A DNA stretch of 64,000 nt. It comes from Azolla caroliniana (Eukaryota > Plantae > Polypodiophyta). Every line of letters starts with the position of its first letter. Positions within the stretch are counted from its first letter, which is position 1. Shown in pieces: positions 1-64,000 of the stretch. The notes beneath the pieces are model-generated. The model worked only from the letters and a program-made list of their open reading frames with translations, had not been told where the DNA came from and ran no database searches. Made by a program: the position numbers and the translations under genes. The stretch lies in NCBI GenBank assembly GCA_043228905.1, contig JBHGNT010000006.1:6262001-6326000 (forward strand), written 5' to 3'.

Positions 1-203
1 TGAAAAATCTTGAGAAGTTTTAAGTTTTAAGTCCGGTCCATCAGGGGTGATATAGATACACTCGCATTTACTACGGTAAATTTTGCTTCATTTATGATTC
101 ACTTTCTATGCCTTTCTGATACTCCACATGTTCCCATTTATGTGAATGTGCTAATTGCATGTGACAATATTGAGAAGTTCATGGTTTTGGTTCTTTCTGC
201 AAG

Positions 204-3200
204 GGGTTATATTTGCAAATGAGTTCAAGGAAAAGAGGTTGAAGTCTTTATCTGCAAATCTTCATCGAATGGGTGTAACCAATACCATAGTTTGTAACTA
301 CGATGGACGGGAGGTTAGTTAACGCAAAAAATACTGTGCTCTTTTTAGCTATTGTTATGTGAAGGAAAAACAGTATCAAAAACAGTATCTATTCTTCTTC
401 TTCAGCTGCCAAAAGTTGTTGGGATAAACAGGGTGGATAGAATCTTGCTGGATGCACCTTGTAGTGGTACTGGGGTGAGTATTTGACGTGTTTTCTGAAT
501 TTGATTATTTGAATAATATAGTTGTTTTTCAAATTGTTTCAAAATTTGCATTTTGTTTTCCAGGTTGTAGCAAAGGACCAGTCTGTGAAGGTGTCAAAGG
601 GTGCATTGGACATTGAGAAGTGTGCAGCTCTTCAAAAGGTATAATATGTTTATTGTTGATGTACTGCTATCACTGATGTACACAGAAACATAAATTTCTG
701 AGTGTTTTTATTTGATACTGTGTTTATGAAGAAACCTATATAAAGATCTACGTATCTTGATCTTATTTACTTTGAAAGGTTTAAGTGGTTGTAATATCGT
801 AAGTGCCCTTCTCAAGATGTGAGAAGTTCTACGAAAAAGGAAAATAAGAAAAGCTTTTCTGCTCATGACACGCCCAATATGATTAATATCTATTTATCCT
901 GTTAAAAATCAAATCCGCAAGAGAGTGACTTTACCTATAGCACTGTTGATCCCATGATATCAATATTGCTCTTTTTCTCCTTTGCAAAATTGAACACCTT
1001 CTCTTCTTCTTTGGTTTGGGGTTTAGGCGCATGCTAGATCTCAACAAGATTTAGAAAGGGTAGCAGCCAGACAACTGTGTAGGGCTCCTTTCCACGGAGG
1101 CAATGAGTTAATTTACTCGTGTTTCTACTATTCTAGAGCCCACATTCTTGACAATCAATGCAACTCATTGTTTGTCCCAATAAACAGGGTGGGTTTCAAA
1201 GTGTTGGGAATAGCTTGTGTTTGTCTTAAGCAACCAACATGTGTGTTACTATTAGATGTGTAGGTGGATAATGAAAGGTTGAAGTGGTTGTAATATCGTA
1301 AGTGCTCTTCTCAAGATGTGAGAAGTTCTACGAAAAAGGAAAATAAGAAAAGCTTTTCTGCTCATGACACGCCGAATATGATTAATTTCTATTTATCCTG
1401 CTAAAAATCAAATCCGCAAGGGAGTGACTTTTACCTATAGCACTGTTGATCCCATGATATCAATATTGCTCTTTTTCTCCTCTTGCAAAATTGAACACCT
1501 TCTCTTCTTCTTTGGTTTGGGGTTTAGGCGCATGCTAGATCTCAACAAGATTTAGAAAGGGTAGCAGCCAGACAACTGTGTAGGGCTCCTTTCCACGGAG
1601 GCAATGAGTTAATTTACTCGTGTTTCTACTATTCTAGAGCCCACATTCTTGACAATCAATGCAACTCATTGTTTGTCCCAATAAACAGGGTGGGTTTCAA
1701 AGTGTTGGGAATAGCTTGTGTTTGTCTTAAGCAACCAACATGTGTGTTACTATTAGATGTGTAGGTGGATAATGAAAGGTTGAAGTGGTTGTAATATCGT
1801 AAGTGCTCTTCTCAAGATGTGAGAAGTTCTACGAAAAAGGAAAATAAGAAAAGCTTTTCTGCTCATGACACGCCGAATATGATTAATTTCTATTTATCCT
1901 GCTAAAAATCAAATCCGCAAGGGAGTGACTTTTACCTATAGCACTGTTGATCCCATGATATCAATATTGCTCTTTTTCTCCTCTTGCAAAATTGAACACC
2001 TTCTCTTCTTCTTTGGTTTGGGGTTTAGGCGCATGCTAGATCTCAACAAGATTTAGAAAGGGTAGCAGCCAGACAACTGTGTAGGGCTCCCTTCCACTGA
2101 GGCAATGAGTTAATTTACTCGTGTTTCTACTATTCTAGAGCCCACATTCTTGACAATCAATGCAACTCATTGTTTGTCCCAATAAACAGGGTGGGTTTCA
2201 AAGTGTTGGGAATAGCTTGTGTTTGTCTTAAGCAACCAACATGTGTGTTACTATTAGATGTGTAGATGGATAATGAAAGGTTGAAGTGGTTGTAATATCG
2301 TAAGTGCTCTTCCCAAGATGTGAGAAGTTCTACGAAAAAGGAAAATAAAAAAAGCTTTTCTGCTCATGACACGACGAATATGATTAATTTCTATTTATCC
2401 TGTTAAAAATCAAATCCGCAAAGGAGTGACTTTTACCTATAGCACTGTTGATCCCGTGATATCAATATTGCTCTTTTTCTCCTCTTGCAAAATTGAACAC
2501 CTTCTCTTCTTCTTTGGTTTGGGGTTTAGGCGCATGCTAGATCTCAACAAGATTTAGAAAGGGTAGCAGCCAGACAACTGTGTAGGGCTCCTTTCCACGG
2601 AGGCAATGAGTTATTTTACTCGTGTTTCTACTATTCTAGAGCCCACATTCTTGACAATCAATGCAACTCATTGTTTGTCCCGATAAACAGGGTGGGTTTC
2701 AAAGTGTTGGGAATAGCTTTTGTTTGTCTTAAGCAACCAACATGTGTTACTATCAGAGGTATAGATGGATAATAAATGTAAGTGTGAAGATCAAATGTGT
2801 TACTACCAAATGTGTAGATGGATAATAAATGTAAGTGTGAGATCAAATGTGTTACTACCAAATGTGTAGATGGATCATAAAAACCGCTCCAAGGCTCTTG
2901 CATAACAAAACGTGATCCATTCCCGAGTCATGATCCTAAAGTTAATATTCTTTGTTGCTATTATATTGTTGTTCTTTAGCACGGTCACTAGTGCTTTTGT
3001 TCCTCTCCAAATGTAGCCTGATTTCTGAACAAAACCTCACAGCTTAAATAAGAGGACAACCTTTCAATGCAAGAATTGGTTATGTACTGAAAGATCCACC
3101 AGATATATGTAGCTCTTAAAGTGTTTCCAAATGATTGAGACATATATAGGTTGAAACCAGAGGTTAGGATTTTGGCTCTAAACAACACACATAGCACGAT

Positions 3201-4317
3201 TTATCTTGATCAATAGCTAATACAGTCTGTAACATGCATACACATTAGAGTTTTGAGTATTTTAATGGCCATCAAGAACTGAATAAGTGGTGCTATTGAT
3301 GATATAATATTGATATATGCAGGAACTCATTCTAGCTGCTATTGATATGGTGGATGCGAATTCAAAATCAGGGGGCTATATTGTCTATTCAACATGCTCA
3401 ATTAATGTAGCAGAGGTTTGTTTCAATTGATTTGCCTGTGACTACTCTGATGCTAAATATATTAACCTGATGCGGTTTTTAAACTTCAAATTCAGAACGA
3501 GGCTGTGATTGATTATGCTCTTAAAAAGAGGGAGGTTAAAGTTGTTCCTTGTGGATTGGACTTTGGGAAACCAGGGTAAAATTCTGTTCTATTGATGTCA
3601 GCATTGTCATATTTACTGTCGTGTCTCATAGATGCTCTTATATCACAGATTTATTCGGTTTCGGGAACATCGGTTCCATACATCATTGTCGAATACCAGG
3701 CGTTTCTATCCTCATGTGCACAACTTGGATGGTTTTTTTGTTGCTAAGGTTTGTTTCTTGTCAATAATATAGAGGTTCCTTTTTTATGGCACCCAATTGG
3801 TTTCATAAACAGTTATTACTTACATTTAAACAGTTGAAGAAGATTAGTAATGCAAAACCTGCCCCAAAGACAAATGGTGATTCTGGAGACTCTGTTTCTG
3901 AGGTCATTGATGATGATGGATGTATGGCAAATGGCACTGCAGCTCATGTTGAGAAACTGGTAGAAGAATCTGTTGAAGATATAGAAGCAAAACAGAACAA
4001 GGTCTCTGGTATAAAAAGGCAGAAAGTAATGAGAAAAAACTTGAAACAACTGCCTTCTAAGGATGAAATATCAGAATTGAGGTACGTATAAGACCATCTG
4101 TTCTTGTTTTATTGTTGGAAGAAAGGAAAGCTTATTTATCTAGTTGTTATTCAGAGAGGAGAAGAGAAATGAGCTTCGTCTAAAACGGAAGAGCCAGATG
4201 ATGAATGACACATCAGAAAAACCTGATTCAGCCGTCAAAGTAGATAAGAAGAGCGTAGTAGCAAACGAAAATGAGCTTACCAAGAAGCGTGATAAAAAGC
4301 GCAAAAAAAACTCGTAA
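204..4317 (+). CDS. NOP2: 25S rRNA cytosine-C5 methyltransferase NOP2/NSUN1, 3' part (5' exons lie upstream of the window)
   Basis: GT-AG exons ~204-313, 406-474, 564-638, 3323-3415, 3496-3575, 3649-3748, 3834-4081, 4155-4317 splice in frame: [33 protein letters not shown] (motif IV PC), [10 protein letters not shown] (motif VI TC), [26 protein letters not shown], then a Lys-rich tail ending TAA 4315-4317. Confidence 0.95.
1012..1147 (+). ncRNA. Box H/ACA snoRNA (SNORA4/snR83-like, predicted 18S Psi guide), copy 1
   Basis: Hairpin, H box AGACAA (1069-1074), second hairpin (GGGCTC/GAGCCC lower stem), ACA (1142-1144) + 3 nt. Pocket strands TTCCAC and ACTA lie 15 nt from ACA and pair with 18S UAGU-Psi-G-GUGGAG. 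Same strand as the host gene; 5' end approximate. Confidence 0.8.
1513..1648 (+). ncRNA. Box H/ACA snoRNA copy 2
   Basis: H box 1570-1575, ACA 1643-1645; same structure as copy 1. Confidence 0.8.
2014..2149 (+). ncRNA. Box H/ACA snoRNA copy 3
   Basis: H box 2071-2076, ACA 2144-2146; variant CCCTTCCACT keeps the TTCCAC guide. Confidence 0.78.
2515..2650 (+). ncRNA. Box H/ACA snoRNA copy 4
   Basis: H box 2572-2577, ACA 2645-2647; guides intact. Confidence 0.78.
2740..2880. repeat. Short ~52-bp tandem repeat (~2.5 copies) at the end of the 501-bp array
   Basis: ATGTGTTACTACCAAATGTGTAGATGGATAATAAATGTAAGTGTGA repeated. Confidence 0.8.
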
Positions 4318-4604
4318 AGATATCTAAAGAAAGGCTACCAAGGGAGAGGCTACTCTTGACAGGGGACGACAAATCAACGTTTTGCCTGAATGTAACATAT
4401 TTGAGTGTTCACTTATTCTCTTTGTAAATGCCTAGCTACTTCTAAAGGAGTCTTGGTGTACTCCACTTTGTATGTGGAAGAGAATTTGAAGTTTTGATAC
4501 CCCTTATCATCTGTGTTGAAGCACCAATTAAGTCAATTGATTTATGAGTGTAATGCAAAAATATGCTATGCACTTTCTTACCGGGAAGAGTGAATTCATT
4601 AGAG

Positions 4605-4980
4605 ATGAAGTTTTGGTACAAGTATGTATTGTGTAATTGGGAGAAGTATGTTTGTTACATGGGGCTAAAATCTCTAGCTAATCTCCAGGAGTAATGATAC
4701 AAAGAGAGAATGTAAAGGCTTTAAATGATTACTTTGCTTTGTGGAAGGTTACCTACATTTATGTCTCTTCAATACAAATCATTGTGAGAAAACTTTGCAT
4801 TTTGAAAGAGTTGACTCATCAAAGATGAAGAAGCTTTGGTTCAAGTATGTATTATGTGTAATTTTTTGTTACATGAGGCTAAAATATCTAGCTAATTTGC
4901 AGGAGAAACAGAACATATACAGGGTTTAGATGAAAACTTTGCTGTGCAAAAGGTTAGCTACATTTATGTCTCTTGATACC
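4605..4980. repeat. Diverged ~225-bp direct duplication downstream of NOP2
   Basis: GAAG(T/C)TTTGGT.CAAGTATGTATT...TGTTACATG.GGCTAAAAT.TCTAGCTAAT and GGTTA.CTACATTTATGTCTCTT each occur twice. Confidence 0.7.
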
Positions 4981-5610
4981 AAACGCTTTTATGAATATCT
5001 TGGCAAAATGTCAGATTAGCTACATTTCACAAACACTTGAGCCGTCTCACAGAATATTTGGCGGATTCAAATTTCTGATATAAACCACTTGATATCCTAT
5101 TCGAACAAATGTGCATTTCTCAATGGGCAATTGAACGCACAACATTGCTTGCTTCTTGATATCATACAACTTTTGCTTGCATCAGGTTCTCAGATTAAAC
5201 ATGGCATGCAAAGACAACATTATTAAGGTGAGACTACATTTGGTACATACGTCTTGCAAAGGCACTATAGGCAGGACTATATGAAAGACAACACTTTGTG
5301 AAAGAGTTTTTTATGATATCTATTACTGTTCAGAATCAACTATCTATTAGTCCTGGCTATCTTGAAGCCAACACTTCATGAATTAATTTTAGTCCAGGAT
5401 GTCATAATTTGCAATTTTGTACAAACAAATTACATGCATGATAAAAATGCCACATCTCAACAGAAAATCTCCTTTCTGTTGTACCCAATACATATTTAGG
5501 GTGTTGAACTCACATGTACACAAAACATCCAGGTTATACTTTGTACAGCCTCTTCTCAGGATATACTTTTCACCCACACATATACCTCTAAGGATATCAG
5601 TATATGCTCT

Positions 5611-6864
5611 TCACCTCAATGCAATAGAAAGGACAACTGAAAGTACAAACCACCCGAAGAAAAAGTACCCAACCTTTCGCACACCTTCGTCGTCTTCTGC
5701 TTCCTGCCAAAAGAAACCACCCATTTGTGAGCATTAGGAGAACTTATGCTATAAGAAGACATAACAAGCCGTTTCTTCTTCTATAAGAGGGCAAAATTAC
5801 ACATGCTTATAAAATTGGGAGAAGGATTGAATTGCAAATATTGGTACCTCCATGGGAAAAGGTCCATAAGTGCTTTGGGTGATGTCAGACTCATAGGGCC
5901 ATGTGTATACATCTGGACTCTGAACACGGTACAAGCTCCAGTCATACAGCCTCCTCTCTTCCTCCGAGGACAAGATATCATAGGATACCTGAGTCATAAC
6001 ATGTATGTATGTATGCATACCCACACACCCACATAACTCTTGATCATCAAAACATGGTGCTTTATATTTTAAACTGAAAAAGAAGGAAGAAAGTAAACAA
6101 GAAAGGAGGAGTTTGCTATAAATGCAGAGGTTGGGGCACCTTGAGGATCCTCAGCTTGGTTCGAATCTCATCTTCTTTTAAACTTTCCTGCAACACACTC
6201 TCACATCTCTGCTTGTATGCGATCTCCACCTGGGTATGTGGTATATGAAAAAAAGAGAATCTGACCATTCTACTCTGCACACACAGTGATGTACTGTACA
6301 CTACTTGGCATTTGAAAAGAAGAAGAATATGAAGAGGAATTTACTTCTTCATATGAGGCAGCAGGTGTCAGTCCAAGCGTGGTGTAATGGTCCGGTGTCA
6401 GGAGAGCTAAGTTGTGGACAAAACATTATACATTTTATCATTTGAGTCATTGTGTACACTTGATATGTAATATCAAAATGCACGAGCAACACAGAGTACT
6501 CTAGGAGATGCCCATGAGAGCATACATATATTACTGAATCACTGCAGATGAGAGATATTGGCTTACCTTCCGCAGTGAATGCTTTCTCAATGTTGGCATA
6601 GCTGATGAGGGAGAAGGGAGGCATGTCCACTGCTGAAGCGAGGAGGAGATCTCTACTACTGCGACCATCATTACTCGTAGTAGTAGTAGAAGTCTCGACG
6701 GCTTGATCTGATGACGAGGAGGAATCCTCACTATTCAGAGACTTCAACACTACGGATGTCCGCCTGCGTGGAGAGGAGGAAGACGACGCAGGGAGGAGGA
6801 TGTTGGAACGACACTCAGGTAGCAATGAAGAAAAGGAAGATGCACACACCACCACTCTCTCCAT
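5611..6864 (-). CDS. ndhU: Chloroplast NDH complex subunit U (CRRL, J-like domain protein)
   Basis: Exons 6864-6567, 6406-6345, 6229-6140, 5988-5848, 5703-5611. Ser-rich transit peptide, DHYTTLGL..ASYEEVEIAYK, SYDILSSEEERRLYDWSL, YTWPYESDI, C-terminal TM segment VGYFFFGWFVLSVVLSIALR*; J-like domain lacking HPD. Confidence 0.92.
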
Positions 6865-7369
6865 CTCTGATCTTTCACCCTCAGCCTTATCATATTATGT
6901 GCGTCTATAGACTATAATACATAGTATATGCGTTCATACTTTTTACATAGTTTTGTCTCATTTGGAAATCCATGTTGATGTGGCACACCATATCATTGGA
7001 TGATGCCAACATACCTTTTTTCCGGGCTTATAAGGCGGAGCATGTATATATATATAGCGATGAGTGCTCCGTGCATATCTTACATCTGCACCACTTGGGT
7101 ACTATTTGCCATATGAATGAACAGATGGTCCACAACACAAAGCTCCATAACTTGATTACCATCTATCTAGTACACCTTTAGCTCATACACATGTTGAGAA
7201 AAAGTTACTCAATTGTGATTAACTGATTCGTTAGCCTATAATTTGTCATATCCATCATGTTGTTTTTCTAAGCATGACACAAATTCTCATTCATGTTATT
7301 TTTGTAAACTAAAATTTGGTGGCAATGGAGAGACACAATTCACTTTATTTTAGCTATCAATACCAAATG

Positions 7370-7510
7370 GAACACATCATTAACAGGTGCAATGAGGGAA
7401 CACTATTTGTTGCTTCACATACTATTAACAGGTGCAATGAGGGAACACTATCTGTTGTTCTGCATACTATTAGCAAATACATTGAGGGAATAGTAACTGT
7501 TCCTTGCCTA
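7370..7510. repeat. 57-bp tandem repeat, ~2.5 copies
   Basis: ATTAACAGGTGCAATGAGGGAACACTA at ~7379 and ~7424, third copy degenerate. Confidence 0.7.
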
Positions 7511-8308
7511 GAACACTTCAATAACAGGAAACCATAATAAAAGAATGTTGTTTCACTCAGCTCATGTGGAGAATAAAATAGAAAGCCTAGTCTGCTCCGA
7601 GCATAATAACCAACCAAGCTCTGAGTAAAAGTTCGAGAAACTTAAGTTTATATAATAATGTCAACTTTAAGTAAAGAATAAGAGATATGAAGGCATCATC
7701 AAATACAAGTTCCATTTCAACTGAAGCATTCACATGTTTGGCAACTATAAAAACAATTTTAATTTTAGCAGGCAAATTAAGACAACCACTAGTCAAAAGC
7801 AATGAAATCATCATTATTATGTAAACTTTTTGCCAGAAGAACTATCTAAGCAACCATTGGAAGTCACTGAGAAATTGATCATTGTAGATAATAATAATTT
7901 TTACAGATTCACGTTGAACATACTCCATAATATTTACTAAAGCTTCTGCATTTTTTGCCCCTTTGGACTTAACTTCAACAACTGTCGCACCAAGTCTTAT
8001 TCATGCATGCTACGTTCCTCATCAGCAAATAAATGAGTACTCTTATGACTTCAATTATTACGCCATACACTACTCATGTTGCTCAAAATTACAAAAATGA
8101 GGCTGCAAAGTTCGGAAACACAAAATTCATCATCAACTCTTTGCTATAGAATTAAGAGTGCCTATGAAGGGGCTGTAAATATTTTGTACTAACCTCAAAA
8201 CTATGATGGGTATCATTACACGTGTCTGGGAAATGAGCACGTGGTACAAATCAAGCGTTAACTTGAAGAAAAAGATACTCCCCTACGACAATGGGCTGAT
8301 CTGGAAGC

Positions 8309-11300
8309 TTATCTTTCCATGAGCATGACCACCTCACAATGAGGAGTATGTGGGAACATGTCAACTGCCACTGCCTTCATTGGACAAAAAGGAGTCGACA
8401 TGGGCATTGACTTAATACGCTGCCGAGCATGTCCCACCACTGTCCTCCTCTGAGGGCCTCTTTGGGAACCTCCCTTGACTTGATCTGCTGATCCAATAGG
8501 GGTGCAAAGCTCTACCGCATTCGCAAGTAATGTCTCAGGATTGCATGAAACATAGCTGTTACGCAACAATAGAATCCACCAGTCACATGATGACAAAACC
8601 AGATGGTAACCCTAGCTCAGGGTGAAACCAATATCACAAACAAATACTAGTTGGGTTACTTAAAAAATAAGGTAAAAAACACTCACACCAAACGACGAAT
8701 TCGTTCATGTGTTCTGAGAAGTTTCACCACCTATAATTACATTTACATGAAGATATGTTTCAAAACTAGCACAAAAATGAAAGTGAGAAGCAGTTGACTC
8801 TAACCAGAAACCTATGTTTTCTTACCACAGGATGAAGACCACTCCTTGGAGGATCTACTAGCACTACCACAGATGAAAATCTGTTTTCAGAACTGGAGGA
8901 AACCCCACTTTCGAGAGAGAAACTTGAATCTATGACATCTTTAGAAGGAACTCTTTCTGATTCTTCCACCAAATAATGTTCGAGCAGGTTCTTCATCACA
9001 TCTTCAGCCTGCAAAATTAATGTCTTTTATCATCAGTTACAATTTTTCTCAATTTAAATCTATGAGTAATGTCCATGAAATGCATATAGAAACCTCATAT
9101 AAGTACCTTTCCACACACAAACTTGCAGTTTTTGATACCATTGATTTCAGCATTAATGTGTGCGTCTGCAATCGCTGCTTCGTTCATTTCGATTCCTACA
9201 ACCTATATCAATGTAGTGAGCATGACAAAAAATTATCCATGTTCAGATATGAAAGAACAATGCATGATGGCATACTAAAAATAAACGCATTATGGTGAGA
9301 AATGATATATTACTGGAAATTACATCCATAACTCAGTGTAATGAAGTATAAGCATTCTTTTTTGGTCCATACTTACGTTTCATACAATGAAGTTATGAGT
9401 TTGCACTTCATCCGTTCAACATGCAGATACCATCATAATAATGCACACATGTAAGTCTGAGCAGAAAAACCTCATTTCACAGCTTTCATCATTCATTGGT
9501 GCACAAGCATTAATCGATATAATATGAAGCAACCCAGTATTTAAAATGGTTCTCTAAGGAAATTCTTAACACCATCTCTAAATGTATAGACCACTATATA
9601 TGCCCACTAAGGTAAAGGAAAAATTGTGATATGCGTTTGCTCATGTTCCAAATAATGGTGAAAAGCATATAACGATACACCAAACTTCTGTAGGAGGAAC
9701 TAGACCATACAAAACTTACCAATCAACAATAAATTATAAATACATTGAACATGGATGAAGATTTTTGCAGCCTCATTGTGCCCATGCATCTTTGTAATGC
9801 ATACTAATAAATACTACAATTCATGCAAGCCTTGCAATTCACATTCACATATGCTCTACATATTTTATAACTGTATGCGCTAGTGACCTTCAGAAAAGTC
9901 TGATGGATGCATATGCTTATCTATGTTCGAGGAGAGTACCATCCCAACTCTGTGAGCAAGAGTTAATCCAATGGTTCCAGTTCCACAACACACATCAAAA
10001 AGAAGAGTTTTTGCGTCAAGCCCAGCCCAATCGCCTGCCTGATTGTACAATTTCTCAGCAGCTGACGTATTAACCTAAATAGAAGTTTTGTGAACTATGA
10101 GAATTAGAGAAAACTAGAATACAGGAGAAAAGAATTAACAGAGAAAATATCAAGTAAAACCTAAAGCAAACAGAATAAACCTGGAAAAATGCTGTTGGTG
10201 AAATACGGAACTGGAGATTGCCTATACGATCATGTATGAAGCTAATTTCATTCTGCTTTTCCACCTGCTCTTTTCCGTCCTCCATTTGGGGAATCGAAAG
10301 TGAAATCAAGGGTGAATCAGGGCAGGCTGCATTAGAAATGCCCAGATGGTCCTAAGAATCCATACGAAGTAATATTCAGAAAATTAGTGACTGCAATTGA
10401 TGCATCAACTGATGGGTGAAACTGAGGTCCCACATGACCACCCATTGAATGAGAGAAAATTTAGGGTTCCAAATGAATGTAGTGGAAATAACCACCATAG
10501 CTGTTGCCTACAAGGTCATAACTGGGCCTCTCAAGTGACATAGTCAAGCTTTATTTTGACTCTTGGCTTTATAAGAAGATACCATGTTCGCAGAATATAG
10601 CAAACTAATTAACTGATAACTCCTGCAGAAATACCTGTACAAGTAGTGCTGAGAGCGGAAGTTTTGGGGATGCTTGAGATGCTGCTAATGCTAGATCATG
10701 AGCCATTCTATTATATTCTTTTGTTCTGACATTTTCGTCTACACCTGATGAGCAAACCTGCAGTTTTTTTCCAAACAATCAGAATTATGAAAAAACTCTG
10801 TTGATATCAGCTCAAATAGAAAACATTATTCTATACCAAGGATCCACCTTAGGAGTTCCAGATGATTGTGACAATAGCATACACATGAGTTTAAATGTTT
10901 AAAATTAGAAATATGCATGTCCACAATCAAAAGTGTAACAAACCTGCACCATCAGCATCACTTCACTAATGGCTGATGTATCGCTTGCTGCGCGGCCCTC
11001 ACGTACCTGCAAAATTCTACATATGTTATCCAGCTTTACAGTAAATGAATCAATATTCCCAAAGAAAATTCATTTGTAATTCCTATATCAAATACGTTAT
11101 TGCAACATGCATCATTTACATTCTTGAACTAAATAAAGCAAAATGAGGATTGCGTATGTGTCATATTGCTTCGGCAAATGTGGCAATATTGATATGATAT
11201 GAACTTAAATCAGTATGCAATAATATTCCTAACAAAAAATAGGAGATGTCAAAATTATTTAACCTGATGAAGTGCATTTTCATTTTAATTTTATTACGAG

Positions 11301-14300
11301 GTTATTGAGGAAAGGAGCATATTTCATTTTGAATTCATTGAGTTGGTAAAACTGCATGCCATAATTTTTCTCGTGTAGAAAAAATGAACACATAACCACT
11401 AAATATTGTTATTCCTATGGCTATCTCACTTGGAGATTTCTACGTAAGCTAGTTATGGATGAAGCTGTTTCATCAAGGTCTTATGTCTGCAACTGAGAAC
11501 CAAAGTAGGGAGTCTTTAGTTCGTGCTGTTATTTCTCATAAATTTCTCTTTACTTTAAGAAAAAAACTGCTGATACAGCTTCAATATACCCCCTTTAGTT
11601 ATTTCTATATAAGGAACAAAGAACCCTAATACTAACCATACCTCACCATTATAAATACTAGTATTCAAAATATAAAAGAAGTGTATTAATGAAAGTCTAA
11701 AGTTGATAACTAGTATGTTAAAAGTTGCTTTCATAGAAATGCACATTCACAAATAGTTTAAACAGTATCTACTGTGTAGAGATGTTTAAAATGCAAACAA
11801 ACGTGGCAGCAGATTCAAATGCTGCTTCTCAAATTACAATTTCAAAAGACACTGTAATGATACGGGCAGGTAGTCTCTTGTGAGTGCAACATTGGCACAG
11901 GTTTTAAGGAAATGAAAAATATTAATTGTGTCAAATCAAAATGCGAAATGTTAAATTGCTGAGATGGAAAACCAGATATTTTCTACAGAAAATTGACTTA
12001 CAGTGAATAGCCTCCAAAAGCCACTGTTTGTTTTCTTGTCCCAAACAGATAGCTCAGAACTCTCAATAAACTTCTGAAAAGCTTTCACATATGACTGAGC
12101 TATTACTGAGACATTTCGGCACTGGTCAGGCTCCTTTACAATATTGCACCCTTCCCTGTTTAACACCATGCCAGTGGCCAAAATGACCGATGAGACTGGA
12201 AAAAAGACTGCACCTTATAATGATGTCTCATCTTTGATATTAAATGCATCAATAAAATAGACACTCATCAGTGATTACTGATGCAATTTGAGTATTCATA
12301 AAAAAACAGGTTTTTTATTAGTTTAAAACAAGAATGAAAAAAGGTACAGATTTCCTCATAGGTAAGTGAGAACACATTATACACATAGACACATTAAAAA
12401 TATTACAAATACACATAAATTAAAAGAAGCTTTCTTAGATACAGATTTAACTGTTCTTAACCATGGTGAACTCAGTCACGACATGGGGGAAATACATACT
12501 ATTCACCCAGTTGAAAATCTTAAATACAAAAAATGGCAACTGGATGGTGCTCCTCATTCATAGTGCGAATGTGCATTTTAAACACACATTCTTTTTATGA
12601 AGTATATCTATCCCTGAATTCTTTCATTTTATCAAATCTGTATCTTGATGCAACCATATATGCTCCATAAAAACCAAGATCCTATTGAATTAGCCTCATT
12701 TTAAAACACATCAGGTGAATGAAAGCTTTAGACTATCATGACATTTAATGCCGCTTGAACTTAGGTCCAAATATATTACCTATTTGCAAAAATGTGTGAT
12801 CATTAAAAAAATTAAACAAGAAGCTACAGAAAATGAAGATAAAACAATGAGGAGACAGTGATTATGATTTACTTCATAATGCATGGTTCCTGCATTGCAC
12901 CTAAAACTCATCCCTCTTCTATTATTCACATAGGGTTGGCAAATACCATGACACTTAGATGCACTTCAACTGGCAAGAGAAGTAAGAAGAAAACAGAAAC
13001 GTTACACATTTCAGAAGCACTTCCCATCCTGTTTACAACTTTTATAGTGTCGATAAAGTATAAACTGCTGATACAATTCTCAAGCAACTGGAGAATAAAG
13101 ACAAAATACCTATGCTTTTCTGATTTACAAAATAGACTGACAAATAAGCATGAGTTAACAAACGCCCTTCTTATGAGGGTTCACTTCAACTTGAAAGAAC
13201 TCACAACAAATATCTACTGTGCCTTCCTATTGGCCTTCATATTTTATCATAAGCATCCAATAATACCTCAGCAGTTAACAAGAGAAAACAAGATGTGTAG
13301 CTGTTTGCATGCAGTATGCTGACCAAAATTCTCAGCATCTAGAGTATTAAAATAATTAAATTCTGAAATCTGAAGACATACCGAAAATTGCCAAGAAGAA
13401 ATCCCACCACCCTCTTTCCATCGGACGAATGACCAATTGTGAATTCACATTTATTACGATATCCATCAACAATAGGTGAAGGAATGATACCATCAAAAGG
13501 GCAGCACATGCCTCCTGAAAAATGATAAAGTTAAGTTGACATGGAACCTGGAAGAGGCTTTAAAAAGTGTTTGTGTTTATGATGCAAGCATGAGTCACAG
13601 TTCAATAAAAACAGTCATTCATTAATGCACATGAGAGATGGACCAAATAAATTGAGAATACAAATTATTGGAAACTATTATGTATTTATTAATCATCTGC
13701 TCCCTAACCTTGAAATTTTGCATCAATAACCCATTGTGGAAGCGAAACACCTGGAGATATTGCTTTTCGAACATTGCGCACCTACAAGTATACTTCAACA
13801 GTTAAGAAAGCTGTTCCATCCAAATAAAAAAAGTGATCTTTTACACAAGCATTGGACTAACCAGCTTTTTGAGAAGGTGCGATATTTCACTGCTTTTTTG
13901 GTCAAGTTGTTGTTGGTAAGGCAACTTAGCAAGAGGAGTAACAGCATCACATATATCTGATATTTTGGTGTTACCTTCAATATCAACATTGATGGAGGAA
14001 TTGGCGTTTTCCCTCTCCCAGGCCCGGGGCAAAGCATCTTCCATTTTCAGCATCTTAGAATTCACCAATAAGCCATCAAGTGTCTACAATAAAAAAGATA
14101 ACATCAAGTGGCATATTATAGTAACATAAATTCTCGATGTCACCTCTAAAAGTAAAATTGAATTTCAAAATGATGTTACATTATATGCATTGAATCTCAC
14201 TTTTCTCTACCTGCTTGGCTAGGGCTATGTGCTCATCACTTTCAAATTCTACGAAACCCACAGATGAACGAGGCCTTTTCCTTGATGATCGAAATGAAAT

Positions 14301-14882
14301 TCCCTGCAAATGAGAGGGTCACATATACTGAAAAGTGGAAAGTGTGCAAAACAATGGAAGAAAGAGGTGTGAAGAAGAAGAACCAACATTTTCTGCGAGA
14401 AGCTTATCAAGGTCTTCCGAGCTCCACTTGAGAGGGAGGTCAAGGATGCACTTTTGAAGAGGGTTAGCTACACTCTCTACATTCTGTACAGTTTCCATGG
14501 CTGATTGCTTGAGAGAAGAAATACTGGCCTCGGCACGAGCTACAGAAGAGGTGGGATCCCATGAACCATCAGGCCGGCGCCTGAGCTCACATTCTGCATG
14601 AGCATACCTGCAGCTCTCCCCATGCCTACACATACCAGCTTTCCTAAAGTAGGAGCACAGGCTGCTCTTGAAGAAAGGGTCTTCTTTATCTTTCTCTTTC
14701 TTCTCTTTCTCCTCCTCCTTCTCTACAACCTCTGTTCCACAGCTATCACTATCCAACAGGCCTTTCTTCGGCACCATTGCATCTGCCGTTCCCTCATCAC
14801 CTGCACTGCACATGCTGTTACTGTTCTTCTTATCGCTTTCCATCTCAAACTTAGTTATGCTGCTGCTGCAGAGACTTTCCAT
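8309..14882 (-). CDS. TRM2A: CCCH zinc finger + RRM-like + tRNA (uracil-5)-methyltransferase (TRM2A/TRMT2A homolog, zinc finger CCCH domain protein 24 type)
   Basis: About 14 GT-AG exons, ATG 14882, TAA 8309. CCCH (LCSYFRKAGMCRHGESCRYAH), GYRNKCEFTIG, FRISPTAFFQVNT, SAM motif LFDVCCGTGTIGL, VGIEMN, VDPPRSGLHP, YVSCNPETL, AVDMFPHTPHCE. Confidence 0.94.
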
Positions 14883-16056
14883 GGCCACAACACAGAGCAG
14901 AGCAAATCAAAGTGTTTGTGTTTGTGTTTGTTTCTTTGTGTGTGTGTGTGCGCACATGGATACTCTCTACATAAGAGTTTGGGGTTTTTCCTTCAACGAG
15001 AAAGTAAGCAAGTACATACATACATAGAGGTTCCGAAAGATCGTGATTGCTTCGGCTTCTTCCCCACTAAGGAGAGAGGATCGATTGGTCACCATGCAGT
15101 TGCAATTCAATGCCCATATGGTCCGGTGGTCACACACTTGTTGACTTGACCGACTGATAGCACCCCAAATTAGAACCCATCTTATATGAAGCATGGCCTC
15201 CATTTACACTGTAGCATGGTGGTCTTATGACCCCATGGTTCAACAGTCACCCTCATGTTGACTTGACAAACATGACCTAGACTAGATTCCATCTTATGAC
15301 ACACTTCCTCACTCTATACACTACTCCATTCGGCTCTCCTCCTCCTCCGTCGCCGCCTCTCTCTCTCTCTCTCTCCCTCACTATTAGGACATAATTCCTT
15401 AAGTTGATCCCTCCTATGCACAACCGTCTCTTAACATACCTATATTAACACACAACCCAATAACCAATTTGTTTATGCTTAACACCATACATAATACAAA
15501 GGGTCGTGCTCTTATAGTAAATGCTCGCACCCTTACAACTTGCAACACCACCCAAACTGTATGGGGTTCTCTCTTACATTTAGCCTATGTCTTGCTCTCT
15601 CTTTTATGGGTTTATGAATGATGCTCTCTTTTGATGATTTTGAGACCATTATCACTAATCAATTTATATTCCTCTATTTTAATCAACTTCCATTGCACAT
15701 TCTTATAAAAGTGTAGGTTCAATTTCCTCTAGTGCTCTTCAATCCTACATGCAATAAGGTTTTTGTGCCTACGCTATTTTGTTATTAAGAGTTGAACAAA
15801 ATGGATATTAATCTCTATATTCTACATCACAATATGAAGAGTCAATGCTTTACTAAGTTATTATGCAACTTGTAATTATCGTGTGAAGATCCATGGATAA
15901 TAATCAAAGTGATGGTATAATGATTGTGTGAGGTGAAATCTCTCATAATTAGCTTACCTTAACGGTGGGTTGTTACACTATTAGCATTACATATTGGGTT
16001 CGAAAACTAATTATCTCACCTCTATTACTCCATACATATATCTTAATTTACTAGAT

Positions 16057-16130
16057 GCCCCTGTCAAAAGTAGGGGTTGAACACATCACCTTTTGGTCTC
16101 CATTGGGAAACCTTACCAACTAAGCTCCCT
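16057..16130 (-). mobile_element. tRNA-derived SINE head or tRNA pseudogene
   Basis: Minus strand reads GGGAGCTTAGTTGGTAAGG (A-box-like) ... AAAGGTGATGTGTTCAACCCC (B-box-like) at tRNA spacing; the cloverleaf is degenerate. Confidence 0.45.
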
Positions 16131-16598
16131 CTCACATGCCGTTGGCCCATTTACTTGATCTGCCCCTACTAGATCTACCCATAAAAGATTTGTAAATACA
16201 ATACCATACAACATAAAATCTCATTTGAGGCCTCACTCTTGTCATTGTGAGGTCAAAATGATATTTCATTTCAAACATTTTTCGCTGTTCTGAACCAATC
16301 TTAGTATTCATTGAAAGTTCATAAACAATCTTAGAACATAAGCACTATTTAACATGATGTAAAGCAAGGGATGTTCAAGATGAGATTTGCTCAAATTTTA
16401 ATATCAACAGACAATGAAGCATGTAAATACTATTTAACAACGGTATAAAGCAAGGGAGTTTTGAGATAATATTTGCTTTAAATCATTATTTTAATATGAA
16501 CAGAACATGAAGTCAATCTTGTTGAATCTGGGATAGAACTGCAGGTCGACAAGAGTTCTTGCTGCTGCATTAAGAAGGCATGCATATCAGGTTTATAA

Positions 16599-16806
16599 TC
16601 AAACTTGGATGCCACACACCAGATTCGCAGGTACAGCCACATCAAACATCTTCGGATATGGCAATCCTAAATCTGAAAGCGATAAGTAAAGATAGAAATA
16701 ATGTCAAATTACTTGGCAAACAAAACACCGACCTTAATCAGATATAAAATACTCAATACTTACTGTTCATTATGTTTTTATATGTTTCCTGGAACAAGAA
16801 ATAATG

Positions 16807-16855
<49 letters not shown>

Positions 16856-19800
16856 AGACAGGCAGTTTTTAGACGACCAGACGACCACTCTTTATCATAA
16901 ATCCTAACTTTGTTCTGCATTGCCTCATTGATGGTGCAGAAGCGAGGAAAAAGAGGTTATTTTGAGCCTTTAATACAATACCACACAAGAGGCTCTTTCA
17001 TTGCCTCAAATGATTGGGGCTACCCTAAGAGATTATTTTGGCCAAGATCTATATGACAAGTGACAGGTAGAGTGTATATAATGCCCGAAAGCCTGTTAAA
17101 ACCCATTGCTAGCACCATTGATGTGAATCAAGCATTTCCTCTCTATTTGATGCTTTTTGGACTCTTGCATCGGAAGAATGCAGATCCTTTTCCTGATTAC
17201 AGTACCTACCCTGGCAAGTAACTAATTTATCATTATAAATAAAGTTATCTGAGTTGTTGATGGATACACAGATTAAGGCATTACAAAAACTTACCCATGT
17301 TCTCCTACAATGCATTGTGCAACCTGGCTATTTAGAGGATTTCTAATATAGTTTATGTTCTCCAGTACAATGTTCAAGCTTTTATTTTGAGCAAGATTGT
17401 ATAGATACCTCATCTTTTGTTAGTCGGGGGTTGTACACAGATTCTTCCCCCACTGTTGTCACCTGGAAGATGGGATCAACAAATGAGAAATTATAAAATA
17501 TTGGAAATTATGGGAAAGAATTGACTATATGAACAATGATGCAGAGGTCTACATTTCATCTACAGCTACAAAAATCTATTTCCCAAACTGAAACTTGTCA
17601 TATTGACTGAGGTAAATAATTTTTGCCATATATACTTTATATAAATGGTTTCTTCACTGCAGCAACAATGATTTTGATGGTGATACTGATAGATTTTGAA
17701 AACAAACGAAGTTCTTACAGAGAATCCCTTGTAATCATGTGCAGGATAAATAAGGGTGTCCTTTGGTAATGTGAAGATCTGTACAGAAAAAAAAACAAGA
17801 TAATGCTCAATAAAAATCAACAAGACACGAGAAAATCATTTATAAAGAATAAAAAAGTTCAATACTGAATATTGGAGAATAAAGACCATGGTTTTTATTG
17901 AAGGATCTGTTAATATCCTTTAGCTTGTGACTTAAAACTATTGTATTTGAAATTCCCTCCTAAATTCTCTTCAGTATAGCTGGAAATATATAATCTAGGG
18001 CAAAGCTCATGGCTTCACCAGTTCCCTCACATTTCTTGAGTCCACTGATACATAGCATAGCTACAAACTAATAATTACTGCATGCTTATGAAAAATCAGG
18101 TTTGGGTTTATCGTATTTCCTTAAACTTGTTATTCTCGGAAAAAATAAAGCCCTACCTTCACAGAGTAATTTTAACTTGGCATTTATTGACATGTATCAG
18201 TGTAGTGAAAGCCACAGGAAATTGCACGCATACAAGGTAGAAGAAGATCAAGGAAGGTGTGAGGGTTCAAAGCAAGCAGCAAACAAAAATATAAATATAA
18301 GATTTAAGTTTTCATGGTCAAATGTGTATTGTTTATTGTAGATTAAGATAGATGGATGAACAATGATATTTATAAGAGATCTTTTTCGTATTGACAGAGG
18401 TTATGGTTATGCACATGATGAGAACTGTGTATATAAATATTTGTAAAATATAAATATAAATATGAGGTAGACGAAGTTCAAGGGTTCCACAGATACTTGG
18501 ATGGTGTAAGGGTCAAAGCAAGCACCAAAACAAATATAAATATAAGACTGAAGTCTTCATTTTTTCAATAAATGTGTATCGTTTATCCTAGATTAAGATA
18601 GATGGATGAATAATTATATTTGTAAGAATTAATTTTTTACGTATTGTCCAGAGGTTATGGGTATGCACATGATGAGAATTGAGTGGATTTGGTGCTTTAA
18701 TGCATTTCCAAAAGTAAATCTTGTATCTATAATATCTCCCTGCTTGAATTTAGTGCTTGGATGCAAGGGCTGAGTTCAAGGTGATGTGATGATCAACAAA
18801 ATATTCACGGTTTGCAACTGTGCCACAAAATTACTCAAGGAAATAAAAGCATAACAAAAGGATAAGTATAGGTCAAGGCAACACAGAACTTGGAGCTGCG
18901 ATTATAGGTTCACGTATCCATGCATGTCTTCTTTCTTGCACTCATGACTCGTGTCCTTGTAACATATGCTCTCATAAATTGCCAATAGTAAAAGACTTCA
19001 CAAAACATTACGAAGCTTTTAAAAAATGTAAATAGCCCAAAAAAATCTTAAGCAAATAAAAATAAACTGCTCAGTTCCAACCTGAGAATGAACCGACTTA
19101 TAAAGTTGGCCTGCATCACCTCCCTGAAATAAATTGAATAAAAAAATTATTTTGAAGTAAACGAAACTACAAAATATTCATTCTTACTATTGGAATTTTG
19201 TAATGGCCATACTTGGAAATCAGTTCTCCCACATCCACGAATAAGGAGGGCATCTCCGGTAAATGCCATTCTTGGATTTGGCTGTTCAGCTCCATCATCA
19301 GTTACATATGTAACACAACCTGCAGTGTGTCCAGGTGTTGCTCGGACCTGCAATGAGCATATAAAGACCATTACTGCCGCTGTTGGTAAAGAGGTACATG
19401 TTTTTTATTCCAAGGCTAATTTCATCTAGTACTGTTCTTGTCAACAGCTTTATCTGCATGACGTCTTCCATGCTTCCAAGGCTTGCAACCTAAAATTCCT
19501 AATAGAACAACCAAAGAAAACCTATTCATGGGACACGTTTCCTGGGTGAATTCCGAAACAATTATTGCTGCAGTGCACCCATTCCTACTGCAATTCAGCT
19601 TATCGACTACTCTGTCACGAGTTTTTCTAATCTCACAGAAAGCCATGCACACAAACTTTCAGATGGATCAATAATGTTCAGATAATCCAACATAGAGCAT
19701 ATGATTGTACAAACTTCTGCAATAGGAAATCTATGATTTCTTTATGCTGGTAACTATCAATGCAAACATGCTTTGAACCATTCCAAATAGCACCAAAATT

Positions 19801-22800
19801 CCACTACAAGATGCAAGACATTTGGTGCAATAGGCTGATTCAGACTTTACTAAGCTACATCACATGTAAAGCTGTCGCAACAAATAACCAACATTGACAA
19901 AACTCTGGCATTTTCTCTAAATTTATTTACCAGGATCATGGAGCCAAAAGGTCAGAGCAAACTTTCGATAAAAAAATAAAATTCTATGACATGTATTCGA
20001 GTAGAACATAGTACAACACGTCATTTTCCACCTCAATATGCTAATGGATAAGCTAGATCATGCATATGTGTAGATTTTAAAAGGCCTTTTGACTAAGAGT
20101 GTTCATACCAAGACAAATGCCTTAATGGTAAATGTAAATTTTGGAGTAACTTGAGATCACAGTACATAGAATAGAAACACTACTGTTTTGTTTTTGCATA
20201 GAGACATCTAGCAATAAACCAGAGGAAGCCTTGAAGGCATTATATAATGACAGTTAAAAGCCTATTTACATTATTCGTGTGCATCTATATGATATGCACA
20301 AAACTATGACCAAGTTATAATAATTCATAGAATTCACATAAGAAAGACGAGCCATAGCATGGGAAGAACCGTTGAAAGAATATTAAAGTAGGCAACAATA
20401 CTACAATAGATACGAAAACTTTTAACAATTTGCAGAACAATCATTTCAAATTTTATATTTTGGATTATTTAACTGATATTTATCGAACATTGACTTATAT
20501 TCAACTCTTCTAAGTGCAATGTGCATCTCTAAGACAGAAGTACTTGGAATGCTTTATAGGGAAGTTTAAATGGGATTTCAAAACAAAATAATGCTTACCT
20601 CTAAAACTAGGTTCCCGACTTGAATCTTGTCACCTGGATCTACATGTACATCAGCTTTTGCACCACTCGCCTTTGAAATCAATGACTGAACTCCTGGTAT
20701 CCGTGTCTATAAAATAGAATTTACATACAGAAAACAATAGACCATTTTTTAATGGGCCTAGATCATAAAGTTTAAAAAACAAATTGAGACAACTGCAATC
20801 ATCTTCAAAAGAGCAAACTGTAGAGAAGAGATGGTATATTGTTCCTGATGTGTTAAGGAAAGAAAGCACCATTTGTTAAGAGAATCAGATTCAAAGGATT
20901 GGGTAAGTGCATTATCACTACATGATCCCAACTTGATAAGGCAATCTGATTCAAACATTCTGACTACATCCATTATGAGCATGCATTTGTCATTTTATGC
21001 AATCCATTGATACAACAGTTTAACAAAATACATGCTATAAGAGAATGAATTTACAGCTAGTTTTCTCCTCCCCAAGGTATATTCCCATCTCCAACTTTCT
21101 TTCATTTACTAGAGGATTTTCTTTCCAATCCTACACTTTATACTTCATATGGAATTTCCAATGCTACCATTTCTAATGAGGCATCATATGGAATAAATAA
21201 AACTAGGTATTTTGTGGGAATTCGCAAATGGCGGTAGCCCAATCAAACTATCATCTAGGTATATCAATGAAGAAACACTCCTTGAGATTTTGTACTAGCT
21301 AAGCCTTAATTCAATGTTCAATATGTTAGACTGCTCCTGGAAAAGGAAGTTGGCACCCTGATTGCCCCAAAGATCGAATTCCCTTCTGATTTTTCTTTAT
21401 GATAATTAATAGTAAATACCATAAGAGAACCTAAAACCTAAAAATACCTATTTCAGCAACTAGATCCTGTACATAGAGCCTCTATGGTACTCTCAAACAT
21501 AACAGTAAAAAGAGAACAAATCAGCTGCAAGACCAGCAATTGTCGACATTATAAAATGACTCCATTTGAAGTTCTACATCAAGAAAGGTTTGCTTCAATA
21601 AGACAAGTCTGATCATGCTTGTCACCTCTTCAAAACAGTGAGTGGGCTTTCAACATTATGAAATGATCTCCATTTCATGGTCTACATCAACAATGGTTTT
21701 GCTTGAATAAGGCAAGTCTTATCATGTTTGTCTCCTCTTCAAAAGATATCTTTAGTCCACTCACAGATAACTTTTAAGTGACTTAATATACGACCTAACT
21801 TAAAGTGACTTTATATGCACAACTTTAAGATTGCACGCACACATCACCACACATCAGAATCCAACACTAACAGGAATGACGTCATGATGATCCAGCAGCC
21901 ATTTCATTCTAGCCATGCAATGCCACCTTGCCCTATTTGAAAAATACCATAAAATAATTATTATATAATTTGGTAAAACAAAATCAAAACATACAACCTC
22001 TTGGTGTCATCTTCATGGCTACTATGCAAATCAAGCTTAAAAAATTGCAGTTGCATTACAAAAATACAGGGAATGTTTAATTTGCCAACAATTTACCTTA
22101 ATCAAACCAGTCCCTGTCACATGATCCGCATGCACATGCGTATTCATGGCATATATCAACTTTAACCCAAGCTCCTTGATAAGGTTCACATCTCTATCAA
22201 CAGTCGTATCGACCGGATCTATCAACTGAAAATAAGCATCATTCATTATTTAGAATGCTTAAGTATATACAGAATATTTTGTGTGACTTTAACATTTAAA
22301 ACATTGCGGAATATCTGATTATTAAATAAGCATGTAATTTTGACAGATAGAAAATTCAAAATTTTACAAACATACATCCATTAAATCGGACGTATGTGCA
22401 TTTAGCACATAGAGCATACCTAAGTATCCAAATAAAAATGGATAAAAGCATTGTAGTGAGGCACTCAACCTCATTGAAGAAATTTGTAATTAGATTTATA
22501 CACTATAATCTACAACGAAATGGTAATGTTTGATTCTTTAAAGTGGGATGTCTGTATGTATCCAGTTCAGGACGAGTTTGGTCTAGTTTCTGAATTCTTT
22601 TTGTTGATCCCAATATCATTTGCAATAGATGCAGTCAAACAATTTGAAGAAGCAATCCTCAGTCCATTTGGTCCGTGTTTAAGGATAAACTTGATTATAG
22701 TTCAAAGGCAAAATCTCTCTATCCGTGCACTTAGACTTTCATTTGACGAAATATCCGTGCAAATAGTGTATTTGTTGTACAAGTACACAAGATTATCACA

Positions 22801-23341
22801 TTCTGATGTGTAGAATTCAATGTTGGTTCAGCACTGTAACTTCTTACCACGTGTGATGTAACTAAGGAGATTCCTTGGTCTCCTTGAATTTTATTATTAG
22901 ATATCTAGCTAGCCACAAGCGGTTAGTGTGGGTGGTGGTGCATGCCATGGGGGAGCAGAGATTCGTGAACTGTTTCTAGATTTCTTGCCGTGAAGTGCGA
23001 ATTCCTCTAGCAATAGAGACAAAGGAGGAGGCGGGAATTACCACGGCAGGTTTGTCAGGGTGCGCAACATCCGCAAGCAGGTAGGTGTAGGTGGACGACT
23101 CTTTCTCGAACAGCTGACGGAACAGCAATCCGACGCGGGCCGGAGGTTCAGCCATGGAAGTAGCGGTAGCCAAAAGCCTGCTGCTGGCGCTGCGGCAAAG
23201 GAGAGGATGATACAGCTGCGAAGAAGAAGAAGAAGAAGAAGAAGAAGAAGAGCAGCGGCGGGTAGCTGCAGAGAAGAGAAAGAGCGGGGAAAGAGAAGAG
23301 CGGGGGAGGGAATGGGAGGAGGCACGGAGCACCATCATCAT
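16599..23341 (-). CDS. ETHE1: Mitochondrial persulfide dioxygenase ETHE1 (GLX2-3)
   Basis: Nine exons (~23341-23042, 22228-22098, 20708-20600, 19348-19214, 19124-19082, 17779-17719, 17462-17409, 16788-16764, 16672-16599): [81 protein letters not shown]. Confidence 0.96.
18255..18685. repeat. Diverged ~250-bp tandem duplication in an ETHE1 intron
   Basis: CAAAGCAAGCA..., TAGATTAAGATAGATGGATGAA and CAGAGGTTATGG.TATGCACATGATGAGAA each occur twice. Confidence 0.8.
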
Positions 23342-24559
23342 CCTTCACTGTGCCTCCGCTAATATATACATTCAGTGTGCCTGGTCTCTCTCTCTCTGTG
23401 GAAGCTACCAACGAAGTTGCCTTCCTAATTCTGTTTTATTTATATTACGTGTGTGTGCCCTCTACTTAAGTAATAGTAGTAGTAGCCTCTTTTGGATTTG
23501 TTTTATAATATATACGTATGTGTAATGTGTGTGTCTGTGTGTTTTTCTAGCCCATTGTTTCGGGTTCCCCTATATTTATTTTGCTTGCGCCGAGATTCCT
23601 TTCTAGTTTCGCTCTTTCTGTGGGTGGGTTTCATCATCATAGCCTGCTCTTCACCGTGCCCCTCGATAATATTTAGACCCATACCCTCCTCCCCCAACCC
23701 CAAATATGAAGTTTTTTTCATTGCACCTTGTTTCGTGAATAAAGCCACCAGAGTGGTCACGCAACCTGTATGAACATATGTGTATGTTTTTTTATTCCGA
23801 GATATGTGTCACTTGTGGGCTTTTCTTTCTTTAATCTCGTACCTAAGGCACATAATGTGTTTTCTAGAAATCCTGTATGGGGGAGAATCCTTTATTGCTC
23901 GACAACAATGTACATATGTGGGTGGTGTGCGTGTATCCTTTTTAATTCCAAACATATTTGACGGTCCTTAATGGCATGGTAGAAAACTAATTTATCCTAC
24001 AATAGATAACCATAATCAAAAGTCCTAAAATCCAATTGTTTTAGCATTTGGATTTAACAACAACTTTTTGACAATAAGATGTACGAAAGTAACAAAATTC
24101 ACCAACATAAAAATCATTTTCACTTTATCATCACTATATACAAAGGCATTGATTCCAAAGTCACAATCCCCGTTAAACCAACTTACTCCTTCACACATTT
24201 TCCACGAACCAAAACAACATCTATCTCTTAAAACAACCCATTTTTATAGAATGTCCTCATGCATTCAATTCAACTTACCATGTTTGGATAGGAATATCTA
24301 TTATGGATTACAGTAATCCTTTGAGAGAGAGAGAGAGAGATCATGTCACACTACCCTTGTAGTGCTGACCACACTCAAATGTGGTACCATTGTTTTGTTT
24401 TTCACGCACATTTATTAATATAATTGTGAGTTGAGTTTTCCCCTAAATGTGTGAAGGAGTAAGTCGCAACTACAAAACGTAGGAACAATAGTAATCTTTT
24501 ACTGATAGAGGTACTCACGTCTAGTGGGATAAAAAAGAACATCTCTAGCCTAAATTCAA

Positions 24560-25241
24560 TCACATGGAAAATCTTGGGTTGGTAATTGTGCAAAATGTTA
24601 TTTTAGAGTGACATGGGCAAGTCATGGCCTTCAATAACTAGGTTTCATAGATCTATTGGATATGATCATATTTGCCAATCATTACCTATATTGCATATTC
24701 TTGCAACTGAAAATTCAAGTCTGCTTGACTCCATTTGTACAAAAAAACATTCCTATGTTTTTGTTCAAGACGACTTGGATCATATTGTTCTATCTGTGTC
24801 AAGCTTCATGTTCAAGTCCAAGTATTCTGATAAGGATAACGGTTAATTCAATTGGGCTCAAGAGTTACACTCTTGATACATCATTTATCCATGGCTAGAT
24901 AAATTATGTGGCCATCTGGATCTCTTCTCACATATTCATCTTCACCTAGTGTTTCACTTGTGTCTTCTAGTGGAGCCTTATATCTACAACAACTATCTAC
25001 AAGACATAGTTGCACAACCACCTTTAGTTCAACTTGTTGATGGTTTAGAGTATAAGGTTGAGGCTATTTTGAACTCCAAGGTTATGTGCAATAGACTATA
25101 GTACTTGGTGGGTTGGTCAGGCCACATGCCCAATAATGATCAAACTAGGGAAGCCGCCAACAATCTTGCTAAGGCACGCTCTTTTTTGTTGAAGAAATCT
25201 CATAAATGATATCCTAATAAGGCAAGTCCTAGTTTTTGCGT
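24560..25241 (+). mobile_element. Degenerate Ty3/gypsy chromovirus remnant (integrase C-terminus + chromodomain), Tcn1-like
   Basis: Translates with stops as DGLEYKVEAILNSKVMCNRL*YLVGWSGHMPNNDQT; homologous to the minus-strand copy at 59.0-59.7 kb. Confidence 0.75.
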
Positions 25242-25493
25242 TGTCATGGTTTTTCGCGGCTTGCGGGTCGGCTTGGGCGGGCTCACCAGGGAGAAACGGT
25301 GACAGGAGAGCCACGCTTCGTTGGTATTGATCGCTTCGACTAGGATGCCAACCAAGTCGTCTTCTCAACTGCACCGGGTGCAACCTATTGAGAGAGAGAT
25401 ATAGGAACGCCCACGCTTATGCACAGGAACCGGTAAGAGAGAAAGTGTGATGAAATATCCGAATAGGAAACGACACGTTGTACACAACCATAA

Positions 25494-25563
<70 letters not shown>

Positions 25564-25900
25564 AATAGTTGCTTGTACCTACGGCTTCGAGCCAAACAAA
25601 ACAAACTAGATACAATGAGTATTTATAGGCAAGCCCCTAGTCGAGGAGCTCTTGGGCTCACACCTGTGAGTGGAGGCCTTGCACAATAGTCTACGAAGAA
25701 CACCGAAACCTTACGAGCATTCGAGCTCAAGAAACCCTTGATGAATAGAGAACCTATCGACTAAACCCTAATAGAAACCCAAAACCTCGACGAGCATTCT
25801 AGATTTTGTATGAGGGCATCAGAGCCTTTAAGGTTTTGTGGTTGTAGGAGGAGTATAGGTAGGAATTGGTTATGTAGTCATTTTGAGGTTTGTTCAAAGA
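25242..25900 (-). mobile_element. LTR-like sequence in reverse orientation interrupting the chromovirus remnant (other end not resolved)
   Basis: Abrupt TGTCATGG terminus at 25242; CTATAAATA TATA box on the minus strand at ~25620; terminus resembles the LTRs at 56.8 and 59.7 kb. Confidence 0.5.
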
Positions 25901-26426
25901 TAGAATTATTATAAGAACATATGGGTCTAAATCTAATAGGATTCTTATGAGGTTTAGGAAGCCTAGAAGTAAATATTACATATCCTATAGGCTATATCCT
26001 TTAGTTGGATCGGAACCGGTGCACCGGATAACATCCATATCCTAACCACCCTTTTGGAGAAGTGTTCCAGAATGGACACCCTATGCCTATGGCTAAGTCC
26101 AACCCAATGAAGATTAATATCTATGTTATAACTTATCACTATTGTAAATGATGCTACAGAAGATCAACATAGGCCTATTTTAAGAGTAAGAGGGCCAGCA
26201 ATAATCATGGGCAATGAAAGCTCCTGCAGAGTATGCATCAAAATCATCGAGGTAGCCTCGATCCTACCTATCACGGCCACATTCTTCTCTCAGAAAGAGA
26301 GATGTCTCGATATGGAAGCCGCTTGCAATAGAAAGCTCGATCCATTCAAATCAAAATCAGCAAAGCTATCAACATCATTGCGTGAGGACAATGGCCGGAG
26401 AAGCAGCAACGGCCAAGAATAACGAC

Positions 26427-26526
26427 NNNNNNNNNNNNNNNNNNNNNNNNNNNNNNNNNNNNNNNNNNNNNNNNNNNNNNNNNNNNNNNNNNNNNNNNNN
26501 NNNNNNNNNNNNNNNNNNNNNNNNNN
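26427..26526. other. 100-N assembly gap with duplicated flanks
   Basis: 25713-26426 is repeated at 26527-27215, identical apart from a 25-bp indel. Confidence 0.97.
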
Positions 26527-27532
26527 ACGAGCATTCGAGCTCAAGAAACCCTTGATGAATAGAGAACCTATCGACTAAACCCTAATAGAAACCCAAAACC
26601 TCGACGAGCATTCTAGATTTTGTATGAGGGCATCAGAGCCTTTAAGGTTTTGTGGTTGTAGGAGGAGTATAGGTAGGAATTGGTTATGTAGTCATTTTGA
26701 GGTTTGTTCAAAGATAGAATTATTATAAGAACATATGGGTCTAAATCTAATAGGATTCTTATGAGGTTTAGGAAGCCTAGAAGTAAATATTACATATCCT
26801 ATAGGCTATATCCTTTAGTTGGATCGGAACCGGACCACCCTTTTGGAGAAGTGTTCCAGAATGGACACCCTATGCCTATGGCTAAGTCCAACCCAATGAA
26901 GATTAATATCTATGTTATAACTTATCACTATTGTAAATGATGCTACAGAAGATCAACATAGGCCTATTTTAAGAGTAAGAGGGCCAGCAATAATCATGGG
27001 CAATGAAAGCTCCTGCAGAGTATGCATCAAAATCATCGAGGTAGCCTCGATCCTACCTATCACGGCCACATTCTTCTCTCAGAAAGAGAGATGTCTCGAT
27101 ATGGAAGCCGCTTGCAATAGAAAGCTCGATCCATTCAAATCAAAATCAGCAAAGCTATCAACATCATTGCGTGAGGACAATGGCCGGAGAAGCAGCAACG
27201 GCCAAGAATAACGACGGCCGCGGACGAACGACGACCGGAAGGACAGAAACGGTCAAACAGACAGAGAAATGTCCCTACAGACAAACGATGGAGAAACGGA
27301 TAGCGAAGGCCGGAATGGCCGAAATAACGGGACAGCGGCCGGAGTGGCCGGACAGATGGCTGAACGGCTGGAGCGACGATCAACAGCGGCCGAGACGGAA
27401 ACGGAGACGGCAGAGACAACTGCCGGACAATGATGGAGACAAGCGTCGAAACGATGGGCCGGACGGCGACGGAGCCGGAGAGACACACAAACACAGACGG
27501 ACAGACGACGACAGACAAGAAGATGTAGAAAG

Positions 27533-28336
27533 TGTTAATGTATCCGGTCACTATTTTGTCTTTTCTTTTTTAATAATATTTATTATTATTATTATTAGAT
27601 AGTAATATAAAACAAAACGAAAGTTTTGTTTCTTTAGTAATTATTACCCGTACTTTATTTCTTTAAAAGGGTAAATGTAAGTTACATTTTTTAGTGAGTA
27701 AAGAAAGAAAAGAAAAAAATAATAATAATAATAAAGAGGAAAACAAAACAAAACGACCATTTTTGTTTTTGAGAGAGACAAAGAGAAGAGAGGGTGGAAA
27801 GGAGATATATATATATATGGGAAGAGGTGAGAAAAAGAAAGGCATGAGGAGTGTGAAGCATAGTGAAGCATAGAGAAGCATAGTGAAGCTTGGTGAAGCT
27901 TGGTGCTCAACTCATCTACTCCCAATCTCCTTTCCATCTCCACTACTCAACGTGAGATCTACGCGGCTACTACTTCGACTTGTGGACGTTCTTATCCGGG
28001 TTTTCTTCTCTCTTCTTTTTTCTTTTATATGCTTGAGAGATAATCTTATCCCTTTGGATTATTGTACCATCTTTGTCGGTAGTACTATGCTACACATCTC
28101 TACTTATTTCTAGTATATCTAGAAGTAGAATTTGTACTTGTGTTGTATCTCTTTGGTGATAGTGGATTGGTTTTGGACTTTTGTCCCGTGGTTGTTTCCC
28201 TCATTGAGGGTTTTTCCACGTTAAATCTTGTGTAATCTTTGTTGTGTCATTGTGTGTGTTTCTTGTGTTTCTTTTTCATTATAATCGAGCATAAAACGTG
28301 ACGTGTGTTACACTCTTACGTGTCTATACCTCATCA
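27533..28336 (+). repeat. 5' LTR of the copia element (804 bp)
   Basis: TGTTAATG...CTCATCA; only a handful of differences from the 3' LTR. Confidence 0.97.
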
Positions 28337-28380
28337 AGTGGTATCAGAGCGGAGGTTGTGTTTTTTTTGCTCGATTATAA

Positions 28381-31300
28381 ATGGAGGCAAACACATCGAC
28401 AATGGTTGTTTTAAATGGCACGAACTATCAAAAATGGAAAGGAAAAATGAAAGATTTGCTTTTCGTTAAAAATATGCATTTACCTATATTCGCAAAGATT
28501 AAACCCGAAAAGAAAAATGATGAGGAATGGGATTTTGAAAATGAACAAGTATGTGGTTTCATTCGTCAATGGGTAGGAGATAATGTCTTGAATCATGTTG
28601 TGAATGAAACAAATGCAAAGACTTTGTGGAATAAATTAGAAACCTTATATGCTTCTAGAACCGGTAATAATAAGTTGTTTTTACTCAAACAAGCGATACA
28701 TTTGACTTATAAAGAAAATAAGTCGGTTTTAGATCATTTAAATGAATTTCAAGGATGTTTTGATCAATTTTCTAGCATGGGTATAAACTTTGAAGAAGAA
28801 GTTCTTTCTTTATGGTTGCTAAATACTCTTCTCGAGTCATGGGAAACATTTAGGGTTACTCTAGCTAGTGCGGCTCCTAAGGGAGGTATGACAATGGAAC
28901 TTGTGAAGAGTGGAATTCTAAATGAAGAAATGCGGCGAAGGACGCAAGGAGCAACATCAAACATGGAAGCCTTCGTTGCTGAGAATAGAGGAAGAAGCCA
29001 AAAGAGGAGTGATGACCGAAACAACAAAGGTAGAAGTAGAAGTAAGTCAAAGTCTAAATATAAAGATTTAGTTTGTCATTTTTGTGGTAAGACAGGTCAC
29101 ATAAAGAAATATTGTTTCAAATGGAAGAAGGAAAATAAAGTGTCGAACTACATGAAAGATAAGAAAAATGTGAATGACAATATCGATCTTGTTAATGTTG
29201 CTTCCTCTAATGATTTACTTGTTGTATGTACAAGTTACAATGAAGTTAACATAAGTAGCCATGAAACCACTTGGGTTCTTAATAGTGGTGCTTCCCACCA
29301 TGTTACGTCTAGAAGGGATTTTTTCTCATCTTACACTCCAGGTGACTATGGTGTTGTGAAGATGGGGAATGATGGATTTGCAAAGGTAGTCGGCACAGGA
29401 ACCATTTGCTTGCAAACCAACACGGGATTCAAGTTGATTCTACATCAAGTACGACACGTGCCGGATATTAGATTGGATCTAATCTCCACAGGTACATTAG
29501 ACGACGAGGGCTATAACCATGCGTCTCAAAATGGTAAGTGGAAAATCTGTAAGGGTTCTTTGATTGTTGCGAAAGCAAATAAATGTTGTCACAATGGTTT
29601 ATATCTTTTGCAAGCTTCTGTCTCTACTAACTTTGTCAATGCAGTTGAAAATCAAGATGTTTCAAAATTTTGGCATAAGAGATTGTCCCATATTAGTGAA
29701 AAGGGACTTGACTTTCTAGCAAAAAAGAACGTCCTACCAGGTTTAAAAGATGTGAAGTTAGATACATGTGATCATTGTTTGGCAGGGAAGGCTAAGAGGG
29801 TTTCCTTTAAGCATTCTTCTCTTCGACAAAAAGGTATACTCGAGCTAGTGCATTCTGATGTGTGTGGACCCTTGAAGGTAAGGTCAATGGGTGGAGCACT
29901 TTATTTTGTTACTTTCATTGATGATCATTCTAGGAAGCTTTGGGTTCGAATGTTGAAATCAAAAGATCAAGTTTTTGATGTTTTTAAAGAGTTTCACGTT
30001 TCTGTTGAGAGAGAGACAGGGAAGAAACTGAAATGTATTCGCAGCGATAATGGTGGCGAATACTGTGGATCTTTTGATGCGTATTGTCGAGAGCAAGGTA
30101 TCAAACATCAAAGAACCCCTCCTAAGACTCCCCAATTAAATGGTTTGGCCGAAAGAATGAATAGAACCCTAGTTGAAAGAGTTAGGTGCTTACTTTCAGA
30201 TGCAAGGTTACCTAAATCATTTTGGGGTGAGGCTTTGAATACTGTTGCGCATATCATTAATCTATCTCCTACTACCGCATTGCAAGGTGATGTACCAAAT
30301 AGAGTGTGGTATGGTAAAGATGTCTCTTATGATTACTTACGTGTGTTTGGGTGTAAGTGTTTTGTACATATACCCAAGGATGAAAGATCAAAGTTAGATG
30401 CTAAATCTAAACAATGCATTTTTATTGGATATGGTTAAGATGATTTTGGTTATAGGTGTTACGATCCTGTGGGAAAGAAGCTTATTAGGAGTCGTGATGT
30501 AGTGTTCATCGAAGACCAAACCATTGAGGACATTGACAAGGCGGAAAGGTCAAGTACCTCTTCAGATGGTGACCTAGTAGATATTGATCCAATTCCTATG
30601 ATGGATGATGATACACAAGAGAGTGCCTCGCAACAAGAGGAGCAACATGAGGATGTTGGTGAGCCGTTGATTGTAGATGATGCTAGTAATGATGTTGTTT
30701 TGCCAGAGACAAGTCTTGAGCGGGGGGAGCAACTTCCATTACAAGAGGTGGCAAATCAACCTTTAAGGAGATCTACAAGAGAATGACGATCATCCACGAG
30801 GTATCCTAGTTCTGAATATGTTCTACTCACTAATGAAGGTGAACCGGAAAGTTTTCATGATGTGCAAACTCTTAAAGACAAAGATAGTTGGGTAGAGGCC
30901 ATGCATGAAGAAATTAATTCTTTGAAAAAGAACAACACATTTGAGCTAGTTGAACTTCCTAAGGGTAGGAGAGCTTTGAAAAATAAATGGGTGTTTAAGT
31001 TAAAAAGGGGTGATGATAACTTTATAAAATATAAAGCCCGTTTGGTGGTAAAAGGATATGGTCAAAAGAAAGGAATTGATTTTGACGAAATTTTCTCACC
31101 AGTTGTTAAATTAAGCTCAATACGAGTTGTGTTAGGTTTGGTAGCTAGTTTAAACCTTGAACTTGAACAATTAGATGTGAAAACTACTTTTTTACATGGT
31201 GACCTAGATGAGGAAATATACATGGAACAACCGGAGGGTTTTAAAGAGAAAGGGAAAGAACATTTGGTATGTAGGTTGAAAAAGAGTCTCTATGGCCTAA

Positions 31301-32780
31301 AACAAGCACCGCGCCAATGGTATAAAAAGTTTGATTCTTTTATGGTGAATCAAGGTTATAAAAGAACTAATGCGGACCATTGTGTGTATGTTAAACAATT
31401 TGAGGATGGTAATTTTATTATACTTCTTTTGTATGTTGATGATATGCTAATTGTTGGGCAAGACCTAAATATGATTAATAGGTTAAAAGTGGAGTTATCT
31501 AAAACTTTTGACATGAAAGATTTAGGGCCTTCTAAGCACATTTTAGGTATGCAAATAACTCGTGATAGAGAATCAAAGAAATTGTGGCTTTCACAAGAAA
31601 CGTACATAGAAAGAATCCTCGAAAGGTTCAACATGCAATATTCGAAACCAGTAAGTACTCCTCTTGCCACTCACTTTAAATTGAGTAGGAAATGTTGTCC
31701 AATTATCGAGGAGGAAAGAGATGAGATGTCATCGATTCCCTATGCCTCGGCGGTTGGATCTTTAATGTATGCTATGGTTAGCACACGACCAGATATTGCA
31801 CATGCAGTTGGTACAGTGAGTAGGTATCTCTCTAACCCTGGTAAATCTCATTGGAATGCCGTAAAATGGATTTTACGGTATTTGAGAGGTACATCTAAGT
31901 TGTGCATTTGTTTTGGAGGTTCTAAACCAATTCTTGAAGGCTTTACAGATGCGGACATGGCTGGAGATCTTGATGGTAGGAAACGTACATAGAAAGAATC
32001 CTCGAAAGGTTCAACATGCAATATTCGAAACCAGTAAGTACTCCTCTTGCCACTCACTTTAAATTGAGTAGGAAATGTTGTCCAATTATCGAGGAGGAAA
32101 GAGATGAGATGTCATCGATTCCCTATGCCTCGGCGGTTGGATCTTTAATGTATGCTATGGTTAGCACACGACCAGATATTGCACATGCAGTTGGTACAGT
32201 GAGTAGGTATCTCTCTAACCCTGGTAAATCTCATTGGAATGCCGTAAAATGGATTTTACGGTATTTGAGAGGTACATCTAAGTTGTGCATTTGTTTTGGA
32301 GGTTCTAAACCAATTCTTGAAGGCTTTACAGATGCGGACATGGCTGGAGATCTTGATGGTAGGAAATCTACATCCGGTTTCTTATTTACTTTTGCAGGGG
32401 GAGCTATATCATGGCAATCCAAATTGCAAAAGTGTGTTGCCTTGTCCACTACAGAAGCTGAATACATTGCAGCAACTGAGGCTGGCAAAGAAATGCTTTG
32501 GATGAAAAGGTTTCTTTTAGAATTGGGTTTGAGCCAATTAACTTATGTGGATTTTTGTGATAGTCAAAGTGCAATGGACCTAAGCAAGAACTCAATGTAT
32601 CACTCACGGACAAAACACATCGATGTAAGGTATCATTGGTTACGATTGGCGATCGAGGAGCAAATGTTGCAACTAGATAAAGTTCATACTGATGACAACG
32701 TTGCTGACATGCTAACAAAGGTGGTTCCAAGGGAGAAGCTTGAGCTATGTGCTAAGCTTGCCGGAATGGAGATAAATTGA
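28381..32780 (+). pseudogene. Copia gag-pol polyprotein (gag, Zn knuckle, protease, integrase, RT, RNase H), disrupted
   Basis: CHFCGKTGHIKKYC, WVLNSGAS (catalytic D>N), LVHSDVCGP, IRSDNGGEY, LLLYVDDML, FTDADMAG, STTEAEY. Stops at 30436 and 30784; 383-bp internal duplication causes a frameshift. Confidence 0.96.
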
Positions 32781-32821
32781 TACACAAGCAATTCTCTCCT
32801 TCTGTGACTGGAGGGGGAGAT

Positions 32822-33626
32822 TGTTAATGTATCCTGTCACTATTTTGTCTTTTCTTTTTTAATAATATTTATTATTATTATTATTAGATAGTAATATAAA
32901 ACAAAACGAAAGTTTTGTTTCTTTAGTAATTATTACCCTTACTTTATTTCTTTAAAAGGGTAAATGTAAGTTACATTTTTTAGTGAGTAAAGAAAGAAAA
33001 GAAAAATAATAATAATAATAATAAAGAGGAAAACAAAACAAAACGACCGTTTTTGTTTTTGAGAGAGACAAAGAGAAGAGAGGGTGGAAAGGAGATATAT
33101 ATATATATGGGAAGAGGTGAGAAAAAGAAAGGCATGAGGAGTGTGAAGCATAGTGAAGCATAGAGAAGCATAGTGAAGCTTGGTGAAGCTTGGTGCTCAA
33201 CTCATCTACTCCCAATCTCCTTTCCATCTCCACTACTCAACATGAGATCTACGCGGCTACTACTTCGACTTGTGGACGTTCTTATCCGGGTTTTCTTCTC
33301 TCTTCTTTTTTCTTTTATATGCTTGAGAGATAATCTTATCCCTTTGGATTATTGTACCATCTTTGTCGGTAGTACTATGCTACACATCTCTACTTATTTC
33401 TAGTATATCTAGAAGTAGAATTTGTACTTGTGTTGTATCTCTTTGGTGATAGTGGATTGGTTTTGGACTTTTGTCCCGTGGTTGTTTCCCTCATTGAGGG
33501 TTTTTCCACGTTAAATCTTGTGTAATCTTTGTTGTGTCATTGTGTGTGTTTCTTGTGTTTCTTTTTCATTATAATCGAGCATAAAACGTGACGCGTGTTA
33601 CACTCTTACGTGTCTATACCTCATCA
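32822..33626 (+). repeat. 3' LTR of the copia element (805 bp)
   Basis: Follows the PPT; followed by the TSD GAAAG. Confidence 0.97.
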
Positions 33627-34609
33627 GAAAGAAGAAGAAACACAGAAAATGCATACAAGAGAATGAAGAAGAAAGGGAACATGCAGAAGAGAAAGAGAAG
33701 AAGAAGAACACATGGAGGAGAAGGAGGAGGAAGAAGAAACGACAGGATACGACACATAAAAGAAGAAAAAACAAAGGAAGAAAAAGAGAAGAAGAGGGGA
33801 TGAGAAAGGTGCAGCAAAAAAGAAATGGAAAGAATAGAAGAGAGGGGCATAGGAGAACATTTTAATAATAGGAGGGCATAACAACAAATTTAATAAGAAT
33901 GGGGGTACATGATAGAATTTAAAAAAATCCAAAGGCATTATCAACATTTTAAAAACAGGTACATGATAAAATTTCAAAAACGTAAGGGCATTGTCAAAAT
34001 TCTAGAAAACTTGAGGGTATAATACATCATTTTAAAAACTCATTAACATGGAAGAATTGGACGAGATCGACTCACAACAACTCACAAAATACAAGGAAGA
34101 ATACACATACACACAACGTTTTTTTGAAGACCCGAAGGATGATATCAAAGTTCGTGAGCCGACAGAACGGAGATGTTCGTGTCGAGGAAGATTCGCCGAC
34201 CGAAGGAGATGTTCGAGTCAAGCGTTCTGATCGAGGGAGTCGATCGATGAGAAGGCCGATGAAGTTTCCGGTCGATTAGAGATGATGAAGGCATGTGGGA
34301 TCGACGTGCAAGGCACTGTCCCACAGGCGTGCCATAATGTGTTACCGTACGAGATGTATGGAGAGTTGAGTATAATGAGGGTAAAAGAGTAAAGGGTTGA
34401 TGTGTATGTGTATATGTGTACAAGTGTACAAGTGTAATTGTATGTGAACACATGCACACGTGTGTGCATATGGATAGATACGAAGAGGTGTGAGTGAGTG
34501 ATTAGTGTGAATGGCCAAGGGGGCTTGCACCCCTATGTATCTACCCCCTCTTGTAACTATTTAACCCCTTATGGGGAATGAATGAAACAAATGGAATAGT
34601 TCTCTCTCA

Positions 34610-35685
34610 ATCTTTCTCTGTTGGCCTTGAAGTTCTTTCAAATCATAGATGGAATGAATGTGCTACACGCCGCTTAGAGGCGGGTAAGCGAGCATACTAT
34701 GCATTTGAGAACACATGCAATCTTGGAGATATTAAGTGTTGGGCCATTAAAAAATATCTTTTCGACACTTTGGTGACACCGCTTCTTCTCTATGGGGTGG
34801 TAGCATCCATAAATCTATGTGGAAAGAGTTTGAAAATGTCCAAAAACATTTTCTTACAAAGTTTCTACAAGTTAAGAAACAAACACCCTACACTCTCCTC
34901 CTCCTTGAGACGGGATCGCTTCCCATTGAGATCATGGCCATAGAAAGGGTTGTTGAATATATGCTTAAGGTTCAAAAAAGTCCCTCACATCGACTTCCTA
35001 GAATTGCATGGGAAGCAAGCAAAAAGATCCAAAAGATGCATAAAAGCAAAATCTTGTGTTCTGGTTGGATGCAAGATGTAGAAAAATGGTTTGGTGGATG
35101 GGATGTGAGACACTTGCTTCACGATGCATCACTAGATTCCTCTATAAATGAGGCCTTTTTGCAACGCCAATGTATCATGACATGGGACAAATGTGGAGGC
35201 TCACGCTTCACACATTATACTACACATGTTGCACCTAACTACAAAACCATATTCTTTGCGGAACGGGGAAACCGTACACATCAATACATGTTAGAGCCCA
35301 TACCGTTATCTACCATTCAAACCATTGCTTCCATGCGACTTAGCTCACATGCATTGCGATGTGAGACAGGGTGTTGGGTCACAAGTGATGAGAGTGGTCG
35401 ACTATGCACACTTTGCTGTAAACAAGTTCACGAGTCTAAGTATCACACTTTGATCATATTCGACCATGCTTTCCACATTTCTTTGATCGAGCCCAATCCT
35501 TGCATGAATTCCTCTCACAACCACAATGTGCACTCTTGATTGCAACATTCATTGGTAAAGTTCTTGAACATTGAGAGTCACTACTCACTTTCACATGTAT
35601 CAGGTGAAATGTAATATTTTTGGTCTCATAGGTCATATTTGACCTCCGAAGACGATAATATAATCTATCTATCTATCTATCTATC
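34610..35685 (+). mobile_element. 3' end of a non-LTR retrotransposon (RTEX-like LINE)
   Basis: KKYLFDTLVTPLLLYG, ENVQKHFL..LQVKKQTP..LLLETG, HRLPRIA, MRLSSHALRCETG, RLCTLC; ends in a TAA/(TCTA)n microsatellite tail. Confidence 0.85.
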
Positions 35686-36550
35686 TCTTCCTTCTCTCTC
35701 ACGTTGAACCCCCTTGGAAGGGGGGTAGAGCCATTCTAGGGATTACCCCACACTACTTCTCAACATCATCACCATTTCCATCTTCATCACTGTCAATGTC
35801 ATCATCAATCTTGCAATGCTAATACTCAAACCCACCATTTCCATCTTCATCACCATTATCATTAACCCTAAAACCTGAAACAAGCTTTCTCAAAGTATGT
35901 GCTTTTATCGACTACACATACCACTACATTTTTATCGGTCGGGAGGATAACTATGTTTTTATTTCTAAGGGTTCTTAAAGTTTTAAGGGATGAAGTGGTG
36001 TTTTTGTGTGTTTTACCTTTATGTTTTGTAGGGAGGTAGTGAGGTTTTGTTTATTGTTGAGCGAGCAAGCTCAACCGAATCCGGATCGGTATTCGGAAAC
36101 AACCGGCCGGATCGGGGAAACGGATCGAAGAGCCAGATTCAAGTGGGAACCGGAAGCCTAGTAGTAGACAAAATATACTTTCCTAAACAACTTTATTTAG
36201 CATGATGGATTTGTGCATGGGAAAAAAAAAAGATTCAAGCATTATGGTGGCCATTACGCAATGGATGTATTCTTCTAAAGATTCAACATTTTGTATGTGA
36301 ATAACAATTGGTAAGGTCATGGCAAGATACATTATCTTTTTTTGAGTGGGCACCATCAAGTGATTGAGAATATTGTAATTCATTACAAAATGAATTGCTT
36401 GTTTCTTCTCGAGTGTTGTATTGGCATGGAAAAGAGAATTTGAGATCTCAATTCAATTGTTTATTTCAATTGGGGTTGTACATTTGGGAGGTGTGGTTGA
36501 TAATGAATCTCAAAGGTTATCAGAATTTGAAGATGCCAAATGATGGTTAT

Positions 36551-38291
36551 TGTAAATAATTGGATATTATTCTTGTGCAACGGAAGAGATGTGTGTTATG
36601 TATATTTGTGAGAGGAAATAGAGTAAAGAAGAGAAAACACAAGATAGATAGATTGGAAAAAAGAATACTCAAGAAGAAGGTGTATATTCACAAGTAAAAT
36701 AAGAGATACAAAATGTAGCATTACAAGGAGGCATGATCGACTTAGTATGAAGTAGGAGAAGGGTGCTTTATATAAAGTCACCCTCTCTCTTCATTAACTC
36801 ACTACAACAACTCCTCTCTCTTGGGAAATGTGAAGACTCATAGTCATGGGGATTCGGGAATATAGAACTCATTAGTTATGTGTCATAGAATATGATTCTA
36901 TGACACATAGTTAATGTGTAGAGAGTAGTGGTGTGACCAATGTTGCCTTTTGACGGCTAACATTGCATGTCATGGGAACGGTATTCCAAAAAATTTGCCC
37001 GTCAAATGACGATTTGTCAAAAACATTGCCCTTCAAAAAGTAAATACATCGAATATTTGTATTAAACAATATATTATACCCTTCTATCCTTTACATCTTT
37101 CCAAATTTCATATACACAATCCCATTGTATTTCTTCAATGTGTGGCCCATTCAATGAGACTCGCATTAAATCATCTAAATGTTCTATATTCAATCGATTT
37201 CTTTTCATCTCTTTGATGAGATTTTGCTTAAAGAACTCTCTCACACACAAAATCGTGCTAGATGGAATAACCAGAGTAGCATGCCATAATTTCATCAAAT
37301 GAGGGAAACTATCTTGCCAATCCTTCATTTTGCAAAACATACGCCTAACTTCATGCATAGTATAGCCTTCACAATTTAAACTTAAAATGTCAACAAACCT
37401 ATAGAGTTCCATTTCACAAGCCTTTGCATCATGTAAATTTTGAAGATATGCATTGACATCGACATTTGGTTGTAAGTGAGAAATCAAAATTCTCAACCAT
37501 GTCTTGACTCTTTGTTTTACTATCCCTAATCACATCATCATCTGCATAATGGCATGTGCTGAATAAATTTGTTGCATTGAAGAGGCTTAAGTCAAGGAAC
37601 CTTGCATTTAGTCCATCAATAATCTTTTGCACATAATTTTGAGATAGTTTAATACAACTTTCAAGTGATTCATCTATAAATGGCCTTATTCCCTTAGATT
37701 TTGCAATATTGGGATCGTATCATTGTGACTTGCTTTATCAACATTAGAGAGAGAGAGAGAGAAAGATATATTAACGTATTTTAAGAGGCCAAAATGGCCT
37801 ATAAGACCAAATAAGAGATTACATCTTGAGAGAGAAACAAACAAACAAAAGAGAGGAATGGCCCATGGGCTGAAAATAAAAGAAGCCCTAAGTTTATTTT
37901 CACACTATGCATATGTCCAAGCACTTCTTCTCCTTTATCATGTCACATAACATATGTTTACACATTTATCTTTCTCAAATAAAACTATATGTTATAGCCT
38001 ATAAATTGTAATTTGTAACTACTAATACATGTACTATTGTTTTGGCCTTAACAAAATTTGACGGTATTAACAAATTTTAAACCGTCATTTTTATGTTTTT
38101 ATAAAAATATATACCCGTCAAGATTGACGGTTTTATTTTCAAATTAACCTTCATATACGGTTATATTTGCCAAAAACGGTCAAAACGGTTGTCAAAAGGA
38201 AACACCGTGTGACTCTTGACCTTTGAGTGATCATAGATTCTCAAAGGGTGTGCATTCACACATTGCACTAGGTTGAGCTTGATTCTCAACA
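36551..38291 (-). mobile_element. Solo LTR inserted in the L1
   Basis: TGTAAA...CAACA termini, flanks GTTAT/ATTAT; the L1 sequence resumes across it; same family as 63632-64000 and 54856-55170. Confidence 0.75.
36938..38207 (-). mobile_element. Internally deleted hAT DNA transposon inserted in the solo LTR
   Basis: TIRs CAATGTTGCCTTTTGAC / GTCAAAAGGAAACACCG, TGTGAC duplicated on both sides; hAT dimerisation domain FPHLMKLW..LVIPSST..C.R.F..QNLIK..KRNRL at 37074-37630. Confidence 0.85.
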
Positions 38292-38876
38292 ATTATGTAT
38301 TCCCCTAAATTATGGATTTATTTGGGAGAATTACAAGATATACCATTGTTGCATGGATCTTTGTCATTGAAAACAAATGTTGCACCTTTGGTGGATTGGT
38401 GGTTACAGGATGGTACACACTTGTTATAGGTCGCTCCAAATATTGTATCATCGTGCAATGACATCAATATCTTGATTATTTCCTAAAGCAAAAACAACGT
38501 GGAATGTCTGTAAGTCGATTGCAAGGCGGTGGCAAATATTTCAACGTGGTTGGCATTCCCATTTCCGATTTCATGCAAAGGTATTAATATGGAGAGTCGT
38601 GATGGTGGGCTCCTATTTGGTTCAGCCTTAAAGAGACTAGGACCAAGGTTAGACACTTGTTTCTTTTGCACCATTCCGTTAGAGGACAATACACATAGGT
38701 TCATTAAATGTCCTATAACGTGTATCATTTGGAACTACTTATCGGATGTTTGACAAGTCTTAACTCGTTTTTATTTGATACCTCAACAATGGGTTTTTCA
38801 TAGAATCCTCAAAACGGTCCAAAAGTAACAAGTGGATTTTACATTGAATTAATATAATTGTGTGCTTTTAGGAAAG

Positions 38877-38940
<64 letters not shown>

Positions 38941-38959
38941 AATGGGCTATTTACCCCCC

Positions 38960-38990
<31 letters not shown>

Positions 38991-40187
38991 AAAAACCTTT
39001 TTTTGGCCCCCTAAAAAAAATAACTTTTTGGCCCCTCTATTTGGTTAAACCACCCCCCCCTTCCCCCCACAAAGAAAAAAAATCTCTGATAGTTCTTCCC
39101 CCATTTTGGCCCCCCCAAACCCATTTTCGTTCCCCTCCCCCAACTGAAAAACATTCTCTGATATAAAAAAAAAACATTTGATAGCTCTCTCTCCCTCACC
39201 AAAAAAAAAAACATTTTGATAGCTCTCCTCTTTCTTCTCACAGTGAATATTGCTAAACAAAACTGAAATATAAGTGACAAAAGATGGTGAATGATGAACA
39301 TGTTATCAAATGATACATAAGGCAATGAATTTGCATTGGCATACTATTAACATCACATTATTGTAAGGGGAAAATTAGAATATGGTTTACAATAAGAGAT
39401 TCATGCGAAACACAAGCCATCATGTTTGAGATATTACAGATTCCTAGAAATTCATTTAACCAATGGAGACCTTAAGATGGCCACAAAATGAGATATTCAA
39501 GATCGATCAAAACATCATGTAACCAATTGAGGTTCTATGGGGCTGAGATGCCCTCTTTTCCTTGATTTCTAAAAACATGCTTCACATCAAAACTTAACCA
39601 CTGGTTTAAGATCTATCTATCATCTTCTCTAAGACATCTCTAAGACTCTCCTTTGATCTTGATGTGTTCTTCTTCTTCCTCTTCCCTCATCTGTTGCCTG
39701 TAGTTTTGGTGGATCCATGGCAGAAACCCATATAGTGATCAATAAGACCAATAATCATAAGAATCACGATGAGGAATTTCTTCCTTCCTCGAGCTCCAGC
39801 GCCCGGGCGGGGCCCGCTCCTCCTCTTCCTCCCCTTCCCGAAGTAGCCTCGACCTCCACCTCCATGTCATCTTCATCACGGCAGCTCTCCTCTTTCTTCT
39901 CCTCACTATCCTCGCTCTTCACTTCGCCATCAGTTGCTGCCTCCGCCACTGCTTCCCTACCCACACCTCCTCCTCCTCCTCCAGTGGCGGCACCCAGTAG
40001 CCACCACCGACCCTCCCCATCGCCTAAGACATCATGTAAAAGAAAAAGGAATCCACAGTATTGATTGGAAACTTGAGGAAGAAGTAGAAGAAGAAGAAAG
40101 GAATCCACAGTATTGATTGGAAGAAGAGGAAGATGAAGAAGAAGAAGAAGAAGAAGAAGAAAGAGAAAGAAGGAAGAGTAACTACTC

Positions 40188-40224
<37 letters not shown>

Positions 40225-40227
<3 letters not shown>

Positions 40228-42800
40228 ATGTTACAACCTATTTGATTCATGTTGTGGCGGAAGGGAGAAATGATGGGAGTTACATGGATTTCATGGGACC
40301 ATTTGGCTACTCCTAAAAGGTTAGGTGGTGCAACAATATTGGATTTGGAAAGATATTTGATGGCTCGTAGATTTACATTATTACAAGATATATGTAAACA
40401 ATATCAACCATGGATATCTATGAGGCAATATTTATTGAGCATGATGGATTTGTGCATGGGAAAACAAAGATTCAAGCATTATTGTGGCCCTTACGCAATG
40501 GATGTATTCTTCTAAAGATTCAACATTTTGTATGTGGACAACATTTGGTAAGATCGTGGCAAGATGCATTATCTCTTTTTGAATAGGGACCATTAAGTGA
40601 TTGAGAATATTGTAATTCATTACAAAATGAATTGCTTGTTTATTCTCGAGTGTTGCTTTGGCATGGGATAGAGAAGTTGAAATCTCAATTCAATCATTTA
40701 TTTCAATTGGGGATTGTACATTTGGAAGATGTGGTTGATAATGAATCTCAAAGGTTGTCGGATTTTGAAAATGCCAAGAGATGGTTATATATTCCCCCAA
40801 ATTATAGGTTTATTTGGGAGAAATTACATGATATACCATTGTTGCAAGGATCTTTGCCATTGAAAACCAATATTGCACCTTGGGTAGATTGGCAGTTACA
40901 AGATGGTACAGGCTTGTTATAGGTCACTACAAATATATTGTACCATCATGTAATGGCATCATTATCTTGGCTATATTCTAAAGCAACGAAGTTGTGGAAT
41001 TTATATAAGTCAGATGCAAGGTGGTGGAAAATATTACAACGTGGTTGGCATTCCCATCTACCATTTCGTGCAAAGGTATTCATATGGAGAGTCATGATTG
41101 GTGAGATCCCATTAGGTTCGGCCTTAAAGAGACGAGGACTAGGGTCTGACACTTGTTTCTTTTGCACCGTTCCATTAGAGGATAGTACACATAGGTTCAT
41201 TAAATGACCTATAACGTGTACCATTTGGAATGTACTTATCAGACATTTGGCAAGTTTTAACCCGTTGTTGTTTGAGACCTCATGGCATGGGTTTTTTCTC
41301 AATATGTTCAAAATGGATCAAATGATGAGATGGAGATGTTGTTTCAATTTTTACATTATTAGGGTCTACAACACAATTAGAATATACGTAATGCTTTCAT
41401 GTTTGATAATAAACATGAGGTGAAAGCCTATATAAAAAAGCTTAAAGGTATTCTCATGTAGGGATCGGCAACGGCTCGGCTCAAGCCTAAACCATTTGGC
41501 TTAGCCGGCTTGAAAACAGCTTGGCGTCTCGACTCGGTTTAGGCTTGAACTTGCCTTAACGGTTTGAGCTTGGCTCAACTTGGCTTAAGCCTCGCCAAAC
41601 CGGCTAAACCGTTTATAAACTTTAGAGAGAGGGGGAGAGAGACAACATGGGAAAGAGAAAGAGAGAGAGAGAGTGAGGGAGACTAAACAGACGATGGGAG
41701 AGAGGAAGGGAGGGAGAGGGAGGGAGACAACATATAAGGAGAGAGAGAGACTACAGAGACGAGGAGAGAGAGAGAAAGACTACACAGAGGGGAGAGAGAG
41801 GGAGAGAGACTACACAGAGGGGTGAGAGAGAGAGAGAGACATAGAGGGGAGAGAGAGAGAGAGACTACACAAGGGAGAGAGAGAGAGAGACATAGAGGGG
41901 AGAGAGAGAGAGAGACTACACAAGGGAGAGAGAGAGAGAGACATAGAGGGGAGAGAGAGAGAGAGACTACATAGAGGGGAGAGAGAGAGAGAGACTACAC
42001 AAAGGGGAGAGAGAGAGGGAGAGGGAGAGAGTCGAGACCACAAACGTGAGAGAGTGGGAGGGAGAGCTTGTACAATGTATAGTATATATTATATAGTGGA
42101 TCATCTGAGAGAGAGAGGGAGGGAGGGAGAGAGAGAGAGGGAGGGAGGGAGGTTTCTAAACCGGTTTACAAGCCGTTTACCAAACCGGTTCAGCCTAAAC
42201 CGTTTAGCCTAAACCGATTTGTGAACCGGATCGGCTCAAGTTTGAGATCCCGTAAACGGTTTAGGCTTAGCCGGTTTGGCCTGGATCAGGCCAAGGATCA
42301 AGCCAAACCGGTTAAGCGTAAACCGAACCGTTGCCGATCCCTATTCTCATGTGAAATTTTTGGATGTTAGAGCATGTGAGGATCATTTCCTCAAATGCAT
42401 ATTTAGGCTTTTTAGTAGCATTAGAGAACGTCCCTCTCCCTACATAGGCATGTGATGGATAGAGGAGAATAAGAAGTCTTATAACTAAACCGGTTTAGCC
42501 TAAACCAATTTGTGAACCGGCTCGGCTCAAGTTTGAGATCCCGTAAATGGTTTAGGCTTAGCCGGTTTGGCCTGGATCAAGCCAAACCAACTAAGCGTAA
42601 ACCGAACCGTTGCCGATCCCTATTCTCATGTGAAATTTTTGGATGTTAGAGCATGTGAGGATCATTTCCTCAAATGCATATTTAGGCTTTTTAGTAGCAT
42701 TAGAGAACGTCCCTCTCCCTACACAGGCATGTGATGGGTAGAGGAGAGTAAGAAGTCTTGTAACTAAGTGGATTTTACATATAATTAATATAATTGTGTG
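40225..42800 (+). mobile_element. Degenerate L1 LINE 3' region
   Basis: WISWDHLATPKRLGG, PFRAKVFIWRVM, TCFFCTVPLEDSTHRFIK; many stops; interrupted by a hAT MITE. Confidence 0.85.
41459..42343. mobile_element. Non-autonomous hAT element/MITE
   Basis: 16-bp TIR TAGGGATCGGCAACGG / CCGTTGCCGATCCCTA, 8-bp TSD TTCTCATG (41451-41458, 42344-42351), subterminal AAACCG motifs, internal GA-rich minisatellite. Confidence 0.93.
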
Positions 42801-43708
42801 CTTTTACCAAAAGAGAGAGAGAAGACAAAATGTTTGGGAGTTTGAAAAACGGAGACGGGCATTTTACTGATTTCATAACTTCAGCTGGGATATTATTACA
42901 TGTACAAAGACACATTATTACATGTACAAAGACACAGTATAGTAGTAGTATAGTATACAATCTTTGATAGAGATGCAGCAGGTAGCCATCCAATTCTGCA
43001 AACCATCCCACTTCTGCTTGATGGTCATGGAAACAGGCTGATCTTTAGAGAGCAACGAAGTTACTGCATGCATCCTGTTGCTTCATCAATGACTTAGTTG
43101 CGTCCATTACAGTATGGAATTGTGGTTATCGAGCATGAGTAGTAATCATCATGTGGCAGATCACAGTCACGAGATCAGGCCAGCATATCATTCCTGAAAT
43201 CAGCTGCCTGGATGCTTATTAGTAATAGATTACTTACGTGTTGGAAGCTCCACATATGTGGATACTTGCAGACTAGAATACAGAACTATATGTCGATCAT
43301 GCAGATAATACTGGAGATAGTACAAGCTCACCATGAAGAAGCTGCTGAAGAGTATTGAATTAGAGTGATGATAATGAACAGAGTTTGGACAAGTTTATTT
43401 ACATTAAATGTTTTGAACAAAGGTTGTGGTTGTAATCTATACAACCACGCTCAAGAAGGGGCCATTACTTATACAACAAATTGAATAGCTGCAGATCCCA
43501 TCAGATAAATAAATAAATGAAATAAATAAATAAATGAACAAATCTTCATATGTTTCATCCGGAGTTTATTTGGAAGATGGCTTAATATATAAAGTTATAT
43601 ATGTATAATATATATATATATATATATTTTTAAGGTGAAATGTGGTTTGATCTTATATGATAAGATTTAACAAATTCGATCTGATGAAGAGTTCTGAGGC
43701 AGCTACTG

Positions 43709-46365
43709 CTATCTGTGCGAAGCAGAAGAAGAGCGTGGCTTCTTCAGTCTCCACGATGTGCGACCGCGGAGGATCTCTGTCGTGTCGTCTTGAAGACGGA
43801 GCAGGTGCGTGAAATGGATCATGGGTGGCTTCCCCTTGTTCATGTTAATCTGATGATCCACTGTGCCATTAGAGTTGTTAACTGTACTAACTGAGCTACT
43901 AGCAGATGTGGTATTGGTGCAGGCTGCTGATTGCTGCTGCAGATCTGCCACTTCCACTTTGTGTTCTGCTGCTGCCTGTAGCTCTTCCACGAAATGTCCT
44001 GCGAGGTCTTCGGGATTGTCAGGCGATGCCAAAGACGAGAGCACATCGGAGTGATTGCACTCTCGCCTGTACTCCAATGTCATGCCCATCAATTCATGTG
44101 CCACCAGAAAAGACTGCGGAATACTCTGTTCCATTGATCACAGCACATAGCATTTTTCTTGTATTAATATTCATGAGTACTGCTCAACATTACATAACCT
44201 AATCATTAATCCAGTTCATCAGAGAACTTTAATAATTACCTCCAAAACCCAGCTGATGTATTTCACGTGGTTTACATGTTGATTCATGTCCATGTCGTGA
44301 AGCCTGGGCTGTAGCACATCCAGATTAAGGATAGATTATCAGCCTACGGATATAACTAGACCTAGATTTTAACATGCAACAGATCAAAAGGCTTGAATGA
44401 ACAATTTATACATACTGCGAGACCCGATCTGATGTAAGGGGCGGAGTTGTCGAGCTTCGTAATCCGCTGGCAAGTATATACTTCCGACTCATCTTTGGTG
44501 TCATTGTTAATCATTACGCTTCTTTCAATGAAGTAGGGTGATATCTCTGCACGAACATCATCTGGCATCTTCGATAGCCTTCGTGTATCTTGATTCATCA
44601 TGGCCCAATGGCTGAATACCATCAGCAGCAAGAGCAGCAAGTGAGTTCCTTATATAGGTTCTTAATTAATCTTGAACTTTCAGTATATATGGATGTTGAT
44701 AAAATTGGTATAAGTGAGTTACTTATACAGGTTCTTAATGACTATTGATCTTTCAGTATATATGGATGTTGATAACATAGATGCATTTTGTACGATGATT
44801 ATATGTTAGCTAGCTATTAGTAATTCTAGAGAAGATTAATACCTGGTTGCTCTTGCTCTGATATGGCCGGTTAGGTAATCCCTCACTAAGAAGTCCCGGC
44901 GCATACCGTTCTTTCCTGATCCACTCACCCATGAATCGATCTCCACCACATCGCCCCTGTGAAAATTATATCGATCAATTTAGAGAGTTGAGTGGCGTAG
45001 AGAAAAGGAAGCTATATTAATGTGTGGTATATTGGTGAAGATTACAGATAAAATGAAGGATAAACATAAAAGGCATTTATTAATCGATACAGTGAAGATT
45101 AATTATGACAAAGCGAATTGGTATTTAAGGGGGTTCCGGAAGCGAATTGATATTTAAGGCATGACTACTAAAGGGAGCCAATAACAAGGGCAGGCATTTC
45201 GGATAGACTCGATCGAATAAATTAGTTCACTACACAAGACAGGGGGGATTAGGCTGATAGATATGGAAAATAATGGCTTTCGTAGTAGTAGTAGTATACC
45301 AGACAGGATAATCCACGGCTTCGATGTGCATTTTGGTGACAACCCAAATGAGCCTACTCCTCATCATGGCATGGGTTGTTCCCATGCCATCGCCCACAAA
45401 ATCCGCCATTCCCACATGATTCAGAGCTGTTTCCTGAGAGACAGGGAGATCAACGGATGAGTTACATATAATTCACAATACTCACAAGTATACTATACTA
45501 TATACCATTGGGATTTTGGTTGAAGAAAGGCCAATTCTCATCAAAATTATACCTGGAAGAGATTGGCCAGGGTTTCGATGGAGGCAGTGCGATCGAAGCC
45601 CACTTCATACGAACGGATCACGAACGTCTGCCGGTAAACGCATCCGTTCTCGACGAGCCTACCTCTGCGGAGTGAGTCGATGGACACAGCAGGTAGCATC
45701 CCCACGGCGGGCACATGAGATGATGATGATGGCACAGTGCCGCCAGCTTGTTGGGACTGGCCACTACCCGTTGCCACTAATTCTGCAGCCGATGATGCAG
45801 TGGAAGCATGATTAGTACTGCTGCTACTAATGTTGGTGGAGGTGGAGGAATTGAGGTGGTGGATCTTCTTGGGGCTGAGTAGGCTCTCCTTGTGGTGATG
45901 GGGCCCGCCCACGGCGGACAGAATGGCGGCCACAATGACGCCCAGGATGGCCACGGTCCGCTGCAAATGTGTGGATTCGGTGTCGTTGATTATGAGAGCG
46001 ATGACGGTGGGCGCGGCAATGGTGGTGGCCGGCTCATGATGGTCATCACTGGAGGAGGTGTGGAGAATCAGCTGGCTAGCTGGTGGGGATTGATGGGCAG
46101 GATCGATCGTGATGGGATGTGGCCGTCCATTTACGCCATTTATACGGGGAGAGCCCCCCGAGGCCGCACCATTGCCGGAGTTATGGAAGCCGGCTTGGCT
46201 TACGACCGTCCGAGTGGTGTTAGCCTTGTTTAGTGTATGCAGGCGAGTCCTGCCGCGGTGCAGAGCGCGAGCTAAGCGGAGCCCCTTCCCCTCGGGGGAC
46301 TTGACAGTTGGAATCCCCACGGATGATCTTTGATGATTAAGATGTAAGTGCCCAAGGCGCTGCAT
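43709..46365 (-). CDS. FATB: Plastid acyl-ACP thioesterase (FatB/FatC-type)
   Basis: Exons 46365-45553, 45433-45300, 44956-44843, 44611-44416, 44308-44240, 44125-43709: YRQTFVIRSYEVG, QETALNHV, LIWVVTKM, SGKNGMRRD, TRRLSKMP, DMDMNQHVN, LEYRREC, EILRGRTSW; N-terminal transit peptide and hydrophobic stretch. Subclade assignment uncertain. Confidence 0.93.
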
Positions 46366-47110
46366 GGTGGTGATGTGATCGATCGATCGATGGAACCCCC
46401 CCTTCCCCCTCGAATCGAAAGCCAGTCTCTATTTATAGTCGCTATTTAATTCGTTTAACTGATCGTGAAGGTATTATGAATGACAGCTTAGATTCCTAAG
46501 GCTACGATTGTACTGAATGCATACAGAGAGAGTCTTCGTCCTTTCTTCTTTGCTTCGATGCGGATCTGCGGCATAGCCGGAGTGTGCGGTTGCAAATTGG
46601 CCGAAGTGCAAGAGACCTGGGTGTCTGTGTATAATTATATGCATACATATGCATATGTGCAGGAAGGAGGTGAAGAAAGGAAGGAGATGAAGGGTAGTTG
46701 GTGTATAGTAGTAGTTACAGTAGTAGTAGTAGTAGTAGTAGTAGTAGCAATGTGTTGGTTAAGGGCGGGAATTGGAAGGGAATTGGGGAGGGAGGGGGGG
46801 TGTGATATAAGGGGGGGAAAAGCTGTGTTTTGTTTGGGTCTGTGCTGGTGGCCAGCTCATTCTGTTCTCTTTATTTTCGTATGGCAATGATCCCAAAATG
46901 AAGCTCCATATATGATGATATATGTGTCGAGAGAGAAAGTGCCGGCTTCCAGGCAAATAAAAGGGAGGGCATCCATCAATCAAGCCCATTAAAGGCAGAG
47001 AAAGAGAGAGGAGGGGGGGTGGTGCAGCTATAATATTAATTAAGCACACACAGACATATTACACACACACTTATATTACGCTCTATTAATGAGAGATACT
47101 TTTAGCGTCC

Positions 47111-47148
<38 letters not shown>

Positions 47149-50100
47149 TGGGTGGGTGGGTTGGGTTGGGTTTGGTGTGTGCGCCTTATATGACTCCTCC
47201 TACTCTCTCCTTCTGTCTCTATCTGTGTGTGGGGGGGAGGGGAGGGGGGGGGGTGGTGTTGTATCATCATATGTGAAGAGAGAAAGAAAGAAGGGGCGGG
47301 CATATGTAGTTAGATAGACAAATATCCAATGATAATCTATTAACTAACGCTACTACTCCAAAGAATTGAATGTGGGGGTTGGGTGTGCGCCCCCTTAGGT
47401 TGTTGGGCTGTCCCCTTCCCATACAATCACAAATAGGCCCGCCCAACAACAACACATAGTTTGTTCGTTACACATCTTTAATAACATCTACACACACACA
47501 CACACACACACACATCCCTTAGGCATAGCTTTGATTTGTTAGGATGTAAGTTAAACTCAGAAACATCTATCTATGTGTGTGTGCATGTAATATATGTACA
47601 CATTTGTCACTCCCATCTAGTTAAGTTGTTGTTTATCCACTGCATTTCTCGTTATTCAAGCTTGGTAGAGTAAAGCTTTGGTCGGAGTTCTCTCGGTGTA
47701 AAGAATACTCATTAAAAAAACCTACTTGCCTTCTTTCCTCTTGACCTTCCTTATCCAAATCCCCCCACCCTTTTTTGCAGCCTACAATCCATGAATACAC
47801 ATAGATAGATAGATAGATATACATGCAATGCAAGGTAGGAGGTAGATGGTCTTATTTCTTACTTTTTAAAGTTCCCCTCTCTTTCTCTCCCGTTTTTAAT
47901 CATAAATGCACCTCCTCCACTTTTTACTCTTAAGTTCAAACCAAAGTTTGCCCATCTATATCTACCTATCTATCTATCGGTATACCAACACATTAAATTA
48001 CCTACCCAAATATTCAAGGCTTTCTCTCTTTCACTCACACATAGATATATACATACATATGCACAAACACACCTACATATGTGTCGTACATAGCTATTCC
48101 ACAACATATCATTAACTATCGCCTTTCCGACCATTTGATTACTACATTTGGCTTAACAAGTCTAGCATAACTATCCACTTCTTTCTTATTATGGGAAAGG
48201 ATAGCATGTGTTGTCGTGTGTCGTGGGTGGGATATTTATGGCAACCCTGACTTGGCTATAGAAGTTTTGTTTGTGAGAGGATCAATCGACTTGCTAGTCT
48301 GACTACGAGAGTGACCAATTGTAGTTGTATAGGTCAGAGAAGAGTCAATTGTATTTCGCACTTACACGATTGGTAATTTGTTTCTCTTTTCTATTTTGTT
48401 GCTAGTAAAAAAAACCACCTACCCATGATTGAAAGTACAAATGAAAAGGTGTTGTGCATATAATAGATTTACTACACGCAAACACCTAATATTTCTCTCG
48501 AAATACACAAGAGACTGCTACAGTGCTACCTTCCTTGTTTTTCGTTCGCAAGTTGCTATATATTTTGCAGCACATACTTAAGTCATTAAATGGCAGGTGG
48601 GTTATATGTCCATTATTAGTGTTATTATTTATACCTTTATGATTGGGATTAAGTAAGGTTGTTGCAAACATATGTGATGATGGATGTGCACAAATAGATA
48701 CACACTCACTCACTCACACACACAAGTAAGTGAATACACAACCAAGTAATTCATATATTTGTACATAACACTATCTCATATGAATACACCAAATATATTG
48801 TTCAAATTATGCCATTCACGTGTGAAACATATCTCTTGTGCAATCCTAGAATATTGCACCCTCTTAGAATCCCTATTAATTGCCTCTACCTATTTATCTA
48901 TCCACCCTTTTTGTTGATTTGGTTTATATGGATCAAATAAAAAATATATAATTATATTGCTCTCTCAACATCAAAGAGCTAAAACTAGTTCGATCTTCTT
49001 TTTGCTTTTAGAGAGAGAGAGAACTGACAATAAGGTTGGTTGTGTAATGCTTGGTCAAAGCCTACCTTGTTGCAAGAGCGCTATAAATGGAGTCATTGGA
49101 CATAAACACATTCAATACAAATATCATGAGGCGTGCCACATGAGACTTTGGGGTAGAGAAGGGATATTAATATTGCTACAAACAATGGAATACAATATAA
49201 ATAATTTTTGTTTCACCAAGGCATGGACGATCTCGTTATTTCCCCAAATACCTCTAATCATTTTTGATAAAAGACAAATGTGGGACAAATTGTGCACATG
49301 TAGCTCAAAAAAGTGAGAAAAAATAGACGGATTGGCCATAAATTTGATCAAACAACATATATAATCGTTGGTGAGGTGGTTGACATGGGCCATTTTGAGA
49401 ACTATATAGAGACTTAGCACATTTGGTGAAAATAAAGAGAACATTTGGGGTGTTCATTTTTTTGCACCCTCTCATCATGCTACCCGGATGCCAAAAACCA
49501 TATTGAAAAACACATGATATAATAGAGTAACATCCAAATGGAGCGCTAGGTTAGACTGCCTTTCTTAGCTAAGAATAATGAAAAGTGTTTCCTAGCTACT
49601 ATGTACAGAAGTGAGAGTTTCAACATATTATCAAGAACTTAAGACATTTGAATTAATGATCTAATCTATTCACAAGTCTTCAAATTTCAAAGTATAGTTT
49701 CTTGTCCAAGCCACTTGGAGGGTATCAAAATATGCAAATATTCAAATTTCAAAGTATGGTTTGTGTAGTAATGACCCAAATTATTTTGTTGTGTGTTTCA
49801 TACCTGTCTTGCACTTCACCTCTAATAAAAGAGCCCCTCATGTTGTGTGGCCTACCTTGACTTTCCTATCGTCATGGCTCCTTTGCTTGATGCACTAAGG
49901 GTTTAGATCCAAATACTCTCAATTCAAACATTTACATCCAAACCTTCATTGTTTTATTCATTAAATTATATATCAATTGAATGTTGATTGAACAAGCAAT
50001 TGCATAATCATTGTTTCACTCATTCCACAATATGCCATTTGAATGTTGATTGAGTGTATACTTTTATATAACTATTTAGAGCAAGTGCACTTGGATGATA

Positions 50101-50361
50101 TTTGTTTTTAAACGCCCTCATTGTTTTTTTCCGAAGAAAGGGTGCTTCTCATTGGTTAGGTAAAGTCTCTTTACAATCCGATATGTACACCAGTAATGTA
50201 ATCATAGGCACTCAACAATTCTATCTACCACATTACCATATTTGGCACATTCCTCTCTATTTATCATTGAACTCCTCTAAAACTGATATTGATCACGAAC
50301 AACAAACAGATATTGTAATCTTCACATATTCCAGGACCACATGTTTGTATCGATAATCATG

Positions 50362-50830
50362 TCACCCGAAAAATGTCCAAAAATACCATGTACCTTCTGG
50401 ATATAGCCATTTAGGCACGGTGTAGCACCACTTTGGCATGTTGTTTACATAGTTCACCAAGGGCAAATTCAACCATGATTGTTGAAAGGAAAGTCTCATA
50501 GCTTCCATCGTGTCTAAAGAGCCTTGCGACTCTTCATATTGAGCTCGAATATTCATTACCAGATTGTACCATAGAGCTGTGATTGTCTCCCTTGATCGAC
50601 TTTCTTCTCCCAAGAGGCATGCTTTGCATATGGATTTTAACATGTTCCATAGCATAGTAGAGGCTATGGTGGGCCAGATGCCATACAACCTATTCGAACA
50701 CCCAATTTGCATTTCCCTTGGTATTTGTATGGTGCATTTATTTCTTTGCACACAAACACCGTTAGTCTACCTAAGTCTCCCAATATCCAAGCTTTCTTCT
50801 CCAATCTCCACCATAATGTAAATCCCAAAT
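50362..50830 (-). mobile_element. L1 LINE 3'-terminal remnant
   Basis: Degenerate zf-RVT-like region followed by WPTIASTMLWNM..., typical of the plant L1 C-terminus. Confidence 0.5.
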
Positions 50831-52630
50831 ATATGGAGCCTTCTTGCTCTTGATTAGTACTCCATGTTGTGCAATAATGTTTCAAAATGTTTACGAATGC
50901 CATGTTTATTTGAAAGAGTGAATCATTTATAAGGTTCATTTACTTCAATTCTTCAAGATGCAAAATCACCATTATCAACTGTTATGATATGTTAAATGTT
51001 GTGGTCATCTATCAATGCATGTTTTTTTAGGAAAATCGCTACCATGAACCTTTGGTTCAATTATGAATATGTCATGTAAGATCTTAGATATTATATATTG
51101 AAATTGTTTGACATGGTATTGTCAATTACCTCTGAGGTTATGATATCCATATATAATATCTCTCTCACGAGTCACAACCAATACATCATCATGTTTGCAA
51201 ATATGATGAATGTCTCACATAATAGGAATCTCTTGTTTGAAATTAGATTAAGTGTCCAATTTGATATTCCATTCATAACTTGAAAAAAAGAGTTGCATGT
51301 TTACATGAACTGAATGGGAAAAAGGGTTTAAGCTTGAAGAACAAGTTACAAATAAAAGCATTTAAATGAAATATCATGTTCAACTTATAACCATTACTAA
51401 TCTTGCAAAAGAAAAATATCAGGTTGAAGTTACAATCATTCCATTTGCAACTTGCAACCATGGAAGCGTATTTTACACAATAACAAATTTATTACTAAAC
51501 AAATGTTTGGATTGATAAGGGAACTTAATTTACCATGTTATACCCATGCACAAAATTGTTCCATAAAGCTATAACAAGAAAGTCATTTTGCTCTATAATT
51601 AATTTCTCTTTGCATGCATCTCTTCACCATCTTCAAAGATCTTTAGTTCTTGCATGGCATTCCCTGGGGTTATTATATGTGACTTGATTACAAGAAGTAA
51701 CTAATTTTGCATGATTAACCTTATTCCAACAAATTTGCTATGTTAGCATACTTTCTTCTTTTGCTATTCTACCATGTGAGTATTGAAATCATGTTTAAAC
51801 CATAATTTTCGGGTTTCGCAAATTTGTCTTCTTCTGGTTCATATCACACACTCCAAATTGAAATTGAAATCGAGCCTCTTCATTTAATCTATTATGCATT
51901 GTTGCTAGTATTCTAACAAGAGCTTCTTTGAACATATTACCTCTAAACTATCACAAATGAAGGAGTCTCTGACTCTATATCCTCCAAGGGGCTTTGTAAC
52001 CCCAAGGTAGCTTACAACCAACATTGAGCCACACTTCTCTCTTATAATGAAGAACAATATCAAAATCTCAAAACATTACATCCATATGTTATATGATTAT
52101 CCCCATAACCTCCACGATAAATGGAGATTTGAATGCTTGTTGGAATCATGCAAAATCGTTGAAAGCATGATCTTGTCTCAACTTTCTAACATGCACTCAT
52201 TTTCCCTTTGAGGCTGAGCCACTTTCACACTGTTCATGTCACATCCTTCTCAATGAATGCTTTGCTATAATTAAATTCCATTATTCCCCACATCCATTAT
52301 GAAGTATGCACTAGAATGTGATGTAGTTTTGAGGGTTACATTTGACTATCAAAGAGACACTTGATGTTGAGAACCTTCTCTGATGATACTAACATTGGCC
52401 CAATGTAACAAGAAAGACGATACAAAATTGAGAGAACTAGCCCTAGGAAAAAGATGTTACTATGAAAATGTTACAAGTATAGCAAGAGTGCGAGTTTTTT
52501 AGGTTTTCTTCTTCTTTTTATCATGTTGAGCTTGAATTTTAATTTTATTCTCTATCTATCTTTGGTAAGATCATAATGGTCTCTCATGGACATTAAAAAC
52601 ATGACTATCACACACACACACACACACACA

Positions 52631-52690
<60 letters not shown>

Positions 52691-53599
52691 AGCTTATCAT
52701 CTTTCTTAGCCATAGCTCAAACCTTGAGTTTTTATCTTAAACATTTTGAGCTCAACAATTTGTACTTGAGCATTACAGTTGGGTTGTCTTAATTTTAATA
52801 ATAATGGACTAGGATTACTAGTTTCATATATTTGTTTGGATGTAATTAAATAATGAAGTAAATATAGAAGCATAAATTAAACCATTTTCATTAGTGTAAT
52901 CTTTCTTTTTTAATCAAGTGGAGTTAGGTTAGGAAGACTGTCCGCTAAATGAGCTAGTTCACGATGTAAACCACAAAGCCAACACCTACAGAGATTGTTT
53001 GCTAAATGATCCTCGTCACGGGCTAGGCCTCGTGTCATAGATCACAATTGGTCTCCCATGGATGTTAAAAGAATATCTATCTACATATCTATTTGTCGAG
53101 AATGGTTGACAACCTCTCTTACCATCGTGCCAACAATAAGTGTTTGTCCACCATATTCCTATAGCAATGAACCAATGAGTTTTCGTTGTGTGTTAAGTAA
53201 TATAGATTGTTACTTAATTTGATGATTGGCATTGATGCGAAGGATGAGGTGTGGATCAACACGCGACGATTGAGCTTTTCATAAGCTCATGAGGAGTATG
53301 AAACGTTAGAGTAGAAAGAAGCATCATTAATAATCTATTTTTTGGTTCAATGTATTTTTATGTTTTATTAGAAATTTTGTTGAGATTAGTATTATGTAGT
53401 TGTTCTAGTAAATAAATTTGTTTGTTCTTTTCGAGTTAAAGTTTCACTACTACGTTTTACTCATCTTCTACAAGTATAAATTATTACCATTAACTATTTT
53501 TCAATAATCGTAAACGATAATATTCCTCAACAAAGTGTGCGTGTATTTGTGGAGAAATTAAGGTCATACAAGCTACAAGCTACAAGATACAAAGTAGAT

Positions 53600-54850
53600 G
53601 GAAAGGAAACCAATAGACTTCGAAAACCATCTCATAAAATTAAGAAATTAAAATATTCTTACTTTCACAACTAAATAAATAGCTTGTCGACATTCCTTAA
53701 GGCTAACCAACCTCGATGGACTTAACTGCATTCATTCTTGCGATCAACTTAGGCGAGCTCTAAAGATTCTGATGAGGCATCACTTTAAGCCAATCATAAA
53801 TTTTGGTGTATCCTTGATTTAGAAGATCATTGCACTTAAATGAAAGAAGAAGCTTGTATGCAAATTCCCAACCTTTTTGCAATGAATTACAATGCACTCT
53901 ACTAGATGATGGTGTCCATACAAATAAGGAGAACGCTTATTGCCACGAGACAACCAAGTGTTCAATACATGAAGAGCAAGTAATCCTAAGCGGAATACAT
54001 TTGTTCAATAATTGTCACCTTTAATTGTTGTCCTCCCATATGTTATACCCTCATTCTCAATAAAATAATCAACAATATATATCCATGGTTGTGAGTTTGA
54101 ATACATGTTTTGCAATAATGAAAATCTATGAACCATCATATGCCTAGATAAGTGCTTAGGGGTCACTAGGTGATTCCACGCAATCTATGTGATTCCCATA
54201 TTATCCCTCTTTCTCCACAACCAATATCGAAGAGGTTGCAAAACAGAATGCAAAGCATCCTTTGTTAATGACAACAATTGCAAGTAATATAACATCATGG
54301 GTTCCATAATACATTGTATAACCTTCCTCCAATTAATATGTAATCCAAATGCCAATGTAAATTGGTTCCATACAAGCATCCCTTCTCAAGATTCCCACAT
54401 TAGGCTCGTAGAAACATAAAAAAATCATATGCCAAACATGTGCTACCAATCGCTCCTCCGATGGAAGGTGTGAACCCACAATGCTGCCATTAATTACAAA
54501 CCTTGATAATGTCACCAACAAGGGATGAGTAAAAATAGCAAACAACAATGGGCTAAGTGGGCATACTTGACAAACATATCTCGTGAGGGCAATATTTGAT
54601 GTAATTCCCCCCAGTAAGCATTACTAAAGACAATTCATATTGTCCTGATAAAAATATGAGGGGAGATACATGGTCCAAGGACCAATTAACATGATCATAA
54701 ACGCTCTCCAAATCAAATAATTGCATTGTAATCAATTCTTGATGGGTATGTCGGGCATAACTATAGTCATTTGAACATTCAACACAATGTGTAATATATT
54801 CCTACCTGCAATAAAACCATATTGGGAGGTACGTATCAACTTTACCAAAT
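53600..54850 (-). mobile_element. Degenerate L1 reverse transcriptase remnant
   Basis: TSQYGFIAGRNILHIVL and FDLESVYDHVNW (LDxEKAYDxVxW motif); many stops and frameshifts. Confidence 0.7.
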
Positions 54851-54855
54851 ATATT

Positions 54856-55167
54856 TGTAATGTTAATAATCAAACTCAACTTCCCTATGGGGTGAACACA
54901 CTTTAAGAATATTCAAGTGTGTGAACACCCCACTACTATGTAACATAACTAATGTGTTATAAGACTTAACTTCTATGACACATAGTTAGTAGGTGGTTGT
55001 TAAGTCCCGACTCCCCACCTCGGAGTCCACCTCTTTCCCAAGAGGTAGTTGTAGTAAGAGAGTGTAGAGAGAAGGTGACTATATAAGCCCACCTCCTCTC
55101 CTTTGTAATGAGTTGCTAATTTTGTCTTGTGAATACAGTTTCTTGTTTTTTGTATGTCTTGTTTCAA

Positions 55168-55168
<1 letters not shown>
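54856..55168 (+). mobile_element. Truncated LTR (family of 36551-38291 and 63632-64000)
   Basis: TGTAA start; CTATGACACATAG and GAGAAGGTGACTATATAAG match the reverse complement of 36770-36930; ends at (CA)n. Confidence 0.6.
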
Positions 55169-55240
<72 letters not shown>

Positions 55241-55244
<4 letters not shown>

Positions 55245-56225
55245 CATAAGGAAACACATGAAGAAATTATAAGTAAGGAATAATTTTTAGATGTCCTTAA
55301 CCGTTTAATTAAAATAGAAAAATGGGCGAAAGAGATTGAAGCTGATAAACAAAAAGATAAGGAAGAAAAAGAAGTGCTTATTGCTGAAATAACGAAACTT
55401 AAAGTAGACAACACGAACATTCAGAAACAAGTTAAGGACCTTGAGACATCTAGGGAAGATGGTGAAATATCTTCCCTAGAGGATATTAAGGACAAGATAA
55501 AAAAGGTTAAGGAAGAGGTTAAAAGCGATATGGAATTAGTAAAAACTAGGTGGGTTGATGTAGTAAAACGTAATATTAAAAGGAACTAAAGGATGAAAAT
55601 ATTGTAAACACTACCCTCGAGGAGGAAAAAATGTGTCAAGCTCGACACCTAAATGTACGAGTTATTGGGCTCAAGGCAGGGGCATCTCCTGAAGAAGATG
55701 CACAAACATTAGGGAAAATGTTAGGGTACGAAGCCCTACCAATCACTAAAACTTTGAGGGTAGGACGTGACACCACTAGGAAAAGAGCCTTGGTCCTTCA
55801 AATTAAGGACTCATAATCTAGAATCACATTTTTTAAAAAGAGACCACTTCTTCGAGGATTGGGCGGGGACCCTATCTACCTTGATGAAGACCTGACCAAG
55901 ATGCAAATTGAGCATCGTAAAACTTGTATGCTACGAGTCATACAAGCTCGTAAAGAGGGGCATCGTGCTTTTTACCGAGACGGACGTGTGATAATAAATG
56001 ATCGCGCCACCAATTGACGGCGTGTGGCCCATGTGATAGACAATAAACTTAGGATGACTTTATGGAACTGTAACGGTGCACTTTGGACACACCCTGGCCG
56101 TCTAGAGGAGATTTTGAAGGTATCTGACATACTTTTTTTTAGTAGAAACACATAAGAGCCCAAATCGAGGACTGCCACGAGTTGACGGTTTTTGTTGGGA
56201 ATCAGTCTTTAGACAAACCTCACGT
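55241..56225 (+). mobile_element. 5' part of an RTEX-like LINE (ORF1 coiled-coil + start of APE endonuclease)
   Basis: Coiled-coil ORF1, NVRVIGL, IYLDEDLT, then LRMTLWNCNG...DILFLVETH; starts directly after (CA)n. Confidence 0.75.
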
Positions 56226-56852
56226 CGACATACTACTAGAGGGTTTGGAGGGGTTGCGATACAATAGAATAGAGATAAGAACACGGGGATGCCCAACCAC
56301 ACGAAGAGACTTAGCAAAACTAATGATTTACAGAGAAAACAAAAAGATCGCAACCGGACGCGACCGACAAAGGAGCTTCGAGCTCTACATGCACGCACAT
56401 AGACACAGAACGATGGGTCTCTAGTCAGGATCTCACGGGCTTCCTATGTGAGCAGAGGCCTCCATCTTCTTCCCGAAACCAACACAGAACAGAAACAAAG
56501 GGAACAACAGAGCTCGGGACTCAAACCGACAACACTTCGTTCTCCAACTCCTTGGATGGCTAACACAGTTCAAAACCTCCCCTTTTATAGAACAAGGGGA
56601 GGTCATTACAACACAATTAACGACCGCCATTTCTGTCAATGATTCCCCCTTTATTCTCTCTCACATCATACCTTTTATTCCTTACTTCCATGGGACATTA
56701 AAGTACCCATCCGAGTCACACTACCTAGTACTTATTAGTCCCATAATATTTACAATGTTTGTGCATAAAGGCAATTTCTTGTGCATCCACGCACATCCCG
56801 GTTCATGCGCATCTGGCTCCTTTTTTCCTCGTAGCCGGAATTCCCCATGACA
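56226..56852 (-). mobile_element. Solo LTR in reverse orientation
   Basis: Minus strand begins TGTCATGGGG and contains CTATAAAAGG; far end imperfect. Confidence 0.65.
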
Positions 56853-56856
56853 ACGT

Positions 56857-57568
56857 TGTCGTGAAGATTTTCGTCCATGAGCGGAAACCCGAGCAACGAG
56901 AGCCAAAGAGCGATGTGCAACGTTGCACACGTACATAATGTATTTGTAATAATAATAGGGGAAAAGGGTATGGTGCTAGAAATGCCCCATAAGATCCCTA
57001 AGGTATAAAGGCGATGTGGTCTTGTGCGCACATCCACGCGCGAGAGAGAGAGAGGTACTATGCGGTACATAGGTACCTAGTTGTTTGTGAGGAGGTGGGA
57101 GTTAAGGGGCCATCAATCTCACCCTCCCCCAAATCAAGGCAAATATCCCCTTTGAATGAAAGGGGATATTTTAGTCTCGTTTTTGTAAACGGTCTTCCCT
57201 CCTTGTGCTATAAAAGGAGAGGGAAGGCACCATTGTGAGGGTTGCTTATTTTGAGTGTGCGAGGTATACCACATAGGTCGAGCGTTAGGGTTTCTTTGTC
57301 TTTTCTTCATCTTCGTCGATTAGGGTTTCGAGTAGTCGTTTGGTGCGGCCTACGCGGCCACCGTTTTGTAATCGTTCATTTCATTTTAATATATCTTGTT
57401 GATAATCTTGTCTCCATCTTCCTCTTGTTCAATCTAATCTCTTGTTCATTCTTCTTCTTCTTGAGCAAAGCTTCCATTCCATGTCTGATTCCTTCTCCTC
57501 TACTCCTTAGTCCAAGACCCCCGTGGTCCCGTCCTTCTCCACGCACGCACGCGCGTAGCAACGCGACA
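56857..57568 (+). mobile_element. Solo LTR (related to the LTR at 59682)
   Basis: TGTCGTGAAGATT...CGCGACA, CTATAAAAGG, ACGT on both sides. Confidence 0.8.
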
Positions 57569-58512
57569 ACGTGCTTAGCACTCGAAGATGACACAATATC
57601 TTCATCGAATCAACTTCAGAATGTCTAAATCCAACAACTCTCTCGATGTTAGAAGCAATTCTGGAAGTCCGATTGTCATCATCCTATATGTGGATGATCT
57701 AGTCATTGGAGGTGAAAATCTAGTGGACATCAACAAGGTCAACTCCCTCCTCTCCGGTAAATTCAAGATGACGGACATGAAAGAGCTTCAATACTTCCTC
57801 AATATTGAAGTAATGCGAACTCCAACCAACATTATGATCTCTCAACGACACTACATCCTTAACTTGTTATACAAGTTCGGGATGACTAAGTGTACGTTTG
57901 TGGCAACCCCTCTCGATCGGACCTAAAGTTAGCTACTGACTCCGGCATGGAAGAGTGTGAGCCGACTCAATATCGACAACTGATCGAGAGCCTCATCTAT
58001 CTCACAATCACTCGACCCGATCTCAGCTACCCAGTCGGTCTCTTTAGCCCAGTCAGTCACTCGGATTGCACTAAGCGATTGTTAGGATACATAAGTGGCA
58101 CAATGGATCGTGGCATTCTCTACAAATAGGCCACACCAATTCGACTCGAAGGGTACACATATGCTAACTAGGCCGGCTACAGAATTGATTGACAATTGAC
58201 CTTTGTAATTGTTTTCTCCCTTGGCAGCAGAGCAATATCCTGGAGTAGCAAGAAGTAGCCAACCATCTCTCTTTCGAGCACAAAGGCTGAATACAAGGGC
58301 GTGGTTGTGGCTGCATGTGAAGCCGTCTAGTTGAAGCGAATTTTGAAGGATTTGGGCATTCCCATCAAGGATCCGACTCCCCTTTACTGCAACAACATGA
58401 GTAGTATTTATCTGGCTCCGAACCCGGTGTTCCATGCACACACAAAGCATATTGAAGTGCACTACTACTTCATTCGAGAGCGCATTCAAGTTGGAGATGT
58501 CAACCTTCAACT

Positions 58513-58514
<2 letters not shown>
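57569..58514 (+). mobile_element. Degenerate Ty1/copia RT-RNase H fragment (different family from 27.5 kb)
   Basis: IILYVDDLVIGG, YLTITRPDLSY, NPVFHAHTKHIEVHYYFIRE; many stops. Confidence 0.9.
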
Positions 58515-58556
<42 letters not shown>

Positions 58557-58559
58557 GAA

Positions 58560-59681
58560 CGGGAAATATTATATTGCTGAGTAAAACGAATTACAAGGAG
58601 TAGGCAACAAAGTGCTATAGAATGGCGTTGAACCAATTTAGTTTTGGGATGATTAATAGATCCCTATTTATAAGTAATATAGAACACTTTAGAATATTCT
58701 AGGTCATCCTAGAATGTAGAGTAATCTAGAAGGTTCTAGTGTATAGAACACTTTGGAATATTCTAGGTCATTCTAGAATGTAGAGTAATATAGAATATTC
58801 CTATTATATTCTAAAAACTATACATATAACAATATTAATACAATGGTTAAAGATTTGACATGCGTATTAGAAGGTTGTTGGTTCAAATCCTTTGGAGGCA
58901 TGATATGAGTGTTATCGTGACATTATCCCCTTTCTTCGACGACACGTCTCAATACAATGGTTAAAGATTTGACATGCGTATTAGAAGGTTGTTGGTTCAA
59001 ATCCTTTGGAGGCATGATATGAGTGTTATCGTGACATTATCCCCTTTCTTCGACGACACGTCTCACGGGTCGTGGGGTTTGTACTACGACCTACTTTATG
59101 AGGATATTGGCAATGAAATGCAGTGACCATGTCTGAGGCATTGGAAAGATTTGCGGTAGGTTCCCAAGTTCGATCATTGGGGGTATAGCCTAACCAATCA
59201 ACTAAGTAATACAACTTGTTGCACACGTTTTAGAGTCGAGAATGGCAGCAACCTCAAATTCGGGTCCATCCAAAAACTCAATAGGTGGTGGGTGTGTCGT
59301 AAGATGGCCCGGAATTGAACTTCCAGTAGAAGGTTCCAAAAGGGATACATGAAACATCGGAGGGAGACCAAGACAAAATGCAACATCCCTTATCTTTCCA
59401 GTGATCATATAAGGGCCAAAGCATTGGTAATCCAATTTACTGCAAGGCCGAGTGGTCTTGATGTTGTGTTGGAGAAGCCATACATCATCCCCAAGGCGGA
59501 ACTTTTTGGATGAGTCTAGGCAATGACGATCCGCAAGCCTCTTGTGTGCAACTTCAGCATCATGCAAATTGTGGAGAATGGTAGCGTGAATTTCTTGGAG
59601 GTGACTAAGACAATCCTCAGCAGCAAGGTTGGTAGGAATGTCTGGATGCGTATTCATCGTCCACCGAGGATCACAACCCGT
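58560..59681 (-). mobile_element. 3' end of a Tcn1-like chromovirus: integrase GPY module, chromodomain, PPT and 3' LTR
   Basis: SKLDYQCFGPY, FHVSLLEP, EFEVAAILDS, YYLVDWLGY..DRTWEP; PPT AAGAAAGGGGATAA (59050-59037), LTR start TGTCACG at 59036; 114-bp duplication 58837-59064. Confidence 0.88.
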
Positions 59682-60518
59682 TGTCGTGAAGATTCTGGGC
59701 CATGGTGAGAAATCGGGGAATATCGGAAGAATCGGCGGAGTGCATCATGTGCACTTACCCTTGTAAAAATGTGTGAATAATAGGGGTGCCTTTATGGCGC
59801 CGAGTAGGAGTTAATTCGGGATAGAGGATCCCATGTAATAAGGGATTTATCCCACATTGTTACACATCCCTCTCCTTGTTCTATAAAAGGAAGGGAGCGC
59901 CCTTTGTAAAGGGGTTGCCCATTCTGAGTTAGGAGGGTATACCATAAGGTTCGAAGTAAGTTAGTTCTCTCTCTCTTTATTTTCTCTTGCCTAGGGTTTC
60001 ATCTAGTTCTTCTTCTTCTTCTTCGTTTTGTGTGACTGAGTCTTGACATCTAGCGGTTCTGTTTCAGCCTTGTCTTTTGCGCAAGACCCCGCTCGGCGCG
60101 ACGAGCCCGAGAGCTCCCCGACCGACGGCTTGGCAGTAGACAACTGTTGTATCTTGAGCTTCCTAGGTCTGGCTCGAAGCCGATATTGTATCTTGTTCTT
60201 GTAAATTTACATGTGGAAGGTTCTGCGTTCGGTGTCTGTGTGGGTGCCTTTAGTGTTCTCTTTCTTTCGTTTCTGTACATAAGGGCGTGAGTTGGGCCAG
60301 TGTTGTGTGCGTGCGTGCTCTCTCTCCCTCTATCCATCTCGCCCTCTTTTCTATTCAGTAGCCTCTTGCCTCCAACCGGTAACGTTCCTGTTTTGTGCTA
60401 CTCTGGTGCGGCCGGTCATGGAGGGAGTCAATCTCCCGGTGCCCTCTACTCCCTAGTCCAAGACCTCCTCGATCCCGCCTTGGATCCTACACGTACTCAC
60501 GGAATACCGTGACATCTT

Positions 60519-60536
60519 TGGTGAACCCGACGTGAA
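60519..60536 (+). promoter_or_regulatory. Primer binding site complementary to the 3' end of tRNA-Trp
   Basis: Reverse complement TTCACGTCGGGTTCACCA matches the plant cytosolic tRNA-Trp(CCA) 3' end as recalled. Confidence 0.85.
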
Positions 60537-60551
60537 AGGCGGCAAGGGAGG

Positions 60552-61775
60552 ATGGAGTCGGAAGACAATAACTTCGCGGAGACGATGGCCGAAGTGGTGT
60601 TGGAGTTCAGACGAGGGGTGATGAGGCGAGAAGCAACGCAACAAGCTATTGAGCGAGTGGTCGAAAGAGTCGGCCGTTTCAATGGGGACAAAGTCCCATT
60701 CTACTTTGAAGCCTACAACGCAGAAATGGAGGTGTGAGGCGTAGATGAGACGTTGAGGTTGGAGTTCTTCTATCGGGTCGTTGTTGTCCGTATGCACGCG
60801 GAAGTAAAGGAGCTCCAAGAAGCTCACAGTTCATGGGAGGCCTTCGAAGAGGCGCTCCTGCAGGCATATGGAGGACGGCGGAAGAGTCGGGGACGACGCG
60901 ACTTCGACCAGTGGGTTGCGTTGGCGAAAACCCATCGGCGCGTAACGAAGGCGTTTCGGGAGTTCGAGCAGCGGCTTGCTCGGCTCCCGGAGCGAGGAAA
61001 AAGTCTGGTGGGGGCGAACAAAGTCCCGTTGTTCGTTAGGTCGATCGACCAAGCGGAACGGGAAGCCATCCGGATTGAGCTCGAAGATGATGACGGAGCG
61101 AATGGCCTTACCGAGGACTGGTCGGAAGTCGAACGAGTATGCCGACGGTTGGATGAGGAGCGGTCCGCAAAAGGCAAAAGGAAGATAACACGCGACGACG
61201 TGTCATCACGGCAGGAAGCGGGCACGCAACAAGCAGGATCTACGAAGCTCGATGTCGAAGCCTTGGTCCGGGAAGTGTACGAAGCTCTGAAGGCAATGGT
61301 TGAAGAAGAAGAGAGATCCGGCACGTGGACGGATTTCGAAGACTCAGAGCTAGTCGACCTTCCGAACAAGGCGGACATGGCCGAGGCAGAGGCCAAAGAA
61401 TGGTGCCACGTTACCACGGGAGAGGGTGTGGAGCAAGACGCCCTCTCGACTTGCGGAGAAAGACCGGCTGAGGAGGAGGTCGGGAGCGGAGAAGAGCCCT
61501 CCACGCGGATTCCGAAGACGTCGGCAGTCGAGCCCGTGTGCCGACATAAGACCGGAGAGATGGAAGGCGCCAACGAGGAGTCCTGTCATGATGCCATCGA
61601 AGATGGATGGGAAACGCCCTGCGAGGAGGTCGAGGACGGAGCCGCAACAGAGAAGAAAGAGGAAATGAGAGTCGGTGCCGAGGGGAGCAGAATCGGAAGT
61701 CGACCCAACCGAGGATCGAATTGGTCAGCGTTCCGATTCGGGTGGAGCACGATCCGGATGTGGATCGTTCGATAG
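60552..61775 (+). pseudogene. Gag/capsid-like ORF with acidic C-terminal extension
   Basis: VGRFNGDKVPFYFEAY...SWEAFEEALLQAY; lies directly after the PBS; CGA>TGA-type stop. Confidence 0.7.
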
Positions 61776-63631
61776 GGGCAAGGTTCAGTATGAAGGTGCC
61801 GATACAAGAGAGGGTGCTGGACGAGCCACCCTCTTTACATGGGGAGAAAGACCGACCAGGAGAAGGTCGGGAATCGGGAAGAAGATGATCGAGCGTACAG
61901 AACCAGTCCGACAGGATTGACATCAGAGTCGAGACTCCGGACATTGGAGAATCAAGCCCAGGCGGGGCTTGATCGATCATAGAGCGGTTGCTTTCCACCG
62001 ACACCATTAAAAGGGTCGGTGGCCTGGGACAAGTTGTCGGGAGTCGTTACGAAATCGGTATTCCCCACATCTTGATCGGAGACTCCCGACAATGTGCGAC
62101 CGAAAGAGAAGGGAGATGGTGGGGAAGCGTAAGGAAGGGGATCAACGGTGGCGGGGAGAAACGAAAGAGGCGGTTGACTGAAGTATGGGTCCTCCACACT
62201 CGTTCCCGAGACTTAGGCGGTTGCGTCCGAGAACCAACAGAAGACCTAAGAGACGGAAAGTGGCGACGAGGACGCGGAGCGGAGTTCACGGCCAATACAA
62301 CCGATCCGGAAGCGAAGAACGAAGATCGGTCCTATGGGTCACCTCACACCGGGCTAGAGACTTCGGCTGTCGGCATCGGATCCGACGTAAGACCAAGATA
62401 CTAACGGTGGCGGCAGGAGAACGGGACCCGATAATGCGGAGTGACGAACGATCCCGAATGAGAAACGGGCGGAGCGGACTTCCGGATAACCGATCCGGAA
62501 GGGAGGAAGAAGTAGGCCTACGGGGAGGCCGGAACACGGTACATCGGTACCACGGGAGAGGATGTGGAGCAAGCCACCCTCTCGACACGCAGAGAAGGAA
62601 GACCCGGGATAGGGTCGGGAAGACGGGAGGCCCAAGGAGGATCCTTCACATTGGATCTAGAGACTTCGGCGGATGGCAGCGGAGCCGACGTAAGACCAAG
62701 AGACTGACGGTGGCGGCGAGGGGACGAGGGCAAAGGCAGCGATGGGGCGATCCTACGACGATCCTCACCTCGATTCGGAGACTCCGGCGATCGGCCCGAG
62801 AGCCAGCGTGAGACCTAGAGAGATGGACGATGGAGGCAGGTGAACGGAATCCCAAGCTACGACGTAGAAGTGCGGATGGGCGGTCCTATGGGATCCTCAC
62901 ACCGATCTAGAGACACTGGTAGTTCAAGCCGACAAGGCAACGTGAGACCAAGTGAGAAGGATGGTGGCTGAAGGAAACGGGAACCGACGATGCGGGAAGT
63001 GCGGATGGGCGATCCTACGGCAATCCGGAGACTCCGGTAGTCGGCCCAAGAGCCGACATGAGACCTAGAGAGAAGGACGGTGGTGGCAGGTGCCTGGGAT
63101 CCGACAAAGCAAGGGCCGAAAAAGAGCGGAAAGAGGTATCAGGCCGGTGACGCGGCCACGAACCGGATACGGACCCGACTGGTAAAGTTGCCAGGACAAA
63201 GATCAGACGTGTTCGGTATACGAGTCGGTGACCCAACAAATCGGAGGCCCAAGAAGGATCCTTCACACTTGTCCGGAGACCCCGGCAGTTCGGCCAACGT
63301 GGCAACGTGAGACTGAGGGTAATGGAAGGTGGCGGAAAGGGGACGAAGGCGACAACAATAGAAGCACCGAATAACCAAGGCGTCACACGAACGAAGGAGG
63401 CCATGCGGGCCGGAACGTGGCAAGGGTGATCTTTCGATAAGCTGTTGAGGACACTCGGTCAAGGAGCGGTGCGCCAAGCTGGGAAGGGCACACCAAAAGG
63501 CGAATCAGAAGACGTGTGTGTGTGGCCATCGAGGGCCAAAGCAAAGCACGAGTGGCAGCAACGGAAGACGAAGGTGGCCAAGCGCGCTACTACGGGGTGT
63601 TCCTCGTACGCGGAGGACACCGGTATGCGGA

Positions 63632-63689
63632 TGTAAAGAATCAAGAGATGGATTCTTGTGAAGCGGAAGAGATGTGAGTTATGTGTGTG

Positions 63690-63760
<71 letters not shown>

Positions 63761-64000
63761 CACAGAGAATACGCAAGGTAAAAGTATATTGACAAAGGAG
63801 AAAGATTCAACATTATACAAGGTGGGAGGAGGGTGCTTTATGTAGTCACCCTCTCTCTTCATTAACTACAAGACTCATGGAGCATGGGGAATGTGAAAGC
63901 TCATAAGTTATGTGTCATAGAATATCATTCTATGACTCATACTAAATGCTAGAATACAAAGTGGTGACATAATGGTGACTCTTGACCGTTGGAGTGTTTA
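63632..64000 (-). mobile_element. LTR inserted in the Trp-PBS element, running off the window
   Basis: TGTAAAGAAT...GGAAGAGATGTG...GTCACCCTCTCTCTTCATTAAC is homologous to 36551-36930. Confidence 0.75.

Follow-up and report, generated by a model that had tools for sequence, protein, structure and literature searches.

Genes for snoRNAs are known in introns, in Pol II or Pol III units and in dicistrons with tRNAs, and H/ACA RNAs follow a rule by which the target lies 14-16 nt from the box. The 45S rDNA spacers of plants are known to have received insertions of 5S genes and retroelements, and 5S has its own Pol III promoter. Plant snoRNA clusters, intronic or tandem, were described in ribosome-biogenesis genes (PMC2685112, accessible part), and in the same part of that report Chen and Wu predicted U2 Psi38 as the target of Arabidopsis snoR143 and found an RNA of 171 nt by northern analysis. 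Human SNORA4 and yeast snR83 share one 18S site, of which the yeast Psi1290 is guided by snR83 (PMC5699541, accessible part). The uridine that tobacco ribosomes carry as Psi1293 aligns with human 1347 and yeast 1290 (PMC10281867, supplementary tables 6 and 7), and the same site is listed there as "not detected" in Arabidopsis. Accessory antisense elements, in which extra pairing near the target may aid modification, were described mostly for C/D RNAs (PMC8522698, accessible part).

The locus described here, in a 64,000-nt stretch of Azolla caroliniana DNA (the window), resembles the plant clusters in its class of host and its tandem duplication, and differs from them in four near-identical copies of one RNA, long spacers and independent duplication in relatives. 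In the favored reading, to which a probability of about 0.75 is given, each unit of an intronic array carries a snoR143 homologue predicted for 18S, and a paralogue sits in the 45S spacer of a relative and likely also of the window's species. The array itself is a variant of a known snoRNA family, and the interest rests on the rDNA paralogue and on 18S, together with an accessory loop, as the likely new target assignment of snoR143. A search of the literature for snoRNA genes in rDNA spacers or in ferns found no report by title or abstract, with most subscription journals outside its coverage.

The NOP2 intron and its 501-bp array

The exons that flank the array belong to NOP2 (Table 1). Their translations matched yeast and human NOP2 of the PDB with E values of 6e-8 to 4e-7, and Pfam Methyltr_RsmB-F was found in three of the four exons tested; a homologue search with the divergent NOP2 tail found none. 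Contigs of two sequencing runs, X6 and X8, connect all NOP2 exons and omit 639-3322, so that the array lies inside a spliced GT..AG intron and NOP2 stands as the host, as had been proposed from the sequence alone. The RNA labels of sequencing runs, including those of X6 and X8, are guesses, contig depth does not equal copy number, and run X1 is possibly the source of the window itself. A weak Rfam match to the C/D RNA DdR4 was noticed at 670-777.

Table 1. Features of the NOP2 locus (positions in the window)
Feature	Position	Strand	Remark
NOP2 upstream exons	204-313, 406-474, 564-638	+	gene start lies before the window
NOP2 host intron	639-3322	+	GT..AG ends; absent from spliced contigs of runs X6 and X8
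Four tandem 501-bp units	774-2773	+	head to tail
snoR143-like RNA, copy 1	917-1147	+	predicted 5' end; 5' hairpin weaker
snoR143-like RNA, copy 2	1416-1648	+	~233 nt; 5' end predicted by homology
Copy 2, 5' hairpin	1416-1486	+	z -3.33
Copy 2, A-rich linker	1487-1496	+	candidate variant H box, by linker comparison
Copy 2, middle hairpin	1497-1562	+	by folding; long (short in Arabidopsis snoR143)
Copy 2, small hairpin	1564-1579	+	loop CCAGACAA at 1568-1575, including AGACAA; antisense to 18S immediately 3' of the target site
Copy 2, guide hairpin	1583-1648	+	pocket strands 1591-1596 and 1628-1631; ACA 1643-1645
snoR143-like RNA, copy 3	1917-2149	+	first upper-stem pair lost; guide strands intact
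snoR143-like RNA, copy 4	2418-2650	+	
52-bp minisatellite, 2.7 copies	2742-2881	+	similar to the final part of the 501-bp unit
NOP2 downstream exons	3323-4318	+	through the stop codon

The four units, each with one RNA as the sequence-only reading had described, start at 774, 1273, 1774 and 2275; relative to unit 2 as reference, the other three are 98.4, 99.4 and 97.0% identical. The period of 501 bp lies just above the limit of 500 in TRF, which therefore overlooked the array, and a search of the 64-kb window for additional unit copies found none. An assembly artefact is an unlikely source of the array, as private changes distinguish the units and an X1 contig spans a junction at 2225-2343 with zero differences; array contigs reach two to three times single-copy depth, and the copy number of four is therefore not confirmed. 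Variable columns among the units number 8 of 233 within the RNA and 16 of 268 outside it (p=0.21), so that selection within the array is not shown. Another hairpin of the unit, at 1296-1335 (z -2.75), was considered as a further snoRNA and rejected, being broken in the orthologous intron of a close relative (L007; z -1.13), and its counterpart is absent from the second unit of L007 and from the rDNA spacer described below.

The orthologous intron in relatives, which had been named as a check, was found in L007, where the NOP2 intron keeps two RNA copies with a period of 317 and different breakpoints. In run X3, a joint of 1168 to 1386 implies a unit of ~299 bp, and the whole predicted RNA is included in all three fern units (window, L007 and X3). 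NOP2 as host is lineage-specific as judged from the loci compared, since NOP2 exons occurred in one of 72 loci, L007, many of the loci being short; one copy (L023) sits in an RPS3 intron, and pairs or degenerate arrays exist in other plants as well. The claim of a recent tandem amplification was borne out, yet tandem copies recur across plants, and the NOP2 array alone is therefore fairly ordinary. Unequal crossing-over would have produced the intronic arrays, at least twice independently, and the repeated amplification of one guide may hint at selection for dose.

Long snoR143 runs with many degenerate copies, from some of which the loop, or the greater part of the guide hairpin, is missing, were seen in L004, L006, L012, L034, L041 and L054. 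At L002:4721-5790, a snoR143 core shares its strand with the C/D RNA snoR44/J54, ~880 nt upstream of it, and an ARID-domain exon lies nearby. In other parts of the window, Copia-like retroelement reading frames occupy 28381-32780, within which 383 bp are duplicated in tandem (31597-32373), a first exon of an acyl-ACP thioesterase lies at 45547-46428 on the minus strand with its best named hits in Ceratopteris and Adiantum proteins, which places the host among ferns, and a minus-strand frame at 14319-14906 holds, by eye, a CCCH zinc-finger-like motif.

Anatomy and family of the RNA

Fourteen folded copies share one order of parts, namely a 5' hairpin, an A-rich linker, a middle hairpin of variable length, a small hairpin, the guide hairpin and ACA, which by sequence and conservation follows the guide hairpin three bases before the predicted 3' end. 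In Arabidopsis, the published snoR143 has the homologous 5' hairpin at its very start, and with that hairpin at the head of copy 2 the window RNA is likely ~233 nt long rather than the ~136 nt first read from the sequence. The 3' hairpin folds as that reading had it (z -3.85). Across a named structure of 14 pairs, 94.7% of cells are paired against 35.7-47.5% in slid controls, and nine of the 14 pairs changed on both sides. The guides had been described as preserved in all four units; the strands are intact in four of four, while unit 3 lacks the first pair of the upper stem and the 5' hairpin of unit 1 is weaker. In X6, the sole intronic contig runs from 1478 to 1639 without differences and with adapter behind it, at a depth of 61 against 22 for NOP2 mRNA; it may speak for a discrete RNA, though for one that would fit 171 nt without the 5' hairpin and not ~233 nt. 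The RNA would be cut from the NOP2 pre-mRNA and trimmed down to ~233 nt.

An H/ACA RNA had been proposed, with SNORA4, snR83 and plant H/ACA models named for comparison, and the class was sustained, whereas the family appears to be snoR143 and not SNORA4 proper. With Rfam, which had been suggested as a check, a scan of the 64-kb window at gathering level found nothing; the four copies reach 23.3-24.1 bits on snoR143 (RF01432, gathering cut-off 50) and 23.0-23.7 bits on SNORA4 (RF00394, cut-off 56), the latter with the 3' hairpin only, so both models match weakly and below their cut-offs. Rfam gave no snoR143 match on L007 or on L061, the spacer of a close relative (none at E 5 for L061). A pattern scan of metagenome contigs yielded 68 loci. 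Seven loci (L010, L016, L020 and L069-L072) were dropped as chance matches, and the others together with the window gave 45 distinct cores. Since all but one of the eight loop letters, as well as the strands TCCAC and CTACTA, had been preset by the search pattern, invariance of these letters among the loci is partly built in, and that of the pocket counts solely through the independent Rfam consensus lines.

Among 14 loci submitted to Rfam, eight carry snoR143 above the cut-off, and L038 holds the published Arabidopsis snoR143 sequence (a supplement row of PMC2685112, accessible part). A model was built from 22 cores of non-fern plants, with Arabidopsis snoR143 included and 13 of that kind passing Rfam; it scored the window copies at 52-58 bits, L007 at 55 and L061 at 51.5, whereas no higher score than 13.6 was reached among five chance loci. 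A viral scan with the family pattern produced four hits, all by chance, and a scan of bacterial genomes none. By these scores the window RNA is a long, divergent homologue of snoR143, a variant below the curated threshold and not a member. It shares with Arabidopsis snoR143 the order of parts, a homologous 3' core and frequent tandem pairs, and differs in its predicted length (~233 against 171 nt), its middle hairpin (~66 against ~14 nt), its pocket (6+4 against 5+5), its predicted target (18S against the published U2 Psi38) and its hosts, NOP2 here and rDNA in L061. SNORA4 has similar pocket strands in its Rfam consensus and the same 18S site, but its model is 141 nt long and the window RNA scores 23 bits where 56 are needed.

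The predicted 18S target and the accessory loop

In each of the four units, the pocket strands UUCCAC and ACUA pair over 6+4 bp with a fetched 18S fragment (L086) at a distance of 15 nt from ACA, and the pocket and target first proposed are thereby confirmed on the sequence level, the target being the site of tobacco Psi1293. Among the 45 distinct cores, 44 pair over 6+4 or 5+5 bp and one over 6+5, and in 43 of 45 the target lies 14-15 nt from the box; the fern group has 6+4 bp at 15 nt, most other plants 5+5 bp at 14 nt. The window RNA is thus predicted to guide pseudouridylation of the 18S uridine of yeast 1290 and human 1347, and its 3' pocket would clamp 18S on either side of the target U.

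The loop CCAGACAA was found in 45 of 45 cores (seven of its eight letters were set by the search pattern). In the eight rows compared, it is complementary to an 18S stretch that lies four bases beyond the guide duplex on its 3' side, the match covering 8 bp and two further G-U pairs being possible. Its closing pair among 27 is G-C in 16, A-U in 10 and G-U in one. The loop is likely an accessory guide, which in binding 18S would open a local rRNA hairpin drawn in the Rfam alignment. As in the accessory elements of C/D RNAs, extra pairing adjoining the target may help modification; here, it belongs to a hairpin loop of an H/ACA RNA and overlaps an H-box-like word. That the loop might supply one side of a second pocket, directed at 18S Psi1304, was rejected, as inspection of the cores revealed no conserved partner strand, and no target was assigned to the 5' hairpin, whose pocket is not conserved. 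In L045:580-661 and L050:542-623, a second tandem copy carries the loop CCGGACAA, which keeps the 18S pairing through G-U pairs and breaks ANANNA.

Two other readings bear on this part of the RNA. AGACAA had been taken for the plain hinge H box, and in that case the RNA would be a two-domain H/ACA RNA that measures ~171 nt from near 1478, and the match of the loop to 18S would be due to chance. AGACAA does fit ANANNA, the X6 contig starts at 1478, and the linker behind the 5' hairpin reads AAAUUG in the window, which is not ANANNA, whereas the linker of L061 fits. Yet AGACAA lies inside an 8-nt loop, antisense to 18S, whose closing stem covaries; the Arabidopsis RNA begins at the homologous 5' hairpin, the likeness between spacer and intron copies extends over that hairpin, and all three fern duplications include it, which leaves this reading a minor but real probability. 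An RNA for U2, either as a scaRNA for Psi38 or as a dual 18S/U2 guide, is more improbable still. It has the published prediction for Arabidopsis snoR143 behind it (PMC2685112, accessible part), and the 18S site was not detected in that plant. The strands ACAGA or ACGGA together with CUAC can pair with the branch-point-recognition sequence of U2 in a shifted register, and AGA follows the 5' strand in most cores. In the fern, however, that register would place the target 17 nt from ACA, beyond the 14-16 nt rule, and a U in the third position, as 8 of 45 cores have it, would break it; in Arabidopsis copy 2 and in L002, both sides of that third-position pair changed and the stem of the 18S register was retained. 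The U2 reading also leaves the 18S-complementary loop unexplained. No U2 gene was among 52 viral hits to a short motif, and the text and supplements of PMC8351944 do not name snoR143.

The copy inside the 45S rDNA spacer

L061, from a close relative and with a coverage of 884 in its record name, holds a full 45S spacer from the 25S 3' end (1-152) to the 18S start at 2742. On the rRNA strand, ~120 nt behind 25S, lies an RNA copy at about 276-504 (core 417-504), followed by 16 copies of a 44-bp subrepeat before 18S, so that 25S end, RNA copy, subrepeats and 18S start stand in this order on one strand. BLAST likeness to the NOP2 intron is ~80% and limited to 294-502 of L061. The guide strands, the loop and ACA are intact and the middle hairpin is near perfect (z -7.8), with one pair of the guide lower stem broken (z -1.18). 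The location of this copy in the rDNA of its organism is highly probable. Two diverged spacer repeats of 324-329 bp occur at 1287-1767 of the 2787-nt record, and a 5S gene was sought in the L061 spacer and not found. Like 5S and retroelement insertions, the copy would be a foreign RNA gene amplified with the rDNA unit; in contrast to 5S, it lies on the rRNA strand as a guide of the processing type, and its predicted target is in rRNA from its own unit.

For the window's species, the DNA runs X1 and X3 carry the window's NOP2 gene at a depth of 12-19 and a paralogue ~90% alike at 9,000-16,000. In X1, the paralogue contigs have depths of 12,961 and 16,207, the 25S end 13,522 and the single-copy flank 17.5-18.6, which puts the paralogue at ~700-870 times single copy. 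An X1 high-depth variant, found without the pattern, has nine of its 11 differences listed, none of which touches the 5' guide strand or the loop, and the 3' strand is retained in its loose end; in a spacer-type copy at a loose end of X3, another sequence takes the place of the 5' guide strand. The high-depth family, homologous to 1437-1669 of the window, comprises at least two variants: that of X8 is 96% like the NOP2 copy with 21 nt of intron flank, and those of X1 and X3 differ in the middle hairpin and the guide-hairpin loop. The presence of both may be due to recurrent exchange of the repeat with the intron, or to transcription that is selective.

A copy in the rDNA of the window's species is probable by these depths. 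The paralogue could instead belong to another repeat, a satellite or transposon, a rather unlikely reading for which it speaks that X1 has no contig bridging 25S and the RNA, and that the long X8 contig (830 nt, extending ~600 nt upstream) lacks the 25S end. The X1 paralogue did not align to L061 at 80% likeness. X8 contigs did not align to L061, including its 25S end, a null that can be false. Against another repeat, paralogue and 25S end agree in depth in X1, and the guide-hairpin loop of the paralogue is closer to that of L061 than to that of the window. In X14 and X16, moreover, a piece of 25S is connected with the RNA, by contig 9 of X14 (at a distance of 411 letters) and by a joint of X16, both at single-copy depth. 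A stronger rival, with nearly an even chance, is that the spacer copy is a passenger spread by concerted evolution without a working snoRNP, the NOP2 copies alone being active. The broken lower-stem pair of L061 and the replaced guide strand of X3 fit a passenger, as do the hitch-hiking 5S genes of plant spacers and X6, which has the NOP2-type RNA only. In X14 and X16, no high-depth copy aligned to L061 at the 80% threshold, depth over the RNA being 130-580 against 16,000-19,000 over 25S. A passenger is harder to reconcile with a likeness that, at ~20% divergence, ends at the RNA boundaries, with the near-perfect middle hairpin of L061, and with listed differences of the X1 variant that spare the loop and the 5' guide strand. 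The related 830-nt contig of X8 also has a depth of 6,622 against 73 for NOP2 mRNA, while other NOP2 introns are uncovered. A working product from the spacer copy is accordingly given an even chance at best. Contigs of X14 and X16 over L061:385-504 have a depth of 130-145 (~7 times single copy), which suggests that two other organisms carry larger low-copy arrays.

One copy would have entered the rDNA spacer, concerted evolution would have spread it, and Pol I read-through with cleavage of the 3' ETS would release it. RTL2 cleaves the plant 3' ETS co-transcriptionally (PMC13030585, accessible part), and therefore an entry point for releasing a spacer RNA would exist. It is tentatively proposed, at somewhat less than an even chance, that in this fern lineage the rDNA unit encodes one of its own guides, in hundreds of 3'-spacer copies made by Pol I along with each pre-rRNA and freed by 3' ETS cleavage, which would pseudouridylate 18S with the aid of a second antisense loop.

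In conclusion, the RNA is a candidate guide for plant 18S Psi1293, which suggests that the assignment of snoR143 to U2 is wrong or incomplete, and its loop appears to be an accessory antisense element, here within an H/ACA RNA. If the rDNA copy is productive, it would show that an H/ACA RNP can arise from Pol I transcription, and the supply of the guide would be tied one-to-one to rRNA synthesis.
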